Source: a virus
Length of the DNA stretch: 64,000 bases
IMG/VR virus record: IMGVR_UViG_3300009183_000050
Coordinates: 64,001-128,000 of that record
Direction: 5' to 3' (one strand)
Made by a program: the position numbers and the translations under genes. This document shows positions 1 to 64,000 of this stretch, one piece after another; the stretch's first letter is position 1, and the number at the start of each line of letters is the position of its first letter. The notes beneath the pieces are model-generated. The model had not been told where the DNA came from. It saw only the letters and a list, made by a program, of their open reading frames with translations, and did no database searches.

Positions 1-1
1 T

Positions 2-778
2 ACATTATTAAATGGTACAAATGTTGCTAATTATAACGCATCAGCAAACAACTATGTCGGTTGGCAATGGGTAGCAGGTCAAGGTGTAACATCGAACAAT
101 ACATCAGGTACAGTTACCAGTACCGTCAGCGTAAACCAGTCTGCTGGGTTTAGTATTGCTACTTTCACTTCTGCAACTGGTGGCGCCAGTTCACCTAGTT
201 CGTTTGGTCACGGATTAGGAGTCGCACCGGCTCTCGTTATTGTAAGAAGCAGAACTAATATTATGGACTGGTATGTTTATCATCAATCACTAGGTAATAC
301 AAAAGTTTCTTACCTGAATCAAACAGCGGCGCCCGCAACAAGCTCAACATCTTGGAACAATACTAGCCCAACATCAAGCATTGTAACTTTAGGTACTACT
401 TTTTATGATATAGGAACAGTGGTTGCGTATTGTTGGTCAGAAGTGGCCGGATATTCTAAGTTTGGTAGTTATACAGGCAACGGCGCCGCTGATGGTACTT
501 TCGTCTATTGTGGGTTCAGACCGAGGTTTATCATGTTTAAGATTACAAGTGCCGTTGGTAACTGGTTTATACGAGACACATCTAGAGATACTTATAACGC
601 CGCTACTCAATCATTATATCCAAGTTTGACTGATACAGAATTTACCGGCGGCGCTCTTGATATTTTGTCAAATGGATTTAAACCAAGGGCATCTACCAGT
701 GGACTCAATGGTTCCGGTGAAACAATCATATATGCAGCATTTGCTGAAAACCCATTCAAAATTTCAAGGGCAAGATAA
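2..778 (+). CDS. Tail fibre / virion structural protein, C-terminal part (5' end outside window)
   Basis: Frame open from position 2; motifs GHGLGVAP, AYCWSEVAGYSKFGSYTGNG, CGFRPRFIM and YAAFAENPF are typical of T4-like fibre C-termini. Confidence 0.7.
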   Translation, partial: TLLNGTNVANYNASANNYVGWQWVAGQGVTSNNTSGTVTSTVSVNQSAGFSIATFTSATGGASSPSSFGHGLGVAPALVIVRSRTNIMDWYVYHQSLGNTKVSYLNQTAAPATSSTSWNNTSPTSSIVTLGTTFYDIGTVVAYCWSEVAGYSKFGSYTGNGAADGTFVYCGFRPRFIMFKITSAVGNWFIRDTSRDTYNAATQSLYPSLTDTEFTGGALDILSNGFKPRASTSGLNGSGETIIYAAFAENPFKISRAR

Positions 779-780
779 CA

Positions 781-1218
781 ATGTTTTTACTCAACGGAAC
801 ACCTTTAGCTTTGGACACACCTTTCACAGCTAATGATATTCAATATCCAGCCAACTGGCTAAGACTCGCATCACCAGAAGAACGAGCCGTAATCGGTATC
901 ACCGAAGCACCTGAACCAGAATACTATGATGGTATGTTCTATTGGGGTGTAAACAATCCAAAAGATTTGACTCAACTGAAAACTCAATGGATCAGTCAGA
1001 CAAACGCCTCAGCAAATGCTCGACTCTCAACGTCTGATTGGATGGTCGTTCGCAAAGCTGAAACTGGCACAAATATGCCTGTCGGTTGGTCAACATATCG
1101 TGCGGCTGTTAGAACTTATGCAAGCACCACAACAACTGCCATCTCAAACTGTGCCGATGTTGAAGCTCTTATCGCTATTATAAATAGTATAGCATGGCCT
1201 GAAACACCAGAGGGATAA
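781..1218 (+). CDS. Putative tail fibre assembly chaperone
   Basis: YPANWLRL...GIT, LSTSDWMVVRKAE, YRAAVR and terminal WP motifs; directly follows the fibre gene. Confidence 0.65.
   Translation: MFLLNGTPLALDTPFTANDIQYPANWLRLASPEERAVIGITEAPEPEYYDGMFYWGVNNPKDLTQLKTQWISQTNASANARLSTSDWMVVRKAETGTNMPVGWSTYRAAVRTYASTTTTAISNCADVEALIAIINSIAWPETPEG
1179..1186 (+). promoter_or_regulatory. T4-type late promoter TATAAATA
   Basis: Exact consensus upstream of gp13. Confidence 0.7.
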
Positions 1219-1223
1219 ACTAA

Positions 1224-1967
1224 ATGGCATTACCGGCTTCCAGAGAACAGATGAAAGATTGGTGCCTCAGAGACCTTGGTTTCCCTGTTATTGATATTAA
1301 CGTAGATGATGATCAGGTAGATGACCGCATCGATGAAGCATTCTCATATTTCCAACAATTCCATTTCGATGGTGTTGAACGCTGGTACTTGAAATATCAG
1401 ATCACATCTACAGATATAGCTAATCAATACATCCCTATTCCAAACAGCATCATAGGTGTTAATCGCATCTTCCCTATCGGATCTACTAACGCATCGGTCA
1501 ATATGTTTGACTTACGTTATCAGTTGCGACTACATGAACTCTATGACTTCACCTCTACCTCATATGTCAATTATGTCTTGACACAACAGCATATTCGCAC
1601 ACTTGACATGCTTTTCTCAGGTGAAACACCAATTCGTTTCAATCGCCATACAGGTAAACTTTACATCGATCAAAACTGGATCTCAGGTGTTCAGGTCGGT
1701 GAATGGATTATCATTGAAGGTTATATCATTATTGATCCAAATACTTATACAAAGGTATATGGTGATCGTATGCTTCTGAAGTATGCTACCTCATTGATCA
1801 AGAAACAATGGGGTAACAACATGAAGAAGTTCGGTGGTATGCAACTTCCGGGTGGTATCACCATGAACGGCCAGACCATCTTTGATGAAGCGGTACAAGA
1901 GATTAAAGACATTGAAGCATTGATCAGAGATACTTTCGAAGAACCTCCCCAGTTTTTGGTAGGCTAA
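1224..1967 (+). CDS. gp13: Neck protein gp13
   Basis: LGFPVIDINVDDDQVDDRIDEA, KKQWGNNMKKFGGMQLPGG; T4-like synteny. Confidence 0.92.
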   Translation: MALPASREQMKDWCLRDLGFPVIDINVDDDQVDDRIDEAFSYFQQFHFDGVERWYLKYQITSTDIANQYIPIPNSIIGVNRIFPIGSTNASVNMFDLRYQLRLHELYDFTSTSYVNYVLTQQHIRTLDMLFSGETPIRFNRHTGKLYIDQNWISGVQVGEWIIIEGYIIIDPNTYTKVYGDRMLLKYATSLIKKQWGNNMKKFGGMQLPGGITMNGQTIFDEAVQEIKDIEALIRDTFEEPPQFLVG

Positions 1968-1969
1968 TC

Positions 1970-2842
1970 ATGGCAGTCTCACATTATTTTAATAACTACG
2001 CCGCAAATCAGACGCCTCAGCAAAACCTGATGCAGGATGTTATTACTGAATCCATCAAGATTATGGGTCATAACATCTACTATCTTCCTAGAGAATCTTG
2101 GACGGGTGATGACACAATCTTTGGTGAGAACACAGGTTCAGCCTTCAATCGCGCATATTCAATGGAAATGTATCTAGCCAACGTAACTGGTTACGAAGGT
2201 GATGGTGACTTTTTCTCAAAGTTTGGTCTAGAAATCCGCGATACATCTAACTTCATTGTTGCGAGACCAACCTTTCAAAAGTATATGCCTACAAACATAG
2301 CAATCAGACCTAGAGAAGGTGATCTTCTTTTCGTTCCCGCTCTTCAAAAGATATGGGAAATCAAGTTCGTTGAAGAAGAATTGATGTTTTTCTCGCTTGG
2401 TCAGAGACAACCATATATCTATGAAATGCGTTGTGAATTGTTCCGTTATAGCAATGAGAACATCGATACTGGTGTGGCTGAAGTTGATCATGTTGAGCAT
2501 ACACTAGCCTATACCATTCAGTTGAATATGAACCAAGGCACAAGTAACTATTATGCAAACGAACTGGTTTATCAGGGTGCAAACTTAGCATATTCTACAG
2601 CTAAGGCTGAAGTAAAAGAATGGGATCCGCAGACAAAAATTCTATTGCTAATGAATATCAAAGGTGATTTCGCCGCGAATACCAAATTGATTGGTGAAAC
2701 GTCTAACACTAGATATAATGTAGCAGGTGTTGATACAATCGGCGACTATCTCGATTACGATATATATGATAATAGAGAGTTGCAGAATGAAGCTAACACA
2801 TTCTTAGACCTCACAGAATCTAATCCGTTTGGGCAACCGTAA
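1970..2842 (+). CDS. gp14: Neck/head-closure protein gp14
   Basis: ESIKIMG..YYLPRE, FFSKFGLEIRD, RPREGDL, C-terminal ESNPFG. Confidence 0.92.
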   Translation: MAVSHYFNNYAANQTPQQNLMQDVITESIKIMGHNIYYLPRESWTGDDTIFGENTGSAFNRAYSMEMYLANVTGYEGDGDFFSKFGLEIRDTSNFIVARPTFQKYMPTNIAIRPREGDLLFVPALQKIWEIKFVEEELMFFSLGQRQPYIYEMRCELFRYSNENIDTGVAEVDHVEHTLAYTIQLNMNQGTSNYYANELVYQGANLAYSTAKAEVKEWDPQTKILLLMNIKGDFAANTKLIGETSNTRYNVAGVDTIGDYLDYDIYDNRELQNEANTFLDLTESNPFGQP

Positions 2843-3843
2843 TGTTAAGTAACAGATATTTTTATTTTCAGTTGACGAGAAAGTATGTTATCCTATTCGG
2901 TAACATGTTCAATAATATCACGCTCAAACGTATAAACAGAGCAACAAATGTTGAAGTTGAACGCATCAAGATTCCTATCATCTATGCACCTAAAGAAAAG
3001 TATATTGCTCGCCTTAGGTCAGATCCAGATTTGAATCGTGAGATTCAGGTGGCTCTGCCTCGTATGTCGTTTGAACTTCAATCGTTCACATATGACCCTA
3101 CAAGAAAGCAGAACTCACTTCTAAAGAAAGCTACACCACTATCAAACTCTCAGGTATCATCTCAGTATGTCGGTGTTCCCTATGATTTGACTTTTGACTT
3201 GCATGTCTATACCAGAAACATTGATGATGGTACACACATCGTTGAGCAGATCATTCCATACTTTAATCCCGATTATACCGTAACGGGTGTCATGATTCCT
3301 GAGATGGGATTCCTCAAAGATATTCCTATCATCCTTAACTCTGTGACAAACGATATCGAACATGAAGGTAACTTCGATGCGGTTCGTTTCGTTACATGGA
3401 GACTGAACTTCACCATGAAGGTTCACTATTACGGACCTGTTCAACCAGCTAATCTCATTCGCACAAGTAAATCAAATATCTTTAATGATCCGACATTGCA
3501 AACAGGTTACGTTATTAAGATCAATACAGATAATGGTAATGGCGCAAACTTTAAAGTATTGGATACCGTATATCAAGGTAACAACTATACAACAGCCACA
3601 GCATATGGTACAGTCATTTCATGGGATAACAACAATAACAAGCTCACAATAGGTGGAGCCCAAGGTACGTTCCAGGCCAATAGCATTATCAACTCTGTAT
3701 CAGCTAATGCACAATACAAAATTAATAGTTTCGACACATCACCAATTAAACTTGTTGGTATCAATGTTACACCTAAACCTAACACAGCCATTTCAAACTC
3801 TGCTTATGGTTACGATACAACCATAACCGAGTGGCCGTTTTGA
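2842..3843 (+). CDS. gp15: Tail sheath stabiliser/completion protein gp15
   Basis: FGNMFNNI, LPRMSFE, YDPTRK, EQIIPYFNP; synteny. Confidence 0.92.
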   Translation: MLSNRYFYFQLTRKYVILFGNMFNNITLKRINRATNVEVERIKIPIIYAPKEKYIARLRSDPDLNREIQVALPRMSFELQSFTYDPTRKQNSLLKKATPLSNSQVSSQYVGVPYDLTFDLHVYTRNIDDGTHIVEQIIPYFNPDYTVTGVMIPEMGFLKDIPIILNSVTNDIEHEGNFDAVRFVTWRLNFTMKVHYYGPVQPANLIRTSKSNIFNDPTLQTGYVIKINTDNGNGANFKVLDTVYQGNNYTTATAYGTVISWDNNNNKLTIGGAQGTFQANSIINSVSANAQYKINSFDTSPIKLVGINVTPKPNTAISNSAYGYDTTITEWPF

Positions 3844-3868
3844 CTTTGAATATAAATGATGAGGTTCA

Positions 3869-4291
3869 ATGATGAGAGATAATATATTTATAGGTTATGC
3901 TGCTAATGATGGTTCAGGTGATACTCTCAGAACCGCTTTTACCAAAACTAACAATAATTTCATAGAACTATACAGTAATACACAGTATGTAAATGCAGAC
4001 TATGCTCTCAAAATTACAGATGTGAACCAGATGTTATATGTTACCGCTGCTGGCATTGGTGCAAGAATACATATTCCTAATACAGGTCAAGTGCCATTTC
4101 CAGATGGCACGATAATCAGAATCATATCAAATTCTACCGGTAATGTTGTTGTTTCACCAAATGGTAGTGTATCACTGTATAAGTCAGGTAATAGCGTTTC
4201 AACCAGTAGAAACGTGACAACTTATAGTGTAGGTACATTATACAGCCCAACGTCTAATGTGTGGTATATTGAAGGTAATAGTATTGTATAA
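3869..4291 (+). CDS. Small virion structural protein
   Basis: N-terminal IGYAANDGSGDTLRTAFTKTNNNFIELY motif, shared by T4-like gp9/gp10-type proteins. Confidence 0.55.
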   Translation: MMRDNIFIGYAANDGSGDTLRTAFTKTNNNFIELYSNTQYVNADYALKITDVNQMLYVTAAGIGARIHIPNTGQVPFPDGTIIRIISNSTGNVVVSPNGSVSLYKSGNSVSTSRNVTTYSVGTLYSPTSNVWYIEGNSIV

Positions 4292-4716
4292 TGAAAACCC
4301 ATGACGCACTATCAGAGGCCCTAGGTATAGAACATGAGCCTGAAACACCACCTTCTGTAGTTATCGAAACAACTGTGGTTGAAGATGTTGGAACCGAGGA
4401 TCAACAGGCTGATTATGCTCTGGCCCGTAAGACATTCCGCGCTTTGATTGATAAAGGCAATAATGCTATCGAAGATTTGACCGATTTGGCTAAGCAGAGC
4501 GAAAGCCCTAGAGCCTATGAAGTCTTGTCAACTTTGATGAAAACTGTAGCAGATACAACCAAAGACCTCTATGATCTTCAGAAAAAGACGAAAGACCTAA
4601 ATAAAGAGGATAAGGTTAGACCACAAGATGAACAACGCATCAATGTAGAGAAGGCTGTCTTTATTGGATCTACCGCAGAACTATTAAAACAGGTTAAGGC
4701 TAATGAAAACATTTAA
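4291..4716 (+). CDS. gp16: Terminase small subunit gp16
   Basis: SESPRAYEV and FIGSTAEL motifs; upstream of gp17. Confidence 0.9.
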   Translation: MKTHDALSEALGIEHEPETPPSVVIETTVVEDVGTEDQQADYALARKTFRALIDKGNNAIEDLTDLAKQSESPRAYEVLSTLMKTVADTTKDLYDLQKKTKDLNKEDKVRPQDEQRINVEKAVFIGSTAELLKQVKANENI

Positions 4717-5137
4717 ACAGTTCATGAAAGAAAGTTCTGATGAATTGACAGGATCAACTCACAGTATCATTGATGGTTTAAACCGTGGTAAAAACGCTCT
4801 CATGAATAATCAAAACCATATTCATGCTAAGATAATTGATCAAAAAAATCTTAAACCTTTAACCAAAGATGAGGCAGATGAGCATGATAGAGTTGCCGAC
4901 GAGGCTCGAAAAAAGGGTGATTATTTTTCAGGAAGCACATTCGGCAATTCAAAGAACAGATATAGTGTCGCTCATGCTATCAATCATGCTGAGTCTGTTC
5001 CTACTCATAAAATTTCCACAAAAGGTTTTGTGTCTCAGCAAGTGAATGATCATTGGCAAGGCGACATAAAAAGAGCAAAAAGAGCTATTCCATCTAAAAA
5101 TAATCCTATTCTAATCATGAAGCATACCGATGCCTAG
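4703..5137 (+). CDS. Putative internal head protein
   Basis: N-terminus MKTFKQFMKE resembles the capsid-targeting sequence of T4 internal proteins. Confidence 0.5.
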   Translation: MKTFKQFMKESSDELTGSTHSIIDGLNRGKNALMNNQNHIHAKIIDQKNLKPLTKDEADEHDRVADEARKKGDYFSGSTFGNSKNRYSVAHAINHAESVPTHKISTKGFVSQQVNDHWQGDIKRAKRAIPSKNNPILIMKHTDA

Positions 5138-6806
5138 ATACGAAGGTTATCAAGGTAACCCTAATCTACCTAGAGAAGATTACATTCACTCATTCACTCA
5201 GTATGAGATTGATGAGTTCATTAAGTGTGCGAATGATCCTATTTACTTTGCTACCAAGTATATGAAGATTGTCAACGTCGATCACGGTTTGATACCTTTC
5301 AAGATGTGGGACTTTCAGAAAGAAATGCTCACCACATTTCATGAGAACCGCTTCTCTATCTGTAAACTACCTCGACAGGTTGGTAAGACAACAACCGCTG
5401 TAGCATTTTTGCTTCACTTCATTCTTTTTAGTGAATCTGTAAGCATCGCCATTCTCGCCAATAAGTCTAGCACTGCTCGTGAAATTCTAGGTAGACTTCA
5501 ACTTGCTTTCGAATACCTACCTAGGTTTTTACAGCAAGGTATTAAAGAATGGAATAAAGGTTCTATCGAACTTGCTAATGGGTCTAGAGCAATCGCCGAT
5601 TCAACTTCAGGTTCATCTGTCCGTGGTAGAACATTCAACGTCATCTTCCTTGACGAGTTTGCATTCGTACCGAACAACATTGCTGAAGCCTTCTTCATGT
5701 CAACCTACCCTACAATTTCTTCTGGTTCAAATACGAAGGTTATTATCGTCTCTACACCAAACGGTATGAATCTGTTCTATAGAATGTGGATGGATGCGGT
5801 CGAGAAGCGAAGCGACTATCTTCCAATCGAGATTCACTGGTCGATGGTTCCAGGCAGAACGCAAGAATGGAAAGAGCAGGTCATCAGAAACACATCCGAA
5901 GATCAGTTCCGGCAAGAGTTTGAGTGTGAGTTCATTGGTTCTACAAATACACTCATTCATCCAACTAAGATCAGAACACTGGTGTTCCAGAACCCTATCA
6001 CAAAAGAAAACTATCTAGATATCTATGAGGTGCCTCAGATTGGTAAAACCTATCTCATATCCGTAGATGTGGCTGAAGGTCAGGAGAAAGACTACTCCAC
6101 CTTCTCTGTTATAGATGTGACTCAGATACCATATAAACAAGTGGCTAAATATCGAAACAACAAGATTGCACCAATGCTCTATCCAACCGTCATCTATACA
6201 GCGGCCAGAAAGTATAATGATGCCTTTGTATTGGTTGAAATCAACAGTATCGGTATGCAAGTAGCAGACATTCTACATAATGAACTAGCCTATGAAAACT
6301 TAATCAAGATTAGAAACGCTAAAGGTAAAGTAGGTCAGCAAGTAACACCAGGTTATACCAAGCAAATGCAGTTTGGTCTAAAGCAATCGGTTCAAACCAA
6401 GAAGATCGGTTGTGCCAACTTAAAGTCGTTGATTGAAAACGATAAGTTAATCATCAATGATGCTGATACTATCATGGAACTAACTACCTTCTCAGAACAT
6501 AAGACCAGCTTTGCGGCTGAAGAAGGTAATAATGACGATCTCGTGATGACTTTGGTTAACTTCGGTTGGCTCACCTCACAAAGATACTTCAAAGAAAATC
6601 TACAAAACGATATTCGTGCGGTATTGCAACATGAGCAATTCCAGCTTATGGATCAAGACACTGTACCTTTTGGTATCATTGATAATGGTCTAAAAGACGA
6701 TATGGAGGTTGATGTTGATGGTGATCTATGGATAACAGAACGTAAAAAGTTTTGGGCTTTCGATGAGATTGAATGGGACACACTTACAAACAAACACAGG
6801 TTATGA
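5130..6806 (+). CDS. gp17: Terminase large subunit gp17
   Basis: PRQVGKTT Walker A, IFLDEFAF Walker B, VSTPNG, nuclease DVAEG...DDLVM. Confidence 0.97.
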   Translation: MPRYEGYQGNPNLPREDYIHSFTQYEIDEFIKCANDPIYFATKYMKIVNVDHGLIPFKMWDFQKEMLTTFHENRFSICKLPRQVGKTTTAVAFLLHFILFSESVSIAILANKSSTAREILGRLQLAFEYLPRFLQQGIKEWNKGSIELANGSRAIADSTSGSSVRGRTFNVIFLDEFAFVPNNIAEAFFMSTYPTISSGSNTKVIIVSTPNGMNLFYRMWMDAVEKRSDYLPIEIHWSMVPGRTQEWKEQVIRNTSEDQFRQEFECEFIGSTNTLIHPTKIRTLVFQNPITKENYLDIYEVPQIGKTYLISVDVAEGQEKDYSTFSVIDVTQIPYKQVAKYRNNKIAPMLYPTVIYTAARKYNDAFVLVEINSIGMQVADILHNELAYENLIKIRNAKGKVGQQVTPGYTKQMQFGLKQSVQTKKIGCANLKSLIENDKLIINDADTIMELTTFSEHKTSFAAEEGNNDDLVMTLVNFGWLTSQRYFKENLQNDIRAVLQHEQFQLMDQDTVPFGIIDNGLKDDMEVDVDGDLWITERKKFWAFDEIEWDTLTNKHRL

Positions 6807-6883
6807 TTTGGTGACTATAAATCTTGGTTTTTCTAAATAATAATATGGAAAGTAATAAAACTTTTTCGTAAAGGAGAAATACG

Positions 6884-8602
6884 ATGGCATTCCAACTGTC
6901 AGCAGGAGTAAGCGTTTCCGAAATCGACCTAACTACAATCGTTCCAGCCGTAGGCACCACAGAAGGTGGTTTCGCTGGCAACTTTGCTTGGGGCCCAGTC
7001 GATCAGGTAATGACACTCTCAAATGAACTCGAACTGGTTGAGAGATTCGGTAAACCAGATAGCACTACATATATCTCATTCTTCACCGCCGCAAACTTTC
7101 TGTCATATGCAAGAGCATTAAGAACCGTTCGTGTTGTTGGTGCTGGAGCCACTAATGCGACCGCAAATGGCGGCGGCGTTCTAATTAAGAATAAAGATGT
7201 ATATGAAAACTTATACTTCGGTGTAGCTGCCAACACCAATAATACATATGGTGTTGCTGCCGCTCGTTATCCGGGTGAACTTGGTAATTCACTTAAAGTT
7301 GAAATCTATGGGCAATCAAATGTATCTTCAGCAACATTCGGTACTTGGGCATATAATCAAAACTTTAACGGACCTCCAGGAACATCTGATTATGTTAGGC
7401 GTGTGGCAAGTTCATCTGCAAATGATGAAATGCATATCGTTGTTCTCGATAAAAACGGAGTATTTAGTGGTACAGCTAACTCGGTTCTTGAGAGATACGG
7501 TTATGTTTCTAAAGCTCGTGATGCCATCAACGATGACGGCTCATCAAACTACTATGTTAACGTAATCAATGAGAGATCAAAATATATCTACATCATGTCA
7601 CATCCTACAACCCCATTCTATAACTGGGGTATAGCGGCCACATCAAATGCAAGTATTATGTATGACAATATTCAATATTCAAATGCTTTGGCTAACGGTG
7701 TCACAAGCGCACCTTCAAGCGCCAATCTTATCTCTGGTTTTGACAAGTTCAAGAACCCAGAAGAAATTGACGTTTCTCTGATTCTAACAGGTGATGTTGG
7801 TGCTAACTCAACCATAGCGTCATACATCATTAATAATATCTGTGAAGTTCGTAAAGATTGCGTAGCGTTCTTCTCACCAAAAGCAGTTGATGTTGTTAAC
7901 CAAACGGCTGGAACTGAAGCAAATGCGGCTATTACATTCCGTAATGCGTTCAACTCATCTTCATATGCTGTAATGGACTCAGCATGGAAGTATCAATTCG
8001 ACAAGTATAACAATGTCTATCGTTGGGTACCTCTCAACGGTGATATTGCTGGTCTATGCGCTCGTACCGACTTTGAGCGTGATCCATGGTTCTCACCAGC
8101 TGGTTTCAATCGCGGTAATATCAAGAATGCTGCCAGACTTTCTTGGAATCCAACTAAAGCTGAAAGAGATTTACTCTATAAGAATGGTATCAACCCAGTT
8201 GTAACATTCCCCGGAGAAGGTATCGTTCTCTATGGTGACAAGACTCTTCTTGCAAAACCATCTGCGTTCGATAGAATCAATGTTCGTCGCCTCTTTATCG
8301 TTCTTGAAAAGGCTATTGCTAGAGCGTCACGTTATTCGTTGTTCGAGTTCAACGATGAATTTACACGCGCTCAGTTCGTAGCCCTTGTTGAGCCGTTCTT
8401 GAGAGATGTTCAAGGTCGTCGCGGTATCTATGATTTCCGCGTAGTCTGCGATGAAACAAACAATACTCCTGAAGTTATTGACAGAAATGAGTTTGTTGGT
8501 GATATCTACATCAAGCCTGCCCGTTCTGTTAACTTCATCCAACTCAACTTTGTTGCTGTAAGAACCGGTGTTGCATTTGATGAAATTGTTGGTAAATTCT
8601 AA
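6884..8602 (+). CDS. gp18: Tail sheath protein gp18
   Basis: SAGVSVSEIDLT, PWFSPAGFNRG, FDRINVRRLF, IKPARSVNFIQLNF. Confidence 0.97.
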   Translation: MAFQLSAGVSVSEIDLTTIVPAVGTTEGGFAGNFAWGPVDQVMTLSNELELVERFGKPDSTTYISFFTAANFLSYARALRTVRVVGAGATNATANGGGVLIKNKDVYENLYFGVAANTNNTYGVAAARYPGELGNSLKVEIYGQSNVSSATFGTWAYNQNFNGPPGTSDYVRRVASSSANDEMHIVVLDKNGVFSGTANSVLERYGYVSKARDAINDDGSSNYYVNVINERSKYIYIMSHPTTPFYNWGIAATSNASIMYDNIQYSNALANGVTSAPSSANLISGFDKFKNPEEIDVSLILTGDVGANSTIASYIINNICEVRKDCVAFFSPKAVDVVNQTAGTEANAAITFRNAFNSSSYAVMDSAWKYQFDKYNNVYRWVPLNGDIAGLCARTDFERDPWFSPAGFNRGNIKNAARLSWNPTKAERDLLYKNGINPVVTFPGEGIVLYGDKTLLAKPSAFDRINVRRLFIVLEKAIARASRYSLFEFNDEFTRAQFVALVEPFLRDVQGRRGIYDFRVVCDETNNTPEVIDRNEFVGDIYIKPARSVNFIQLNFVAVRTGVAFDEIVGKF

Positions 8603-8637
8603 GAAGTCAGATAAATAAAGTAAAGGAGTAATTTAAA

Positions 8638-9243
8638 ATGGCTTTCAGAGTTCAAGAATTTAGATCACAGATGCAATATGATGGGGCCCGCCCTAATCTG
8701 TTTCAATGTGAAATGACATTCCCCTTCCTCTCTCGTGTAGAAGGGGACCCTCAGAGAAAGTTTACTTTTATGTGTCGTGCGGCTCAACTTCCCGGCACAT
8801 CAATCAATAGTATACCTGTCATGTATTTTGGTCGTGAATTGAAGTTTGCTGGTAACAGAAGCTTCCCAGAATGGACAGTTACAATCATCAACGATGAAGA
8901 TTTTGTTATCCGTAAAGCTTGTGAGCGTTGGATCAATGGCATGAACTCTCATGTTGGCAACCTTCGTGATCCGCAATTTACAAACGGTCAAGGCTCAAGT
9001 AGCCTAGGCGGCGCCGGTCAGATTGCAAGTCTTGGTTATCAACAGGATGGTTATGTCACTCAGTTCGCTAAGACTGGTGATGCTATCAAAGCTTATAAGT
9101 TTGTTGGTATGTTCCCGATTGACGTATCACCAATCGACGTTGATTGGGGTTCAAACGATAATATCGAAGAGTATGCTGTGACATTTGCCTATCAGTGGTG
9201 GGAATCTGATGATGATAATCCTACAACCGACGTTTCCGGTTAA
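8638..9243 (+). CDS. gp19: Tail tube protein gp19
   Basis: GARPNLF, AAQLPG, WTVTIINDEDF, IEEYAVTFAYQWW. Confidence 0.95.
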   Translation: MAFRVQEFRSQMQYDGARPNLFQCEMTFPFLSRVEGDPQRKFTFMCRAAQLPGTSINSIPVMYFGRELKFAGNRSFPEWTVTIINDEDFVIRKACERWINGMNSHVGNLRDPQFTNGQGSSSLGGAGQIASLGYQQDGYVTQFAKTGDAIKAYKFVGMFPIDVSPIDVDWGSNDNIEEYAVTFAYQWWESDDDNPTTDVSG

Positions 9244-9257
9244 TCATATATAAAACA

Positions 9258-9287
9258 GGGGAGAGTTTTTAGGCTCTCCCCATTTTA
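9258..9287 (+). terminator. Putative intrinsic terminator
   Basis: GGGAGAG...CTCTCCC stem followed by ATTTT after gp19. Confidence 0.5.
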
Positions 9288-9302
9288 TAAAGGTATTTTT
9301 TA

Positions 9303-10961
9303 ATGGTGCAACTCTTTGGCTTCGAAATAGGCCGTTCTAAGAAAAAGCAAGATGATGAGGTCAACAAATCGTTTGTGATTCCACAAAACGATGACGGTGC
9401 GGTGCAGATTCAATCTGGTTCTTATTACGGTACCTATGTTGATCTTGACGGCGTTGTTAGAAATGAAATCGAACTCATCACCCGCTATCGTGAAATGTCG
9501 ATGCAGCCAGAAATGGAAACTGCTGTCGATGAAGTCGTCAATGAAGCTATTGTAAATACCGATTCTGATAAAGGTATTGAACTCAATCTCGATGACTTGA
9601 AGCAACCCGAAGCCATTAAGAAAAAAATTATCGACGAGTTCAATCAGATTCTCAGATTGCTCAACTTTGGTAACATGGGTCATGATATCTTCCGCCGTTG
9701 GTATATCGACGGCCGTCTGTTCTATCATATTATCGTTGAAGATGGTTCAATCTCTAAAGGTATTCAAGAAGTTAGATATATCGATCCAAGAAGAATCCGT
9801 AAGATCCGCGAGATTCAAAAAGGCAAAGACGTTAAAACTGGTATCGAGATCATCAAGAGAACCAATGAATACTATCTCTATAATGAGCGTGGTGTTATTG
9901 GCGCACATTCTAACATGGGCACCAAGATCGCCGTTGATTCTGTTGTTAATGTTAACTCAGGTCTGATGGATGCCAAGAGAGCGATGGTTCTCTCATACCT
10001 ACACAAATCAATTAAGCCTCTTAACCAGCTTCGCATGGTTGAAGATGCGGCAGTTATCTATCGTCTATCACGCGCACCTGAACGCAGAATCTTCTATGTT
10101 GATGTTGGTAACATGCCTACAGTTAAGGCTGATCAATATCTTAAAGACATTATGACCAAGTATCGTAACAAGCTGGTCTATGATTCTAGCACCGGTGAAA
10201 TTAAAGATGATCGTAAACATCTTTCTATGCTCGAAGATTTCTGGTTGCCTCGCCGTGAAGGTTCTAAAGGCACAGAGATCACTACACTTCCAGGTGGTGC
10301 CAATCTTGGTGAACTGGAAGATGTTAAGTATTTTGAAAAGAAACTATATAAGTCATTAGGTGTTCCAACATCAAGACTAGAATCGTCTCAGGGTTTCTCA
10401 CTGGGTCGTTCTACAGAAATTACCAGAGATGAGTTGAAGTTCAATAAGTTCATCAGCCGTCTCCGCAATAAGTTTTCTATTCTATTCGATGATCTTCTAC
10501 GCATTCAGTTAGTTCTGAAGAAGGTCTGCACAGAAGAAGAATGGAATGATTTCAAAGAAGATATCTGGTACGACTTCAAGAAAGACAACAACTTTGATGA
10601 ACTCAAGGAAGCTGAACTTCTTACAAATAGATTGACACTGCTACAGGTTGTTGATCCTTATGTTGGTCGTTACTTCTCGAAAGAATGGGTTCGCAAAAAC
10701 GTTCTTCAATTCAGTGATGAAGATATCATGGAGATTGATGAACAGATTGCTACTGAAGCACAAGATGCTCAGCCTACAATGGATGCAATGGGTAATCCTA
10801 TTGACCCCGCTACAGGTCAACCACTAGCACCACCGGCACAACAAGGAGCGCCTCCTGTCGGTCCAAACGGTCAACCTATTGATCCCGCCACTGGCCAAGA
10901 AGCTCCGCCGCCACCTCCACCTAAGTTTGAAATTCGTGGTAATGAAATGGAAGCCGCATGA
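9303..10961 (+). CDS. gp20: Portal protein gp20
   Basis: YRLSRAPERRIFYVDVGNMP, EDFWLPRREG, EITRDELKF. Confidence 0.97.
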   Translation: MVQLFGFEIGRSKKKQDDEVNKSFVIPQNDDGAVQIQSGSYYGTYVDLDGVVRNEIELITRYREMSMQPEMETAVDEVVNEAIVNTDSDKGIELNLDDLKQPEAIKKKIIDEFNQILRLLNFGNMGHDIFRRWYIDGRLFYHIIVEDGSISKGIQEVRYIDPRRIRKIREIQKGKDVKTGIEIIKRTNEYYLYNERGVIGAHSNMGTKIAVDSVVNVNSGLMDAKRAMVLSYLHKSIKPLNQLRMVEDAAVIYRLSRAPERRIFYVDVGNMPTVKADQYLKDIMTKYRNKLVYDSSTGEIKDDRKHLSMLEDFWLPRREGSKGTEITTLPGGANLGELEDVKYFEKKLYKSLGVPTSRLESSQGFSLGRSTEITRDELKFNKFISRLRNKFSILFDDLLRIQLVLKKVCTEEEWNDFKEDIWYDFKKDNNFDELKEAELLTNRLTLLQVVDPYVGRYFSKEWVRKNVLQFSDEDIMEIDEQIATEAQDAQPTMDAMGNPIDPATGQPLAPPAQQGAPPVGPNGQPIDPATGQEAPPPPPPKFEIRGNEMEAA

Positions 10962-11800
10962 GTAACATCAAGAAGTTCAGCAAGTTCATGAAAGAAGATT
11001 TGACTGGTGCGTTAGTAGAGCCGCAGTCAAACTCATCTGCTGAAGCTAAGAAGATGGGCCTTACATATGTAGGATTTGGTCGTTATACTGACAACACAGG
11101 TCAAGTTACTCATATTGTGCAGAATGATAATTTGATTCCTTTCTCTAAAGCGGTTAAGACCAATTCGTTTAAGCAACTCAGTGGTGATGATTATGGTTCA
11201 TATGCACAGTCTATGCAACCACAAATCAATCAGACACACCAAGATATGACAAGTTCATATCCACCAGAGAATTTTTCTAACGACGAGTTAGATGCTATCA
11301 AGGCATACACTCAGGGTTCATATTATGATATCAATGAAAAACTAGCAACACTACCTACAGGTGTGGCTTCAAATAAGATTCAGCCAGAGTTTGATGGTGA
11401 TAACAGACCTCAAATGATTGCATCTCTAGACTCAGCATTGAGTAAGAGCCAAACACCAGTAGATATGCTACTATACGCAGGTCTCAGCCAAGACTATGAT
11501 CCTCTGAGTCTTAGTGCTGGTAAAAAGTTTACGTTTAAAGGATTTCGTTCAGCAACACTAGACCCAACAGTCGTTCTGAACGGCGATAGCAAGATGGTAA
11601 TGCAGATTAGAGTTACAGCAGGTTCAAACGGAATGTATCTAGATGACTACTCCGCTGTTCCTGGTGAAAAAGAGTTTCTACTACCTAGAGGTTCACAGAT
11701 AAAAGTTATTAGTGGACCTAACAAGATGGTTGGTAGTAATGCTACAACACAGGACTCTAGTAAACAAATTGCATACTATGATTGCCAATTGGTAAAGTGA
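10958..11800 (+). CDS. ADP-ribosyltransferase-fold protein (Alt/VIP2-like)
   Basis: AIKAYT..SYYDINEKL, F(R)SAT and E-K-E-FLLPRG motifs of the R-S-EXE ART family. Confidence 0.75.
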   Translation: MSNIKKFSKFMKEDLTGALVEPQSNSSAEAKKMGLTYVGFGRYTDNTGQVTHIVQNDNLIPFSKAVKTNSFKQLSGDDYGSYAQSMQPQINQTHQDMTSSYPPENFSNDELDAIKAYTQGSYYDINEKLATLPTGVASNKIQPEFDGDNRPQMIASLDSALSKSQTPVDMLLYAGLSQDYDPLSLSAGKKFTFKGFRSATLDPTVVLNGDSKMVMQIRVTAGSNGMYLDDYSAVPGEKEFLLPRGSQIKVISGPNKMVGSNATTQDSSKQIAYYDCQLVK

Positions 11801-11808
11801 TATAAATA
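11801..11808 (+). promoter_or_regulatory. T4-type late promoter
   Basis: TATAAATA followed by a GGAGG Shine-Dalgarno. Confidence 0.75.
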
Positions 11809-11825
11809 TCTAATCGGAGGATGAA

Positions 11826-11975
11826 ATGCATATTAAAGAAGCACTCAAGAACATTCTAGACAAAAAGCTAGATACGATGAAAGAAAACTTCAATGCCGCT
11901 TTGACCAGTAAGGCTGTTCAAAAACTCGAAGAAAAGAAGATCGAGATTGCACAGACTTACTTTGGAAAGAAGTAA
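11826..11975 (+). CDS. Small prohead core protein (gp67-like), 49 aa, not in ORF track
   Basis: MHIKEALKNILDKKLDTMKENFNAALTSKAVQKLEEKKIEIAQTYFGKK; GGAGG SD; position after portal. Confidence 0.7.
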   Translation: MHIKEALKNILDKKLDTMKENFNAALTSKAVQKLEEKKIEIAQTYFGKK

Positions 11976-11978
11976 GCC

Positions 11979-13817
11979 ATGAAGAAGGTCGGGCAAATCA
12001 GAGAAAACTATAACATCTTGACAGAAAAAGATGATGCGGAGATGCGTAAACTCACATCTCTAGTTCGCGCTGGTTTGTTCGATGCGAAGAAACTACCGAT
12101 GCTCAAAAGAGCATTGAACAAAGACCCTAAAGATATGACACCTGCTGAACGCAAGATACTCATTGAACTACTCGACAGTTTGATGGGTGAGGTTCTTGGT
12201 TCTCAGCAGGTCTATCAGAAGGTCAGACAAGATGTAATGAAGGAAGAACTTAGTGAAGCTAAGACTTCTGACGGCTATCTATCGAAGTATGATCCACGCT
12301 ATGATAAGATGCCTAGTGAAAAACAAATTCCTACTATCATCATTCTAAAGCGTAAAGCCATTCGTATCTATCCAGATAATCAGAAGGTGGCTCTATACTA
12401 CTCTCAGGCCCTCGACAAGTATGTGACTATTCCTTTTGGTACCTTTGATGGCAGTAGTTCGATGAATGAAGAAGTCGAATACTTCTCAGAGTCTCGTGCT
12501 GTAGAGTTAATGCCTGCAAGAGAGAGATTCAAGGCGAAGAGAAAATTACAGATTGATGAATTTTATCAGGCAGCAGCACCTATAGTTGCGCCAGTAATAG
12601 GTGCCGTAGCTAGAACAGCCAGACCAATTCTTGGTCGTTTACTCGGTGGTGCAATGGCAGGTAAAATCGCTAGTGATGCGACAGAAGGTTCATCAGACAC
12701 CAAATCTAAAATAACTAGTATGCTTTTGAAGAAAGATGCTGAAAAAAAGAGCGAATCTGATAGAGAATCACAAAAAGCCAAATCTTTTTCTTTTTTACCT
12801 AAAGAGAAGCCTACTGAAGCTCCACCGGCACAACCTGAACCTTCGAAACCAGTAAAACCTGTTACAGTTCCAGATAAACCGGCTAATGATCCAGGTCATG
12901 ACCCAGCCAAGAAACCTGATTTCAAACCTTTTAAACCTTTAAGACCGGTTAGGGTTCCAAAACCGGCTAATGATCCAAAACAACCCGATAAAGCTCCGGA
13001 TAAACCTGCTCCTGTAGAAACGCCGGCTCCAGCACCGGCTCCTGTTATACCGGCTCCAGCTCCAGTTACACCGGCTCCTGTTATACCGGCTCCAGCTCCA
13101 GTTACACCGGCTCCTGTTACGGCTCCTGTTACGGCTCCTGTTACGGCTCCTGTTACGGCTCCTGGCACTAAAACTGATACAAAAACTCAAACTGATACAA
13201 AAACTAAGACAGATACTAAAACTAAGACAGATACTAAAACATCTAGTCGTCAACCGTGGCGCGAAAGACTTAAACCTTTATTGCCACCATTCTCTTTACC
13301 AGATGTTAACATCGATAAAGGTTTAAGAGATCCTGCTAAGTTCTCATTAGCCGCACACATTAGCAAACCAAAAGGTGATGTTAGAACCGGTGTGCAGCAG
13401 CGTGATAATAACATGTTTAGAAAAAGTCTACAGAACGAAGAAACACCTGCGGCGCCTGCGATCATATATAAGAAAAGAGTTGACCCCGCTAAATTCGGTA
13501 ACATTAGAGTTTCAACTAATAGACCATCCGGTAACACAGACGTTAGAACTGGTGTATCAGCCAGAGATGCTATGATGTATAGAAGATCGCTTCAGCAGAA
13601 TGAAGGTATTCTAACTAAACTAAAGAATGTAACCGAAAATAAAAACTTACATCTTACTTTAGGTGATGATTCAGTTATTATAAATAAAACAGTAGCTAAT
13701 AAAATATTGACAGTTTATGAATCTGTCAGCAAAGAAAACAAAAAGAAGATTGAAGATATGCTGAATGAGAGCGTTGATTCGGTCAAGAAGATCATAAACT
13801 TCGTAGCAAGGCAGTAA
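11979..13817 (+). CDS. Large putative prohead core / internal head protein with Pro/Thr-rich repeats
   Basis: Lies in the head module; IIILKRKAIRIYPDNQKVALYY domain; many hydrophobic-x-E sites. Confidence 0.55.
   Translation: MKKVGQIRENYNILTEKDDAEMRKLTSLVRAGLFDAKKLPMLKRALNKDPKDMTPAERKILIELLDSLMGEVLGSQQVYQKVRQDVMKEELSEAKTSDGYLSKYDPRYDKMPSEKQIPTIIILKRKAIRIYPDNQKVALYYSQALDKYVTIPFGTFDGSSSMNEEVEYFSESRAVELMPARERFKAKRKLQIDEFYQAAAPIVAPVIGAVARTARPILGRLLGGAMAGKIASDATEGSSDTKSKITSMLLKKDAEKKSESDRESQKAKSFSFLPKEKPTEAPPAQPEPSKPVKPVTVPDKPANDPGHDPAKKPDFKPFKPLRPVRVPKPANDPKQPDKAPDKPAPVETPAPAPAPVIPAPAPVTPAPVIPAPAPVTPAPVTAPVTAPVTAPVTAPGTKTDTKTQTDTKTKTDTKTKTDTKTSSRQPWRERLKPLLPPFSLPDVNIDKGLRDPAKFSLAAHISKPKGDVRTGVQQRDNNMFRKSLQNEETPAAPAIIYKKRVDPAKFGNIRVSTNRPSGNTDVRTGVSARDAMMYRRSLQQNEGILTKLKNVTENKNLHLTLGDDSVIINKTVANKILTVYESVSKENKKKIEDMLNESVDSVKKIINFVARQ
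13000..13240 (+). repeat. Coding tandem repeats (CCGGCTCCTGTTA/GGCTCCTGTTAC units and AAAACTGATAC/AAGACAGATACTAAAACT units)
   Basis: Encodes (PAPVI/T)n, (TAPV)n and (TKTDTK)n. Confidence 0.9.
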
Positions 13818-13820
13818 GAA

Positions 13821-14336
13821 ATGGCAAACATAGTAAACTCACAAATTCTTGTAGATACCAGCAAGAGAACTCTAATTAGATATAGTATTGTTTCAGATGG
13901 AACTGCGGCCAATAACAGTAATGCAACTCTATTGAATGCTTCTTCTTTGAAAGGCGCACTCAATACCAACGGTTACATTATGACCAGCAATACGGATCCA
14001 AAATCTAACTATAGACTATCAATCAAGAGAGTTTTCGGCGCATCACATGCTGGTGGTTTCTTCAGAATCAAGTGGCAGAGCGATTCTAATAATGATATCA
14101 TGATTTTCCCACGAGGCCCCTTTGACTATAACTTCGAAAGTATGGGTGATGGTGCTGTAATTCCTCAACCAATAAATGAAGCTAATGTCAATGGTAATAT
14201 TCTGTATGGTGCGGTTAGTGGTGCAGCAAATGATGGTTTAACAATCTTTCTTGATCTTCGTAAAGATGCTAGAGACTATGATGCGGGCCAGACAGCGGAT
14301 CCTGTAGCATTCAACAGAGGCAGAGCGGCTCTATAA
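13821..14336 (+). CDS. Conserved virion structural protein (head module)
   Basis: Sits before gp68/gp21; TATAAATA at 13679-13686. Confidence 0.5.
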   Translation: MANIVNSQILVDTSKRTLIRYSIVSDGTAANNSNATLLNASSLKGALNTNGYIMTSNTDPKSNYRLSIKRVFGASHAGGFFRIKWQSDSNNDIMIFPRGPFDYNFESMGDGAVIPQPINEANVNGNILYGAVSGAANDGLTIFLDLRKDARDYDAGQTADPVAFNRGRAAL

Positions 14337-14962
14337 TGAAACAGTTAGTAGAAAAAATCACATCTAAAGATTTTGATCAGGCTAATGATCTTCTCTCAGA
14401 AGAATTGAAAATCATTCTCGAACGCAAGATGTTTGAGATGAAGAAAATGGTTGCGGCTCGTATGGAACAGAATGCACATGATGTGCGTATGAAACGCCTT
14501 CGTATGGATGTTCTTGAAGAAGATGATGATGAATCTTCTGGTGATGAAAGTTCCATGGCCCGTTCAGAACTAACCGCCATCGCAAAAGATGCTAAGACCA
14601 TTATGTCTAAGATAAAAGGCAATAAAGAACTTGAAGCTTGGACACAATCTAAGATAACAAAATCGGCCGATTATATGAATGCTGTTGCCGATTATATGGA
14701 AGGTGATGATAAGCTTGATGAGGCTCGTATCGCTATCATCAAGGCTCGTATTCGCGGCGGTAAGATTCAGCGCCGTAAAAAAGTATCTCTTGTTCCTGGA
14801 ATGACATTACGCGGTGGTAAACTCACTCGTATGTCACCAGCAGAACGTAGAGCCCGCAAGATGGGTGCCAGAAAAGGTGCTCGTAAATCAAGACAGAAGC
14901 AATCTCAGTCATTGCGTAAAAGAAGGCTCTCTCTTATGAAGAGAAAGAGATTGGGAATCTAA
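14336..14962 (+). CDS. gp68: Prohead core protein gp68-like
   Basis: Basic C-terminus (RIRGGKIQRRKK...RKRRLSLMKRKRLG); immediately before gp21. Confidence 0.75.
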   Translation: MKQLVEKITSKDFDQANDLLSEELKIILERKMFEMKKMVAARMEQNAHDVRMKRLRMDVLEEDDDESSGDESSMARSELTAIAKDAKTIMSKIKGNKELEAWTQSKITKSADYMNAVADYMEGDDKLDEARIAIIKARIRGGKIQRRKKVSLVPGMTLRGGKLTRMSPAERRARKMGARKGARKSRQKQSQSLRKRRLSLMKRKRLGI

Positions 14963-14963
14963 G

Positions 14964-15611
14964 ATGAAACTTATTTCAGAAGAAGTATTAAACGTAAGAT
15001 ACCTTGTTGAAGATAATGGTAAAGGCGGAAAAGACCACTTTATCGAAGGTATCTTTATGCAGGCTGAACGCAAGAACCGTAATGGTCGTGTTTATCCACA
15101 CCAAATTCTTTCAAAAGAAGTTGAAAGATACAATCGTGATTATGTCAGTAAGAACAGAGCATTTGGTGAACTCGGTCATCCAGACTCACCAACAATCAAT
15201 CTAGATCGTGTATCACACATGATTACAAGCTTATCACCAGATGGTAACAACTTCATGGGTAAAGCTAAGATAATGGATACTCCAAACGGTAAAATTGTGA
15301 AGAGTTTATTAGACGGCGGAGCCAGTCTAGGCGTATCAACCAGAGGCGTAGGGTCTCTGAAGCCATCAAACGGGTTTCAACTCGTTCAAGACGATTTTCA
15401 CTTAGCTACAGCGGCAGACATTGTAGCAGACCCATCAGCACCAGATGCTTTCGTAAGAGGTATCATGGAGAATGCTGAATGGATTCTCGTTAACGGTAAA
15501 TGGACTCAGCAACATCTCGAACATGCTAAGAAGTTAATCACTGAAGCTAATCGAAATGATGTTGAAGCTGTAGCACTGAAAGTTTTTCATAATTTTATCT
15601 CGAAACTCTAA
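14964..15611 (+). CDS. gp21: Prohead protease gp21
   Basis: NRNGRVYP, GELGHP, GVSTRGVGSL, DIVADPSAPDA. Confidence 0.96.
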   Translation: MKLISEEVLNVRYLVEDNGKGGKDHFIEGIFMQAERKNRNGRVYPHQILSKEVERYNRDYVSKNRAFGELGHPDSPTINLDRVSHMITSLSPDGNNFMGKAKIMDTPNGKIVKSLLDGGASLGVSTRGVGSLKPSNGFQLVQDDFHLATAADIVADPSAPDAFVRGIMENAEWILVNGKWTQQHLEHAKKLITEANRNDVEAVALKVFHNFISKL

Positions 15612-15615
15612 GTTA

Positions 15616-15623
15616 TATAAATA
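15616..15623 (+). promoter_or_regulatory. T4-type late promoter
   Basis: TATAAATA upstream of gp22. Confidence 0.8.
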
Positions 15624-15648
15624 ATAAAAGGAAAAGGAGTATTCTACT

Positions 15649-16884
15649 ATGAGCAAGTCTCTTACAGATGTAGCAAAACAGATCCTTGCCGAGTCAAATG
15701 ATTCTGCACCAGATCGTGATGCTAATAGCACTACACCACTTAAATCATCTCTACGCCCTAACGCAAAGGCTGTAGAAGGTCGATTTGCAAATCCAGGCGC
15801 AATGGTCGCAACTCAAGGCGCAGCCTTGCTTGACACCGCACCTACAACAGTTCCTGGTGCAACCACTAAGAAAGATACCTCAGCCTCTTCGCAATCACGC
15901 AGAGGTGTTGGCAAGGCGGATGATAAACCTGTTAAGAACAAAGATTCTGCTGAAATCATGGAAGATGATGATTCATATGCTGGTTCTGAAGTAATGGAAG
16001 AAGATTATGAAATTTCTGAAGAACTAGAAGCTTTCATCGCTGAAAAGATGGAAGAAGGTCTTTCAGAAGAAGAAATTGCTGAAGCCATTGACGAAAACTT
16101 CGAACTCGTTTCAGAAGAAGTAGTTGAAGAAGAATCCACAGAATACACAGTAGACATGTCTGAACATGTTGAAGCACTTCTTGCTGGTGAAGAACTCTCA
16201 GAAGAATTTAAAGAAAAAGCTAAGACAATCTTCGAAGCGGCTGTTAAGTCGAAAGTAGAAGAAGAAATTGCTCGTATCGAAGAAGCCTATGCTGAAACTC
16301 TCGATGAGCAAGTAGCACAGATTCAAGAAGAACTATCTTCAAACGTTGATGATTACCTGAACTATGTTGTTGAACAGTGGGTATCAGAAAACGAAGTTGC
16401 TATCGAAGCTGGCCTCCGTTCTGAATTGACAGAAGAATTTATCTCTGGTCTCCGTAACCTGTTCTCTGAACATTACATTGACATTCCAGAAGAAAAGATT
16501 TCTGTTATCGAAGAAATGTCAGAAAAAGTTGCTGAACTTGAAGAAAAACTCAATGAAGAAATTGAACGTAATGTCAATATGACAAAGGCTATCAATGAAT
16601 CAAAACAGTATGAAATTCTTGTTGATGCCTGTGAAGGTCTCACAGATACTCAGGCTGAAAAGATGAAGTCTTTGGCTGAAGGCATCAATTTCAATTCTGC
16701 CGCCGAATTTGCCCAGAAGATCAATATCATCAAAGAAAACTATTTCATCTCAAATGTTAAGTCTGAGAATGTTCTCGACAATAATGAGATTGCCAATGAT
16801 GGTAGAATGATTTCTGAAGAACTCAACGGTCCAATGGCTGCTTATGTCAAAACACTTGGTCGTCAAGTTCCTAAGTCAAAATAA
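15649..16884 (+). CDS. gp22: Prohead scaffold protein gp22
   Basis: ELSEEFKEKAKTIFEAAV, VDDYLNYVVEQW; acidic coiled coil before gp23. Confidence 0.93.
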   Translation: MSKSLTDVAKQILAESNDSAPDRDANSTTPLKSSLRPNAKAVEGRFANPGAMVATQGAALLDTAPTTVPGATTKKDTSASSQSRRGVGKADDKPVKNKDSAEIMEDDDSYAGSEVMEEDYEISEELEAFIAEKMEEGLSEEEIAEAIDENFELVSEEVVEEESTEYTVDMSEHVEALLAGEELSEEFKEKAKTIFEAAVKSKVEEEIARIEEAYAETLDEQVAQIQEELSSNVDDYLNYVVEQWVSENEVAIEAGLRSELTEEFISGLRNLFSEHYIDIPEEKISVIEEMSEKVAELEEKLNEEIERNVNMTKAINESKQYEILVDACEGLTDTQAEKMKSLAEGINFNSAAEFAQKINIIKENYFISNVKSENVLDNNEIANDGRMISEELNGPMAAYVKTLGRQVPKSK

Positions 16885-16891
16885 AGTTTCT

Positions 16892-16899
16892 TATAAATA
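16892..16899 (+). promoter_or_regulatory. T4-type late promoter
   Basis: TATAAATA upstream of gp23. Confidence 0.8.
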
Positions 16900-16941
16900 A
16901 CCAATACGAATATCGTAAGATTTCAAAAGGAGAATACTAAA

Positions 16942-18270
16942 ATGTATCTTACAGAACACCTAGAAAGTAAATGGGCTCCGGTCCTTGACCATGACGGTCT
17001 GAATCCAATTAAGGATCAGTATCGTCGTGCTGTTACAGCAATGGTTCTTGAAAACCAAGAAAAAGCCATGGCTGAAGAATCTCGCCAGCTAAACGAAACC
17101 GCACCAACAAACAACTACGGCGGTGGTAATATTGGTTCATACGATCCAATCTTGATCTCCCTAGTTCGTCGTGCGCTTCCAAACCTACTCGCATACGATA
17201 TCTGCGGCGTTCAGCCAATGACAGGCCCAACCGGCCTGATCTTCGCAATGCGTTCACGCTATGCTTCACAGACAGGCACAGAAGCTCTCTTCAACGAAGC
17301 TAACACTGCCTTCACAGGTACCAATGCTGCCGGCGCTAACGGTAACGTTCGAGGATCATTTGCCAACACAAACCCTGTATATGATACATCTGCGGCCGCG
17401 GTATATGGTGTTGGTGCCGGTATGACAACCGCTCAGTCTGAAGCTCTTGGTGACGTTTCAACAAACATGTTTGCTGAAATGGCGTTCTCAATCGACAAAG
17501 TTACCGTTACTGCAAAGTCACGCGCTTTGAAGGCTGAATACACCATGGAACTTGCACAGGACTTGAAGGCTGTTCATGGTCTTGACGCTGAGACAGAACT
17601 TGCTAACATCTTGTCAACAGAAATCCTTGCTGAAATCAACCGTGAAGTTGTTCGTTCTATCTATCGTTCAGCTACAGTTGGCGCTCAGTATGGTGTTACA
17701 ACTGCTGGTACTTTCGATCTTGACACCGATTCAAACGGCCGTTGGTCAGTTGAAAAGTTCAAAGGTCTTGTGTTCCAGATCGAACGCGATGCTAATGCGA
17801 TTGCTCGTGCAACTCGTAGAGGTAAGGGCAACATCATCATCGTTTCTTCAGACGTTGCGTCTGCTCTTGCGATGGCCGGTGTTCTTGACTACACCCCTGC
17901 TCTTCAGGTTAACCTGAATGTTGATGATACTGGCAACACCTTCGCTGGTACTCTTCATGGTCGTATTAAAGTCTACATCGATCCTTACTTCGGTGGTTCT
18001 GCAAACGGCGACGAACTCTGCACCGTCGGTTACAAAGGTACTTCACCTTATGACGCCGGTTTGTTCTACTGCCCATACGTTCCACTTCAGATGGTTCGCG
18101 CTATCGGTCAAGACAGCTTCCAGCCAAAGATCGGCTTTAAGACTCGTTACGGCATGGTTGCTAACCCATTCGCTACCGTTGCCGGCGACGGTCAGGTTGC
18201 TGACCGCACTACAAATGCTAACAATGCGAACATCTACTATCGCATTTTCCGCATTCGTAACCTTACATAA
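16942..18270 (+). CDS. gp23: Major capsid protein gp23
   Basis: GVQPMTGPTGLIFAMR, ELAQDLKAVHGLDAE, FQPKIGFKTRYG. Confidence 0.98.
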   Translation: MYLTEHLESKWAPVLDHDGLNPIKDQYRRAVTAMVLENQEKAMAEESRQLNETAPTNNYGGGNIGSYDPILISLVRRALPNLLAYDICGVQPMTGPTGLIFAMRSRYASQTGTEALFNEANTAFTGTNAAGANGNVRGSFANTNPVYDTSAAAVYGVGAGMTTAQSEALGDVSTNMFAEMAFSIDKVTVTAKSRALKAEYTMELAQDLKAVHGLDAETELANILSTEILAEINREVVRSIYRSATVGAQYGVTTAGTFDLDTDSNGRWSVEKFKGLVFQIERDANAIARATRRGKGNIIIVSSDVASALAMAGVLDYTPALQVNLNVDDTGNTFAGTLHGRIKVYIDPYFGGSANGDELCTVGYKGTSPYDAGLFYCPYVPLQMVRAIGQDSFQPKIGFKTRYGMVANPFATVAGDGQVADRTTNANNANIYYRIFRIRNLT

Positions 18271-18298
18271 TCAGAATAAGATTATTCGAAAACAAACT

Positions 18299-18326
18299 GG
18301 GCGGGGGAAACCTCGCCCTTTTTTTT
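18299..18326 (+). terminator. Intrinsic terminator after gp23
   Basis: GGGCGGGG-GAAA-CCTCGCCC followed by a T-run. Confidence 0.85.
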
Positions 18327-18327
18327 A

Positions 18328-18335
18328 TATAAATA
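18328..18335 (+). promoter_or_regulatory. T4-type late promoter
   Basis: TATAAATA upstream of gp3. Confidence 0.75.
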
Positions 18336-18353
18336 TGTGAAAGAGGATCTTTC

Positions 18354-18872
18354 ATGGCCACTACATCAGTTATCAATACAATACCTGAGAATACCAGCAT
18401 TCTTCAATCGACAAAGTTTACCTTTGTTATTCCAGATTTGTCTTTTGCCAGATATTTCTGTCAGACGGTAAGTTTGCCTGGAGTATCCACTTCTGAAGTT
18501 GCTGTTGTTTCACCTTTCTCTAATACATACAGACATGGTGATAAGCTGGTCTATGATCCATTCACAATCAATGCTATCGTTGATGAAGAACTCCGTGTAT
18601 GGGAAGAAACCTATAAGTGGCTCTTATCGATTACAAAACCAGAATCATATGCTCAATATGGCCTATACAATGGTTCACCTAGAAATGCCTACTATGATGG
18701 CATCTTAACAATCAATACCAATGCCAACAATCCAAACATCCGCATCAAGTTTAAGAATTGTCACCCGACAGCATTAGGTGCTATTCAGTTTAACACAGCT
18801 ATCAATGCCGATACGATCCCGACAGCAGATATTAGCTTTAGATACGATAGTTTCGATATAGAACGTCTTTGA
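18354..18872 (+). CDS. gp3: Tail tube terminator / tail completion protein gp3
   Basis: YFCQTVSLPG, GDKLVYDPF...VDEE; position after gp23. Confidence 0.85.
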   Translation: MATTSVINTIPENTSILQSTKFTFVIPDLSFARYFCQTVSLPGVSTSEVAVVSPFSNTYRHGDKLVYDPFTINAIVDEELRVWEETYKWLLSITKPESYAQYGLYNGSPRNAYYDGILTINTNANNPNIRIKFKNCHPTALGAIQFNTAINADTIPTADISFRYDSFDIERL

Positions 18873-18875
18873 TGG

Positions 18876-18904
18876 TTGCCAAACTCTAAAGTTTCCTCTA
18901 TAAT
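18876..18904 (+). promoter_or_regulatory. Sigma70-type promoter
   Basis: TTGCCA-N17-TATAAT upstream of uvsY. Confidence 0.6.
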
Positions 18905-18930
18905 TGGATACATTTTAGATATGAGGTAAC

Positions 18931-19380
18931 ATGAAACCGCCAGTCAGTATAGATGATCTAATGGAAATGTGGAGCACCGACTCGAAGGTCGATGAGACTG
19001 AACCTTCTCGTGAGTTGGCTAAGGTATCTTCACTACATGCAAAATATCTCCGTATTCTAACTCACCACAACCTCATCGTTAAGAAAATCAACATAGATTA
19101 TGTAAAGATGAAGCGTGTCAAGTGGGAATACTACAATGGTGACTTGAACAATCCAGAAGATTTGGAAACCTACAATCTTCAACCACTGCTCAAAAAGATC
19201 ATACGGCAAGACATACCTATATACTTAGACTCAGACAACGATCTAAACAATCTGCTCATGCGAAAGGTTCTACACCAAGAGATTGTTGATTTCTGTGCTT
19301 CAGTTTTGAAAGAGATCAACAACCGCACTTGGCAGTTGAGATCATTTATAGAATGGGAAAAGTATACAAGTGGTGGATAA
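18931..19380 (+). CDS. uvsY: Recombination mediator UvsY
   Basis: LHAKYL, KWEYYNG, INNRTWQLRSFIEW; before uvsW. Confidence 0.9.
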   Translation: MKPPVSIDDLMEMWSTDSKVDETEPSRELAKVSSLHAKYLRILTHHNLIVKKINIDYVKMKRVKWEYYNGDLNNPEDLETYNLQPLLKKIIRQDIPIYLDSDNDLNNLLMRKVLHQEIVDFCASVLKEINNRTWQLRSFIEWEKYTSGG

Positions 19381-20827
19381 GTTATCGATATATAACATCA
19401 ATGAGGTTTATGTTGGTATAGATTGCCCTGAAGGAGCATCATATGAACTCCGTGAGCATTTTACACTTCAAGTTCCTGGTTATCAATTTACACCTCAATA
19501 CCGTAACAAACTGTGGGATGGTAAGATAAGATTATGGGATACAAGAAGTCGTAGAATCTATAGAGGTCTTGTTCCATACATTGTCAAGTTTTGTGAAGAG
19601 CGTGACTATGAGTGGGAGTATGATAATGAGGTTTATGATGAAGAGTTTTCGTTAAGTGAGGCCGAACAATTCTTCACGAAGTTAAACCTTCCTGAGAAGT
19701 ATAAACCAAGGGACTATCAAATTGACGCTTTCGTTCACGCTGTTCGCACTCGCCGTAGTCTGCTTCTCTCTCCTACTGCTTCTGGTAAGTCGCTCATCAT
19801 TTACTTACTTGTGCGCTATTACTCATCTCGGACTCTTATTATTGTTCCAACTATTTCTCTTGTCAGTCAGTTGGCTACTGATTTTGCCGATTATGGTTTT
19901 GAAAGTGATCGCTTTGTTCACCGTATCTATGGCGGAGAAGATAAACAGACAAATAAACCAATCACCATCTCTACATGGCAGTCGCTCTATAAACTCCCTA
20001 AAAAATATTTCGAACAATTTGATGTGATCATCGGTGATGAAGCGCATCTCTTTAAAGCTAAGTCACTGGCCAGCATCATGGAGAACCTTGCAAATTCAAA
20101 GTATAGATTTGGATTTACAGGGACATTAGATGGTACTAAGACACACAAGCTAGTTCTCGAAGGCCTATTTGGCACTGTTCGTAAGGTAACAACTACCAAA
20201 GAACTTATGACACAGGGTCATGTTGCAGATTTCATTATTAAGTGTTTGTTGCTGAAACATGGCGATAGTATTTGTCAAGCCGCTAAGAACTTCACATATC
20301 CTCAAGAGATTGAATATCTAGTCCTTAATGAATCCAGAAACAAGTTTATATCTAATCTAGCCTTATCTCTCGAAGGTAATACACTTGTTCTGTATCAGTT
20401 TGTCGATAAGCATGGTGTCATTCTCCATGATATTATAAATAAAGCATCAACTGGTCAGAGAGTGTTCTTTGTGTCTGGTAATGTCGATGGTGAAGCTAGA
20501 GAAGAGATTAGAAAGATTGTTGAGGGAGAAACTAATGCTATCATCGTAGCATCATACGGAACCTTCTCGACTGGTATCAATATTAAGAATCTACATAACA
20601 TCATCTTCGCCTCGCCTTCTAAATCAAGAGTTCGTAATCTACAGTCAATCGGTCGTGGTCTACGCATATCAGAAACTAAAACTTCTGCAACTCTATTTGA
20701 TATAGCAGATGATCTAAGACACAAGAAACATGAGAACTTCACCCTGAAACACTTTTCAGAACGCATAAAAATTTATAGTGAAGAGAAGTTTGATTTTAGA
20801 ATCTACAAGATAGAACTCAAAGGATAA
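19370..20827 (+). CDS. uvsW: SF2 helicase UvsW
   Basis: WDGKIRL, SPTASGKS, DEAH, LQSIGRGLR. Confidence 0.96.
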   Translation: MVDKLSIYNINEVYVGIDCPEGASYELREHFTLQVPGYQFTPQYRNKLWDGKIRLWDTRSRRIYRGLVPYIVKFCEERDYEWEYDNEVYDEEFSLSEAEQFFTKLNLPEKYKPRDYQIDAFVHAVRTRRSLLLSPTASGKSLIIYLLVRYYSSRTLIIVPTISLVSQLATDFADYGFESDRFVHRIYGGEDKQTNKPITISTWQSLYKLPKKYFEQFDVIIGDEAHLFKAKSLASIMENLANSKYRFGFTGTLDGTKTHKLVLEGLFGTVRKVTTTKELMTQGHVADFIIKCLLLKHGDSICQAAKNFTYPQEIEYLVLNESRNKFISNLALSLEGNTLVLYQFVDKHGVILHDIINKASTGQRVFFVSGNVDGEAREEIRKIVEGETNAIIVASYGTFSTGINIKNLHNIIFASPSKSRVRNLQSIGRGLRISETKTSATLFDIADDLRHKKHENFTLKHFSERIKIYSEEKFDFRIYKIELKG

Positions 20828-20831
20828 GACC

Positions 20832-21296
20832 ATGGAATTAGAACAGTCTGTCAAGTTTGTTAGAATGACCTCAGGTGAAGATTTGATCTCTCAGATCACC
20901 GAAGTGAAATCGGATGATGATTCGGAGAGCTATTATATACTAACAAACCCCATGAGACTAACATATTCTGTTGGTGGTTCTAATAGACCTGGAATGTTTT
21001 CTATCAATCTCATGCAATGGGTTTTCAATAGAATCTGTGAAGATCAAGACTTCACCATCTATCCTGTAGATATTCTCACCATTGGTAATCCTACAGATGA
21101 TATGATAGAATATTATTGGGATTGTGTTGATAACTTTGAGAAAATGAAAGAGAAGAATAAGAATAACACCGAATACGTCAAACCTTCTGATGGTGAAGAA
21201 GAGTTTGAGGAGTTTGTTGATGATACTGAAAGTCTGGAACTCCTAAAGAATTTACTGGAAGGTATCAACAAACCTTTGAAAGGAACGTTACACTGA
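20832..21296 (+). CDS. Conserved hypothetical protein (Sm-like N-terminus) between uvsW and gp55
   Basis: VKFVRMTSGEDLI...LTNPM pattern. Confidence 0.5.
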   Translation: MELEQSVKFVRMTSGEDLISQITEVKSDDDSESYYILTNPMRLTYSVGGSNRPGMFSINLMQWVFNRICEDQDFTIYPVDILTIGNPTDDMIEYYWDCVDNFEKMKEKNKNNTEYVKPSDGEEEFEEFVDDTESLELLKNLLEGINKPLKGTLH

Positions 21297-21574
21297 TGGT
21301 TGAGAAGAACAAATACCTTATCGAAGAAGGTGCATACGATTTCGGATTCACCTTCTCTAATGAAGAAGATATCGTAGCTACTCACACTGAGTATGCATCA
21401 ATGTCTGAACAGGTAGAGGATTTGAAAGAGAGACTCTATGCTCTCAATAAGATATTCTTACCTCTACTGGAGAATCTTATTAAAGACCCTGATAAACCTA
21501 TGATCAAATGGCCTAATAGGAAAGAGGTTATTGAGAAACAGATTAAGAAGCTGAAACAAATCACTAACATCTAA
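21296..21574 (+). CDS. Hypothetical protein
   Basis: ORF coupled to upstream gene; DFGFTF, PLLENL...IKWPNR. Confidence 0.6.
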   Translation: MVEKNKYLIEEGAYDFGFTFSNEEDIVATHTEYASMSEQVEDLKERLYALNKIFLPLLENLIKDPDKPMIKWPNRKEVIEKQIKKLKQITNI

Positions 21575-21613
21575 CCAAACCATTACACTATTTCATTAAC
21601 GGAGGACATAGCA

Positions 21614-21642
21614 GTTATAGCACAATGTCAACCAGTTGTCAA
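21614..21642 (-). promoter_or_regulatory. Leftward sigma70-type promoter, divergent from gp55
   Basis: Minus strand reads TTGACA-N17-TATAAC. Confidence 0.55.
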
Positions 21643-21652
21643 GAGGTATTTC

Positions 21653-22246
21653 ATGATTAAGCCAAAAAAAGTTCATTATGTTGATAATCAGAAGTTTTAT
21701 CAAGCCATTGTTGAGTATCGTCAGAAGCTTCAGGATGCTAGAACTGAAGGTCTTCAAGATCCTAGAATACCAAACTATATCGGTGAATGTATTTGGAAGA
21801 TTGCGGACAAGTTGTCAACCAAACCTTGCTTCATGAACTACTCATATCGTGATGAGATGATTTCAGATGGTATAGAGAATTGTATCATGTATTTTAAGGA
21901 TTATGATCCAGTTAAAGGTCAGAATCCTTTTGCATACTTCACACAGGTCATTTACTATGCTTTCATTCGTCGAATCAGTAAAGAAGAAAAGAATCGCTAT
22001 ATAATCTATAAGAACTTCCAAAACGTTCTATGCAGCACTGATATGAGAGTTTTGGTAGATCATGAAGATAAGCACTTGCTTCCTTCTCAAATGTATGATA
22101 ATATAAATGACTTCATGAGTAGGTTTGAGAAGAAGGAAGAAGCGAAGAAAGCAAAGCGCAAGTTGATGAAAGAAAATAACTTGCTGAAGTTTTATGAGGA
22201 AAAAGAAAATGAAGGAAGAGTTTCCGAACATACCCTTTCAGGTTGA
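21653..22246 (+). CDS. gp55: Late-transcription sigma factor gp55
   Basis: HYVDN, YIGECIWKIA, YSYRDEMISDGIENC, NPFAYFTQ. Confidence 0.95.
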   Translation: MIKPKKVHYVDNQKFYQAIVEYRQKLQDARTEGLQDPRIPNYIGECIWKIADKLSTKPCFMNYSYRDEMISDGIENCIMYFKDYDPVKGQNPFAYFTQVIYYAFIRRISKEEKNRYIIYKNFQNVLCSTDMRVLVDHEDKHLLPSQMYDNINDFMSRFEKKEEAKKAKRKLMKENNLLKFYEEKENEGRVSEHTLSG

Positions 22247-22403
22247 GAACCTAATCGAGAATATGATGGACAAGAATGAACGCCCACACATTCGAGATAA
22301 CTATCGATCAAGATTGGAATATATTAGAACAGCGATTGATCAAAATATCCGTAAGTATGATAACGATGCAATGATGCATGGTGGTGGAAAGAAGAGAGCA
22401 TAA
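22194..22403 (+). CDS. Hypothetical protein
   Basis: Small ORF between gp55 and gp47 (RDNYRSRLE). Confidence 0.55.
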
Positions 22404-22404
22404 C

Positions 22405-23481
22405 TTGAAAGTAGCTATTATCACAGATACACACTGGGGAATCAGAAATGATTCTCCAGTTTTTTACGATTACTTTAAGAAATCCTTAGAGCAATTCTGG
22501 CAAGTCATTCAAGATGAGGATGTTAAATATATTCTACATCTAGGTGATCTATTTGATCGTCGTAAGTATTTGAACTTCATGACGGCCAAACGTTGCCGTG
22601 AGGACTTCTTGGAGCCTATCGAGAGACTGAAGATACCCACAATGATCGCCTGTGGTAACCATGATGTGTTCTACAAGAACACCAATGATGTAAACGCACT
22701 GGACGAAATCTTAGGTGATAGATATGAATATATTAGACACTTTAAAAAACCTGAACTTGTCAACATCGATGGCTTGGATGTCCAACTTATACCGTGGATT
22801 ACCGAGTCGAACTACGATGAATCAATGGAAGCAATCAAGCACTCAAAAGCTGAAATCCTTATGGGACACCTCGAACTTAACGGCTTCGAAATGTTTAGAG
22901 GTAGTATCTCGGACCACGGCTTATCTGCTAATCTCTTTGATCGCTATGATATGGTTATGTCTGGTCATTATCATCATAAGTCCACTACTAGGAATATTCA
23001 TTACCTTGGTGCTTTTGCTGAGTATACATGGAGTGATTATAACGATCCTAGAGGGTTTCATATCTTCGACACCCAAACAAGACAAATGACCTTCCATAAG
23101 AACCCGCATAACATCTTTAAGATGATGGCCTATGATGATGTGAAGAACCCTAACATTCTACAGGACATTCAGGCTAAAGACTATAGTGCCTTTGCTGGTT
23201 GTTATGTGAAGATTGTCTGTGTGAACAAGACTAATCCATACTCGTTTGATATGTTACTAGATAAGCTATATCAGGTCTCGCCTCTAGATATCTCTATCAT
23301 CGAAGATGTTTCAGCATTCAAGGACAATGAAGAGGACTCTGAGATTGATCAGGCTGAAGATACGGTAACCATTCTATCAAAGTATATTGATGGCTTGACA
23401 TTACCTGTAGAAACTGATAAGATGAAGTCTTATATGAAAGATATCTATACGGAAGCTTTACAAGTGGAGTTTGCTGAATGA
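22405..23481 (+). CDS. gp47: Recombination endonuclease gp47 (Mre11/SbcD-like); probable TTG start
   Basis: [25 protein letters not shown] metallophosphoesterase motifs. Confidence 0.95.
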
Positions 23482-23741
23482 CGAAGGTGATTGTAAGACC
23501 TGAAACGACTACTCATGTCCTAGATTTCATGTTTCATATGATCAAAGATAAAGAAGAGGCAAAGAATGTTGCTGATCTTATCGGTGACAAACAGATTTTT
23601 CATGTAGCAAGAGGTATCGATCCTGACACCTTTCAACCCATCCTTTACTTCGCTATTCCTGAAGATAACACTCCGTTCAATGCTTGGTTGAAATATGGCT
23701 CTACGATGGAACTATTGGTAAAATCTGATGATACTGTTTGA
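23478..23741 (+). CDS. Hypothetical protein
   Basis: ORF between gp47 and gp46; TTGACA-N17-TAAGAT at 23395-23423 upstream. Confidence 0.55.
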
Positions 23742-25443
23742 AAAGATTCGATGGAAGAACCTGCTATCAACAGGTAACATCTTTACAGAGATCAAGCTCA
23801 ATGAAACGTCTAACTCCCTAGTCATTGGCGACAACGGAGCAGGAAAGTCTACAATACTAGACGCACTGTGCTTTGCTCTTTTTGGTAAAGCCTTTCGTAA
23901 GATTAACAAGCCGGCTCTGGTCAACTCAGTCAACACTAAGGAGTGTGTGGTTGAGATTGAGTTTAAGACTAATGGTAAAGCCTATAAGATTATTCGCGGT
24001 ATCAAACCGAATGTCTTTGAAATCTACTGCGAAGGTATTGTCATCAATCAAGACTCGGCTTCTAGAGACTATCAAGAACATCTAGAAAAATTCATACTCA
24101 AGATGAACTATAAGTCTTTCACTCAGATTGTTATTCTGGGTTCGGCTTCGTTTACTCCTTTCATGCAGTTGTCGGCTAATGATCGTAGAACTGTCATTGA
24201 AGATTTGCTTGACATTCAAATCTTCTCTATCATGAGCAACATCACTAAACAGAGATCAAGCACCAATAAAGACTTGATTGAACGTAATAGACTGAATCTT
24301 TCTGCTAAAGAAGATATGAAGTCTTACATTGAAAAGAGCATCGTCAGTCTGAAGAAGAATAATGAGGACAAGAAGAATGTCTTGCTTTCACAAAAAGAAG
24401 ATCATGAACAATCGATCATCACCCACAAAGAAGAAGTTCGTTCCCTTGACGAGAGGCTCACTGGCCTTCTTGAACAGGCCGGTGAAAAAGCGAAAAGTAA
24501 AGACAAGCACAAGAAACTGATTGCGCTACAATCAAAGATTGAATCTAATTCGAATAGAATTGAATCTGAAATCTCCTTCTATTGTGATAATGACACTTGC
24601 CCAACTTGTCATCAATCTATTGACAGTGGCTTCAAAGCTGAGGCGGTTGATAGTAATACCAAAAAACTCGAAGAACTCTCTCAAGGTCTCAGAGATATTG
24701 GAGATCAAATCTCTATTTGTGTTACTACCGTCAACGAATCTGATAAGCTTGTCGTAGAGGCCAGCAATGTAAAGAATCGCATAACATCGGTCAACGCCAA
24801 CATTGCCAACTTGATTTCGCATATCAATGATATTGAGGATCAGGTTGAACAGATTGATGGTTCAGATACGATGTTGATCGATAATGAGACTTCTCTCAAG
24901 ACCATCTTTGAAGAGTTGGCTATACTCAACAAAGAAAAGTATGACTTGCTGACAGAGAAAAAGTATATTGAGACTGCTATCAGTCTACTTAAAGATGGTG
25001 GTATCAAGACTAAGATCATCAAACAATATCTTCCTATCATCAACAAACTGATCAACAAGTATCTTGCTCAGATGGGATTCTTCGTAAACTTCAACATCAA
25101 CGAACAGTTCGAAGAGACTATCAAGAGCCGTTACCGTGATGACTTCTCATACCACAACTTCTCTGAAGGTGAGAAGATGCGTATCGACCTTGCTCTCCTT
25201 TTCACATGGAGAACGATAGCTAGAATGCGTAACTCGGTCAACACGAACCTCCTTATCCTCGATGAGGTTCTGGACGGTTCACTAGATACAAGTGGTACAG
25301 ATGAGTTCCTGAAGATCATGTGGGATATGCTCGGTGATACCAATACCTTTGTTATAAGCCATAAGACGGATACACTACTCGACAAGTTTCAGAAAGTGTA
25401 TCGATTTGAGAAGCATAAGAATTTCTCTCGCCTTTCCGTCTAA
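23728..25443 (+). CDS. gp46: Recombination ATPase gp46 (Rad50/SbcC-like)
   Basis: GDNGAGKST, CPTC zinc hook, FSEGEK signature, LILDEV. Confidence 0.96.
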   Translation: MILFEKIRWKNLLSTGNIFTEIKLNETSNSLVIGDNGAGKSTILDALCFALFGKAFRKINKPALVNSVNTKECVVEIEFKTNGKAYKIIRGIKPNVFEIYCEGIVINQDSASRDYQEHLEKFILKMNYKSFTQIVILGSASFTPFMQLSANDRRTVIEDLLDIQIFSIMSNITKQRSSTNKDLIERNRLNLSAKEDMKSYIEKSIVSLKKNNEDKKNVLLSQKEDHEQSIITHKEEVRSLDERLTGLLEQAGEKAKSKDKHKKLIALQSKIESNSNRIESEISFYCDNDTCPTCHQSIDSGFKAEAVDSNTKKLEELSQGLRDIGDQISICVTTVNESDKLVVEASNVKNRITSVNANIANLISHINDIEDQVEQIDGSDTMLIDNETSLKTIFEELAILNKEKYDLLTEKKYIETAISLLKDGGIKTKIIKQYLPIINKLINKYLAQMGFFVNFNINEQFEETIKSRYRDDFSYHNFSEGEKMRIDLALLFTWRTIARMRNSVNTNLLILDEVLDGSLDTSGTDEFLKIMWDMLGDTNTFVISHKTDTLLDKFQKVYRFEKHKNFSRLSV

Positions 25444-25482
25444 TCTGGTATATAATAGTATATTATTTGAAAGTGAGTAGGT

Positions 25483-26784
25483 ATGTCTGAAGAAATTGAA
25501 GAAGTTGAAATTGAAGAAGTAGCCGTCAAAGATCCGTTTCTCGAAAAGCAATGGGAAGATTGGCTTGCGGCCAATGATGTTACACAACTTCAAGCACCAA
25601 CAGATGAAGAACTTCGTGATGCTGTCATCCGTGATTTGCAACATGCATCTCAGATGACTGTCGGTGAATATACTTTGTTTCAAAAGTGGTGTGAGATTCA
25701 AGAACGATATCCTACACAAGAGATATCAACACTCTTTGGTGAAGAAGTCCAGATGGACAAAGACCAAGAGATGTTCATCAAGGGTATTAAAGACAATATC
25801 TGGATTCCTAAATCACCAGAAGATTATCTCGAACTTCAGCCTGAACTAATTTACACCAAAGATTCAGAAATGTCTGAAACATGGAACGGCATCCGCACCT
25901 TTACCTCTACCATGAAGAACAATTCTAACATTGGTCGAAACCTTAACTATATCGTGATCGACCGCAAGTCTGGTAAATATCTTGGTGTCATGTGCATCTC
26001 ATCTGACTTCCTTGATTTGACTCCTCGTGATCAATATATTGGTTGGGAACGTGAGAAGAAAACTCAGGGTCATATGATCAACTACACCGCTATTGGTTCG
26101 ACCATCGTGCCGTTGCAACCTCTTGGTTATAACTATGTTGGTGGTAAACTCTTGGCCTTGCTGTGTCTGTCTGATGAGGTTCAATATCAGTGGAAGAAAC
26201 AATATGGTGATGTTCTGGCTGGTGTGACAACCACTTCACTATATGGTATGAAGAAGCAAGGCGGTCTCAGCCAGTATGATAACCTGAAGCACTGGAAGAA
26301 GATGGGCTATTCGTCTGGTTCAGTCTCATATGAAACAACCAAGCCTACAGTAACAATGATTCGTGATTGGCTGAAGAAGAACCATACTCGTAAGTATTTC
26401 GAATGGTATTCGGCTAAGAAGCAAAGTGGTCAGCCATATAAACGTGACCATAAGAATCGTTCATATACTTTCACATACAGTAAGTTGAGCATACCTAAAG
26501 AGTTGATTCGATCTGAACATCAACGCGGAATCTATTTCTCACCATTGTATAACAATACGAATGATTTCCTCTGTGGTAAGATCGGCGAAAAAGATTTGGT
26601 TAAGTCTTTCGATACTTCATATGAATACCTGACTACACTCTGGAAAGAGAAGTATGCCGCTAAACGTATTCGTAATCTACAAGAGACTGATCGAGTTTCT
26701 ACTGAAACGTTGTTCTATGATGATCAGATATACTTGAAGTGGGAAGAAGTTAAGGAAAAGTATCTAGGTCAGGTTGGTCGATGA
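25483..26784 (+). CDS. DUF4338 (DruA-like) domain protein
   Basis: GRNLNYIV.D..SGKYLG, RDQYIGW, PLGYNYVGGKLLALL, TTTSLYG motifs. Confidence 0.65.
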   Translation: MSEEIEEVEIEEVAVKDPFLEKQWEDWLAANDVTQLQAPTDEELRDAVIRDLQHASQMTVGEYTLFQKWCEIQERYPTQEISTLFGEEVQMDKDQEMFIKGIKDNIWIPKSPEDYLELQPELIYTKDSEMSETWNGIRTFTSTMKNNSNIGRNLNYIVIDRKSGKYLGVMCISSDFLDLTPRDQYIGWEREKKTQGHMINYTAIGSTIVPLQPLGYNYVGGKLLALLCLSDEVQYQWKKQYGDVLAGVTTTSLYGMKKQGGLSQYDNLKHWKKMGYSSGSVSYETTKPTVTMIRDWLKKNHTRKYFEWYSAKKQSGQPYKRDHKNRSYTFTYSKLSIPKELIRSEHQRGIYFSPLYNNTNDFLCGKIGEKDLVKSFDTSYEYLTTLWKEKYAAKRIRNLQETDRVSTETLFYDDQIYLKWEEVKEKYLGQVGR

Positions 26785-26817
26785 TTTGCTATTCCGTAAA
26801 AGTTGATGTATAATCCA

Positions 26818-26842
26818 AGGGTTGGTGAAAACCAGCCTTTTT
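26818..26842 (+). terminator. Intrinsic terminator
   Basis: GGTTGGT-GAAA-ACCAGCC followed by TTTTT. Confidence 0.75.
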
Positions 26843-26849
26843 CATTTGG

Positions 26850-26915
26850 TATGCGTTGGATGCAGGTCTAGTATTCTCTTTTTGTAGTTGACTTTACCTC
26901 CATCTCCGTTATACT
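26850..26915 (+). promoter_or_regulatory. Early promoter with upstream dyad (copy 1)
   Basis: TATGC-N3-GGATGCA-N23-TTGACT-N16-TATACT. Confidence 0.65.
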
Positions 26916-26939
26916 GAAGGCATAATCAATGAGGGTCTT

Positions 26940-29153
26940 ATGTCGGAACAGAACATCCAGTCCAAATCGCAATTAGCCAAGCTGCTGGCGACCGAGAACA
27001 TCTCGTTCCAGCATGATCCTTCGGCTCGAACTGCCTACTTTGACGTTAAAAACCGTATCTTGGTTCTTCCAGTTTGGCAGAACATTTCAAACGACCTTTA
27101 TGATATGTTGGTCGTTCATGAGGTGGGCCATGCTCTTGATACACCGGCTGATGGCTGGATGAATGCCATTGATAGCATTGCTCAGAATGTCCACGGTTCG
27201 AAAAACCAAAAGTATCAAAGTGCTATCAAAGGCTTCCTCAATGTTGTTGAAGATGCCCGTATCGATAAGCGCCAGAAGCGCCGGTATCCAGGTGCCAAGC
27301 GTAACTACATTGTTGGCTACAAAGAACTGATCGAACGTGACTTCTTTGGCACTTCCAAAAAGAATGCCAATGATATGTCTTTCATCGACCGCTTGAATAT
27401 GTATTTCAAGGGCGGTTCAATGGGCACCTTGGGTCGTATCATCTTCAGTAAAGAAGAAGCACCTTTCGTCAAGCGGGTTGAAAACGCCGAGACCTTCGAA
27501 GATGTTGTCGCCTTGACCGAAGAGATTTATCGTTTCTCGAAGGACAAAGGCGAAGAACAGCAACAGCAGATGGAAGATTTCCGTATGGCTGAAGGCGAAG
27601 AAGATGGTGATGACCTCGAAGAAGGTGATGACTTCGATTTTGATGATGATGTAGAAGAAACCGAAACCGATGGTTCTGGTTCTGATGAAGGTGACTCCGA
27701 AGATGAGTCTGAGGAAGAAGATGGTTCACCTTCTGATAAGAAGGATGAACCTAAAGATTCCGAAGAAGAAGAAGAAAAAGGTCAAACCTCTAATGAAGGT
27801 GCTGGCCCTACCGATGGAGACTTTGTTCCTCAATCTGAGACTGAAAAGGCTTGGGAAGAAAACATCTCAAACATTGTCGCCGATGATAACATCAACTATA
27901 TCTACATGAACCTTCCTAAACCTAATCTCGATAATATTGTTGATGATTATAAGATTGTTCTCAAGGCAATGGAAGCCGAACTCCTCTCTCGCGGTCCTGA
28001 AGCCTTCAAGACTGTTACTGAAGAATTTGGTAAGTTTAAGGCTGAAGAAAACTCCACCATTTCTTACATGGTGAAAGAATTTGAAAGCCGAAAATCTGCT
28101 GAGGCCTATTCGAAGATTTCGGTTGCTAAGACCGGTGTCATTGATACCAACAAGCTTCACTCTTATCGGTACAATGATGATATCTTCCGCCGCTTGGCTA
28201 CTCTGCCTAACGGTAAAAACCACGGCTTCATCATGTTCCTCGATTGGTCTGGTTCTATGATCGACAACATGTCCAAGACCGTCAAGCAACTGATCAGCCT
28301 GACCATGTTCTGTAAGCGGGTTCAGATTCCGTTCGAAGTCTACTTCTTCCGTGACCCTTGCTATACTGACGGTGATCACATTAAAACTTCTTTCAATCCC
28401 GATCCAAAGGCGTTTAAGTTAAACAACTTCCGCTTGCGGAACATCCTTTCGTCTCGGATGAACCTGACGGAATTGAACAAGGCTTATAGTCTCTTGTGGT
28501 ATGCGGGCCGCCGATATAGTGTTTATCGTTGTGATGCTATGAACGGCACGCCTCTCAACCAAGCTATCATTGCCGCTGAAGGTCTGGTTAATGATTTTCG
28601 CAAGCGGAACAAGCTGGAGATCGTCAACACGGTCTTTTTGACTGACGGTGATTCCAACTGCATTGGTTACCCTGATGTAAGTAATGCACCTTATAAACCA
28701 AAAGGTAACCGTTACATTCTAAAAGATGATGTAATGAAAAAAGAATATAACCTCGGTAAGAGTTTGTATTCTGATGATGTAACCAACTCTTTACTTCGCA
28801 TCTTGAAAGACCGCACAGGTTCAAACCTGATTGGTTTCTTCCTTGCTAGTGATAGTCTGCGTCACCTCGTGTATAAAATCTTCGGTTATGGCGCTGATAT
28901 TACCAAATACACCGAAAGCTGGAAGAAAAACAAGTTCTTGCTTGTCCAATCTAAAGGTTATGATGACTACTACATCATCAATGCTAAAGAAATGGATATC
29001 TCGAAGCTTGACTACTCTATCGATACCGACAACATGAGCCGCGCCAAGATGGCTAAGGAGTTCATGAAGTTTTCTGAAAAGAAGTCCGTGAACCGTGTCC
29101 TCTTGAGCCGTTTCATTGAAAAGATTTCTTCCCAAAGCAAGAAAGTGGCTTGA
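26940..29153 (+). CDS. HEXXH metallopeptidase-like + vWA (CobT-like) protein
   Basis: HEVGH...NVVEDARI, acidic linker, MIDAS DWSGS...GTP...TDG. Confidence 0.85.
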   Translation: MSEQNIQSKSQLAKLLATENISFQHDPSARTAYFDVKNRILVLPVWQNISNDLYDMLVVHEVGHALDTPADGWMNAIDSIAQNVHGSKNQKYQSAIKGFLNVVEDARIDKRQKRRYPGAKRNYIVGYKELIERDFFGTSKKNANDMSFIDRLNMYFKGGSMGTLGRIIFSKEEAPFVKRVENAETFEDVVALTEEIYRFSKDKGEEQQQQMEDFRMAEGEEDGDDLEEGDDFDFDDDVEETETDGSGSDEGDSEDESEEEDGSPSDKKDEPKDSEEEEEKGQTSNEGAGPTDGDFVPQSETEKAWEENISNIVADDNINYIYMNLPKPNLDNIVDDYKIVLKAMEAELLSRGPEAFKTVTEEFGKFKAEENSTISYMVKEFESRKSAEAYSKISVAKTGVIDTNKLHSYRYNDDIFRRLATLPNGKNHGFIMFLDWSGSMIDNMSKTVKQLISLTMFCKRVQIPFEVYFFRDPCYTDGDHIKTSFNPDPKAFKLNNFRLRNILSSRMNLTELNKAYSLLWYAGRRYSVYRCDAMNGTPLNQAIIAAEGLVNDFRKRNKLEIVNTVFLTDGDSNCIGYPDVSNAPYKPKGNRYILKDDVMKKEYNLGKSLYSDDVTNSLLRILKDRTGSNLIGFFLASDSLRHLVYKIFGYGADITKYTESWKKNKFLLVQSKGYDDYYIINAKEMDISKLDYSIDTDNMSRAKMAKEFMKFSEKKSVNRVLLSRFIEKISSQSKKVA

Positions 29154-29178
29154 CAAAGCCACCTTTACCGTCTATAAT
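29150..29178 (+). promoter_or_regulatory. Sigma70 consensus promoter
   Basis: TTGACA-N17-TATAAT. Confidence 0.8.
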
Positions 29179-29188
29179 ACATATATGA

Positions 29189-30433
29189 TTGATTGAAACA
29201 GGGAAACTGACCATGCCTAAGTTAGCTAATCGTGACGCCTTCCTCGCCGCCGTCAAATCGACCTACGGTGATATCGAAACCATTGACCGCTCTAAGGTCA
29301 TCAATATCTGCTCGACCTACAATATGGATCTTCCAAACTGGCTATTGAATGACACCAGTCGCCGTGTCGCTCGTGGTGTCTATTCTCTGACCGGTGTGGT
29401 TGCTTCGACTGCTGAGAAGCCTGTCAAAGTGAAACCGGTGGCTGGTGTTCGAGCCACTGTTCCGATGGCTTCACAGCCTGTCGAAATTCTTGTCGCCGCG
29501 GAAATGGCCGCTACTATCTTGCAGATGAATCCTCAGGCCGAAACCTTCACTCTGATTCCTTCGAAGGCCACTGGCTATGTGCCATTCGGCAACTTCAATG
29601 ATGTTCGCCAGATTTTGAAGTCTGGTAAATTCTATCCCATGTATATCACTGGTCTGTCTGGTAACGGTAAGACCATGATGGTCGAGCAAGTGTGCGCTCA
29701 GGAAAAACGTGAACTGGTTCGCACTAACATCACCATCGAAACCGATGAAGATGACTTGCTCGGTGGTTTCCGCTTGCAAGATGGTAAGACGGTCTGGCAG
29801 AATGGTCCAGTCGTGGTCGCCATGGAACGTGGCGCCGTCCTGTTGCTTGATGAGGTTGACCTTGGCTCTAACAAGCTAATGTGCTTGCAACCTGTCCTCG
29901 AAGGCAAGCCTATCTACCTGAAGAAGGTCAACAAGGTGATCACGCCAGCCCCTGGTTTCACCATTGTGGCGACCGCCAACACCAAGGGTAAAGGTTCTGA
30001 TGACGGTCGCTTTATCGGCACCAACGTGATGAACGAAGCCTTCCTTGAGCGTTTCTCGATCACGATGGAACAGGAATATCCCTCGATCAAGGTTGAGCAG
30101 AAGATTGTGGCCAATGCTCTTGGTGCCAACGGCATTGCTGATAATGACTTTGTTGAAAAGCTTGTCACTTGGGCTGATGTAATCCGTAAGTCTTTCTATG
30201 AAGGTGCGGTCTCCGAGATCATCTCGACTCGCCGTCTGGTTCATATCTGTGAAGCCTATGCCATCTTCAACCAAGACCGTGAGAAAGCAATCCAGCTTTG
30301 CTTGAACCGCTTCGATATTGATACCAAGAACTCTTTCCTCGACCTCTACAAGAAGCTGGATGCCAGCCTGTCTCCTCTTCCCGAAGAAGAAACAAAAACC
30401 GAAACACAGGCCGATCCTGAGATCGCCTTCTGA
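29189..30433 (+). CDS. cobS: MoxR/CobS-like AAA+ ATPase
   Basis: GLSGNGKT, LLLDEVD, TANTKGKG..DGRFIG, EAFLERF, ISTRRLVH. Confidence 0.9.
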   Translation: MIETGKLTMPKLANRDAFLAAVKSTYGDIETIDRSKVINICSTYNMDLPNWLLNDTSRRVARGVYSLTGVVASTAEKPVKVKPVAGVRATVPMASQPVEILVAAEMAATILQMNPQAETFTLIPSKATGYVPFGNFNDVRQILKSGKFYPMYITGLSGNGKTMMVEQVCAQEKRELVRTNITIETDEDDLLGGFRLQDGKTVWQNGPVVVAMERGAVLLLDEVDLGSNKLMCLQPVLEGKPIYLKKVNKVITPAPGFTIVATANTKGKGSDDGRFIGTNVMNEAFLERFSITMEQEYPSIKVEQKIVANALGANGIADNDFVEKLVTWADVIRKSFYEGAVSEIISTRRLVHICEAYAIFNQDREKAIQLCLNRFDIDTKNSFLDLYKKLDASLSPLPEEETKTETQADPEIAF

Positions 30434-30529
30434 GATTGACGGGGGCTCCTTTCTCCCTCGTCATAAACTCCACGATGGCGGATTGGTCACCTGCCATCGT
30501 GGAGACTTTTATTTGAGTGACCTTTCATT

Positions 30530-30757
30530 ATGGAGAAAAATTACATGTCACAGTTAGCAAAAATCGAAAAGTACCTTCGCAGCAATTCTACTGGCGCAGG
30601 CGTAACCCCACAAAAGCTGGCTAAGCTGGCTGGTGTTACCAAAGAGGTTGTCTATAAGCGCATCTCCGACCTTCGCAATCTGCGTGGTGAGACCATCTAT
30701 AGCAACCATCGGACTGTCAAAGGTCAGAAGCAACTTTTCTACCGCATCGCCGCATAA
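30530..30757 (+). CDS. Small winged-HTH DNA-binding protein
   Basis: VTPQKLAKLAGVTKEVVYKRISDLR helix-turn-helix pattern. Confidence 0.65.
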   Translation: MEKNYMSQLAKIEKYLRSNSTGAGVTPQKLAKLAGVTKEVVYKRISDLRNLRGETIYSNHRTVKGQKQLFYRIAA

Positions 30758-30777
30758 TTTTTCTGATTGATCTAAAA

Positions 30778-30809
30778 AGGGATGCTATATATCTGTGTAG
30801 CATCCCTTT
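30778..30809 (+). terminator. Hairpin / putative terminator
   Basis: AGGGATGCTA...TAGCATCCCT stem followed by TT. Confidence 0.55.
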
Positions 30810-30824
30810 CGTCATATTTTAGGA

Positions 30825-31652
30825 GTGATCATTATGGAATTATCTATCAGCGTTGAAAGTCTACGCAAACACAAACTGTTTGTAGCCACCCCCATGTATG
30901 GCGGTAACTGCAACGGTCTCTACATGAAAGCATGTCTCGACCTCCAAGGTCTATGCTCACAATACGGCATCGAGGTCCGTTTCTCTTTCCTCTTCAACGA
31001 ATCCCTTATTACCCGCGCTCGAAACTATCTGGTAGATGAGTTCCTTCGCTCCGGTTACACTCACCTTCTCTTCATTGATTCGGACATTCTCTTCAATCCA
31101 CAGGACGTATTGGCCTTGATGGCTCTGGACAAAGATGTTATCGGCGGTCCATATCCAAAGAAGTCCATCAACTGGAGGAATGTCTTTAGAGCCGCTAAAC
31201 GGGTGATCGAAGATACAAACATCGACCAAGAGAAGTTCAATCCAGGTGAACTCGAAGGTGTTACCGGCGAGTATGTATTCAATGCGGTTCCTGGAACCAC
31301 ACAGTTCAAGGTTTCTGAACCTCTTGAGGTCATGGAAATCGGCACTGGCTTCATGCTTATCAAGCAGGCGGTGTTCACCAAGTTTGCTGAAGAGTATCCA
31401 CACTTGAACTACAAGCCAGACCATGCAGGTCAGGCCAACTTCGATGGTTCAAGGTATATCCATGCATACTTCGACACCGTGATCGATCCAGACAGCCACC
31501 GTTACCTCTCTGAGGACTATATGTTCTGTCAGTATTGGAGAGCGATTGGAGGCTCTATCTGGCTCTGCCCATGGATGCGAACACAGCATGTAGGCACCTA
31601 TGCCTTCACGGGTGATATGAATGCAATCGCGGCTCTAACCGGGAATCTCTAA
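30825..31652 (+). CDS. GT-A fold glycosyltransferase-like protein
   Basis: VATPMYGG, ESLITRARN, LLFIDSDI (DxD), GTGFMLI, SEDYMFC. Confidence 0.75.
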   Translation: MIIMELSISVESLRKHKLFVATPMYGGNCNGLYMKACLDLQGLCSQYGIEVRFSFLFNESLITRARNYLVDEFLRSGYTHLLFIDSDILFNPQDVLALMALDKDVIGGPYPKKSINWRNVFRAAKRVIEDTNIDQEKFNPGELEGVTGEYVFNAVPGTTQFKVSEPLEVMEIGTGFMLIKQAVFTKFAEEYPHLNYKPDHAGQANFDGSRYIHAYFDTVIDPDSHRYLSEDYMFCQYWRAIGGSIWLCPWMRTQHVGTYAFTGDMNAIAALTGNL

Positions 31653-32335
31653 TGATCATAGGCGTTGTCGGATTCTTAGGATCAGGCAAGGGGACGGCGG
31701 GTGATATCCTAATCGAACAACATGGATACACCCGCGTGTCTTTTGCTGATGCACTCAAAGATGCTGTATCGGTTATCTTTGATTGGCCAAGGGACCTTCT
31801 CGAAGGTGATACCGAAACCAGCCGTATCTTCCGTGAGACGAGAGATAAGTGGTGGTCAGAGAGGTTTGGTTATGACGTAACACCTCGATACATGCTTCAG
31901 CTTATGGGAACCGAGGCTGGTCGAGATGTATTCAATGAGAACCTTTGGGTTCACACTGTCGCCAAGCGCATCCGTTCTATGCAGGATAATGAGTCAAAGG
32001 ACAAGTTTGTAATTCCTGATGTTCGGTTTCCAAACGAACTGGAATTCATTCGAAGGATGGGTGGGCATATTATCCGTGTTGTAAGAGGTCCCGACCCTGA
32101 GTGGTACAATCTCGCTCATGCGGCTAACAATCCTAGTTTCACACATTCGAATGAAGCCTATGCTGAGATGGAAAAGTTAGGTGTTCACTACTCTGAGTGG
32201 GCATGGATTGGCCAGCAATTTGATTATCAGATCGACAACAATGGCAGCCTTCTAATGTTGGAATCCGATATAAAACATATGCTGAAGGTCTTTACAGGCC
32301 CGAAAAAACCTGATACAATGAATAATGTAGCGTGA
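31652..32335 (+). CDS. Deoxynucleoside monophosphate kinase (gp1-like)
   Basis: GFLGSGKGT, SFADALKD, TPRYMLQLMGTE, IPDVRFPNE. Confidence 0.9.
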   Translation: MIIGVVGFLGSGKGTAGDILIEQHGYTRVSFADALKDAVSVIFDWPRDLLEGDTETSRIFRETRDKWWSERFGYDVTPRYMLQLMGTEAGRDVFNENLWVHTVAKRIRSMQDNESKDKFVIPDVRFPNELEFIRRMGGHIIRVVRGPDPEWYNLAHAANNPSFTHSNEAYAEMEKLGVHYSEWAWIGQQFDYQIDNNGSLLMLESDIKHMLKVFTGPKKPDTMNNVA

Positions 32336-32350
32336 AATTAGGAGTATATC

Positions 32351-33007
32351 ATGAAGCTATCTGAACAGACATTGACTGTATTGAAGAACTTTGCATCCAT
32401 CAACTCTGGTGTTGTTCTGCAAAAAGGTAATGTTCAAAAGACTATCTCACCTGAACAGACTATCCTGTTTGAAGCTAAACTCGAAGATAACATCCCTGAA
32501 CCGTTTGGTATCTATGACTTGAACCAGTTTCTCGGCAATGTCACCACATTGAAGAATCCTGAATTGACCTTCTCTGATAAGAGCGTTATTATGGATGATG
32601 GTGATATTCAGTTGAACTATTACTCATCATCTCCAGGTCTCATCATCTCTCCTCCTCAAGGCAAAGACCTTGTGTTGAAGAATATTGATGTTACCTTCAA
32701 CCTTACTAACTCTACACTCACCAAGCTTCTTCGCTTGGCTGCCATGAATGATCTTTCGAACATCACTGTTGTTGGTAAGAATGGTGAACTTCGTTTGCAA
32801 ACTCATGAAAAGTCTAATGATACCTCGAACTTCGCATCAACAAAGGTCGATGACTATACTGGTGCCGACTTCGCTGTATCTTTCAAGACTGAATATCTTC
32901 GCTTGATTCCAGATGACTACACCGTCGAGATTTCAATCGGCAGTTTCTCTAAGTTTGTTAACAAGGGCGGTAATCTCACCTATTTCATTGCGATGGAGAA
33001 GAAATAA
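32351..33007 (+). CDS. gp45: Sliding clamp gp45
   Basis: MKLSEQTLTVLKNFASIN, FGIYDLNQFL, YFIAME. Confidence 0.95.
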   Translation: MKLSEQTLTVLKNFASINSGVVLQKGNVQKTISPEQTILFEAKLEDNIPEPFGIYDLNQFLGNVTTLKNPELTFSDKSVIMDDGDIQLNYYSSSPGLIISPPQGKDLVLKNIDVTFNLTNSTLTKLLRLAAMNDLSNITVVGKNGELRLQTHEKSNDTSNFASTKVDDYTGADFAVSFKTEYLRLIPDDYTVEISIGSFSKFVNKGGNLTYFIAMEKK

Positions 33008-33300
33008 TGGCTACCATTGGTCACAACCACCCAACTGTAACCGTCAATTCACTTTCAACCGAGGACAAGAAGAAACTTCGCGGTGCTATCAATGAACTGA
33101 ACGATAGCATGACCCGCACAGCGGCTGAACGTGACCTTCAGAAAGAAACCATCAACAAGGTCTTCGAAGACCTTGGTGTTGATAAGAAGGTTGTCCGCCG
33201 CATGGCTAAAGCCTACTACAAGGCTAACTTCAATGAAGAGATCGAAGAAAACAAAAACTTCGAAGAGATGTATGATGTTGTTATGAAAACACTTCCATAA
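33007..33300 (+). CDS. T4 DsbA-like dsDNA-binding protein
   Basis: SMTRTAAERDLQKE...RRMAKAYYKANF.EE pattern. Confidence 0.6.
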   Translation: MATIGHNHPTVTVNSLSTEDKKKLRGAINELNDSMTRTAAERDLQKETINKVFEDLGVDKKVVRRMAKAYYKANFNEEIEENKNFEEMYDVVMKTLP

Positions 33301-33309
33301 GGAGTTGAT

Positions 33310-33585
33310 ATGAAGTTTGTAACTGTCATGGATATGTGGTTACTGATAATGAACATCGGGCTTCTGGGGTTCATTATCTACTTCGGTCGAAAGGTAAGCG
33401 CAACACTGGTTCGCATTGCTGGTGTTGCTGATCGAACTGCTGATACGCCCGAAAAGAATCGCATTTTGAAAATCATCCGACTAGAGATTGAAACTCATTC
33501 TCAAATGGCATCTATGGGTGATGCTGATGCTCGGATAATTTATGATGTTCTGAAGGATATTGAAAAGCAGATCATCAACAAATGA
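33310..33585 (+). CDS. Hypothetical membrane protein
   Basis: N-terminal hydrophobic helix; GGAG SD. Confidence 0.55.
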   Translation: MKFVTVMDMWLLIMNIGLLGFIIYFGRKVSATLVRIAGVADRTADTPEKNRILKIIRLEIETHSQMASMGDADARIIYDVLKDIEKQIINK

Positions 33586-33782
33586 TCGATCCAGAACGAA
33601 AGAAAAGATTGATGGAGTTGTCGGCTCATATTGACAACGCCATCATGATGTGCGATAATGAGGTTGAGTTGTTAGGATTAGCATCGCTGATGATGATATA
33701 TTCTAAGAACATAATCGTCGACCAGTTGAATGAAGATGTTTGGCGCAGGACGGTTGAAAAGTTTATGAAAGATGAAAAATGA
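33582..33782 (+). CDS. Hypothetical protein
   Basis: Overlapping start/stop with both neighbours. Confidence 0.55.
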   Translation: MIDPERKKRLMELSAHIDNAIMMCDNEVELLGLASLMMIYSKNIIVDQLNEDVWRRTVEKFMKDEK

Positions 33783-34714
33783 CTGAGTTTCTCTGGTGTG
33801 AAAAGTATCGACCTAAGTCTGTAGCGGATTGTATCTTACCTGATCGTATCAAGAGTGTGTTTCAGAGTTATGTTGATGCCGCCTCTATTCCAAATCTCAT
33901 GCTGACTGGTTCGGCTGGTGTTGGTAAGACAACAGTCGCCATGGCTATGTGTGAACAGATTGGCTTGAATCATCTGTTCATCAACTCATCGGAAGAGCGT
34001 GGTATTGATACCCTTCGAACTAAGATCAAAGGGTATGCTTCTACCATCTCATTGACTGGTGGTCGAAAGGTTATCATTCTAGATGAGGCTGACTATCTTA
34101 CACCAGAAGCTCAGGCTGGTTTGCGTGGAACTATCGAAGAGTTCTCCGATAATTGCACCTTTATCTTCACATGTAACTTTAAATCACGCCTGATCGATGC
34201 TCTACATTCTCGGTGTTCGGTGATTGACTTCTCACTGAAGCCTGATGAAAAACCTCGTATGGCATCACAGTTAATGTCTCGTTTGGGTATCGTTCTCGGT
34301 AAAGAAGGTGTTGAATATGACAAGCAGGTCCTTATCAAAATCATCGAAAAGTTTTTCCCAGATTATCGGAGGACTCTCAATGAACTCCAACGATATAGCA
34401 ACTCTGGTTCTCTTGATGCTGGTATCATCTCTCAGGTTTCAGATGTAAGGAAGATCAATGATCTGGTTGGATATCTGAAGAACCAAGACTTCTCTGAGAT
34501 GCGTAAGTGGGTTGTGGCTAACTCTGATATTGAACCAGCCCGTATCTACCGTAAAATCTATGACTCACTCTATGAGTATTTCAAACCAGATAGTATTCCA
34601 CAAGCGGTTGTTATTCTGGCCAAATATCAATATCAAGCGGCATTTGTGGCTGATCAAGAGATCAACCTTGTGGCTTGCTTGACAGAAATCATGGTGGATT
34701 GTGAATATGTCTAA
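33779..34714 (+). CDS. gp44: Clamp loader large subunit gp44
   Basis: LWCEKYRP, GSAGVGKTT, IILDEAD, LHSRC, FPDYRR. Confidence 0.96.
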   Translation: MTEFLWCEKYRPKSVADCILPDRIKSVFQSYVDAASIPNLMLTGSAGVGKTTVAMAMCEQIGLNHLFINSSEERGIDTLRTKIKGYASTISLTGGRKVIILDEADYLTPEAQAGLRGTIEEFSDNCTFIFTCNFKSRLIDALHSRCSVIDFSLKPDEKPRMASQLMSRLGIVLGKEGVEYDKQVLIKIIEKFFPDYRRTLNELQRYSNSGSLDAGIISQVSDVRKINDLVGYLKNQDFSEMRKWVVANSDIEPARIYRKIYDSLYEYFKPDSIPQAVVILAKYQYQAAFVADQEINLVACLTEIMVDCEYV

Positions 34715-35156
34715 GAGCATCGAAATGATGGGTCGTGCGGGTGAGACTATCATAGTCAACTACTGCACGGCCGCTGGGCAAAAGGTAACATTATCTGAAG
34801 ATCAATATGATAGTCAGAAAGATATGATTATCGATGGGTTGAAGGTTGAAGTGAAGACGCAAGTACCTTACATATACAAGAATGCTTTCAGCTTCAAACC
34901 TAATCAGTTGCGTAAGTGTAAGAATGCTGACCGCGTAATCTTCATCTCGGTACCTAGCAAAGAGAAGCCTCATCATTCCGATGGTAAAGTTTATCTCATC
35001 AAGTCGGCTGAGATGAAGCATTCATCATACAAGACGAAAGATGGTAGAGATATGATTGCGGTGCCTATCGATCAAGAAAGTATGGATGAACTCTTTACTT
35101 TGAGTAAAAAACAGTGTATACTACTCCAGAGTTACTCAGTGAGTGCATGGAACTAA
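34701..35156 (+). CDS. Putative PD-(D/E)XK nuclease
   Basis: G..GE, DMIIDG..VEVKT motif. Confidence 0.5.
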   Translation: MNMSKSIEMMGRAGETIIVNYCTAAGQKVTLSEDQYDSQKDMIIDGLKVEVKTQVPYIYKNAFSFKPNQLRKCKNADRVIFISVPSKEKPHHSDGKVYLIKSAEMKHSSYKTKDGRDMIAVPIDQESMDELFTLSKKQCILLQSYSVSAWN

Positions 35157-35176
35157 TGTGAAAAGGAGAATGTTAA

Positions 35177-36328
35177 ATGTTAATGAAGCATACGTCATTA
35201 AGTGTGGATGAAGTGACTATTCGCACTATTTTTGGTACTGCCGTAGATGTGGTTGCATATTATGATACCTTTGATGAGGCTGCTTGTGAAGCCAAGCAGA
35301 CTGGAGGCACTTTCATCAAATTTGGTTGGTTTGATATTTCAGAACTTGCATATGATGATGAAAAATTAGAAAATCGAATGATTCGATTTAAGCAAAATAA
35401 GATAGAAGCAACTGAAGATATGTTGCATACTCTTTCTAATAAAGGATGGGATTCAGGTTATTTCCCACCTATTGTTAGTTCTAACGGTAAAATCTTAGAC
35501 GGTAAAACCAGAATCCGAGCATCTATTCGTGCTGGCCAAAAATATATTCCTTGCGCCATCTTTGAATATGAAAACGATAACTCGGTTAGAACTACCAATA
35601 GTAATGGTGTGAAGGCCAATTATCGTGATCCCGCCACAGCGGCAACCATGAAAGATTTTGAAGCGGCTGGTGTAGGCATTATCCTTGCTGATGAGATGAA
35701 TAATGATGCTGCTGAAATCGCAGATTGGCTGTATAATGAGATGGAAGTTACCAGAGTATTCAGTAATAATAACGGTATCATCACAAAAATAATCAATAGT
35801 ATCATAGATTCTGTTAGAAGAAACAAGAATGGTCAAGTCTTACTAATCAAAGATCGTAAAGAGTGGCTGCCATGGTTAGAAGAGTCATTGAACAGACATG
35901 CGGCATATTATCGAAACAAGTTTGGTATCCAGTCTATGGATGATTTTGCCTTTTATCAAACAGGCGGTAATAAAGATGCGATGACATTCTGTGAACATAT
36001 TCTTCCAAATGCGGCACGGGGTATTGTAACGAACATCATCTTATATTCTATGGATTCTAATCCAGATAACGCTGCTGAGGATCATCACAATTACATAAAG
36101 TCGATTGAACAATATGAAGGCTTTATGTATGGTTGGATCAACAGAGAACTTTCTGGCATAAAGATTTCAAAGCCGCAAAACTCAACTCCTCTTTGGAGGG
36201 TTATCGGTGTGATACCACAATTTCTTGAAAAAGATAGTCATCGAAAGCTACTGGATAATTACATGTTAGCCTCTATGGATGATATTCCTGATATCAATGT
36301 TCTGAATAGCTTGTTTACCTGTCCATGA
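35177..36328 (+). CDS. Protein with ParB/Srx-like N-terminal domain
   Basis: PPIV...KILDGKTRIRA motif; C-terminal part unrecognised. Confidence 0.5.
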   Translation: MLMKHTSLSVDEVTIRTIFGTAVDVVAYYDTFDEAACEAKQTGGTFIKFGWFDISELAYDDEKLENRMIRFKQNKIEATEDMLHTLSNKGWDSGYFPPIVSSNGKILDGKTRIRASIRAGQKYIPCAIFEYENDNSVRTTNSNGVKANYRDPATAATMKDFEAAGVGIILADEMNNDAAEIADWLYNEMEVTRVFSNNNGIITKIINSIIDSVRRNKNGQVLLIKDRKEWLPWLEESLNRHAAYYRNKFGIQSMDDFAFYQTGGNKDAMTFCEHILPNAARGIVTNIILYSMDSNPDNAAEDHHNYIKSIEQYEGFMYGWINRELSGIKISKPQNSTPLWRVIGVIPQFLEKDSHRKLLDNYMLASMDDIPDINVLNSLFTCP

Positions 36329-36750
36329 CTGATCTCTTCAAAGACGTAATACCATCTATCTTACAAAGCAAAAAGCATGTAATCTCCTCAGAGAATGAGA
36401 GAGATTATGTGCCTTTTGTCGTTAACAAAGCACTATCATTTCACTATGATTGTGTTCTTCAGGCGAACCAGATGAATCTCATTCCTAACACCGAGAAACT
36501 CCTTCAATATCACTATCTTATAAATAAAATAAGAGGGTATCGCCGCCCATTCCAGAAGTGGCAAAAGCGTGAGACCATCGAAGATTTGGAGTCTATCAAG
36601 GAGTATTTCAACTACTCGAATGAGAAGGCTAAAGAGGCGCTTACAGTCTTGACTTCTGATCAGATCATTGAAATAAGAAAAAAATTGAATAAAGGTGGTT
36701 TGAATGTTGAATCCAGACGAACTAATAGAGGTGCTACTAAAGGAACCTGA
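36325..36750 (+). CDS. gp62: Clamp loader small subunit gp62
   Basis: YVPFVVNKALS, IKEYFNYSNEKAKEAL. Confidence 0.93.
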   Translation: MTDLFKDVIPSILQSKKHVISSENERDYVPFVVNKALSFHYDCVLQANQMNLIPNTEKLLQYHYLINKIRGYRRPFQKWQKRETIEDLESIKEYFNYSNEKAKEALTVLTSDQIIEIRKKLNKGGLNVESRRTNRGATKGT

Positions 36751-37108
36751 TGATTTCTTAAAAGTTAGAGAGACGCTATCTCGTATAGGCGTAGCATCTA
36801 AAAAAGACAAAACTCTATATCAGTCTGCTCATATCTTACATAAGCAAGGCAAATACTATATTATACATTTTAAGCAACTCTTCATTCTGGATGGTAAGAA
36901 GTCTGACTTCTCTGATGATGACAAAGCTAGACTGAATACTATTGCTAACCTATTGGCTGAATGGAATCTATTGAAGTTGGTTGATCCTAGTAAGTCTCAG
37001 GACCCTGTTGCACCACTAAGTCAGATCAAGATCATCTCACACCGCGAGAAAGATGATTGGATTCTTGTAACTAAATACAACATAGGCAAGAAACGCAAAG
37101 AAGATTGA
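36704..37108 (+). CDS. regA: Translational repressor RegA
   Basis: DDFLKVRETLSRIG, LYQSAHILHKQGKYYIIHFK, KYNIG. Confidence 0.96.
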   Translation: MLNPDELIEVLLKEPDDFLKVRETLSRIGVASKKDKTLYQSAHILHKQGKYYIIHFKQLFILDGKKSDFSDDDKARLNTIANLLAEWNLLKLVDPSKSQDPVAPLSQIKIISHREKDDWILVTKYNIGKKRKED

Positions 37109-37129
37109 TTGAGAGTTACATAAAACATA

Positions 37130-37696
37130 ATGGAGTATATTATGACTACTTTGAAAATCTATAAAACTAATCCAGAAGTAATTCTTCCCACCTTTGGTAC
37201 ACAACAGGCCGCATGTTTCGATATTGCTTTCCAAGCTTATGGTAAGTATGAGTATGCTGGCTACAGTGCTTTCAATTCACACTTCACTAGAACACTCAAA
37301 GATGGTCGAGCCGTGATAATGCCTGGTGACCGCATCATGGTACCTACTGGGATTATCTTTGATATACCTGAAGGATATTCAATTCGTATTCATCCTCGCT
37401 CAGGGCTTTCGTATAAGCAAGGATTGGTACTAGCTAATCTTGAAGCCGTAATCGATTCGGATTACTTTCAAGAAACCTTCGTTCTTCTCACCAATCATTC
37501 TGAGAATCCTGTCACTATCAGCAATGGTGACCGTATCGCACAAGCTGAATTAGTGCAGAGTTTGAAGTATGCTATTGTTGAAACATCCGAAGCACCAACA
37601 CAGAAAACTGATCGTGTTGGTGGTCTCGGTTCGACCGGTGTTGAGACACCCGTTTTTGAAAAGCGCGGTCGTGGAAGACCTAAGAAGGTTGCTTAA
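37130..37696 (+). CDS. dut: Trimeric dUTPase
   Basis: PRSGL, VIDSDY, GDRIAQ, RVGGLGSTG motifs. Confidence 0.93.
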   Translation: MEYIMTTLKIYKTNPEVILPTFGTQQAACFDIAFQAYGKYEYAGYSAFNSHFTRTLKDGRAVIMPGDRIMVPTGIIFDIPEGYSIRIHPRSGLSYKQGLVLANLEAVIDSDYFQETFVLLTNHSENPVTISNGDRIAQAELVQSLKYAIVETSEAPTQKTDRVGGLGSTGVETPVFEKRGRGRPKKVA

Positions 37697-38043
37697 TGAA
37701 AAACTATCATCATCATAAGATAGAATCGAGACCTGCCGTCATTGAAGTTGACGGTGGGATTACCATTCGTATTGATGAAAACAACAACATCAATATCGAA
37801 GGTCATAATGATATGAACTTCAACTGTAGTGGTGACTTGAACATTAATGCCAAGAAGATAAATATGATGGGTGATGATGATGTTCGTGTAGAATCAAAAA
37901 CTCATATGGTCTATCAAGCCCCTCGCATCGATTTCAATCCAGATGATGTGGTTCCAACACAAGAAGAACTGGATGCATATATGAAATCCATGGTGATGCA
38001 GTCAAATCCTGAAGAACATTGTTGTGAAGGCCACGAACACTAA
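37696..38043 (+). CDS. Beta-helix protein resembling the gp5 spike C-terminus
   Basis: Repeating beta-strand pattern ending in APRIDFN; near a PAAR gene. Confidence 0.45.
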   Translation: MKNYHHHKIESRPAVIEVDGGITIRIDENNNINIEGHNDMNFNCSGDLNINAKKINMMGDDDVRVESKTHMVYQAPRIDFNPDDVVPTQEELDAYMKSMVMQSNPEEHCCEGHEH

Positions 38044-38618
38044 TGCTTTTAGATCCTTCAGTCTTACCTGACGTATACACATGGACGTATATCAGCGATG
38101 GTGTAAACGTCATTGATGAAACATCAGGTAATTCTATAGTGGCCATATCCAATGTCACTAATGTATCTTTTAGCGTTCATCAACCAAATGTTGTCGTATC
38201 TGTGGTTAGCAATAAAGTAATCTTCACAGGATCATATAGATCAGGAAATACTGAGAACATAGTATATCTGGATAAACCAAATGGATGTTATGGTATAACT
38301 CCAACATACTATGCATTTAGTTATGATTCGGTACCTCCAGATAAAACTGTGTTTTGGCTGAATACAGGCACCACTGATGATATAATTGTAACTCATAACT
38401 TTACGGTAAACTATACGGCTGGTGGTAATGGAACTTTTACTATCGATAGAACAGTAAAGAAGAACATCACAGCAGCTTATAATTTTTTGATAGATTACTA
38501 TCAACTTACATCTGCAAATTCACATCAGGCAAACACTTATAACGTAGATGCTACATATCTGAAATCTGATGATGCTAATAACACAATAGATACTGAAAGG
38601 TATAATGGAGGTTACTGA
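38043..38618 (+). CDS. Hypothetical (probable baseplate/structural) protein
   Basis: Beta-rich ORF coupled to the PAAR gene. Confidence 0.45.
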   Translation: MLLDPSVLPDVYTWTYISDGVNVIDETSGNSIVAISNVTNVSFSVHQPNVVVSVVSNKVIFTGSYRSGNTENIVYLDKPNGCYGITPTYYAFSYDSVPPDKTVFWLNTGTTDDIIVTHNFTVNYTAGGNGTFTIDRTVKKNITAAYNFLIDYYQLTSANSHQANTYNVDATYLKSDDANNTIDTERYNGGY

Positions 38619-39004
38619 TGCCAGCCGTTTCAAGATTAGGTGATGCCGCGATACCACATCCAACATGCTTTATGCCTCATGTATTGATGATGGGTTCTGG
38701 TTCGGTTTTTGTAAACGGTAGACCAATGAGTTTTGTCGGCTGTCTTACAACCTTACATACTGTTCGATTTGGTAAATGGTGCATTGTTCATTTTGGTGCT
38801 GTTGCTCTAGGTTCAACAACCGTTAGAGTTCATGGTTGTGCTGTAGCCAGAATGACTTCATTACTAATTGGAACTGGTGAGTCTTGGCAGTATCCTGCTG
38901 GTGCACCTGGAGTGGTTGTGCCTCCAATTCCGGCTGGTCTTCCTTGTATGTTTGTTGCACAAGGATCACCAACAGTCTTTGCTGGTGGTGCACCCGGTGT
39001 ATAA
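38618..39004 (+). CDS. PAAR-domain spike tip protein (gp5.4-like)
   Basis: MPAVSRLGD, GSGSVFVNG, GSTTVRVHG, AQGSPTVFAG with His/Cys ligands. Confidence 0.85.
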   Translation: MPAVSRLGDAAIPHPTCFMPHVLMMGSGSVFVNGRPMSFVGCLTTLHTVRFGKWCIVHFGAVALGSTTVRVHGCAVARMTSLLIGTGESWQYPAGAPGVVVPPIPAGLPCMFVAQGSPTVFAGGAPGV

Positions 39005-39022
39005 AAATATTTTTTCGAATAC

Positions 39023-39051
39023 TTGACTTCCTGACCTAAAAGTGTTATATA
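39023..39051 (+). promoter_or_regulatory. Sigma70-type promoter for the hsp20 operon
   Basis: TTGACT-N17-TATATA. Confidence 0.6.
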
Positions 39052-39057
39052 TAATGG

Positions 39058-39118
39058 TAGTTCTCGCCTTATGGGAGAACAGTTTAACCTAACTTGCTTA
39101 ACAGGAGTTACAGCTATG
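39058..39118 (+). promoter_or_regulatory. ROSE-like RNA thermometer in the hsp20 5' UTR
   Basis: 5' hairpin GTTCTC...GAGAAC, then TAAC-TTGCT-TAAC-AGGA-GTTA, in which UUGCU pairs with the SD AGGA. Confidence 0.7.
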
Positions 39119-39616
39119 ACACTCAATAAAGTTCCTTATTTCGATCCATTTTCTTTTCCTTCACTCACAAAATCTATGATTGGTTCTGATCAGATTTTGA
39201 ATCGAATGAAAGATGCAATGGATAACCTTCCTAAGATTCCTACCTACCCTCCATACAATATCCGTAAAGTAGAAGATAACAAGTATGTAATCGAGGTTGC
39301 TGTTGCCGGCTTCGGCAAGCAAGACCTTGAAATTGAAATGCTTGATGGTTCTCTCACCATCAAAGGCAATATTGATTCTGACAAAGATAATGCGGAGAGT
39401 TATATCTTCAAAGGTATTGCAGACCGTTCATTCGCTCGTACCTTCACTCTAGCCGATTCAGTCGAGATTAAGAATGCTGAATTGCTAAACGGTATGCTGA
39501 AGGTCTGGTTAGAACGATTCATTCCAGAAGAAAAGAAATCAAAGAAGATCAAGATTGATGATCCGTCTGAAGCTGTGAGCAAGAAACAAATGCTAACAGA
39601 AGAAGAAGGAAAGTAA
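39116..39616 (+). CDS. hsp20: Small heat-shock protein Hsp20 (IbpA-like)
   Basis: YPPYNI, IEVAVAGF, KGIADRSFARTFTLA, LLNGML; start at ATG 39116 after the AGGAG SD. Confidence 0.95.
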   Translation: MTLNKVPYFDPFSFPSLTKSMIGSDQILNRMKDAMDNLPKIPTYPPYNIRKVEDNKYVIEVAVAGFGKQDLEIEMLDGSLTIKGNIDSDKDNAESYIFKGIADRSFARTFTLADSVEIKNAELLNGMLKVWLERFIPEEKKSKKIKIDDPSEAVSKKQMLTEEEGK

Positions 39617-39617
39617 C

Positions 39618-39791
39618 ATGATCTTTGCATTTTTTAAATCAGTGCAGGAAGCAATTTCTGCATACCTAAAATATCGTCGTACCGTATACGAACTCAGCCT
39701 TCTAAGTGGCCGTGATCTTCGTGATCTCGGTATTCATCGTTGTGACATTGAGTTCGTTGCTCGTAAAAGTGCCTTTAAGGTGGCGGAATGA
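39618..39791 (+). CDS. DUF1127 (YjiS-like) small protein, 57 aa, not in ORF track
   Basis: YRRTVYELSLLSGRDLRDLGIHRCDI matches the DUF1127 pattern R...EL..L.D..L.D.G..R.DI. Confidence 0.85.
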   Translation: MIFAFFKSVQEAISAYLKYRRTVYELSLLSGRDLRDLGIHRCDIEFVARKSAFKVAE

Positions 39792-39883
39792 TTGCTATTC
39801 TTATTAGTCTCTATCATAAGTTTCTTTTGGCCAGACAGGCCCAAGCAGACCGATTAGTTGAAAGTTATAAGAATAAATACTAA
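39788..39883 (+). CDS. Small hypothetical protein, 31 aa
   Basis: ATGA overlap with the DUF1127 stop; MIAILISLYHKFLLARQAQADRLVESYKNKY. Confidence 0.45.
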   Translation: MIAILISLYHKFLLARQAQADRLVESYKNKY

Positions 39884-39890
39884 GCTATTG

Positions 39891-39914
39891 CAAGAGGGGA
39901 GAAATCCCCTCTTG
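39891..39914 (+). terminator. Hairpin terminator of the hsp20 operon
   Basis: CAAGAGGGGA-GAAA-TCCCCTCTTG, 10-bp stem. Confidence 0.7.
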
Positions 39915-39940
39915 ACTTATATGGAGATATGCTATATAAT
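39912..39940 (+). promoter_or_regulatory. Sigma70 promoter of the glycan cluster
   Basis: TTGACT-N17-TATAAT. Confidence 0.75.
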
Positions 39941-39963
39941 TATATGATTATGGAGTATTTGAA

Positions 39964-40509
39964 ATGGACTTTAGCGTTAACGATTCTCACCTTTCTATCC
40001 AATCTCTCGAAAAATATGACAACGGTGATACATTCATCGAGACAGGCACCTACAAGGGTGATACTGTCAAGCTGGCTTTAAGTCGAGGCTATAAACTTAT
40101 CCACACAATCGAACTAGATGATGAACTCTACAAGAATGCTGTAGAGATGTTCAAAGATGAACCTCGTGTCAAGGTATGGCAAGGTGATAGTATCGACCGT
40201 TTGAAAGAGATTGTTCCTACAATCGAAGGTCCTGCCACATTCTGGCTTGATGCTCATGCTTCAGGTCCTCTTGTCGGCGGTAAATCTGGACCTGCACCTG
40301 TTCTTGATGAGCTGGATATCATCGCAGAACATCCATGTAAAGAGCATACTATTTTCATTGATGACTGTCGGTTGTTTGACACCGCTGAATGGGCTTTCGT
40401 TAAGAAGACGGATGCTGTAAAGAAGATCGATCAGATTAACCCTGAATATGATATCATCTATCTCGACGGTCATATCCGTGAAGATGTGATGTGTGTGACA
40501 ATCAAATGA
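39964..40509 (+). CDS. Class I SAM-dependent methyltransferase-like protein
   Basis: FIETGTYKG, IELD, GDS, FWLDAH, IFIDD. Confidence 0.75.
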   Translation: MDFSVNDSHLSIQSLEKYDNGDTFIETGTYKGDTVKLALSRGYKLIHTIELDDELYKNAVEMFKDEPRVKVWQGDSIDRLKEIVPTIEGPATFWLDAHASGPLVGGKSGPAPVLDELDIIAEHPCKEHTIFIDDCRLFDTAEWAFVKKTDAVKKIDQINPEYDIIYLDGHIREDVMCVTIK

Positions 40510-41249
40510 AACTGAACATTGAAAAATCTGTAGTTGTTATCACTCCTACAATCGGTTCACCAAAGCTATTGGATGCCTTTGAGAGTGTAGAAAAACAAAC
40601 ATATGGAAACATCAAACACCTCATTGTAGTTGATGGTCCTGATTACTATAAGAAAGTATTAGATACACTAGGCCTTTTCGGTCTTAATCGAAAGCAACAA
40701 CTGAGTGTTGCACCTGAAAACACTGGCGCAAATGGTTTCTATGGGCATCGTATCTATGCGGCTTATGCTCACTTGGTCAATGCTGAATATGTGTTCTTCT
40801 TAGATGAAGATAACTGGTATCATCCAGATCATGTTCGTTCGATGGTCGAGACAATCGAAAACAGACAGTTGGATTTTGCTTACTCACTCCGCGGTATCTA
40901 TGACAAAGACAAGAACTATCTTTGTGATGATAACTGTGAGGCTCTCGGTGAATGGCCTATATACTTTACGAATGATGTTGAACATCAATATCTCGTCGAT
41001 ACCTCATCGTATGCTTTTCGTCGTAAGTTCCTCATTCAAGTGGCAAGTTTATGGCACTCCGGTTGGGGTGGTGATCGTAGGTTCTTCAATATGATTCGAG
41101 AACAATCATCTCATGCCAATAGCCGTCAAAGAACCTTGTGCTATCGTCTAGATGGTAATGAAGGTTCTGTGTCTAAAGACTTCTTCGACAAAGGCAATGC
41201 ATATTATAATGAACATTACAAAGGTGATTTACCATGGCTAAAAGCTTAA
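40506..41249 (+). CDS. Glycosyltransferase family 2
   Basis: VVITPT, IVVDG, FFLDEDNW. Confidence 0.85.
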   Translation: MKLNIEKSVVVITPTIGSPKLLDAFESVEKQTYGNIKHLIVVDGPDYYKKVLDTLGLFGLNRKQQLSVAPENTGANGFYGHRIYAAYAHLVNAEYVFFLDEDNWYHPDHVRSMVETIENRQLDFAYSLRGIYDKDKNYLCDDNCEALGEWPIYFTNDVEHQYLVDTSSYAFRRKFLIQVASLWHSGWGGDRRFFNMIREQSSHANSRQRTLCYRLDGNEGSVSKDFFDKGNAYYNEHYKGDLPWLKA

Positions 41250-42133
41250 TTATCGGCGGAGCATCCAACTATGGTTGGGAGCAACTGAAATACTGGGTCA
41301 ATTCAATCAAGAAGAGTGGTTTCGAAGGAGATGTGGCCTTGGTTGCCACAAACATCTCTAAAGAAACTATCGAGAAGTTAACGGAGAATGGTGTGTTGCT
41401 GTCACTCTATGGTGATAAGCAGGCAGATGGTTCTTTCAAAGCACACGGTAATGGTGCACCACATGTTGAGCGGTTCTTTTATATCTGGAACTACCTGCAT
41501 AACTCGAAAGAAAAATATGCAAACGTGATCATGACTGATACTCGTGATGTTATCTTTCAAGATGATCCTGTGAAGTGGTTGGATTACAATCTCGTCGATA
41601 GTTTCATGGTCTGTAGTTCCGAAGGGCTTCGTTATGTCAATGAGCCTTGGGGTAATCAGAACTTGCTTGAGACATTCGGACCTTTCTTCCACAATATGCT
41701 AAAAGACAAGTTGATCTTCAATGTCGGTACCATTGCTGGTGACCACAAGTATGTTGAAGGTTTCATTCTTACATTATTCCAACTGAGTATCAATCGCAAT
41801 ATTCCTATCGTCGATCAGGCAGTGTTTAACTTCATGGTTAACACTCAACCTTATAACAATGATCTGATGTTTACCAATAATACAGATGAATGGGCAATTC
41901 AACTAGGCACCACACTCGAAGCTGTCAAAGCAGGCAAAGGTGATCTAGGTTTCATCTTCTCTGATGACCCCATCAAGTATCAGTCTATGTATGAAGATAA
42001 CCAACCTAAGATCGGTGAAGATGGCATCGTCACAACCGCCGGTGGTAAACCCTTTACAATCGTGCATCAATATGATCGTGTTCCTGAATTGAAGGCCAAG
42101 ATCGAAGAACTCTATGGAGATAATAATGTTTGA
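41234..42133 (+). CDS. GT-A glycosyltransferase-like protein
   Basis: MTDTRDVIFQ.DP, NVGTIAG, DQAVFN, VHQYDR. Confidence 0.75.
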   Translation: MAKSLIIGGASNYGWEQLKYWVNSIKKSGFEGDVALVATNISKETIEKLTENGVLLSLYGDKQADGSFKAHGNGAPHVERFFYIWNYLHNSKEKYANVIMTDTRDVIFQDDPVKWLDYNLVDSFMVCSSEGLRYVNEPWGNQNLLETFGPFFHNMLKDKLIFNVGTIAGDHKYVEGFILTLFQLSINRNIPIVDQAVFNFMVNTQPYNNDLMFTNNTDEWAIQLGTTLEAVKAGKGDLGFIFSDDPIKYQSMYEDNQPKIGEDGIVTTAGGKPFTIVHQYDRVPELKAKIEELYGDNNV

Positions 42134-42665
42134 AATGAATCCTGACTTTTTTGAAATTGATCGTTTGGTGCCTCTCGGTATGTGGCCTCGTTCAACTATG
42201 ACTTCACGCGGTCTTATTCCATATGTTAATCGTATGGCTAGTCGTGAAGAGAAGATCAAGATTACTGTTGTTGGTGACTTGAAAGGTGAATCTGTTGTAG
42301 ACCTCTTAGAAAACTGCACTAAGATTTTCCGCATCTATGTTGTCAATGAATATGAAGATAATGAAGAAGGTCAAAAGCTGAAGAAGCTTTTTGATAAGAA
42401 CATCGAGAAGCATAAAGATAAGATTAAGTTCATGTCAGATCGTCAGAGCAACTTCGTTTGTATTGAACGTGAATCTTGCACTCCAGAGAACCTTGAAAAA
42501 TATTATGATCTGGTTCGGACCGGCGGCATCTTTGCTGGAAATGGTCATGAATATGTCGATGTGAAGGAATCTCTCGGTAAATTTCGTCGTGATGTTAAGA
42601 TTGGAACGCCTGTTCTAATTTCTAATCGTGCAACTTGGTTTTGGTATAAAAGAGGTAAGTTATGA
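42114..42665 (+). CDS. Degenerate methyltransferase-like protein
   Basis: Y.LVRTGGIFAG...Y..V pattern; SAM motif I eroded. Confidence 0.45.
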   Translation: MEIIMFEMNPDFFEIDRLVPLGMWPRSTMTSRGLIPYVNRMASREEKIKITVVGDLKGESVVDLLENCTKIFRIYVVNEYEDNEEGQKLKKLFDKNIEKHKDKIKFMSDRQSNFVCIERESCTPENLEKYYDLVRTGGIFAGNGHEYVDVKESLGKFRRDVKIGTPVLISNRATWFWYKRGKL

Positions 42666-43696
42666 AAACTGCATTAGTTCTCGGTGCTGGTGGATTCATC
42701 GGCAATCATATGGTTACACGACTTGAGGCTGAAGGCTATTGGGTTCGTGGTGTTGACTTGAAATATCCTGAGCATGGAAAGACTCAGGCTTGCCATTTTG
42801 TCCTTCGTGATCTCCGTGATCGAGATGATGTGAGTCAGTTGATTGGCTATGCTGGCTGTAGACGTAATCCTTATGAAACCTATGCTAGACAGTTTGATAA
42901 ACCGTTTGATGAAATCTACCAGTTCGCGGCTGATATGGGTGGTGCAGGTTATATCTTCACAGGTGAGCATGATGCTGATGTTATGCATAACTCGGCTACC
43001 ATCAATCTGAACCTGTTGGATGCTGTGAGAGACTATCATTACCGGTATGCTGATAGTCAAAAACCTTTGATCTTCTATTCATCATCGGCTTGTATGTATC
43101 CGGAACACAATCAGTTAGACCCCGATAATCCTAACTGTGTTGAGTCTAGTGCATACCCTGCAAACCCTGATAGTGAATATGGATGGGAGAAACTATTCAG
43201 TGAAAGACTTTATCTTGCCTATAATCGCAATTACAATATTCCTGTTCGCATCGCTCGGTTCCATAACATCTATGGTCCAAAAGGAACTTGGGATGGAGGA
43301 AGAGAGAAAGCACCGGCAGCTATATGCCGTAAAGTGATTAATAGTGATGACACAATCGAAATCTGGGGTGACGGTAAGCAGACTCGCTCATTCCTCTATA
43401 TTGATGATTGCATTGATGCTGTTCGTTTGCTTATGCAATCAGACTTCATGGGTCCTGTTAATATCGGTTCAGAAGAGATGGTAACAATCAACAAACTCGT
43501 TGAAGTTGCTTCTGAGATTGGTAACAAAGATTTGGCAAAAGTTTATGTTGATGGTCCTGTGGGTGTGCGCGGTCGTAACTCTGATAATCGGTTGATCGAA
43601 GAAAAACTTGGCTGGTCACCTAATCATTCTCTTCATGATGGTTTGACAGAAACATACCGCTGGATAGAAGAGCAGATTAACGGAAAGAATAAGTGA
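42662..43696 (+). CDS. NAD-dependent epimerase, GDP-mannose 3,5-epimerase-like
   Basis: GAGGFIG, QFAADMGGAG, SSACMYPE, YGWEKLFSE, GGREKAPAAICRK, GVRGRNSDN. Confidence 0.85.
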   Translation: MKTALVLGAGGFIGNHMVTRLEAEGYWVRGVDLKYPEHGKTQACHFVLRDLRDRDDVSQLIGYAGCRRNPYETYARQFDKPFDEIYQFAADMGGAGYIFTGEHDADVMHNSATINLNLLDAVRDYHYRYADSQKPLIFYSSSACMYPEHNQLDPDNPNCVESSAYPANPDSEYGWEKLFSERLYLAYNRNYNIPVRIARFHNIYGPKGTWDGGREKAPAAICRKVINSDDTIEIWGDGKQTRSFLYIDDCIDAVRLLMQSDFMGPVNIGSEEMVTINKLVEVASEIGNKDLAKVYVDGPVGVRGRNSDNRLIEEKLGWSPNHSLHDGLTETYRWIEEQINGKNK

Positions 43697-44766
43697 TGCA
43701 AGTTGCTAGACCTGATCTACAGATGATGAAGTGGAATGTAAGTCTGCCTTTCAGTTACTTCAAAGGTCTATTGATGGTCAACCATCCTCCAGTCGAAGGT
43801 ACCTATACCCTCGGCTGGGGTCAGGCCAATGATGTTGCAGATGAAAAACTACTGCAAAAGATGACAGACTATGTTCTGAAGGATATCGATAAAGAACCAT
43901 ACTTTACTGATCTACTTGTTGATGATATGAAGGATGGTAATACAAACCGTATTCATGAGCATATGAAACATATGTTCAAAAGCCCAATCTTGAACGGCAT
44001 CACGCAAGGTGAGTCTTATCATGATATGTTCGTTAAGAATGTTGATGATATTCAGAAGAATGCCGGCTTTGCTATCTATGATAAGTTGTTCACGCTGATG
44101 GAATCGGTCGGTTTGATTCCAGCTTTCTCACCCGAAGATTATGTTCAGAACAATAACTATCATCGTTTCTATATTATCCCTGTTGATATGTATATAGAGA
44201 AACTATCTAAGCATCTAGATGCGGATATCTCAGCACCAAAATACTCAGGCGATCTCTTTGGTATTCAAACAGAAAAGTATGGTCTCTATAGTGATCGAGA
44301 CTTTATGTGTCTTGGTGTGGCCATTCGAATCGCTGAAAAGTATTGGAACAAGAAAGACATTAGCATCATCGATATTGGTGGTGGTGTAGGTCATCTGTCC
44401 TATTACCTATATAAATTAGGATTCAAGAACATTACTACTGTTGATGTTCCTATGGTCAATGCATTCGCAATGCATTTCTTAGGTTCTAACTTGCCTAATC
44501 ATGGCATCAAGTTCTTGTCGCCGCATGACTTTACAGGTGGCTATGATCTAGTGATCAATGTCGATGGGTTGACTCAGATTGATAAAGACAAAGCTGAGTT
44601 CTACACGAATAGAATGCTCGAAGATAAAACCAAGCACTTCTACTCGGTCAATAGAGAGATTGATTCTTTTACTGTTGGTGAGATTTGCCCTCTCGCTAGA
44701 GTATCGAGGACTCCTTTCTGGCATAGAAGGGGTTATGTTGAAGAAGATTATTTTGGTGGGTTATAA
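43693..44766 (+). CDS. Putative sugar O-methyltransferase
   Basis: IIDIGGGVG motif I, YDLVINVDGLTQ, YSVNRE. Confidence 0.7.
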   Translation: MMQVARPDLQMMKWNVSLPFSYFKGLLMVNHPPVEGTYTLGWGQANDVADEKLLQKMTDYVLKDIDKEPYFTDLLVDDMKDGNTNRIHEHMKHMFKSPILNGITQGESYHDMFVKNVDDIQKNAGFAIYDKLFTLMESVGLIPAFSPEDYVQNNNYHRFYIIPVDMYIEKLSKHLDADISAPKYSGDLFGIQTEKYGLYSDRDFMCLGVAIRIAEKYWNKKDISIIDIGGGVGHLSYYLYKLGFKNITTVDVPMVNAFAMHFLGSNLPNHGIKFLSPHDFTGGYDLVINVDGLTQIDKDKAEFYTNRMLEDKTKHFYSVNREIDSFTVGEICPLARVSRTPFWHRRGYVEEDYFGGL

Positions 44767-45653
44767 TGAAAACTTTGAAACTAGGATTCTGTGATACCTT
44801 CGGTGCAATCGAGAACTTCTTTACGAAAGTTCTTTCCGATAAATATCAAATCGTTCGTGATGATGAAAACCCTGACTATGTTATCTTTGGTGATAAGAAC
44901 TTCGGTTCGAACAACATCAAGTATAACAATAGAAAGATCGTAAAGATTTTCTTTACTGGTGAAAACGAGAGGCCGTGGAACTATGAATGTCATTACTCAA
45001 TTTGCTTCGATCACGGAGATTGGAATGGACACAATTACCGACTGCCTCTTTATGTTGTTTATGATTATGATAATCATTTTCGTGATGTGCCCAATACCTC
45101 AACGGTAGATCGGCAACCATCCGACCTGAATGAGAAGAAAGGTTTCTGTTCATTCGTCGTAAAGAATGGTGCCTGCCAGAAGCGTAATGATTGGTTTCAT
45201 AAGTTGAATGATCATAAAGGTGTTGCATCTGGCGGACCTCTCTTCAATAACATCGGTTACATCTTGCCTCGTGGTGAAGAGTCCGTTCAAGCTAAGTTGA
45301 AGTTCCTTGACTCATATAAGTTCAATCTATGTTTCGAAAACAATTCATTTCCAGGCTATGCTACAGAGAAACTGTATGAGGCTCTTTGTGCTAAGACCAT
45401 TCCTATCTATTGGGGTTCACCAACAATCGACTGTGACTTCAATCCAAGAGCCTTCTTGAACTGGCATGATTATGAAGATGATGATGCATTCTTTGAAGCT
45501 ATCAAACAGATTGATGAAAATCCTGATCTATATGAAGAGATGTATCTGGCTCCAATGTTTGCGGACTATCAGCGGTCAAACAAGTTTATGGACAAAGATC
45601 GTTTCTTGAGATGGTTTGATAAGAATGTTTATAAAGGTGAAATCAATGCATAA
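44766..45653 (+). CDS. Alpha-1,3-fucosyltransferase-like enzyme (GT10)
   Basis: FFTGENERP, RLPLY, FCSFVV.N, YKFNLCFEN..FPGYATEK, IPIYWG. Confidence 0.9.
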   Translation: MKTLKLGFCDTFGAIENFFTKVLSDKYQIVRDDENPDYVIFGDKNFGSNNIKYNNRKIVKIFFTGENERPWNYECHYSICFDHGDWNGHNYRLPLYVVYDYDNHFRDVPNTSTVDRQPSDLNEKKGFCSFVVKNGACQKRNDWFHKLNDHKGVASGGPLFNNIGYILPRGEESVQAKLKFLDSYKFNLCFENNSFPGYATEKLYEALCAKTIPIYWGSPTIDCDFNPRAFLNWHDYEDDDAFFEAIKQIDENPDLYEEMYLAPMFADYQRSNKFMDKDRFLRWFDKNVYKGEINA

Positions 45654-46407
45654 GGCTCTAATCATTACACCAACTGGTTGCCCCATGTTCTTCGATGATG
45701 AATATGATAAAGAGAACCACTGGCGCTTTAACAAACCAAATAGAAGCTATGAAGTTTGTGTGGTTGGTTTCAAAGAAGATTATGTTCCTGAAGAAGATTC
45801 ATATGATCACTTCTTTCACTACCCTGTTCGATACAAGTGGAAACAACTGCCTGAGTTGTTAGACTTCTTGATCACTAAAGGTGTTGACTGGCGTAACTAT
45901 GACTATATCGGTTACTGGGATGATGACTACTGCACAGACATTCGATCTGTGGAGAAGGCTCTTGAAGCGGCACGACACTTCGATATGCGGGTGTTACAAC
46001 AATCTTTAAAATCTTGGACTGTCTATCCATGCCTTGAAAACAATCCTGCTTGGCTATTCTCCGAGACTAACTTCACCGAAATGGGTGTTCCATTTTATCG
46101 TATGGATATTCTCAAAAAGGTCTTGACATTACTGGTCGATTATGTGTATAATGAGTCTGAGTGGGGCATAGACAAGGTATTGTGTTATTATCTTGGTCAA
46201 ACCGCACATGTCATACACGACTCTTCTATCAAACATATGAGGAGAGAATCGTGGTATGATAAGACGAATGCTTTCAAAGAAATGGACTACTTGATGAAAG
46301 AGTGGTTTCCAAAGTATATGAAAGAAAAGTTCGGTAGCGAATACATATATACAGATAAGCAAGAAATTTTCAATGCTGCTGTTAGAAACGATGTAAAAGG
46401 TGAATAG
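45646..46407 (+). CDS. DUF707-like glycosyltransferase
   Basis: YDYIGYWDDD, ETNFTEMGVPF, WGID. Confidence 0.7.
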   Translation: MHKALIITPTGCPMFFDDEYDKENHWRFNKPNRSYEVCVVGFKEDYVPEEDSYDHFFHYPVRYKWKQLPELLDFLITKGVDWRNYDYIGYWDDDYCTDIRSVEKALEAARHFDMRVLQQSLKSWTVYPCLENNPAWLFSETNFTEMGVPFYRMDILKKVLTLLVDYVYNESEWGIDKVLCYYLGQTAHVIHDSSIKHMRRESWYDKTNAFKEMDYLMKEWFPKYMKEKFGSEYIYTDKQEIFNAAVRNDVKGE

Positions 46408-47452
46408 TATGACTAAACGTGTTCTTATTACCGGTGGCGCAGGCTTCATCGGTCATCACATTATCGATCTCTTCTTGGAAAAGACTGATTGGGAGATCGT
46501 CTCTCTCGACCGGCTTGACTACTCAGGTAATCTCAATCGACTTCATAGTGTAGTTAGTAAGTATCCAGCTGAGACTCGTAAGCGGGTCAAGATCGTCTGG
46601 CATGACCTGAAGGCTGAGATCCAAGACCTCACACAGAATCTTATTGGTGATGCTAACATCATCTTGCATCTAGCCGCTTCATCACATGTTGATCGCTCTA
46701 TCACATATCCGATGGAGTTTCTGATGGACAACACCGTTGGTACGGTGAACGTCCTTAACTTTGCTCGTAAGTTGAAAAACCTTGAGCGCCTCATCTACTT
46801 CTCTACCGATGAAATTTTCGGTATTGCGCCTAATGGAGTTGCCTATGCGGAACGTGATCGTTACAATTCTACAAACCCTTACTCGGCTTCTAAAGCGGCC
46901 GCAGAAGAGTTCTGTGTCGCATACGAAAACACCTACAAACTCCCAATCTTCATCACTCATACTATGAACGTATTTGGAGAGCGTCAGCATCCAGAGAAGT
47001 TCATTCCAATGAGCATTCGTAAAATTCGTGATGGTGAGACTATCGGTATTCATTCCGATCCATCTAAAACTATTCCAGGTTCTCGATTCTATATTCATGC
47101 TAAAGATGTGGCTGAAGCTATGTATTTCTTGCTACACTTGAATGAAGAACAGAAGAGAATAATCTATACTCCTGATTACGGTGGTGCTAAATGCCCTAAG
47201 TTCAATGTTGTAGGTAAAGAAGAAATCAATAACCTTCAGCTTGTTCAGCATATCGCCGATGCTCAGGATAGAGAACTCAAGTATGAGATGATTGACTTCC
47301 ATACTTCGAGACCTGGTCATGATCTTCGTTATGCCTTGTCTGGTGACTTCATGCGTGAACTTGGATGGGAGCCTCGCTTCTCACTTCAAGATCGTATCGA
47401 AGAAGTTGTGGATTGGACTCTTGCTAACCCCGAATGGATTGAGGTGGCCTGA
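46400..47452 (+). CDS. rfbB: NDP-glucose 4,6-dehydratase (RmlB-like)
   Basis: TGGAGFIG, HLAASSHVDRSI, STDE, PYSASKA, QHPEKFIP, RPGHDLRYA. Confidence 0.88.
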   Translation: MNSMTKRVLITGGAGFIGHHIIDLFLEKTDWEIVSLDRLDYSGNLNRLHSVVSKYPAETRKRVKIVWHDLKAEIQDLTQNLIGDANIILHLAASSHVDRSITYPMEFLMDNTVGTVNVLNFARKLKNLERLIYFSTDEIFGIAPNGVAYAERDRYNSTNPYSASKAAAEEFCVAYENTYKLPIFITHTMNVFGERQHPEKFIPMSIRKIRDGETIGIHSDPSKTIPGSRFYIHAKDVAEAMYFLLHLNEEQKRIIYTPDYGGAKCPKFNVVGKEEINNLQLVQHIADAQDRELKYEMIDFHTSRPGHDLRYALSGDFMRELGWEPRFSLQDRIEEVVDWTLANPEWIEVA

Positions 47453-48108
47453 TGCTTAGAGTATGTTTCGATAACGCAGAACACTCGTCTGATAAATGGG
47501 AACCATATTTCGAGGTCTATGAACGACACTTGAATCAGTTCGTCGGTAAACCTATTAACTTCGTCGAAGTTGGTGTCCAAAAAGGTGGTTCACTCGATAT
47601 GTGGAACCTCTACTTCGGCAATTCGGCTAACATTACGGGCATCGATGTTGATACTGAATGTGCAAAGCTAGAATACAAGTGGCCTAACACAAAGGTTCTC
47701 ATCGGTGACCAAGGTGATCCTGCTTTTTGGGATAACTTCTTAGCCGAAAATCCTAAGATCGATGTGTTCGTTGATGATGGCGGCCATTATATGGATCAGC
47801 AGATTCTAACCTTCGAGAAGATTTTCCCTATTCTGCCTGTTGGTGGTGTGTTCATCTGTGAAGATTGTCATACCAGCTACATGTCACACAATGGAGGTGG
47901 ATTGAATCGTAAAGGTTCATTCATTGAATATGCGAAGCAATACATTGATGTTATTCATTGGGATTGGAAAGAAAGCTATAACACAGAACTAGAGCGGCTG
48001 TATAAGATCGGCAAAGACTTGACTAGTGTTCATTTCTATGATAGTATGGTTGTATTCGAAAAATTTGGTAAGAAGGATATGAAACGTGTCACACCAACAA
48101 ACTTCTGA
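47452..48108 (+). CDS. Class I SAM-dependent (sugar O-) methyltransferase
   Basis: KW..YF.VYERH, VEVGVQKGGS, GDQ, DDGGH, CEDCHTSY. Confidence 0.8.
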   Translation: MLRVCFDNAEHSSDKWEPYFEVYERHLNQFVGKPINFVEVGVQKGGSLDMWNLYFGNSANITGIDVDTECAKLEYKWPNTKVLIGDQGDPAFWDNFLAENPKIDVFVDDGGHYMDQQILTFEKIFPILPVGGVFICEDCHTSYMSHNGGGLNRKGSFIEYAKQYIDVIHWDWKESYNTELERLYKIGKDLTSVHFYDSMVVFEKFGKKDMKRVTPTNF

Positions 48109-49318
48109 TGTAACACAATTAAATGAATGTGTGGCCTGCGGCTGTAGTAAACTCAAACTCGTTTTAGATTTGGGTAAGCAACCGCTGGCTAACTCTTTCA
48201 AACTGAAACAAGAAGATGTTCAAGAAGAATATCCTCTGGCTATCAATCGATGTGAAGAATGTTTTCATGTTCAGTTGACACACTCGGTTGATCCTAAGTT
48301 GATGTTTGAGGACTATCTGTATGTATCAGGTACAGCAAAGACTATGCATGAGCATTTCAAAGACTTTGCTTCAATGGTTAAGAAAGCTAGTTCATGGCCA
48401 CATACACCAACAGTCCTTGATGTTGGATGTAATGACGGAACTCAGTTAGACTATTTCAAAGAGATTGGATTTACAACCTATGGTGTTGATCCGGCCGCAA
48501 ATCTTCATATTGAATCCTCTAAGAAACATACCATCTGGTGTGACTGGTTCAATAAAGATTTTGCTGATAAGTGTGATGTGAGTAGCTTTGATATTATTAC
48601 AGCACAGAATGTCTTCGCTCATGGTTCTAATCCTCTAGAGTTTCTAAAGACAGCTAAAGAACTTTTGACTGATGATGGTGTTCTGTATATTCAGACCTCA
48701 CAGGCCAACATGATCAAGAACAATGAGTTCGATACGATCTATCACGAACATATCAGCTTCTTCAATACACTATCAATGATGAGGCTTTGTGTTCGTGCGG
48801 GTCTCTGCCTGTATGATGTAGAGTATATGCCTATTCATGGCACCAGCTATATCTTTAAGATTTCTAAGCAGTTTCGATCAGGTAATGTCTATAACAATAT
48901 CTCTCAGGAAAATGCAGACGGTCTTTTCACTCCAGAGACCTATGTTAAGTATGCAAAACGCTGTGATGAGATTATCGAAGCACTCAAATGGGAAATCTCA
49001 AACTATACTCGCAGTGAAGTAGGTTGGCTCGGTGTTGGATATGGTGCACCTGCAAAAGGTATGACTTTGCTCAACTATTCTGGTTTGAAGTTGGATTTTA
49101 TCATTGATGATAATCCGCTGAAACAAGGTCGCTTCACTCCAGGTTCCAGCATTCCAATCTATCCTGCATCTAAGCTGGATGAATATGAAGATGCTCTTTG
49201 TTTTGTTCCTCTTGCATGGAACTTCTTTGATGAGATCGTTGCCAAAATCAAGAAGCAGAGAAACAATAAGTGGGACAGATTCATCACATACTTCCCGAAG
49301 GTGGAAACTAAAGAATGA
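48086..49318 (+). CDS. NDP-hexose C-methyltransferase
   Basis: CVAC...LDLG.QPLAN, C..C.HVQL zinc domain, DVGCNDG, FDTIYHEH, GYGAPAKG.TLLN, DDNPLKQG. Confidence 0.9.
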   Translation: MSHQQTSDVTQLNECVACGCSKLKLVLDLGKQPLANSFKLKQEDVQEEYPLAINRCEECFHVQLTHSVDPKLMFEDYLYVSGTAKTMHEHFKDFASMVKKASSWPHTPTVLDVGCNDGTQLDYFKEIGFTTYGVDPAANLHIESSKKHTIWCDWFNKDFADKCDVSSFDIITAQNVFAHGSNPLEFLKTAKELLTDDGVLYIQTSQANMIKNNEFDTIYHEHISFFNTLSMMRLCVRAGLCLYDVEYMPIHGTSYIFKISKQFRSGNVYNNISQENADGLFTPETYVKYAKRCDEIIEALKWEISNYTRSEVGWLGVGYGAPAKGMTLLNYSGLKLDFIIDDNPLKQGRFTPGSSIPIYPASKLDEYEDALCFVPLAWNFFDEIVAKIKKQRNNKWDRFITYFPKVETKE

Positions 49319-50040
49319 AAAAGGTACTCTACTATCATATCTTTTTGAATGATTATGGTACTTGGAGCCACATCTTCATGGAGCAATTCAAACTACTTGA
49401 AGATGTTGGCTTGCTTCACCAATTCGATGAAGTCAAAGTATCTGTGATCACTAATGATGAAGATAAGTTGAAATCATTCGTTAGATTAATCTCTACCTTC
49501 CGCAAGGTTGAACTCGATGTTTATATGAACAGCCCTGATGCTGAGAATGTAATGAGTCAAAGTATGTGGAGAGATAGTCAGAATGAAGATTATCAGATGC
49601 TATATCTTCATTCAAAAGGTATCACGGCCACAGACAATCATTTGAAAAATGGTAATGCACAAATCTTTAAGAATTACTACTACTGGCGACAGTTCTTGAA
49701 TTGGGGTGTTATCGAAAAGTGGAAAGACTGTGTTCTAGCTTTGTCGTCACATGATCTGGCTGGTGTGAACTACTTTGATAAACCATCGATGCATTTCAGT
49801 GGTAACTTCTGGTGGGCCAATTCATCATATGTAAGAACTCTACCTGATCCGTCTACTATTGAGTGGTGGCGTGAATTGCAAAAGAATACTGATGATGGCT
49901 GGTTGAGAACCGCACACGATAGGTTCAGAGATGAGATGTGGGTTTGCTCTAAGCCTGATGCTAAGATTTACTCAACTAAGAATCTAGATGAGGTCACAAA
50001 TCTCTCCGCAGAATTTCTACCTAGATCAAACTATGCCTAA
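49315..50040 (+). CDS. Putative glycosyltransferase-like protein
   Basis: LYLHSKG and HFSGNFWWA.S.Y motifs, seen in phage and giant-virus glyco-clusters. Confidence 0.55.
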   Translation: MKKVLYYHIFLNDYGTWSHIFMEQFKLLEDVGLLHQFDEVKVSVITNDEDKLKSFVRLISTFRKVELDVYMNSPDAENVMSQSMWRDSQNEDYQMLYLHSKGITATDNHLKNGNAQIFKNYYYWRQFLNWGVIEKWKDCVLALSSHDLAGVNYFDKPSMHFSGNFWWANSSYVRTLPDPSTIEWWRELQKNTDDGWLRTAHDRFRDEMWVCSKPDAKIYSTKNLDEVTNLSAEFLPRSNYA

Positions 50041-50203
50041 ATCGCCCTGTAGTAAGGTTTGTAGATATGAAACTAATTCCCTTATCTGCATTGGTTGCGG
50101 TCGGTCAGCGGAAGAAATCACCGCCTGGTCTATCGCAACCAAAAAAAGAAAAACCGAAATCATCAAAGAAGCCAAAAAGAGATTGAGAAGTATTGACATT
50201 TGA
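50033..50203 (+). CDS. DUF1289 family Cys-rich protein
   Basis: SPC..VC......C.GCGR...EI..W. Confidence 0.8.
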   Translation: MPKSPCSKVCRYETNSLICIGCGRSAEEITAWSIATKKRKTEIIKEAKKRLRSIDI

Positions 50204-50221
50204 ACCTGAGCCTGATATAGT
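50193..50221 (+). promoter_or_regulatory. Sigma70-type promoter
   Basis: TTGACA-N17-TATAGT. Confidence 0.65.
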
Positions 50222-50251
50222 ATCCATTATAAAGTCAATGAGGAACTGATC

Positions 50252-50497
50252 ATGCCGTATGTAGAAATGTATGTCGATGCTTCTGATTTCATCGGAGATA
50301 TCTCCGATGAAGAATTGCTCATCGAAGTAAAAATCCGCGGTCTCAAAGTTTTAGATGGCGCCGAACCTAATATGCGGGATGTTTTATGGCGATACAAAAA
50401 TGGATATATAGAGGACACAGTGCATCTCTTGGTTCGAATGTATCCCGAGTTGTATGGTCTAGATAAGTATATCAATGGAGTTAAAAATGTTACCTGA
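50252..50497 (+). CDS. Hypothetical protein
   Basis: ORF with GAGG SD downstream of a promoter. Confidence 0.55.
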   Translation: MPYVEMYVDASDFIGDISDEELLIEVKIRGLKVLDGAEPNMRDVLWRYKNGYIEDTVHLLVRMYPELYGLDKYINGVKNVT

Positions 50498-50762
50498 ATG
50501 GTTGAAAAGTATTTTCCGTGGTACTCGGAAAGAAGTTAAAGAGGCGGCAATCGAGAATGCTGATGCCGTAGCAAATACTGTAACAGCGGTAGCTAAGACT
50601 GCCATTGCGGCTGAAGCGGCTATTGTTAAAAATGCGGCACCTATCACATCATCTGTTGTTGATACAGTTGAACAGGTAGCTGGTGATGCAGTCGAGAAGG
50701 TAGTTAAGAAGGCGGCTAAGAACGTTAAGAAGGCCGCATCTAAGAAAACACCTAAAGAATAA
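50475..50762 (+). CDS. Ala/Lys-rich hypothetical protein
   Basis: Basic tail KKAAKNVKKAASKK. Confidence 0.55.
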   Translation: MELKMLPEWLKSIFRGTRKEVKEAAIENADAVANTVTAVAKTAIAAEAAIVKNAAPITSSVVDTVEQVAGDAVEKVVKKAAKNVKKAASKKTPKE

Positions 50763-50769
50763 CTAATTC

Positions 50770-50843
50770 GCGGGTTTCGTATAGTGGTAATACCTTAGCT
50801 TTCCAAGCTAAAGCGAAGAGTTCAATTCTCTTAGCCCGCTCCA
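50770..50843 (+). tRNA. tRNA-Gly(UCC)
   Basis: Cloverleaf; TTAGC-TTTCCAA-GCTAA anticodon arm; CCA end. Confidence 0.92.
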
Positions 50844-50861
50844 CTCACACAGGAGAACATC

Positions 50862-51146
50862 ATGCGTAAAGCATTGATTGCCGGAATAGCATTATTAAGT
50901 ATGGTAACAGTGGTAGAAGCGCAACAAAGACACCAACATCATCACCATCATCGCGGTGGTGGAGGTGGTGGATGGGTCGCACCTCTCGTCGGAGGTATGG
51001 TCTTAGGTGGTGTTCTCTATGGTCTCTCACAAACCCCCTCATATGCGGCACCACACCCATATTACCAACAACCAGTATCATGCTGGGAAGAGTTCGTTGG
51101 TTATAACAGATGGGGTAATCCTGTCTATCGTCGAGTCTGCCAGTAA
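50862..51146 (+). CDS. Secreted His/Gly-rich small protein
   Basis: Signal peptide, H-rich/G-rich stretch, GG-rich hydrophobic helix, C-terminal C...RRVC. Confidence 0.65.
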   Translation: MRKALIAGIALLSMVTVVEAQQRHQHHHHHRGGGGGGWVAPLVGGMVLGGVLYGLSQTPSYAAPHPYYQQPVSCWEEFVGYNRWGNPVYRRVCQ

Positions 51147-51162
51147 TCTATAGGATTTTATA

Positions 51163-51315
51163 ATGAATGAGTTGATTGAAAAAGTTGCAAGAACTATGGC
51201 TCTTGGTAACAATGGAGGCGGTTGGGCTACGCATTACACCGTAGAACAACAAAACTTGTGGCGTGAACGGGCAAAAGAAATTATTGAAATGGTGAAAGAA
51301 GGTCTTGTGAAATGA
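51163..51315 (+). CDS. Hypothetical protein, 50 aa, not in ORF track
   Basis: MNELIEKVARTMALGNNGGGWATHYT...; AGGA SD; overlaps the thyX start. Confidence 0.55.
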   Translation: MNELIEKVARTMALGNNGGGWATHYTVEQQNLWRERAKEIIEMVKEGLVK

Positions 51316-51995
51316 CTAGTGCGGTTATCGTGGCTCTAACACAGCCTACTATCAATCAGACACATCCGTTTGAAGCACCTATGACTGTTGATGAGTTCAT
51401 CGCTTATGTTGCTCGTGTATCCAACCCATCTAATCAGACTAATACTTTGACTTCTCAGAAGTTGTTAAAGTATCTTGCTAAACATAAACATTGGTCTCCT
51501 TTTGAAATGGTTCATGTTGTTATGGAGATCAATACTACTCGTGATATCGCTCGACAGATATTGCGTCATCGTTCATTCACATTTCAGGAGTTTAGTCAAC
51601 GCTATGCTGATCCTACACGAAGTCTTGGCTTTAGCCATCGAGAAACACGTTTGCAAGATACAAAGAATCGTCAGAACTCTATTGAGGCGGAAGACCGCGA
51701 ACTGAAATCTATGTGGCTAGAGAAACAACAAGATATTATCCGAAGTGTGAAAGAAACTTACACTTGGGCCATAACAAATGGAATTGCGAAGGAACAGGCT
51801 CGTGCTATATTGCCTGAAGGTCTCACTAACAGTCGTATGTATATGGCTGGCTCTCTTCGGTCTTGGATACATTATTGTCAACTGAGAATGGGTATCGAAA
51901 CTCAAAAAGAACATCGTGAGATTGCTACTGATGCTTGGTATCAACTTACATCGAAATTCCCTTCACTGAAAGATTCACTTGATATTGGAGTTTGA
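51312..51995 (+). CDS. thyX: FAD-dependent thymidylate synthase ThyX
   Basis: HWSPFEM, RQILRHRSFTFQEFSQRY, KEQARAILP, TQKEHR. Confidence 0.96.
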   Translation: MTSAVIVALTQPTINQTHPFEAPMTVDEFIAYVARVSNPSNQTNTLTSQKLLKYLAKHKHWSPFEMVHVVMEINTTRDIARQILRHRSFTFQEFSQRYADPTRSLGFSHRETRLQDTKNRQNSIEAEDRELKSMWLEKQQDIIRSVKETYTWAITNGIAKEQARAILPEGLTNSRMYMAGSLRSWIHYCQLRMGIETQKEHREIATDAWYQLTSKFPSLKDSLDIGV

Positions 51996-51997
51996 TT

Positions 51998-52171
51998 ATG
52001 TCTGAGACAAAAGAACCATACATCGAAATTATTGGTATGACAGAACTTGATGATGGCAGTGCAATGGTTACATTTGAAATGGACCGTGAGACAACCATCA
52101 CCTTTGCGAAGTTCGGTCTCTTACAAGCTCTTAGAGATGCGGCCAATAAGGTAAACGAAGATGAAGATTGA
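51998..52171 (+). CDS. Hypothetical protein, 57 aa, not in ORF track
   Basis: GGAG SD; MSETKEPYIEIIGMTELDDGSA... Confidence 0.55.
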   Translation: MSETKEPYIEIIGMTELDDGSAMVTFEMDRETTITFAKFGLLQALRDAANKVNEDED

Positions 52172-52811
52172 GATAGGGCCTTATAAAGACTGGATTGGAC
52201 CATATCAGATTGCTGATATGGTTTTCTTTTGGCATAGTCGATGGCCAGCAAATTGTGAGCGTTGGGACTATCGACTTCACGATAAGTTTGGTGAATGGCT
52301 ATCTAATACTTGGGTCAATGATGTTTGTGTATGGTTCGAAAGTAAACGTGAACGAAACATAAAGATTCATATCGACAAATATGATACATGGAGTATGGAT
52401 CATACACTATCGAAGATCATCGTTCCTATGTTGAAACAACTTAAAGAAACAAAACATGGTGCTCCAGGTGTTGATGATGAAGATGTGCCTGAAGAACTGA
52501 AATCAACTTCTGCTCCACCTCTAACAGAAGAACAGACTAACTGGGGTGATGTTGATAATAACCACTTCAAGCGTTGGGACTGGGTTCTCGATGAGATGAT
52601 CTGGGCTTTCACTCAAATCTCAGAAGATGCTGATGATGACTTCTATGATGCATATGAAGAAGGTGAAGAGGTCAAAGTGCATTCTTGGGAAACCGAAGAA
52701 GATGCTAGGCACCGAGGCAAGCTTAATATGGAAAAGACTAAAGCCCATAGCAACAGAATCCGCAATGGTACCAAACTCTTCGGTAAGTATTATCAAAACC
52801 TATGGGACTGA
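52161..52811 (+). CDS. Conserved phage hypothetical protein
   Basis: IDKYDTWSMDHTL..I..PML.QL...KHG, W..VLDEMIWAF, LFGKYY.NLWD. Confidence 0.7.
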   Translation: MKIEIGPYKDWIGPYQIADMVFFWHSRWPANCERWDYRLHDKFGEWLSNTWVNDVCVWFESKRERNIKIHIDKYDTWSMDHTLSKIIVPMLKQLKETKHGAPGVDDEDVPEELKSTSAPPLTEEQTNWGDVDNNHFKRWDWVLDEMIWAFTQISEDADDDFYDAYEEGEEVKVHSWETEEDARHRGKLNMEKTKAHSNRIRNGTKLFGKYYQNLWD

Positions 52812-52812
52812 T

Positions 52813-53085
52813 ATGATATCTTGTGCAAACTGCGGCTCTAAGTATGAGGCCTTCTATGAAGATACTGAACAGGCCATGGGTTGTGCGGCCAATGTCTTTG
52901 AACGTGATGGCCAACTCTATGTTGTTGGTCATTACGGTTCAAGAATAATCGATGCAAAGCTATACAAGATATTGACAAAAGGCTTTGTAAAGGGTATAAT
53001 ATGTGACGAGTGTATTCAAAAAGGTATAGATGATGACCAATTTGAACTTGTGAATGAAAACAACTATTTTGGAATTAATTTGTGA
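52813..53085 (+). CDS. Small CxxC zinc-binding hypothetical protein
   Basis: CANC...GCA...CDEC. Confidence 0.5.
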   Translation: MISCANCGSKYEAFYEDTEQAMGCAANVFERDGQLYVVGHYGSRIIDAKLYKILTKGFVKGIICDECIQKGIDDDQFELVNENNYFGINL

Positions 53086-53300
53086 AAGGATTCGCTATGC
53101 GTGGTGAATATGGGCTAAACATTCTTGAGACTGACTTCAAACAACGTGACTTTGATGGTAAGTGGGAACGTATCGCTAAGATTGTTGATTATGACAATCG
53201 ATACACCTATACGACTGATTCTGGTTCGAAGGTGACTCTGATTCCAGAAAAGTGGATTACTCTCGGTGTCTATGACCTCATGATGGAGATTGTAGACTAA
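53082..53300 (+). CDS. Hypothetical protein
   Basis: ORF downstream of TTGACA-N17-TATAAT (52972-53000). Confidence 0.55.
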   Translation: MKGFAMRGEYGLNILETDFKQRDFDGKWERIAKIVDYDNRYTYTTDSGSKVTLIPEKWITLGVYDLMMEIVD

Positions 53301-53608
53301 TGGCAAACAATATTAAACTATTGAAGATGATCACCAATGAGGAAGTTCTTGCTGAGGTCACCGAAGAAACCTCATCTACAATTTCTGTTAAGAATCCTGT
53401 TCGTGTCGTTGTAGTTCCGTCTAAGACTGATCCAAAGACACCTAATGTAGGTTATGTCCCTTGGACAGAATTTTCTGATGAAAAAGAGTTTACAATTCAC
53501 AAGGCCCATGTTATAATCATAACTAGGCCATTGCAGGAGTTTATCAACCAGTATAACTCCTTATTTGGTGGCATCATCGCCCCAACCAGTAAACTGATTG
53601 TTCCTTAA
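53300..53608 (+). CDS. Sm-like conserved protein upstream of gp43
   Basis: IKLLKMITNEEVLAE, KNP, PW, Y..LFGGII; usual position in T4-like phages. Confidence 0.65.
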   Translation: MANNIKLLKMITNEEVLAEVTEETSSTISVKNPVRVVVVPSKTDPKTPNVGYVPWTEFSDEKEFTIHKAHVIIITRPLQEFINQYNSLFGGIIAPTSKLIVP

Positions 53609-56157
53609 TGAAATCATTCTATACAAATGTTCAGGTCTATGGTTCTAGGATCCTGTATCGTGGTGTGAAGAACGGTCGAAAAGTCCGTGAACGGATCGAC
53701 TATCACCCTACGCTATTTGTGCCTTCAAACAAGCCTACGCAATTCACGACAGTCATGGGTGAACATGTTTCAGAGATAAAACCTGGAAACATCCGTGAGT
53801 GTCGTGATTTTGTTAAGCAGTATGACGATGTGCAAGGCTTCAAGATTTATGGTAACCAGAAGTATGAATACACTTTCATCTCTGATGACCATCCACATGA
53901 AGTGGACTGGGACCTTGACGATATCACAACCTGTAACATAGATATCGAAGTGGGTTCTGAGAATGGTTTTCCAGAACCTGATCGAGCAGATGAACCGGTG
54001 ACGGCCATTACCATGAAAATGAGTAATGGTCGTTTCATCGTGCTTGGGTGTGGCGACTTCAACAATGTTCGTGAAGATGTGGTCTATATCAAGTGTCGTG
54101 ATGAAATCGACCTGTTGAAAAGATTTGTTGATGAGTGGACAGGTAACTATCCAGATATCATCACAGGCTGGAACATCAAGCTGTTTGATATCCCTTACAT
54201 GGTCAATCGTATCACTAAGCTACTTGGTGATGAAATGGCAAAGCGTCTATCGCCTTGGGGTATATTGAATGAGCGTGAAGTAAATTTTGGTCCAGGTCGG
54301 CAGTTCAAGACCTATGCCTTACTAGGCATTGCGAGTCTCGACTATATCGATCTGTATCAACGGTATGCTCCTGATGGTAAGTCTCAAGCCTCATACAAAC
54401 TTGACAGTATCGCCAATGTTGAACTGGGTGATCGTAAGCTATCATATGAAGAATATGGTAACTTGCACAGCCTCTATCGTGATAACTATCAGTTATTCAT
54501 TGAGTATAATATCAAGGACGTGGAACTGATTGAACGTCTTGATGATAAGCTGAAGTTGATTGAACTGGCTTTGACTCTTGCGTATGATAGTAAGACAAAC
54601 TATGATGATGTGTTTGCACAAGTTCGTATGTGGGATGCATTGATCTATAACCATCTTCGTGAGAAGAATGTAGTTATTCCACCTATCGTTCATCGCAGTA
54701 AGAATGCGGCCTATGTTGGCGCATATGTAAAAGATCCTATTCTTGGTATGCACAAGTGGATTGCATCATTCGACTTGAACTCTCTCTATCCACATTTGAT
54801 CATGCAGTATAATATCAGCCCTGAAACATTCTTGGAGCCTGAGAACTATGATGATGAATGTCGTTCTATTATTTCTATGGGTGTCAGCGTTGACACTCTT
54901 CTTGATCAAACTAATGACTTATCGAGACTGAGTGAATATACTATAACTCCGAACGGTCAGTTCTTTAAGATTGACAAGCAGGGCTTCTTACCTGAGATGA
55001 TGGAGAGTATGTATAACGGTCGAACGGTATATAAGAAGAAGGCTATCGAGGCGAAGAAAGAGTTGGAACTTGAGAAAGATCCAACCAAACGATATGAGAT
55101 TGAGAAGCGAATTGCTAGATACAACAATCTACAGTTAGCCAAGAAAGTCTGCCTGAACTCAGCTTACGGTGCTTTGGGTAATGAGTTCTTCCGCTTCTTT
55201 GATATTCGTCATGCATCGGCTATCACTACAGCAGGTCAGCTTTCGATCCGTTGGATTGAAAACAAGATCAACGACTATATGAACAAGATTCTAAAAACGG
55301 AGAACCAAGATTATGTTATTGCGTCAGATACGGATTCAATCTATCTGTCTCTTGACCGATTGGTCAACAAAACTATTATTGAGCAGGATGTATCTGTATC
55401 AACAGAGGACGTTATCACCTTCATGGATCGTATCTGTGAAAATAAGATTCAACCTTTTATTGACAACTCCTATTCTGAACTTGCTCGATATACTCATGCC
55501 TATCAGCAAAAAATGATGATGAAGCGTGAAGGTCTGTCTGATAAAGGTATCTGGACAGCCAAGAAACGCTACATTCTAAGAGTGCATAACAATGAAGGTG
55601 TGCAGTATGCTGAACCACAACTGAAGGTCATGGGCCTTGAGATGATCAAGTCCTCTACACCAGCCGCCTGTAAAGAGAAACTGTGGGATGCAATCGATAT
55701 CGTCTTTAACAAAGGTGAAGATGATGTTATTCAATTCATCGAAGAGTTTCGTCAAGAGTTCAAGTCTAAGAATCCGGCAGACATTGCATTCCCTCGTGGC
55801 GTCAATGGTCTATCTAAGTTCTCAGACAAGGCAAACATCTTCGGTAAAGGTTGCCCGATCCATGTTCGTGGTTCACTGATCTATAATGATCTGGTCAAGC
55901 GCAACAAACTACAGAAGAAGTATGAACTCATCAAAGAAGGTGAGAAGATTAAGTTCATCTATCTTAAAGAACCAAATACAATCCAGTCAAACATCATCGC
56001 ATTTCCTAATGTGATACCACCTGAACTCAATCTGCACAAATACATCGACTTCGATATGCAGTATGAAAAGTCTTTTGTTGAACCATTGAAGATCGTATTG
56101 GATAGCATCGGTTGGAAGACGGAACATGTGAGTAGCCTAACCGACTTCTTTGCATAA
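53608..56157 (+). CDS. gp43: Family B DNA polymerase gp43
   Basis: DIEV exonuclease, SFDLNSLYP, K..LNSAYG, ASDTDS, KKRY. Confidence 0.98.
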   Translation: MKSFYTNVQVYGSRILYRGVKNGRKVRERIDYHPTLFVPSNKPTQFTTVMGEHVSEIKPGNIRECRDFVKQYDDVQGFKIYGNQKYEYTFISDDHPHEVDWDLDDITTCNIDIEVGSENGFPEPDRADEPVTAITMKMSNGRFIVLGCGDFNNVREDVVYIKCRDEIDLLKRFVDEWTGNYPDIITGWNIKLFDIPYMVNRITKLLGDEMAKRLSPWGILNEREVNFGPGRQFKTYALLGIASLDYIDLYQRYAPDGKSQASYKLDSIANVELGDRKLSYEEYGNLHSLYRDNYQLFIEYNIKDVELIERLDDKLKLIELALTLAYDSKTNYDDVFAQVRMWDALIYNHLREKNVVIPPIVHRSKNAAYVGAYVKDPILGMHKWIASFDLNSLYPHLIMQYNISPETFLEPENYDDECRSIISMGVSVDTLLDQTNDLSRLSEYTITPNGQFFKIDKQGFLPEMMESMYNGRTVYKKKAIEAKKELELEKDPTKRYEIEKRIARYNNLQLAKKVCLNSAYGALGNEFFRFFDIRHASAITTAGQLSIRWIENKINDYMNKILKTENQDYVIASDTDSIYLSLDRLVNKTIIEQDVSVSTEDVITFMDRICENKIQPFIDNSYSELARYTHAYQQKMMMKREGLSDKGIWTAKKRYILRVHNNEGVQYAEPQLKVMGLEMIKSSTPAACKEKLWDAIDIVFNKGEDDVIQFIEEFRQEFKSKNPADIAFPRGVNGLSKFSDKANIFGKGCPIHVRGSLIYNDLVKRNKLQKKYELIKEGEKIKFIYLKEPNTIQSNIIAFPNVIPPELNLHKYIDFDMQYEKSFVEPLKIVLDSIGWKTEHVSSLTDFFA

Positions 56158-56167
56158 ATAGGTAATC

Positions 56168-57055
56168 ATGAACATCTTAGTTTTTATAACCGGAATATCA
56201 ATCTCGGTAGTTGCGGCCTATTACTCTATCATAGGCTTGACAACCATCTTTGCCGGAGCCTTCTGGGCAGTTGTTATCATGGGTTCTGTCCTAGAAGTAG
56301 GCAAACTTGTAGCCGTCTCATGGCTATATAACAACTGGCGCCATGTTCCATTCTTAATCAAATCGTATCTCATGCTCGCCATTCTCATTCTCATGCTTAT
56401 CACAAGTATGGGAATCTTTGGCTTTCTATCTAAGGCCCATATCGAACAGAACCTCGCCATGAACACTGGCGTGACTGAACAGATTGAGATTATAAATAAC
56501 GATATAAAGTCAGTAGAAGGTTCTATTGCCGATCTAAACAAACAAGTTGCACAGATTGATGCGGCCATTGAAAAGATGACCGAGAAGAATCGTGCTGAGA
56601 ACTCTCTGAAGGCGGCTGAACAACAGCGCAAGACGAGAGGTGATCTTATCAAACGTAAGAATGATGAGGTCAAAAAGCTGAGTGAACTAAAGACACAGAA
56701 GATAAAGTATGAGTCTGAGTTCAAGAAGGTTGAAGCAGAGATTGGTCCTATCAAGTATGTTGCAGAACTTTTTTATGGCGGTTCTGACAGAGACATAGTT
56801 GACAAAGCCATCCGATCTGTTATAATACTACTTATATTTGTATTTGATCCTTTGGCAATCTTGTTACTCTTGGCGTTCAATATATCGAACAGGCGAGATG
56901 ATATTCCAGAGTTTCTTGATTTGAGCGAAGTAAAGGATGTTCAACGTGATGAGCCAAGAAAAAGCCGAAAGACCGTGGGGAGCATGGGAAGTAATCGAAA
57001 AAGGAAAAGGTTACAAGATAAAGAAGTTGGTGATTCAACCTTACCAATCAATTAG
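56168..57055 (+). CDS. Membrane-anchored coiled-coil protein
   Basis: Three N-terminal TM helices, ITSMGIFGFLSKAH, EIGPIKY, IFVFDPLA; CATAAATA just upstream. Confidence 0.7.
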   Translation: MNILVFITGISISVVAAYYSIIGLTTIFAGAFWAVVIMGSVLEVGKLVAVSWLYNNWRHVPFLIKSYLMLAILILMLITSMGIFGFLSKAHIEQNLAMNTGVTEQIEIINNDIKSVEGSIADLNKQVAQIDAAIEKMTEKNRAENSLKAAEQQRKTRGDLIKRKNDEVKKLSELKTQKIKYESEFKKVEAEIGPIKYVAELFYGGSDRDIVDKAIRSVIILLIFVFDPLAILLLLAFNISNRRDDIPEFLDLSEVKDVQRDEPRKSRKTVGSMGSNRKRKRLQDKEVGDSTLPIN

Positions 57056-57293
57056 TCTACAGTATCATAACCACAGATCAGAAGCATGGTCCATCGTAGA
57101 AGGTTTTGGAGAAGTCATATTAGGTGATAAAGTGTTTAGGGTTTCAGCAGGTGATTCCTTTGTGGTGCCTAAGAAAGCAACACATAAAATAACCGCAATA
57201 TCAAAAACACCACTCATAGCAATAGAAGTCCAGTTAGGTGAGATTACCGAAGAGGGCGACATTGTAAGATTAGGTATAGGAGAACTAAAATGA
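56937..57293 (+). CDS. Cupin, phosphomannose isomerase type II C-terminal-like
   Basis: RPWG, SLQYHNHRSEAW, IEVQLG...E.DIVR. Confidence 0.85.
   Translation: MFNVMSQEKAERPWGAWEVIEKGKGYKIKKLVIQPYQSISLQYHNHRSEAWSIVEGFGEVILGDKVFRVSAGDSFVVPKKATHKITAISKTPLIAIEVQLGEITEEGDIVRLGIGELK

Positions 57294-64000: not shown

Follow-up and report, generated by a model that had tools for sequence, protein, structure and literature searches.

LsrB/VtlR is a conserved alphaproteobacterial regulator with roles in Sinorhizobium symbiosis, Agrobacterium tumour formation and Brucella virulence. Its box, GCAT-N3-TG-N3-T, was bound in EMSA, its mutation abolished vrsA expression, and it has been described as atypical for LysR regulators (PMC7486931). 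PabcR1 of S. meliloti has the box at -61 to -49, ahead of a sigma-70 core; without it promoter activity fell more than 22-fold, and the fragment was shifted by LsrB (PMC8844928). LsrB binding to the array of the abcR1 promoter is documented for three species (PMC7486931, PMC8844928), and the published box consensus is based on few, footprint-free sites. We reached Rhizobiales genomes via a Devosia locus matched by a DUF1127 protein of the phage described below, located abcR with Rfam ar15 and cut out 48 abcR upstream regions. Unsupervised EM recovered one motif in 37 of these 48, fixed at -71/-72, with the consensus ..atGc....a.tGCATgGCTG.cATGCA with 10-11 nt between it and TTG. Conservation is strongest in TGCAT.GCTG.cATGCA and half-site 1 is weaker, so that the best-conserved dyad consists of boxes 2 and 3 and is centred near -53. 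A scan for the box together with a perfect CTTGAC-N17-CTATAT core returned only 10 unrelated matches, because the cores of real abcR1 promoters are imperfect.

Two other kinds of described promoter come close to the locus reported here. In classical LysR-type promoters, a site near -65 is accompanied by an activation site towards the -35. The PeSL cassettes of T4-type phages consist of a stop codon, a dyad, an A/T-rich stretch, a sigma-70 early promoter, a Shine-Dalgarno sequence and a start codon, and this order is shared by our locus (PMC2839356, PMC4122927). Like the phage module, they are compact, intergenic and recurrent in T4-like genomes.

The window is a stretch of 64,000 nt, bases 64001-128000 of a 140,865-bp IMG/VR virus record with a completeness of about 85%; coordinates refer to the window unless the genome is named. 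The phage is uncultured, T4-like and of freshwater origin with a GC content of about 41%, and the nearest isolated relatives of its DNA polymerase are cyanophages (cyanomyoviruses) at about 51% identity. Early promoters of T4-type phages are read by the host RNA polymerase, and many sigma-70-type promoters are therefore expected; the coding strand is indeed rich in consensus or near-consensus sigma-70 promoters. A preliminary description had singled out two of them, at 26850-26915 and 60261-60326, for a shared geometry of TATGC-N3-GGATGCA, 23 nt, a TTG-type -35, a 16-nt spacer containing CCTCCAT, and the -10. Every one of these elements was confirmed in both copies, as read directly from the sequence:

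26817 to 26848, plus strand: intrinsic terminator behind the 433-aa gene upstream, with a 10-bp stem and then a T-run (-13.6 kcal/mol, z -2.5)
26850 to 26864, plus strand: dyad of copy 1, TATGC-GTT-GGATGCA, then 23 nt to the -35
26862 to 26876, plus strand: stretch of copy 1 matching the LsrB/VtlR box, GCAG-GTC-TA-GTA-T, 5 of 7 box bases
26888 to 26915, plus strand: core of copy 1, -35 TTGACT (26888-26893) and -10 TATACT (26910-26915), 16-nt spacer with CCTCCAT at 26897-26903
26940 to 30757, plus strand: operon predicted under copy 1, with a 737-aa 'peptidase' (phrog_459), a CobS-like AAA+ ATPase and a 75-aa helix-turn-helix (HTH) protein
29213 to 30433, plus strand: CobS-like AAA+ ATPase gene of this operon
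30530 to 30757, plus strand: 75-aa HTH gene, last in the peptidase-CobS operon, weak HTH_11 match
60261 to 60275, plus strand: dyad of copy 2, TATGC-ATA-GGATGCA, then 23 nt to the -35
60261 to 60288, plus strand: full module of copy 2, ATGC (60262-60265), N7, GCAT (60273-60276), N7, ATGT (60284-60287)
60273 to 60285, plus strand: exact published LsrB/VtlR box in copy 2, GCAT-AAC-TG-ATA-T, predicted at -60 to -48
60299 to 60326, plus strand: core of copy 2, -35 TTGCAT (60299-60304) and -10 TATTAT (60321-60326), 16-nt spacer with CCTCCAT at 60308-60314
60354 to 61016, plus strand: small genes predicted under copy 2, ORFs of 45 aa, 76 aa and 106 aa (phrog_16527)

Transcription is predicted to start near 26922 in copy 1 and near 60333 in copy 2. 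The module of copy 2 overlaps the stop codon of a 78-aa gene, and the 45-aa ORF downstream has GAGGAG 7 nt ahead of its ATG at 60354. The 5' leaders (60333-60356 in the window, and those of the related phage loci L005 and L009) have ATGATTG(n)GAGG in common ahead of the start codon; as this motif is common to several promoters of the class, the similarity reaches past the promoter proper.

The T-N11-A near -65 by which the preliminary description had recognised a LysR-type site is present. Both copies contain TGC-N7-GCA (26852-26864 and 60263-60275) with the dyad centre at about -64, taking +1 as 7 nt past the -10, and in copy 1 T-N11-A is formally given by T 26852 and A 26864; T-N11-A is a weak criterion that carries almost no information, since it is found at about 1/16 of positions. 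A classical LysR-type promoter is also resembled in the array of dyad half-sites at helical spacing, from about -72 to -46 and adjoining the -35. Unlike in the classical layout, the best-conserved dyad of the bacterial sites lies near -53, not -65, and no divergently transcribed regulator gene adjoins the phage sites. The earlier remark that the window has no LysR gene can be extended, as a search of the entire record revealed no LysR-type HTH.

The two copies belong to a larger class. The exact 12-base dyad occurs only twice in the 140,865-bp genome, and two one-mismatch dyads, at 63677 on the minus strand of the window and at genome position 62694, were dismissed as chance; the former overlaps a ribosome binding site and start codon and the latter lies in coding sequence. 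Aligning all strong promoters of the genome yielded two further ones, at 6283 and 130188 of the genome, that lie outside the window and carry the module in the same register. The count of two copies was therefore too low, and the class comprises at least four promoters (copies 1 and 2, 6283 and 130188). Its array is ATGC-N7-GCAT-N7-ATGC, i.e. three half-sites in alternating orientation, 11 bp apart, with 10 nt to the -35. With the initial T of TATGC as position 1, ATGC occupies positions 2-5, GCAT 13-16 and ATGC 24-27, and the -35 begins at 39 (38 in two sites), so that the gap between array and -35 is 10 nt (9 in two sites); the array spans about -72 to -46, a numbering that uses the predicted start. 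The dyad of the preliminary description is boxes 1 and 2 of this array, whereas the best-conserved LsrB dyad is boxes 2 and 3, and box 1 is a weak accessory half-site in bacteria.

The likeness to abcR1 (alpha-r15) promoters extends through the whole upstream region. In S. meliloti PabcR1, in A. tumefaciens abcR1, atu1667 and vrsA and in B. abortus abcR2 the box lies at about -61 to -49, as in the phage, and both groups have the ATGC-N7-GCAT-N7-ATGC array, a 10-nt gap to a TTG -35, a sigma-70-type core and an A-rich linker (CAAATAA / AAAATAA). Unlike its bacterial counterparts, the phage array precedes protein-coding early genes in AT-richer DNA, its sites mostly have a 16-nt spacer and an added CCTCC element, and copy 1 is degenerate. 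CCTCC(A/T) stands at spacer positions 4-8 in copies 1 and 2, in L005 and in the second site of the related record G001 (17796), with CCACC in L007; bacterial abcR1 promoters have no such element. The resemblance of individual sites is close. Copy 2 and the natural abcR1 promoter L072 have the nine bases GCATAACTG in common, with TATGC seven bases upstream in both, and the site of phage locus L021, TGCATAGCTGATATGCA, is identical to the natural bacterial site L083, TGCATAGCTGACATGCA, at 16 of 17 positions.

When both strands were scored with a matrix derived only from the 37 bacterial sites, genome sites 130188 (19.2 bits) and 6283 (18.6) and copy 2 (14.0) were ranks 1 to 3 of 281,670 positions. 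The best scores in shuffled genomes had a mean maximum of 14.9 and a largest value of 20.4, and the single phage sites (14-19 bits) are not far above these best scores; their significance consequently rests on position and spacing and not on score alone. A composite test that called for at least 10 bits with the bacterial matrix, TTG 7-8 nt further on and a -10 at 16-18 nt returned 4 sites in the genome, whereas 40 Markov shuffles gave 0.025 on average and never more than 1. The fourth site of the genome, which is also the fourth-ranked LsrB-like site by score, lies inside the DNA polymerase gene:

54737 to 54810, plus strand: LsrB-like site of 13.3 bits with TTGAAC-17-GATCAT behind it at the bacterial spacing

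It is kept in G001 at 14.6 bits and may be an internal promoter or reflect mere coding conservation. ATGCA/TGCAT as such is not enriched in intergenic DNA, which holds 5-6% of its occurrences and makes up 4.8% of the genome. Taken at the level of the sequence, we regard the promoter class as real, not a product of chance, and under selection. The sites at 6283, which has the exact GCAT-N3-TG-N3-T box and precedes genes for proteins of 206 aa and 135 aa, and at 130188 are predicted to be good LsrB-type sites, and so is copy 2; the -35 of the latter, TTGCAT, is weak with three of six consensus bases, which would fit an activator-dependent promoter. The suggestion of LsrB/VtlR as candidate regulator thereby gains support from the architecture, from the exact box in copy 2 and at 6283 and from the layout of the 37 abcR promoters.

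Further copies at the fixed spacing were sought beyond the two added within the genome, and were found at corresponding positions in relatives. We examined the region upstream of the counterpart of the 737-aa gene in IMG/VR records, where the boxes keep their distance to the -35 in L009/L010, L021, L005/L006 and L008, at about 50-58% protein identity. Counterparts of the peptidase promoter scored 29.0 bits in L021, which has the exact LsrB/VtlR box, 23.5 in the complete genome G587, 21.7 in the complete genome G586, 21.0 in L008, 14.5 in L009, 11.9 in L005 and 11.3 in L007. The promoters of the 206-aa and 135-aa genes also have sites in G586. In two complete relatives, of 164 and 156 kb, three to four sites of 19-27 bits lie ahead of sigma-70 promoters that precede the counterparts of the peptidase, 206-aa and 135-aa genes. 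A profile of the relatives' sites found a second site in the record behind L005, and this site maps to the copy 2 locus, whose counterpart in G001 has the same flanking genes. Sites thus persist at corresponding promoters while the proteins have diverged to 37-60% identity. In more distant relatives, L011-L020, the ATGC/GCAT boxes are absent and the counterpart of the 737-aa gene is preceded, at about 60-150 nt, by repeated GTTTACAAT-type boxes, which may represent wiring to a different host regulator.

Copy 1 stands apart from this pattern. Its dyad consists of half-site 1 (ATGC, 26851-26854) and half-site 2 (GATGCA, 26859-26864); half-site 3 has decayed to ATTC and the TG of the box is lost, so that copy 1 alone does not have the exact LsrB/VtlR box, GCAG-N3-TA-N3-T standing in its place. 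With the bacterial matrix it reaches 3.9 bits (rank 57 of 281,670 positions). We judge copy 1 to be a decayed member of the class, derived from what remains a strong site in relatives, because the counterpart peptidase promoters score much higher. Whether it is still regulated is finely balanced, with somewhat less than an even chance that copy 1 is a relic of an ancestral LsrB-type site whose likeness to copy 2 is historical only. Such a relic would account for the gap between 3.9 bits and the 11-29 bits of the counterparts and for the loss of half-site 3 and the TG, and its TTGACT, with five of six consensus -35 bases, is preceded by a T-rich, UP-like stretch from 26874 to 26887; with these two features copy 1 may now be largely independent of an activator. 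Against this, half-sites 1 and 2 are intact in the closest relative, L007 (74% protein identity), in which all four central bases are replaced (GTTG to ACCA), and the retention of both arms despite the replaced centre suggests continuing constraint on the arms.

A dyad between a stop codon and an early promoter in a T4-like phage also brings to mind the stem-loop of a PeSL-type terminator/promoter cassette or, alternatively, a patch of recombination homology, neither of which would involve a regulator. PeSL-type traits are present, as the class has a strong sigma-70-like early promoter with A/T-rich DNA upstream, is intergenic and is repeated in the genome, and the paralogous copies of one genome look alike (the pair in G001). 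PeSL-like cassettes whose stem-loops overlap the -35 even exist elsewhere in this phage. In these plus-strand promoters, at 29139-29178 and at about 39885-39940, a G/C-rich stem-loop overlaps or abuts the -35 (GTGGCTTGACAAAGCCAC; GAGGGGAGAAATCCCCTC followed by TTGACT) and a consensus -10 comes next. PeSL stem-loops, however, are stable, often G/C-rich terminators, whereas the dyads of our class form weak hairpins (-3.3 kcal/mol, z -0.24, in copy 1; -5.7 kcal/mol, z -2.0, in copy 2) with no U-run, and it is their sequence and not their pairing that is conserved. A terminator-type stable stem-loop was accordingly rejected for both dyads. Moreover, a strong terminator already ends 2 nt upstream of copy 1, so the dyad behind it is not needed for termination. 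A hairpin would account neither for half-site 3 nor for the constant 10-nt gap before the -35 nor for the identity with bacterial abcR1 promoters, and we consider this explanation highly improbable.

If the boxes are protein sites, the question is which factor reads them. We consider that these are probably sigma-70-type early promoters of a T4-like alphaproteobacterial phage whose upstream region copies the host LsrB/VtlR array of abcR1 promoters. That the host is alphaproteobacterial is pointed to by a full-length permuted alpha_tmRNA in the phage genome (91.9 bits, G000 15021-15358) together with a small gene in the window:

39618 to 39791, plus strand: DUF1127 small protein gene (41 bits)

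A BLAST search of the tmRNA against 401 Alphaproteobacteria gave short, weak matches and no close host. The phage DUF1127 protein had no match among isolated phages, and two module-bearing IMG/VR contigs compared by BLAST with isolated phages gave only distant matches to RNase H and ribonucleotide reductase. The GC content of the phage is far below that typical of Rhizobiales, which counts against the LsrB reading, as does the cyanophage affinity of its DNA polymerase. No Rfam match to an AbcR-like small RNA was found in the window or beside the sites at 6283 and 130188. Among read data sets compared by sampled words of the phage none was RNA, and the DNA sets had at most 0.37 of these words in common with it.

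The distribution of the array beyond this genome bears on the same question. The pattern ATGC-N7-GCAT-N3-TG-N2-ATGC-N11-TTG had 83 matches in IMG/VR, representing at least 54 distinct sites, and its reversed control had 2; the free positions of the IMG/VR matches again spell GCATA.CTG.TATGCA. In bacterial genomes of GTDB, taken as one per species, about 41 of the 80 matches listed were Rhizobiales/Hyphomicrobiales, and among the same 80 were five Rhodobacterales and several other Alphaproteobacteria; many were recognisable abcR1 promoters. In five isolated phages, of Agrobacterium, Sinorhizobium and Rhizobium, no exact GCAT-N3-TG-N2-ATGC-N10-12-TTG occurred, a further point against the LsrB reading. 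A conserved Streptomyces locus (L213, L215, L221, L223, L277, L280) shows a like dyad, GCATGGCTG.CATGCTAGACAT.CGCTTGT, in an unrelated phylum, where it presumably serves another regulator.

The boxes could instead be real sites of a protein other than host LsrB, be it a small HTH protein of the phage or another host regulator that recognises ATGC/GCAT, although we think this unlikely. Two phage products come into question, the 75-aa product of the copy 1 operon (30530-30757) and a 43-aa HTH-like protein whose ORF in G587 lies behind a 27.2-bit site. The conserved HTH gene that closes the peptidase-CobS operon and the location of the G587 site ahead of an HTH-like ORF are in favour of such a factor, as are the like dyads in conserved Streptomyces loci, which imply that the half-site does not belong to a single regulator. 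The 75-aa HTH gene, however, keeps its position in relatives with and without the module and is equally present in those with the box-less promoter (L011-L020); gene and motif therefore do not co-occur, and the 75-aa protein was rejected as cognate factor. Any phage-encoded factor also faces the difficulty that early promoters have to fire ahead of any phage protein, and at bacterial abcR1 promoters an identical array is the target of LsrB, as seen in three species (PMC7486931, PMC8844928). The most likely mechanism appears to be that host LsrB/VtlR or an orthologue activates a subset of the early genes. Host LsrB, present in the cell before infection, would bind the array at about -72 to -46 and would recruit or reposition the host RNA polymerase on a sub-optimal core with its 16-nt spacer and weak -35. 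Expression of a defined subset of early genes would in this way follow host LsrB activity, which reflects growth and redox state.

Phage promoters with sites of host regulators are known for CtrA, PhoB and LexA, and pho boxes have reportedly been found in cyanophages, by Zeng and Chisholm in 2012. The CtrA boxes in alphaproteobacterial phages are host factor sites in phage promoters that tie expression to the state of the host, as would be the case here (PMC9437464). Unlike in CtrA-box or pho-box phages, the proposed regulator is a redox-responsive LysR-type protein, and it is the layout of a whole bacterial promoter that appears to be copied, not a single box. In the literature searched, LsrB/VtlR boxes have not been reported from phages.

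On a much more speculative note, a large assemblage of uncultured alphaproteobacterial phages might keep a small 'LsrB regulon', made up of the peptidase-CobS-HTH operon and a few small early genes, in which LsrB/VtlR serves as sensor of the infection state; the HTH protein of the regulon would feed back on the ATGC/GCAT boxes, shut the promoters and possibly interfere with the host AbcR1 network. We hold this extended scenario to be rather unlikely as a whole. The narrower proposal, activation by host LsrB/VtlR, is open to direct test, given that LsrB proteins, deletion strains and reporter systems exist. With its sequence specificity and its concentration in Rhizobiales and Rhodobacterales, the array could further become a marker for host prediction of uncultured phage contigs. 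If these phages do read LsrB activity, the expression of their early genes would hang on the redox and growth state of the host.
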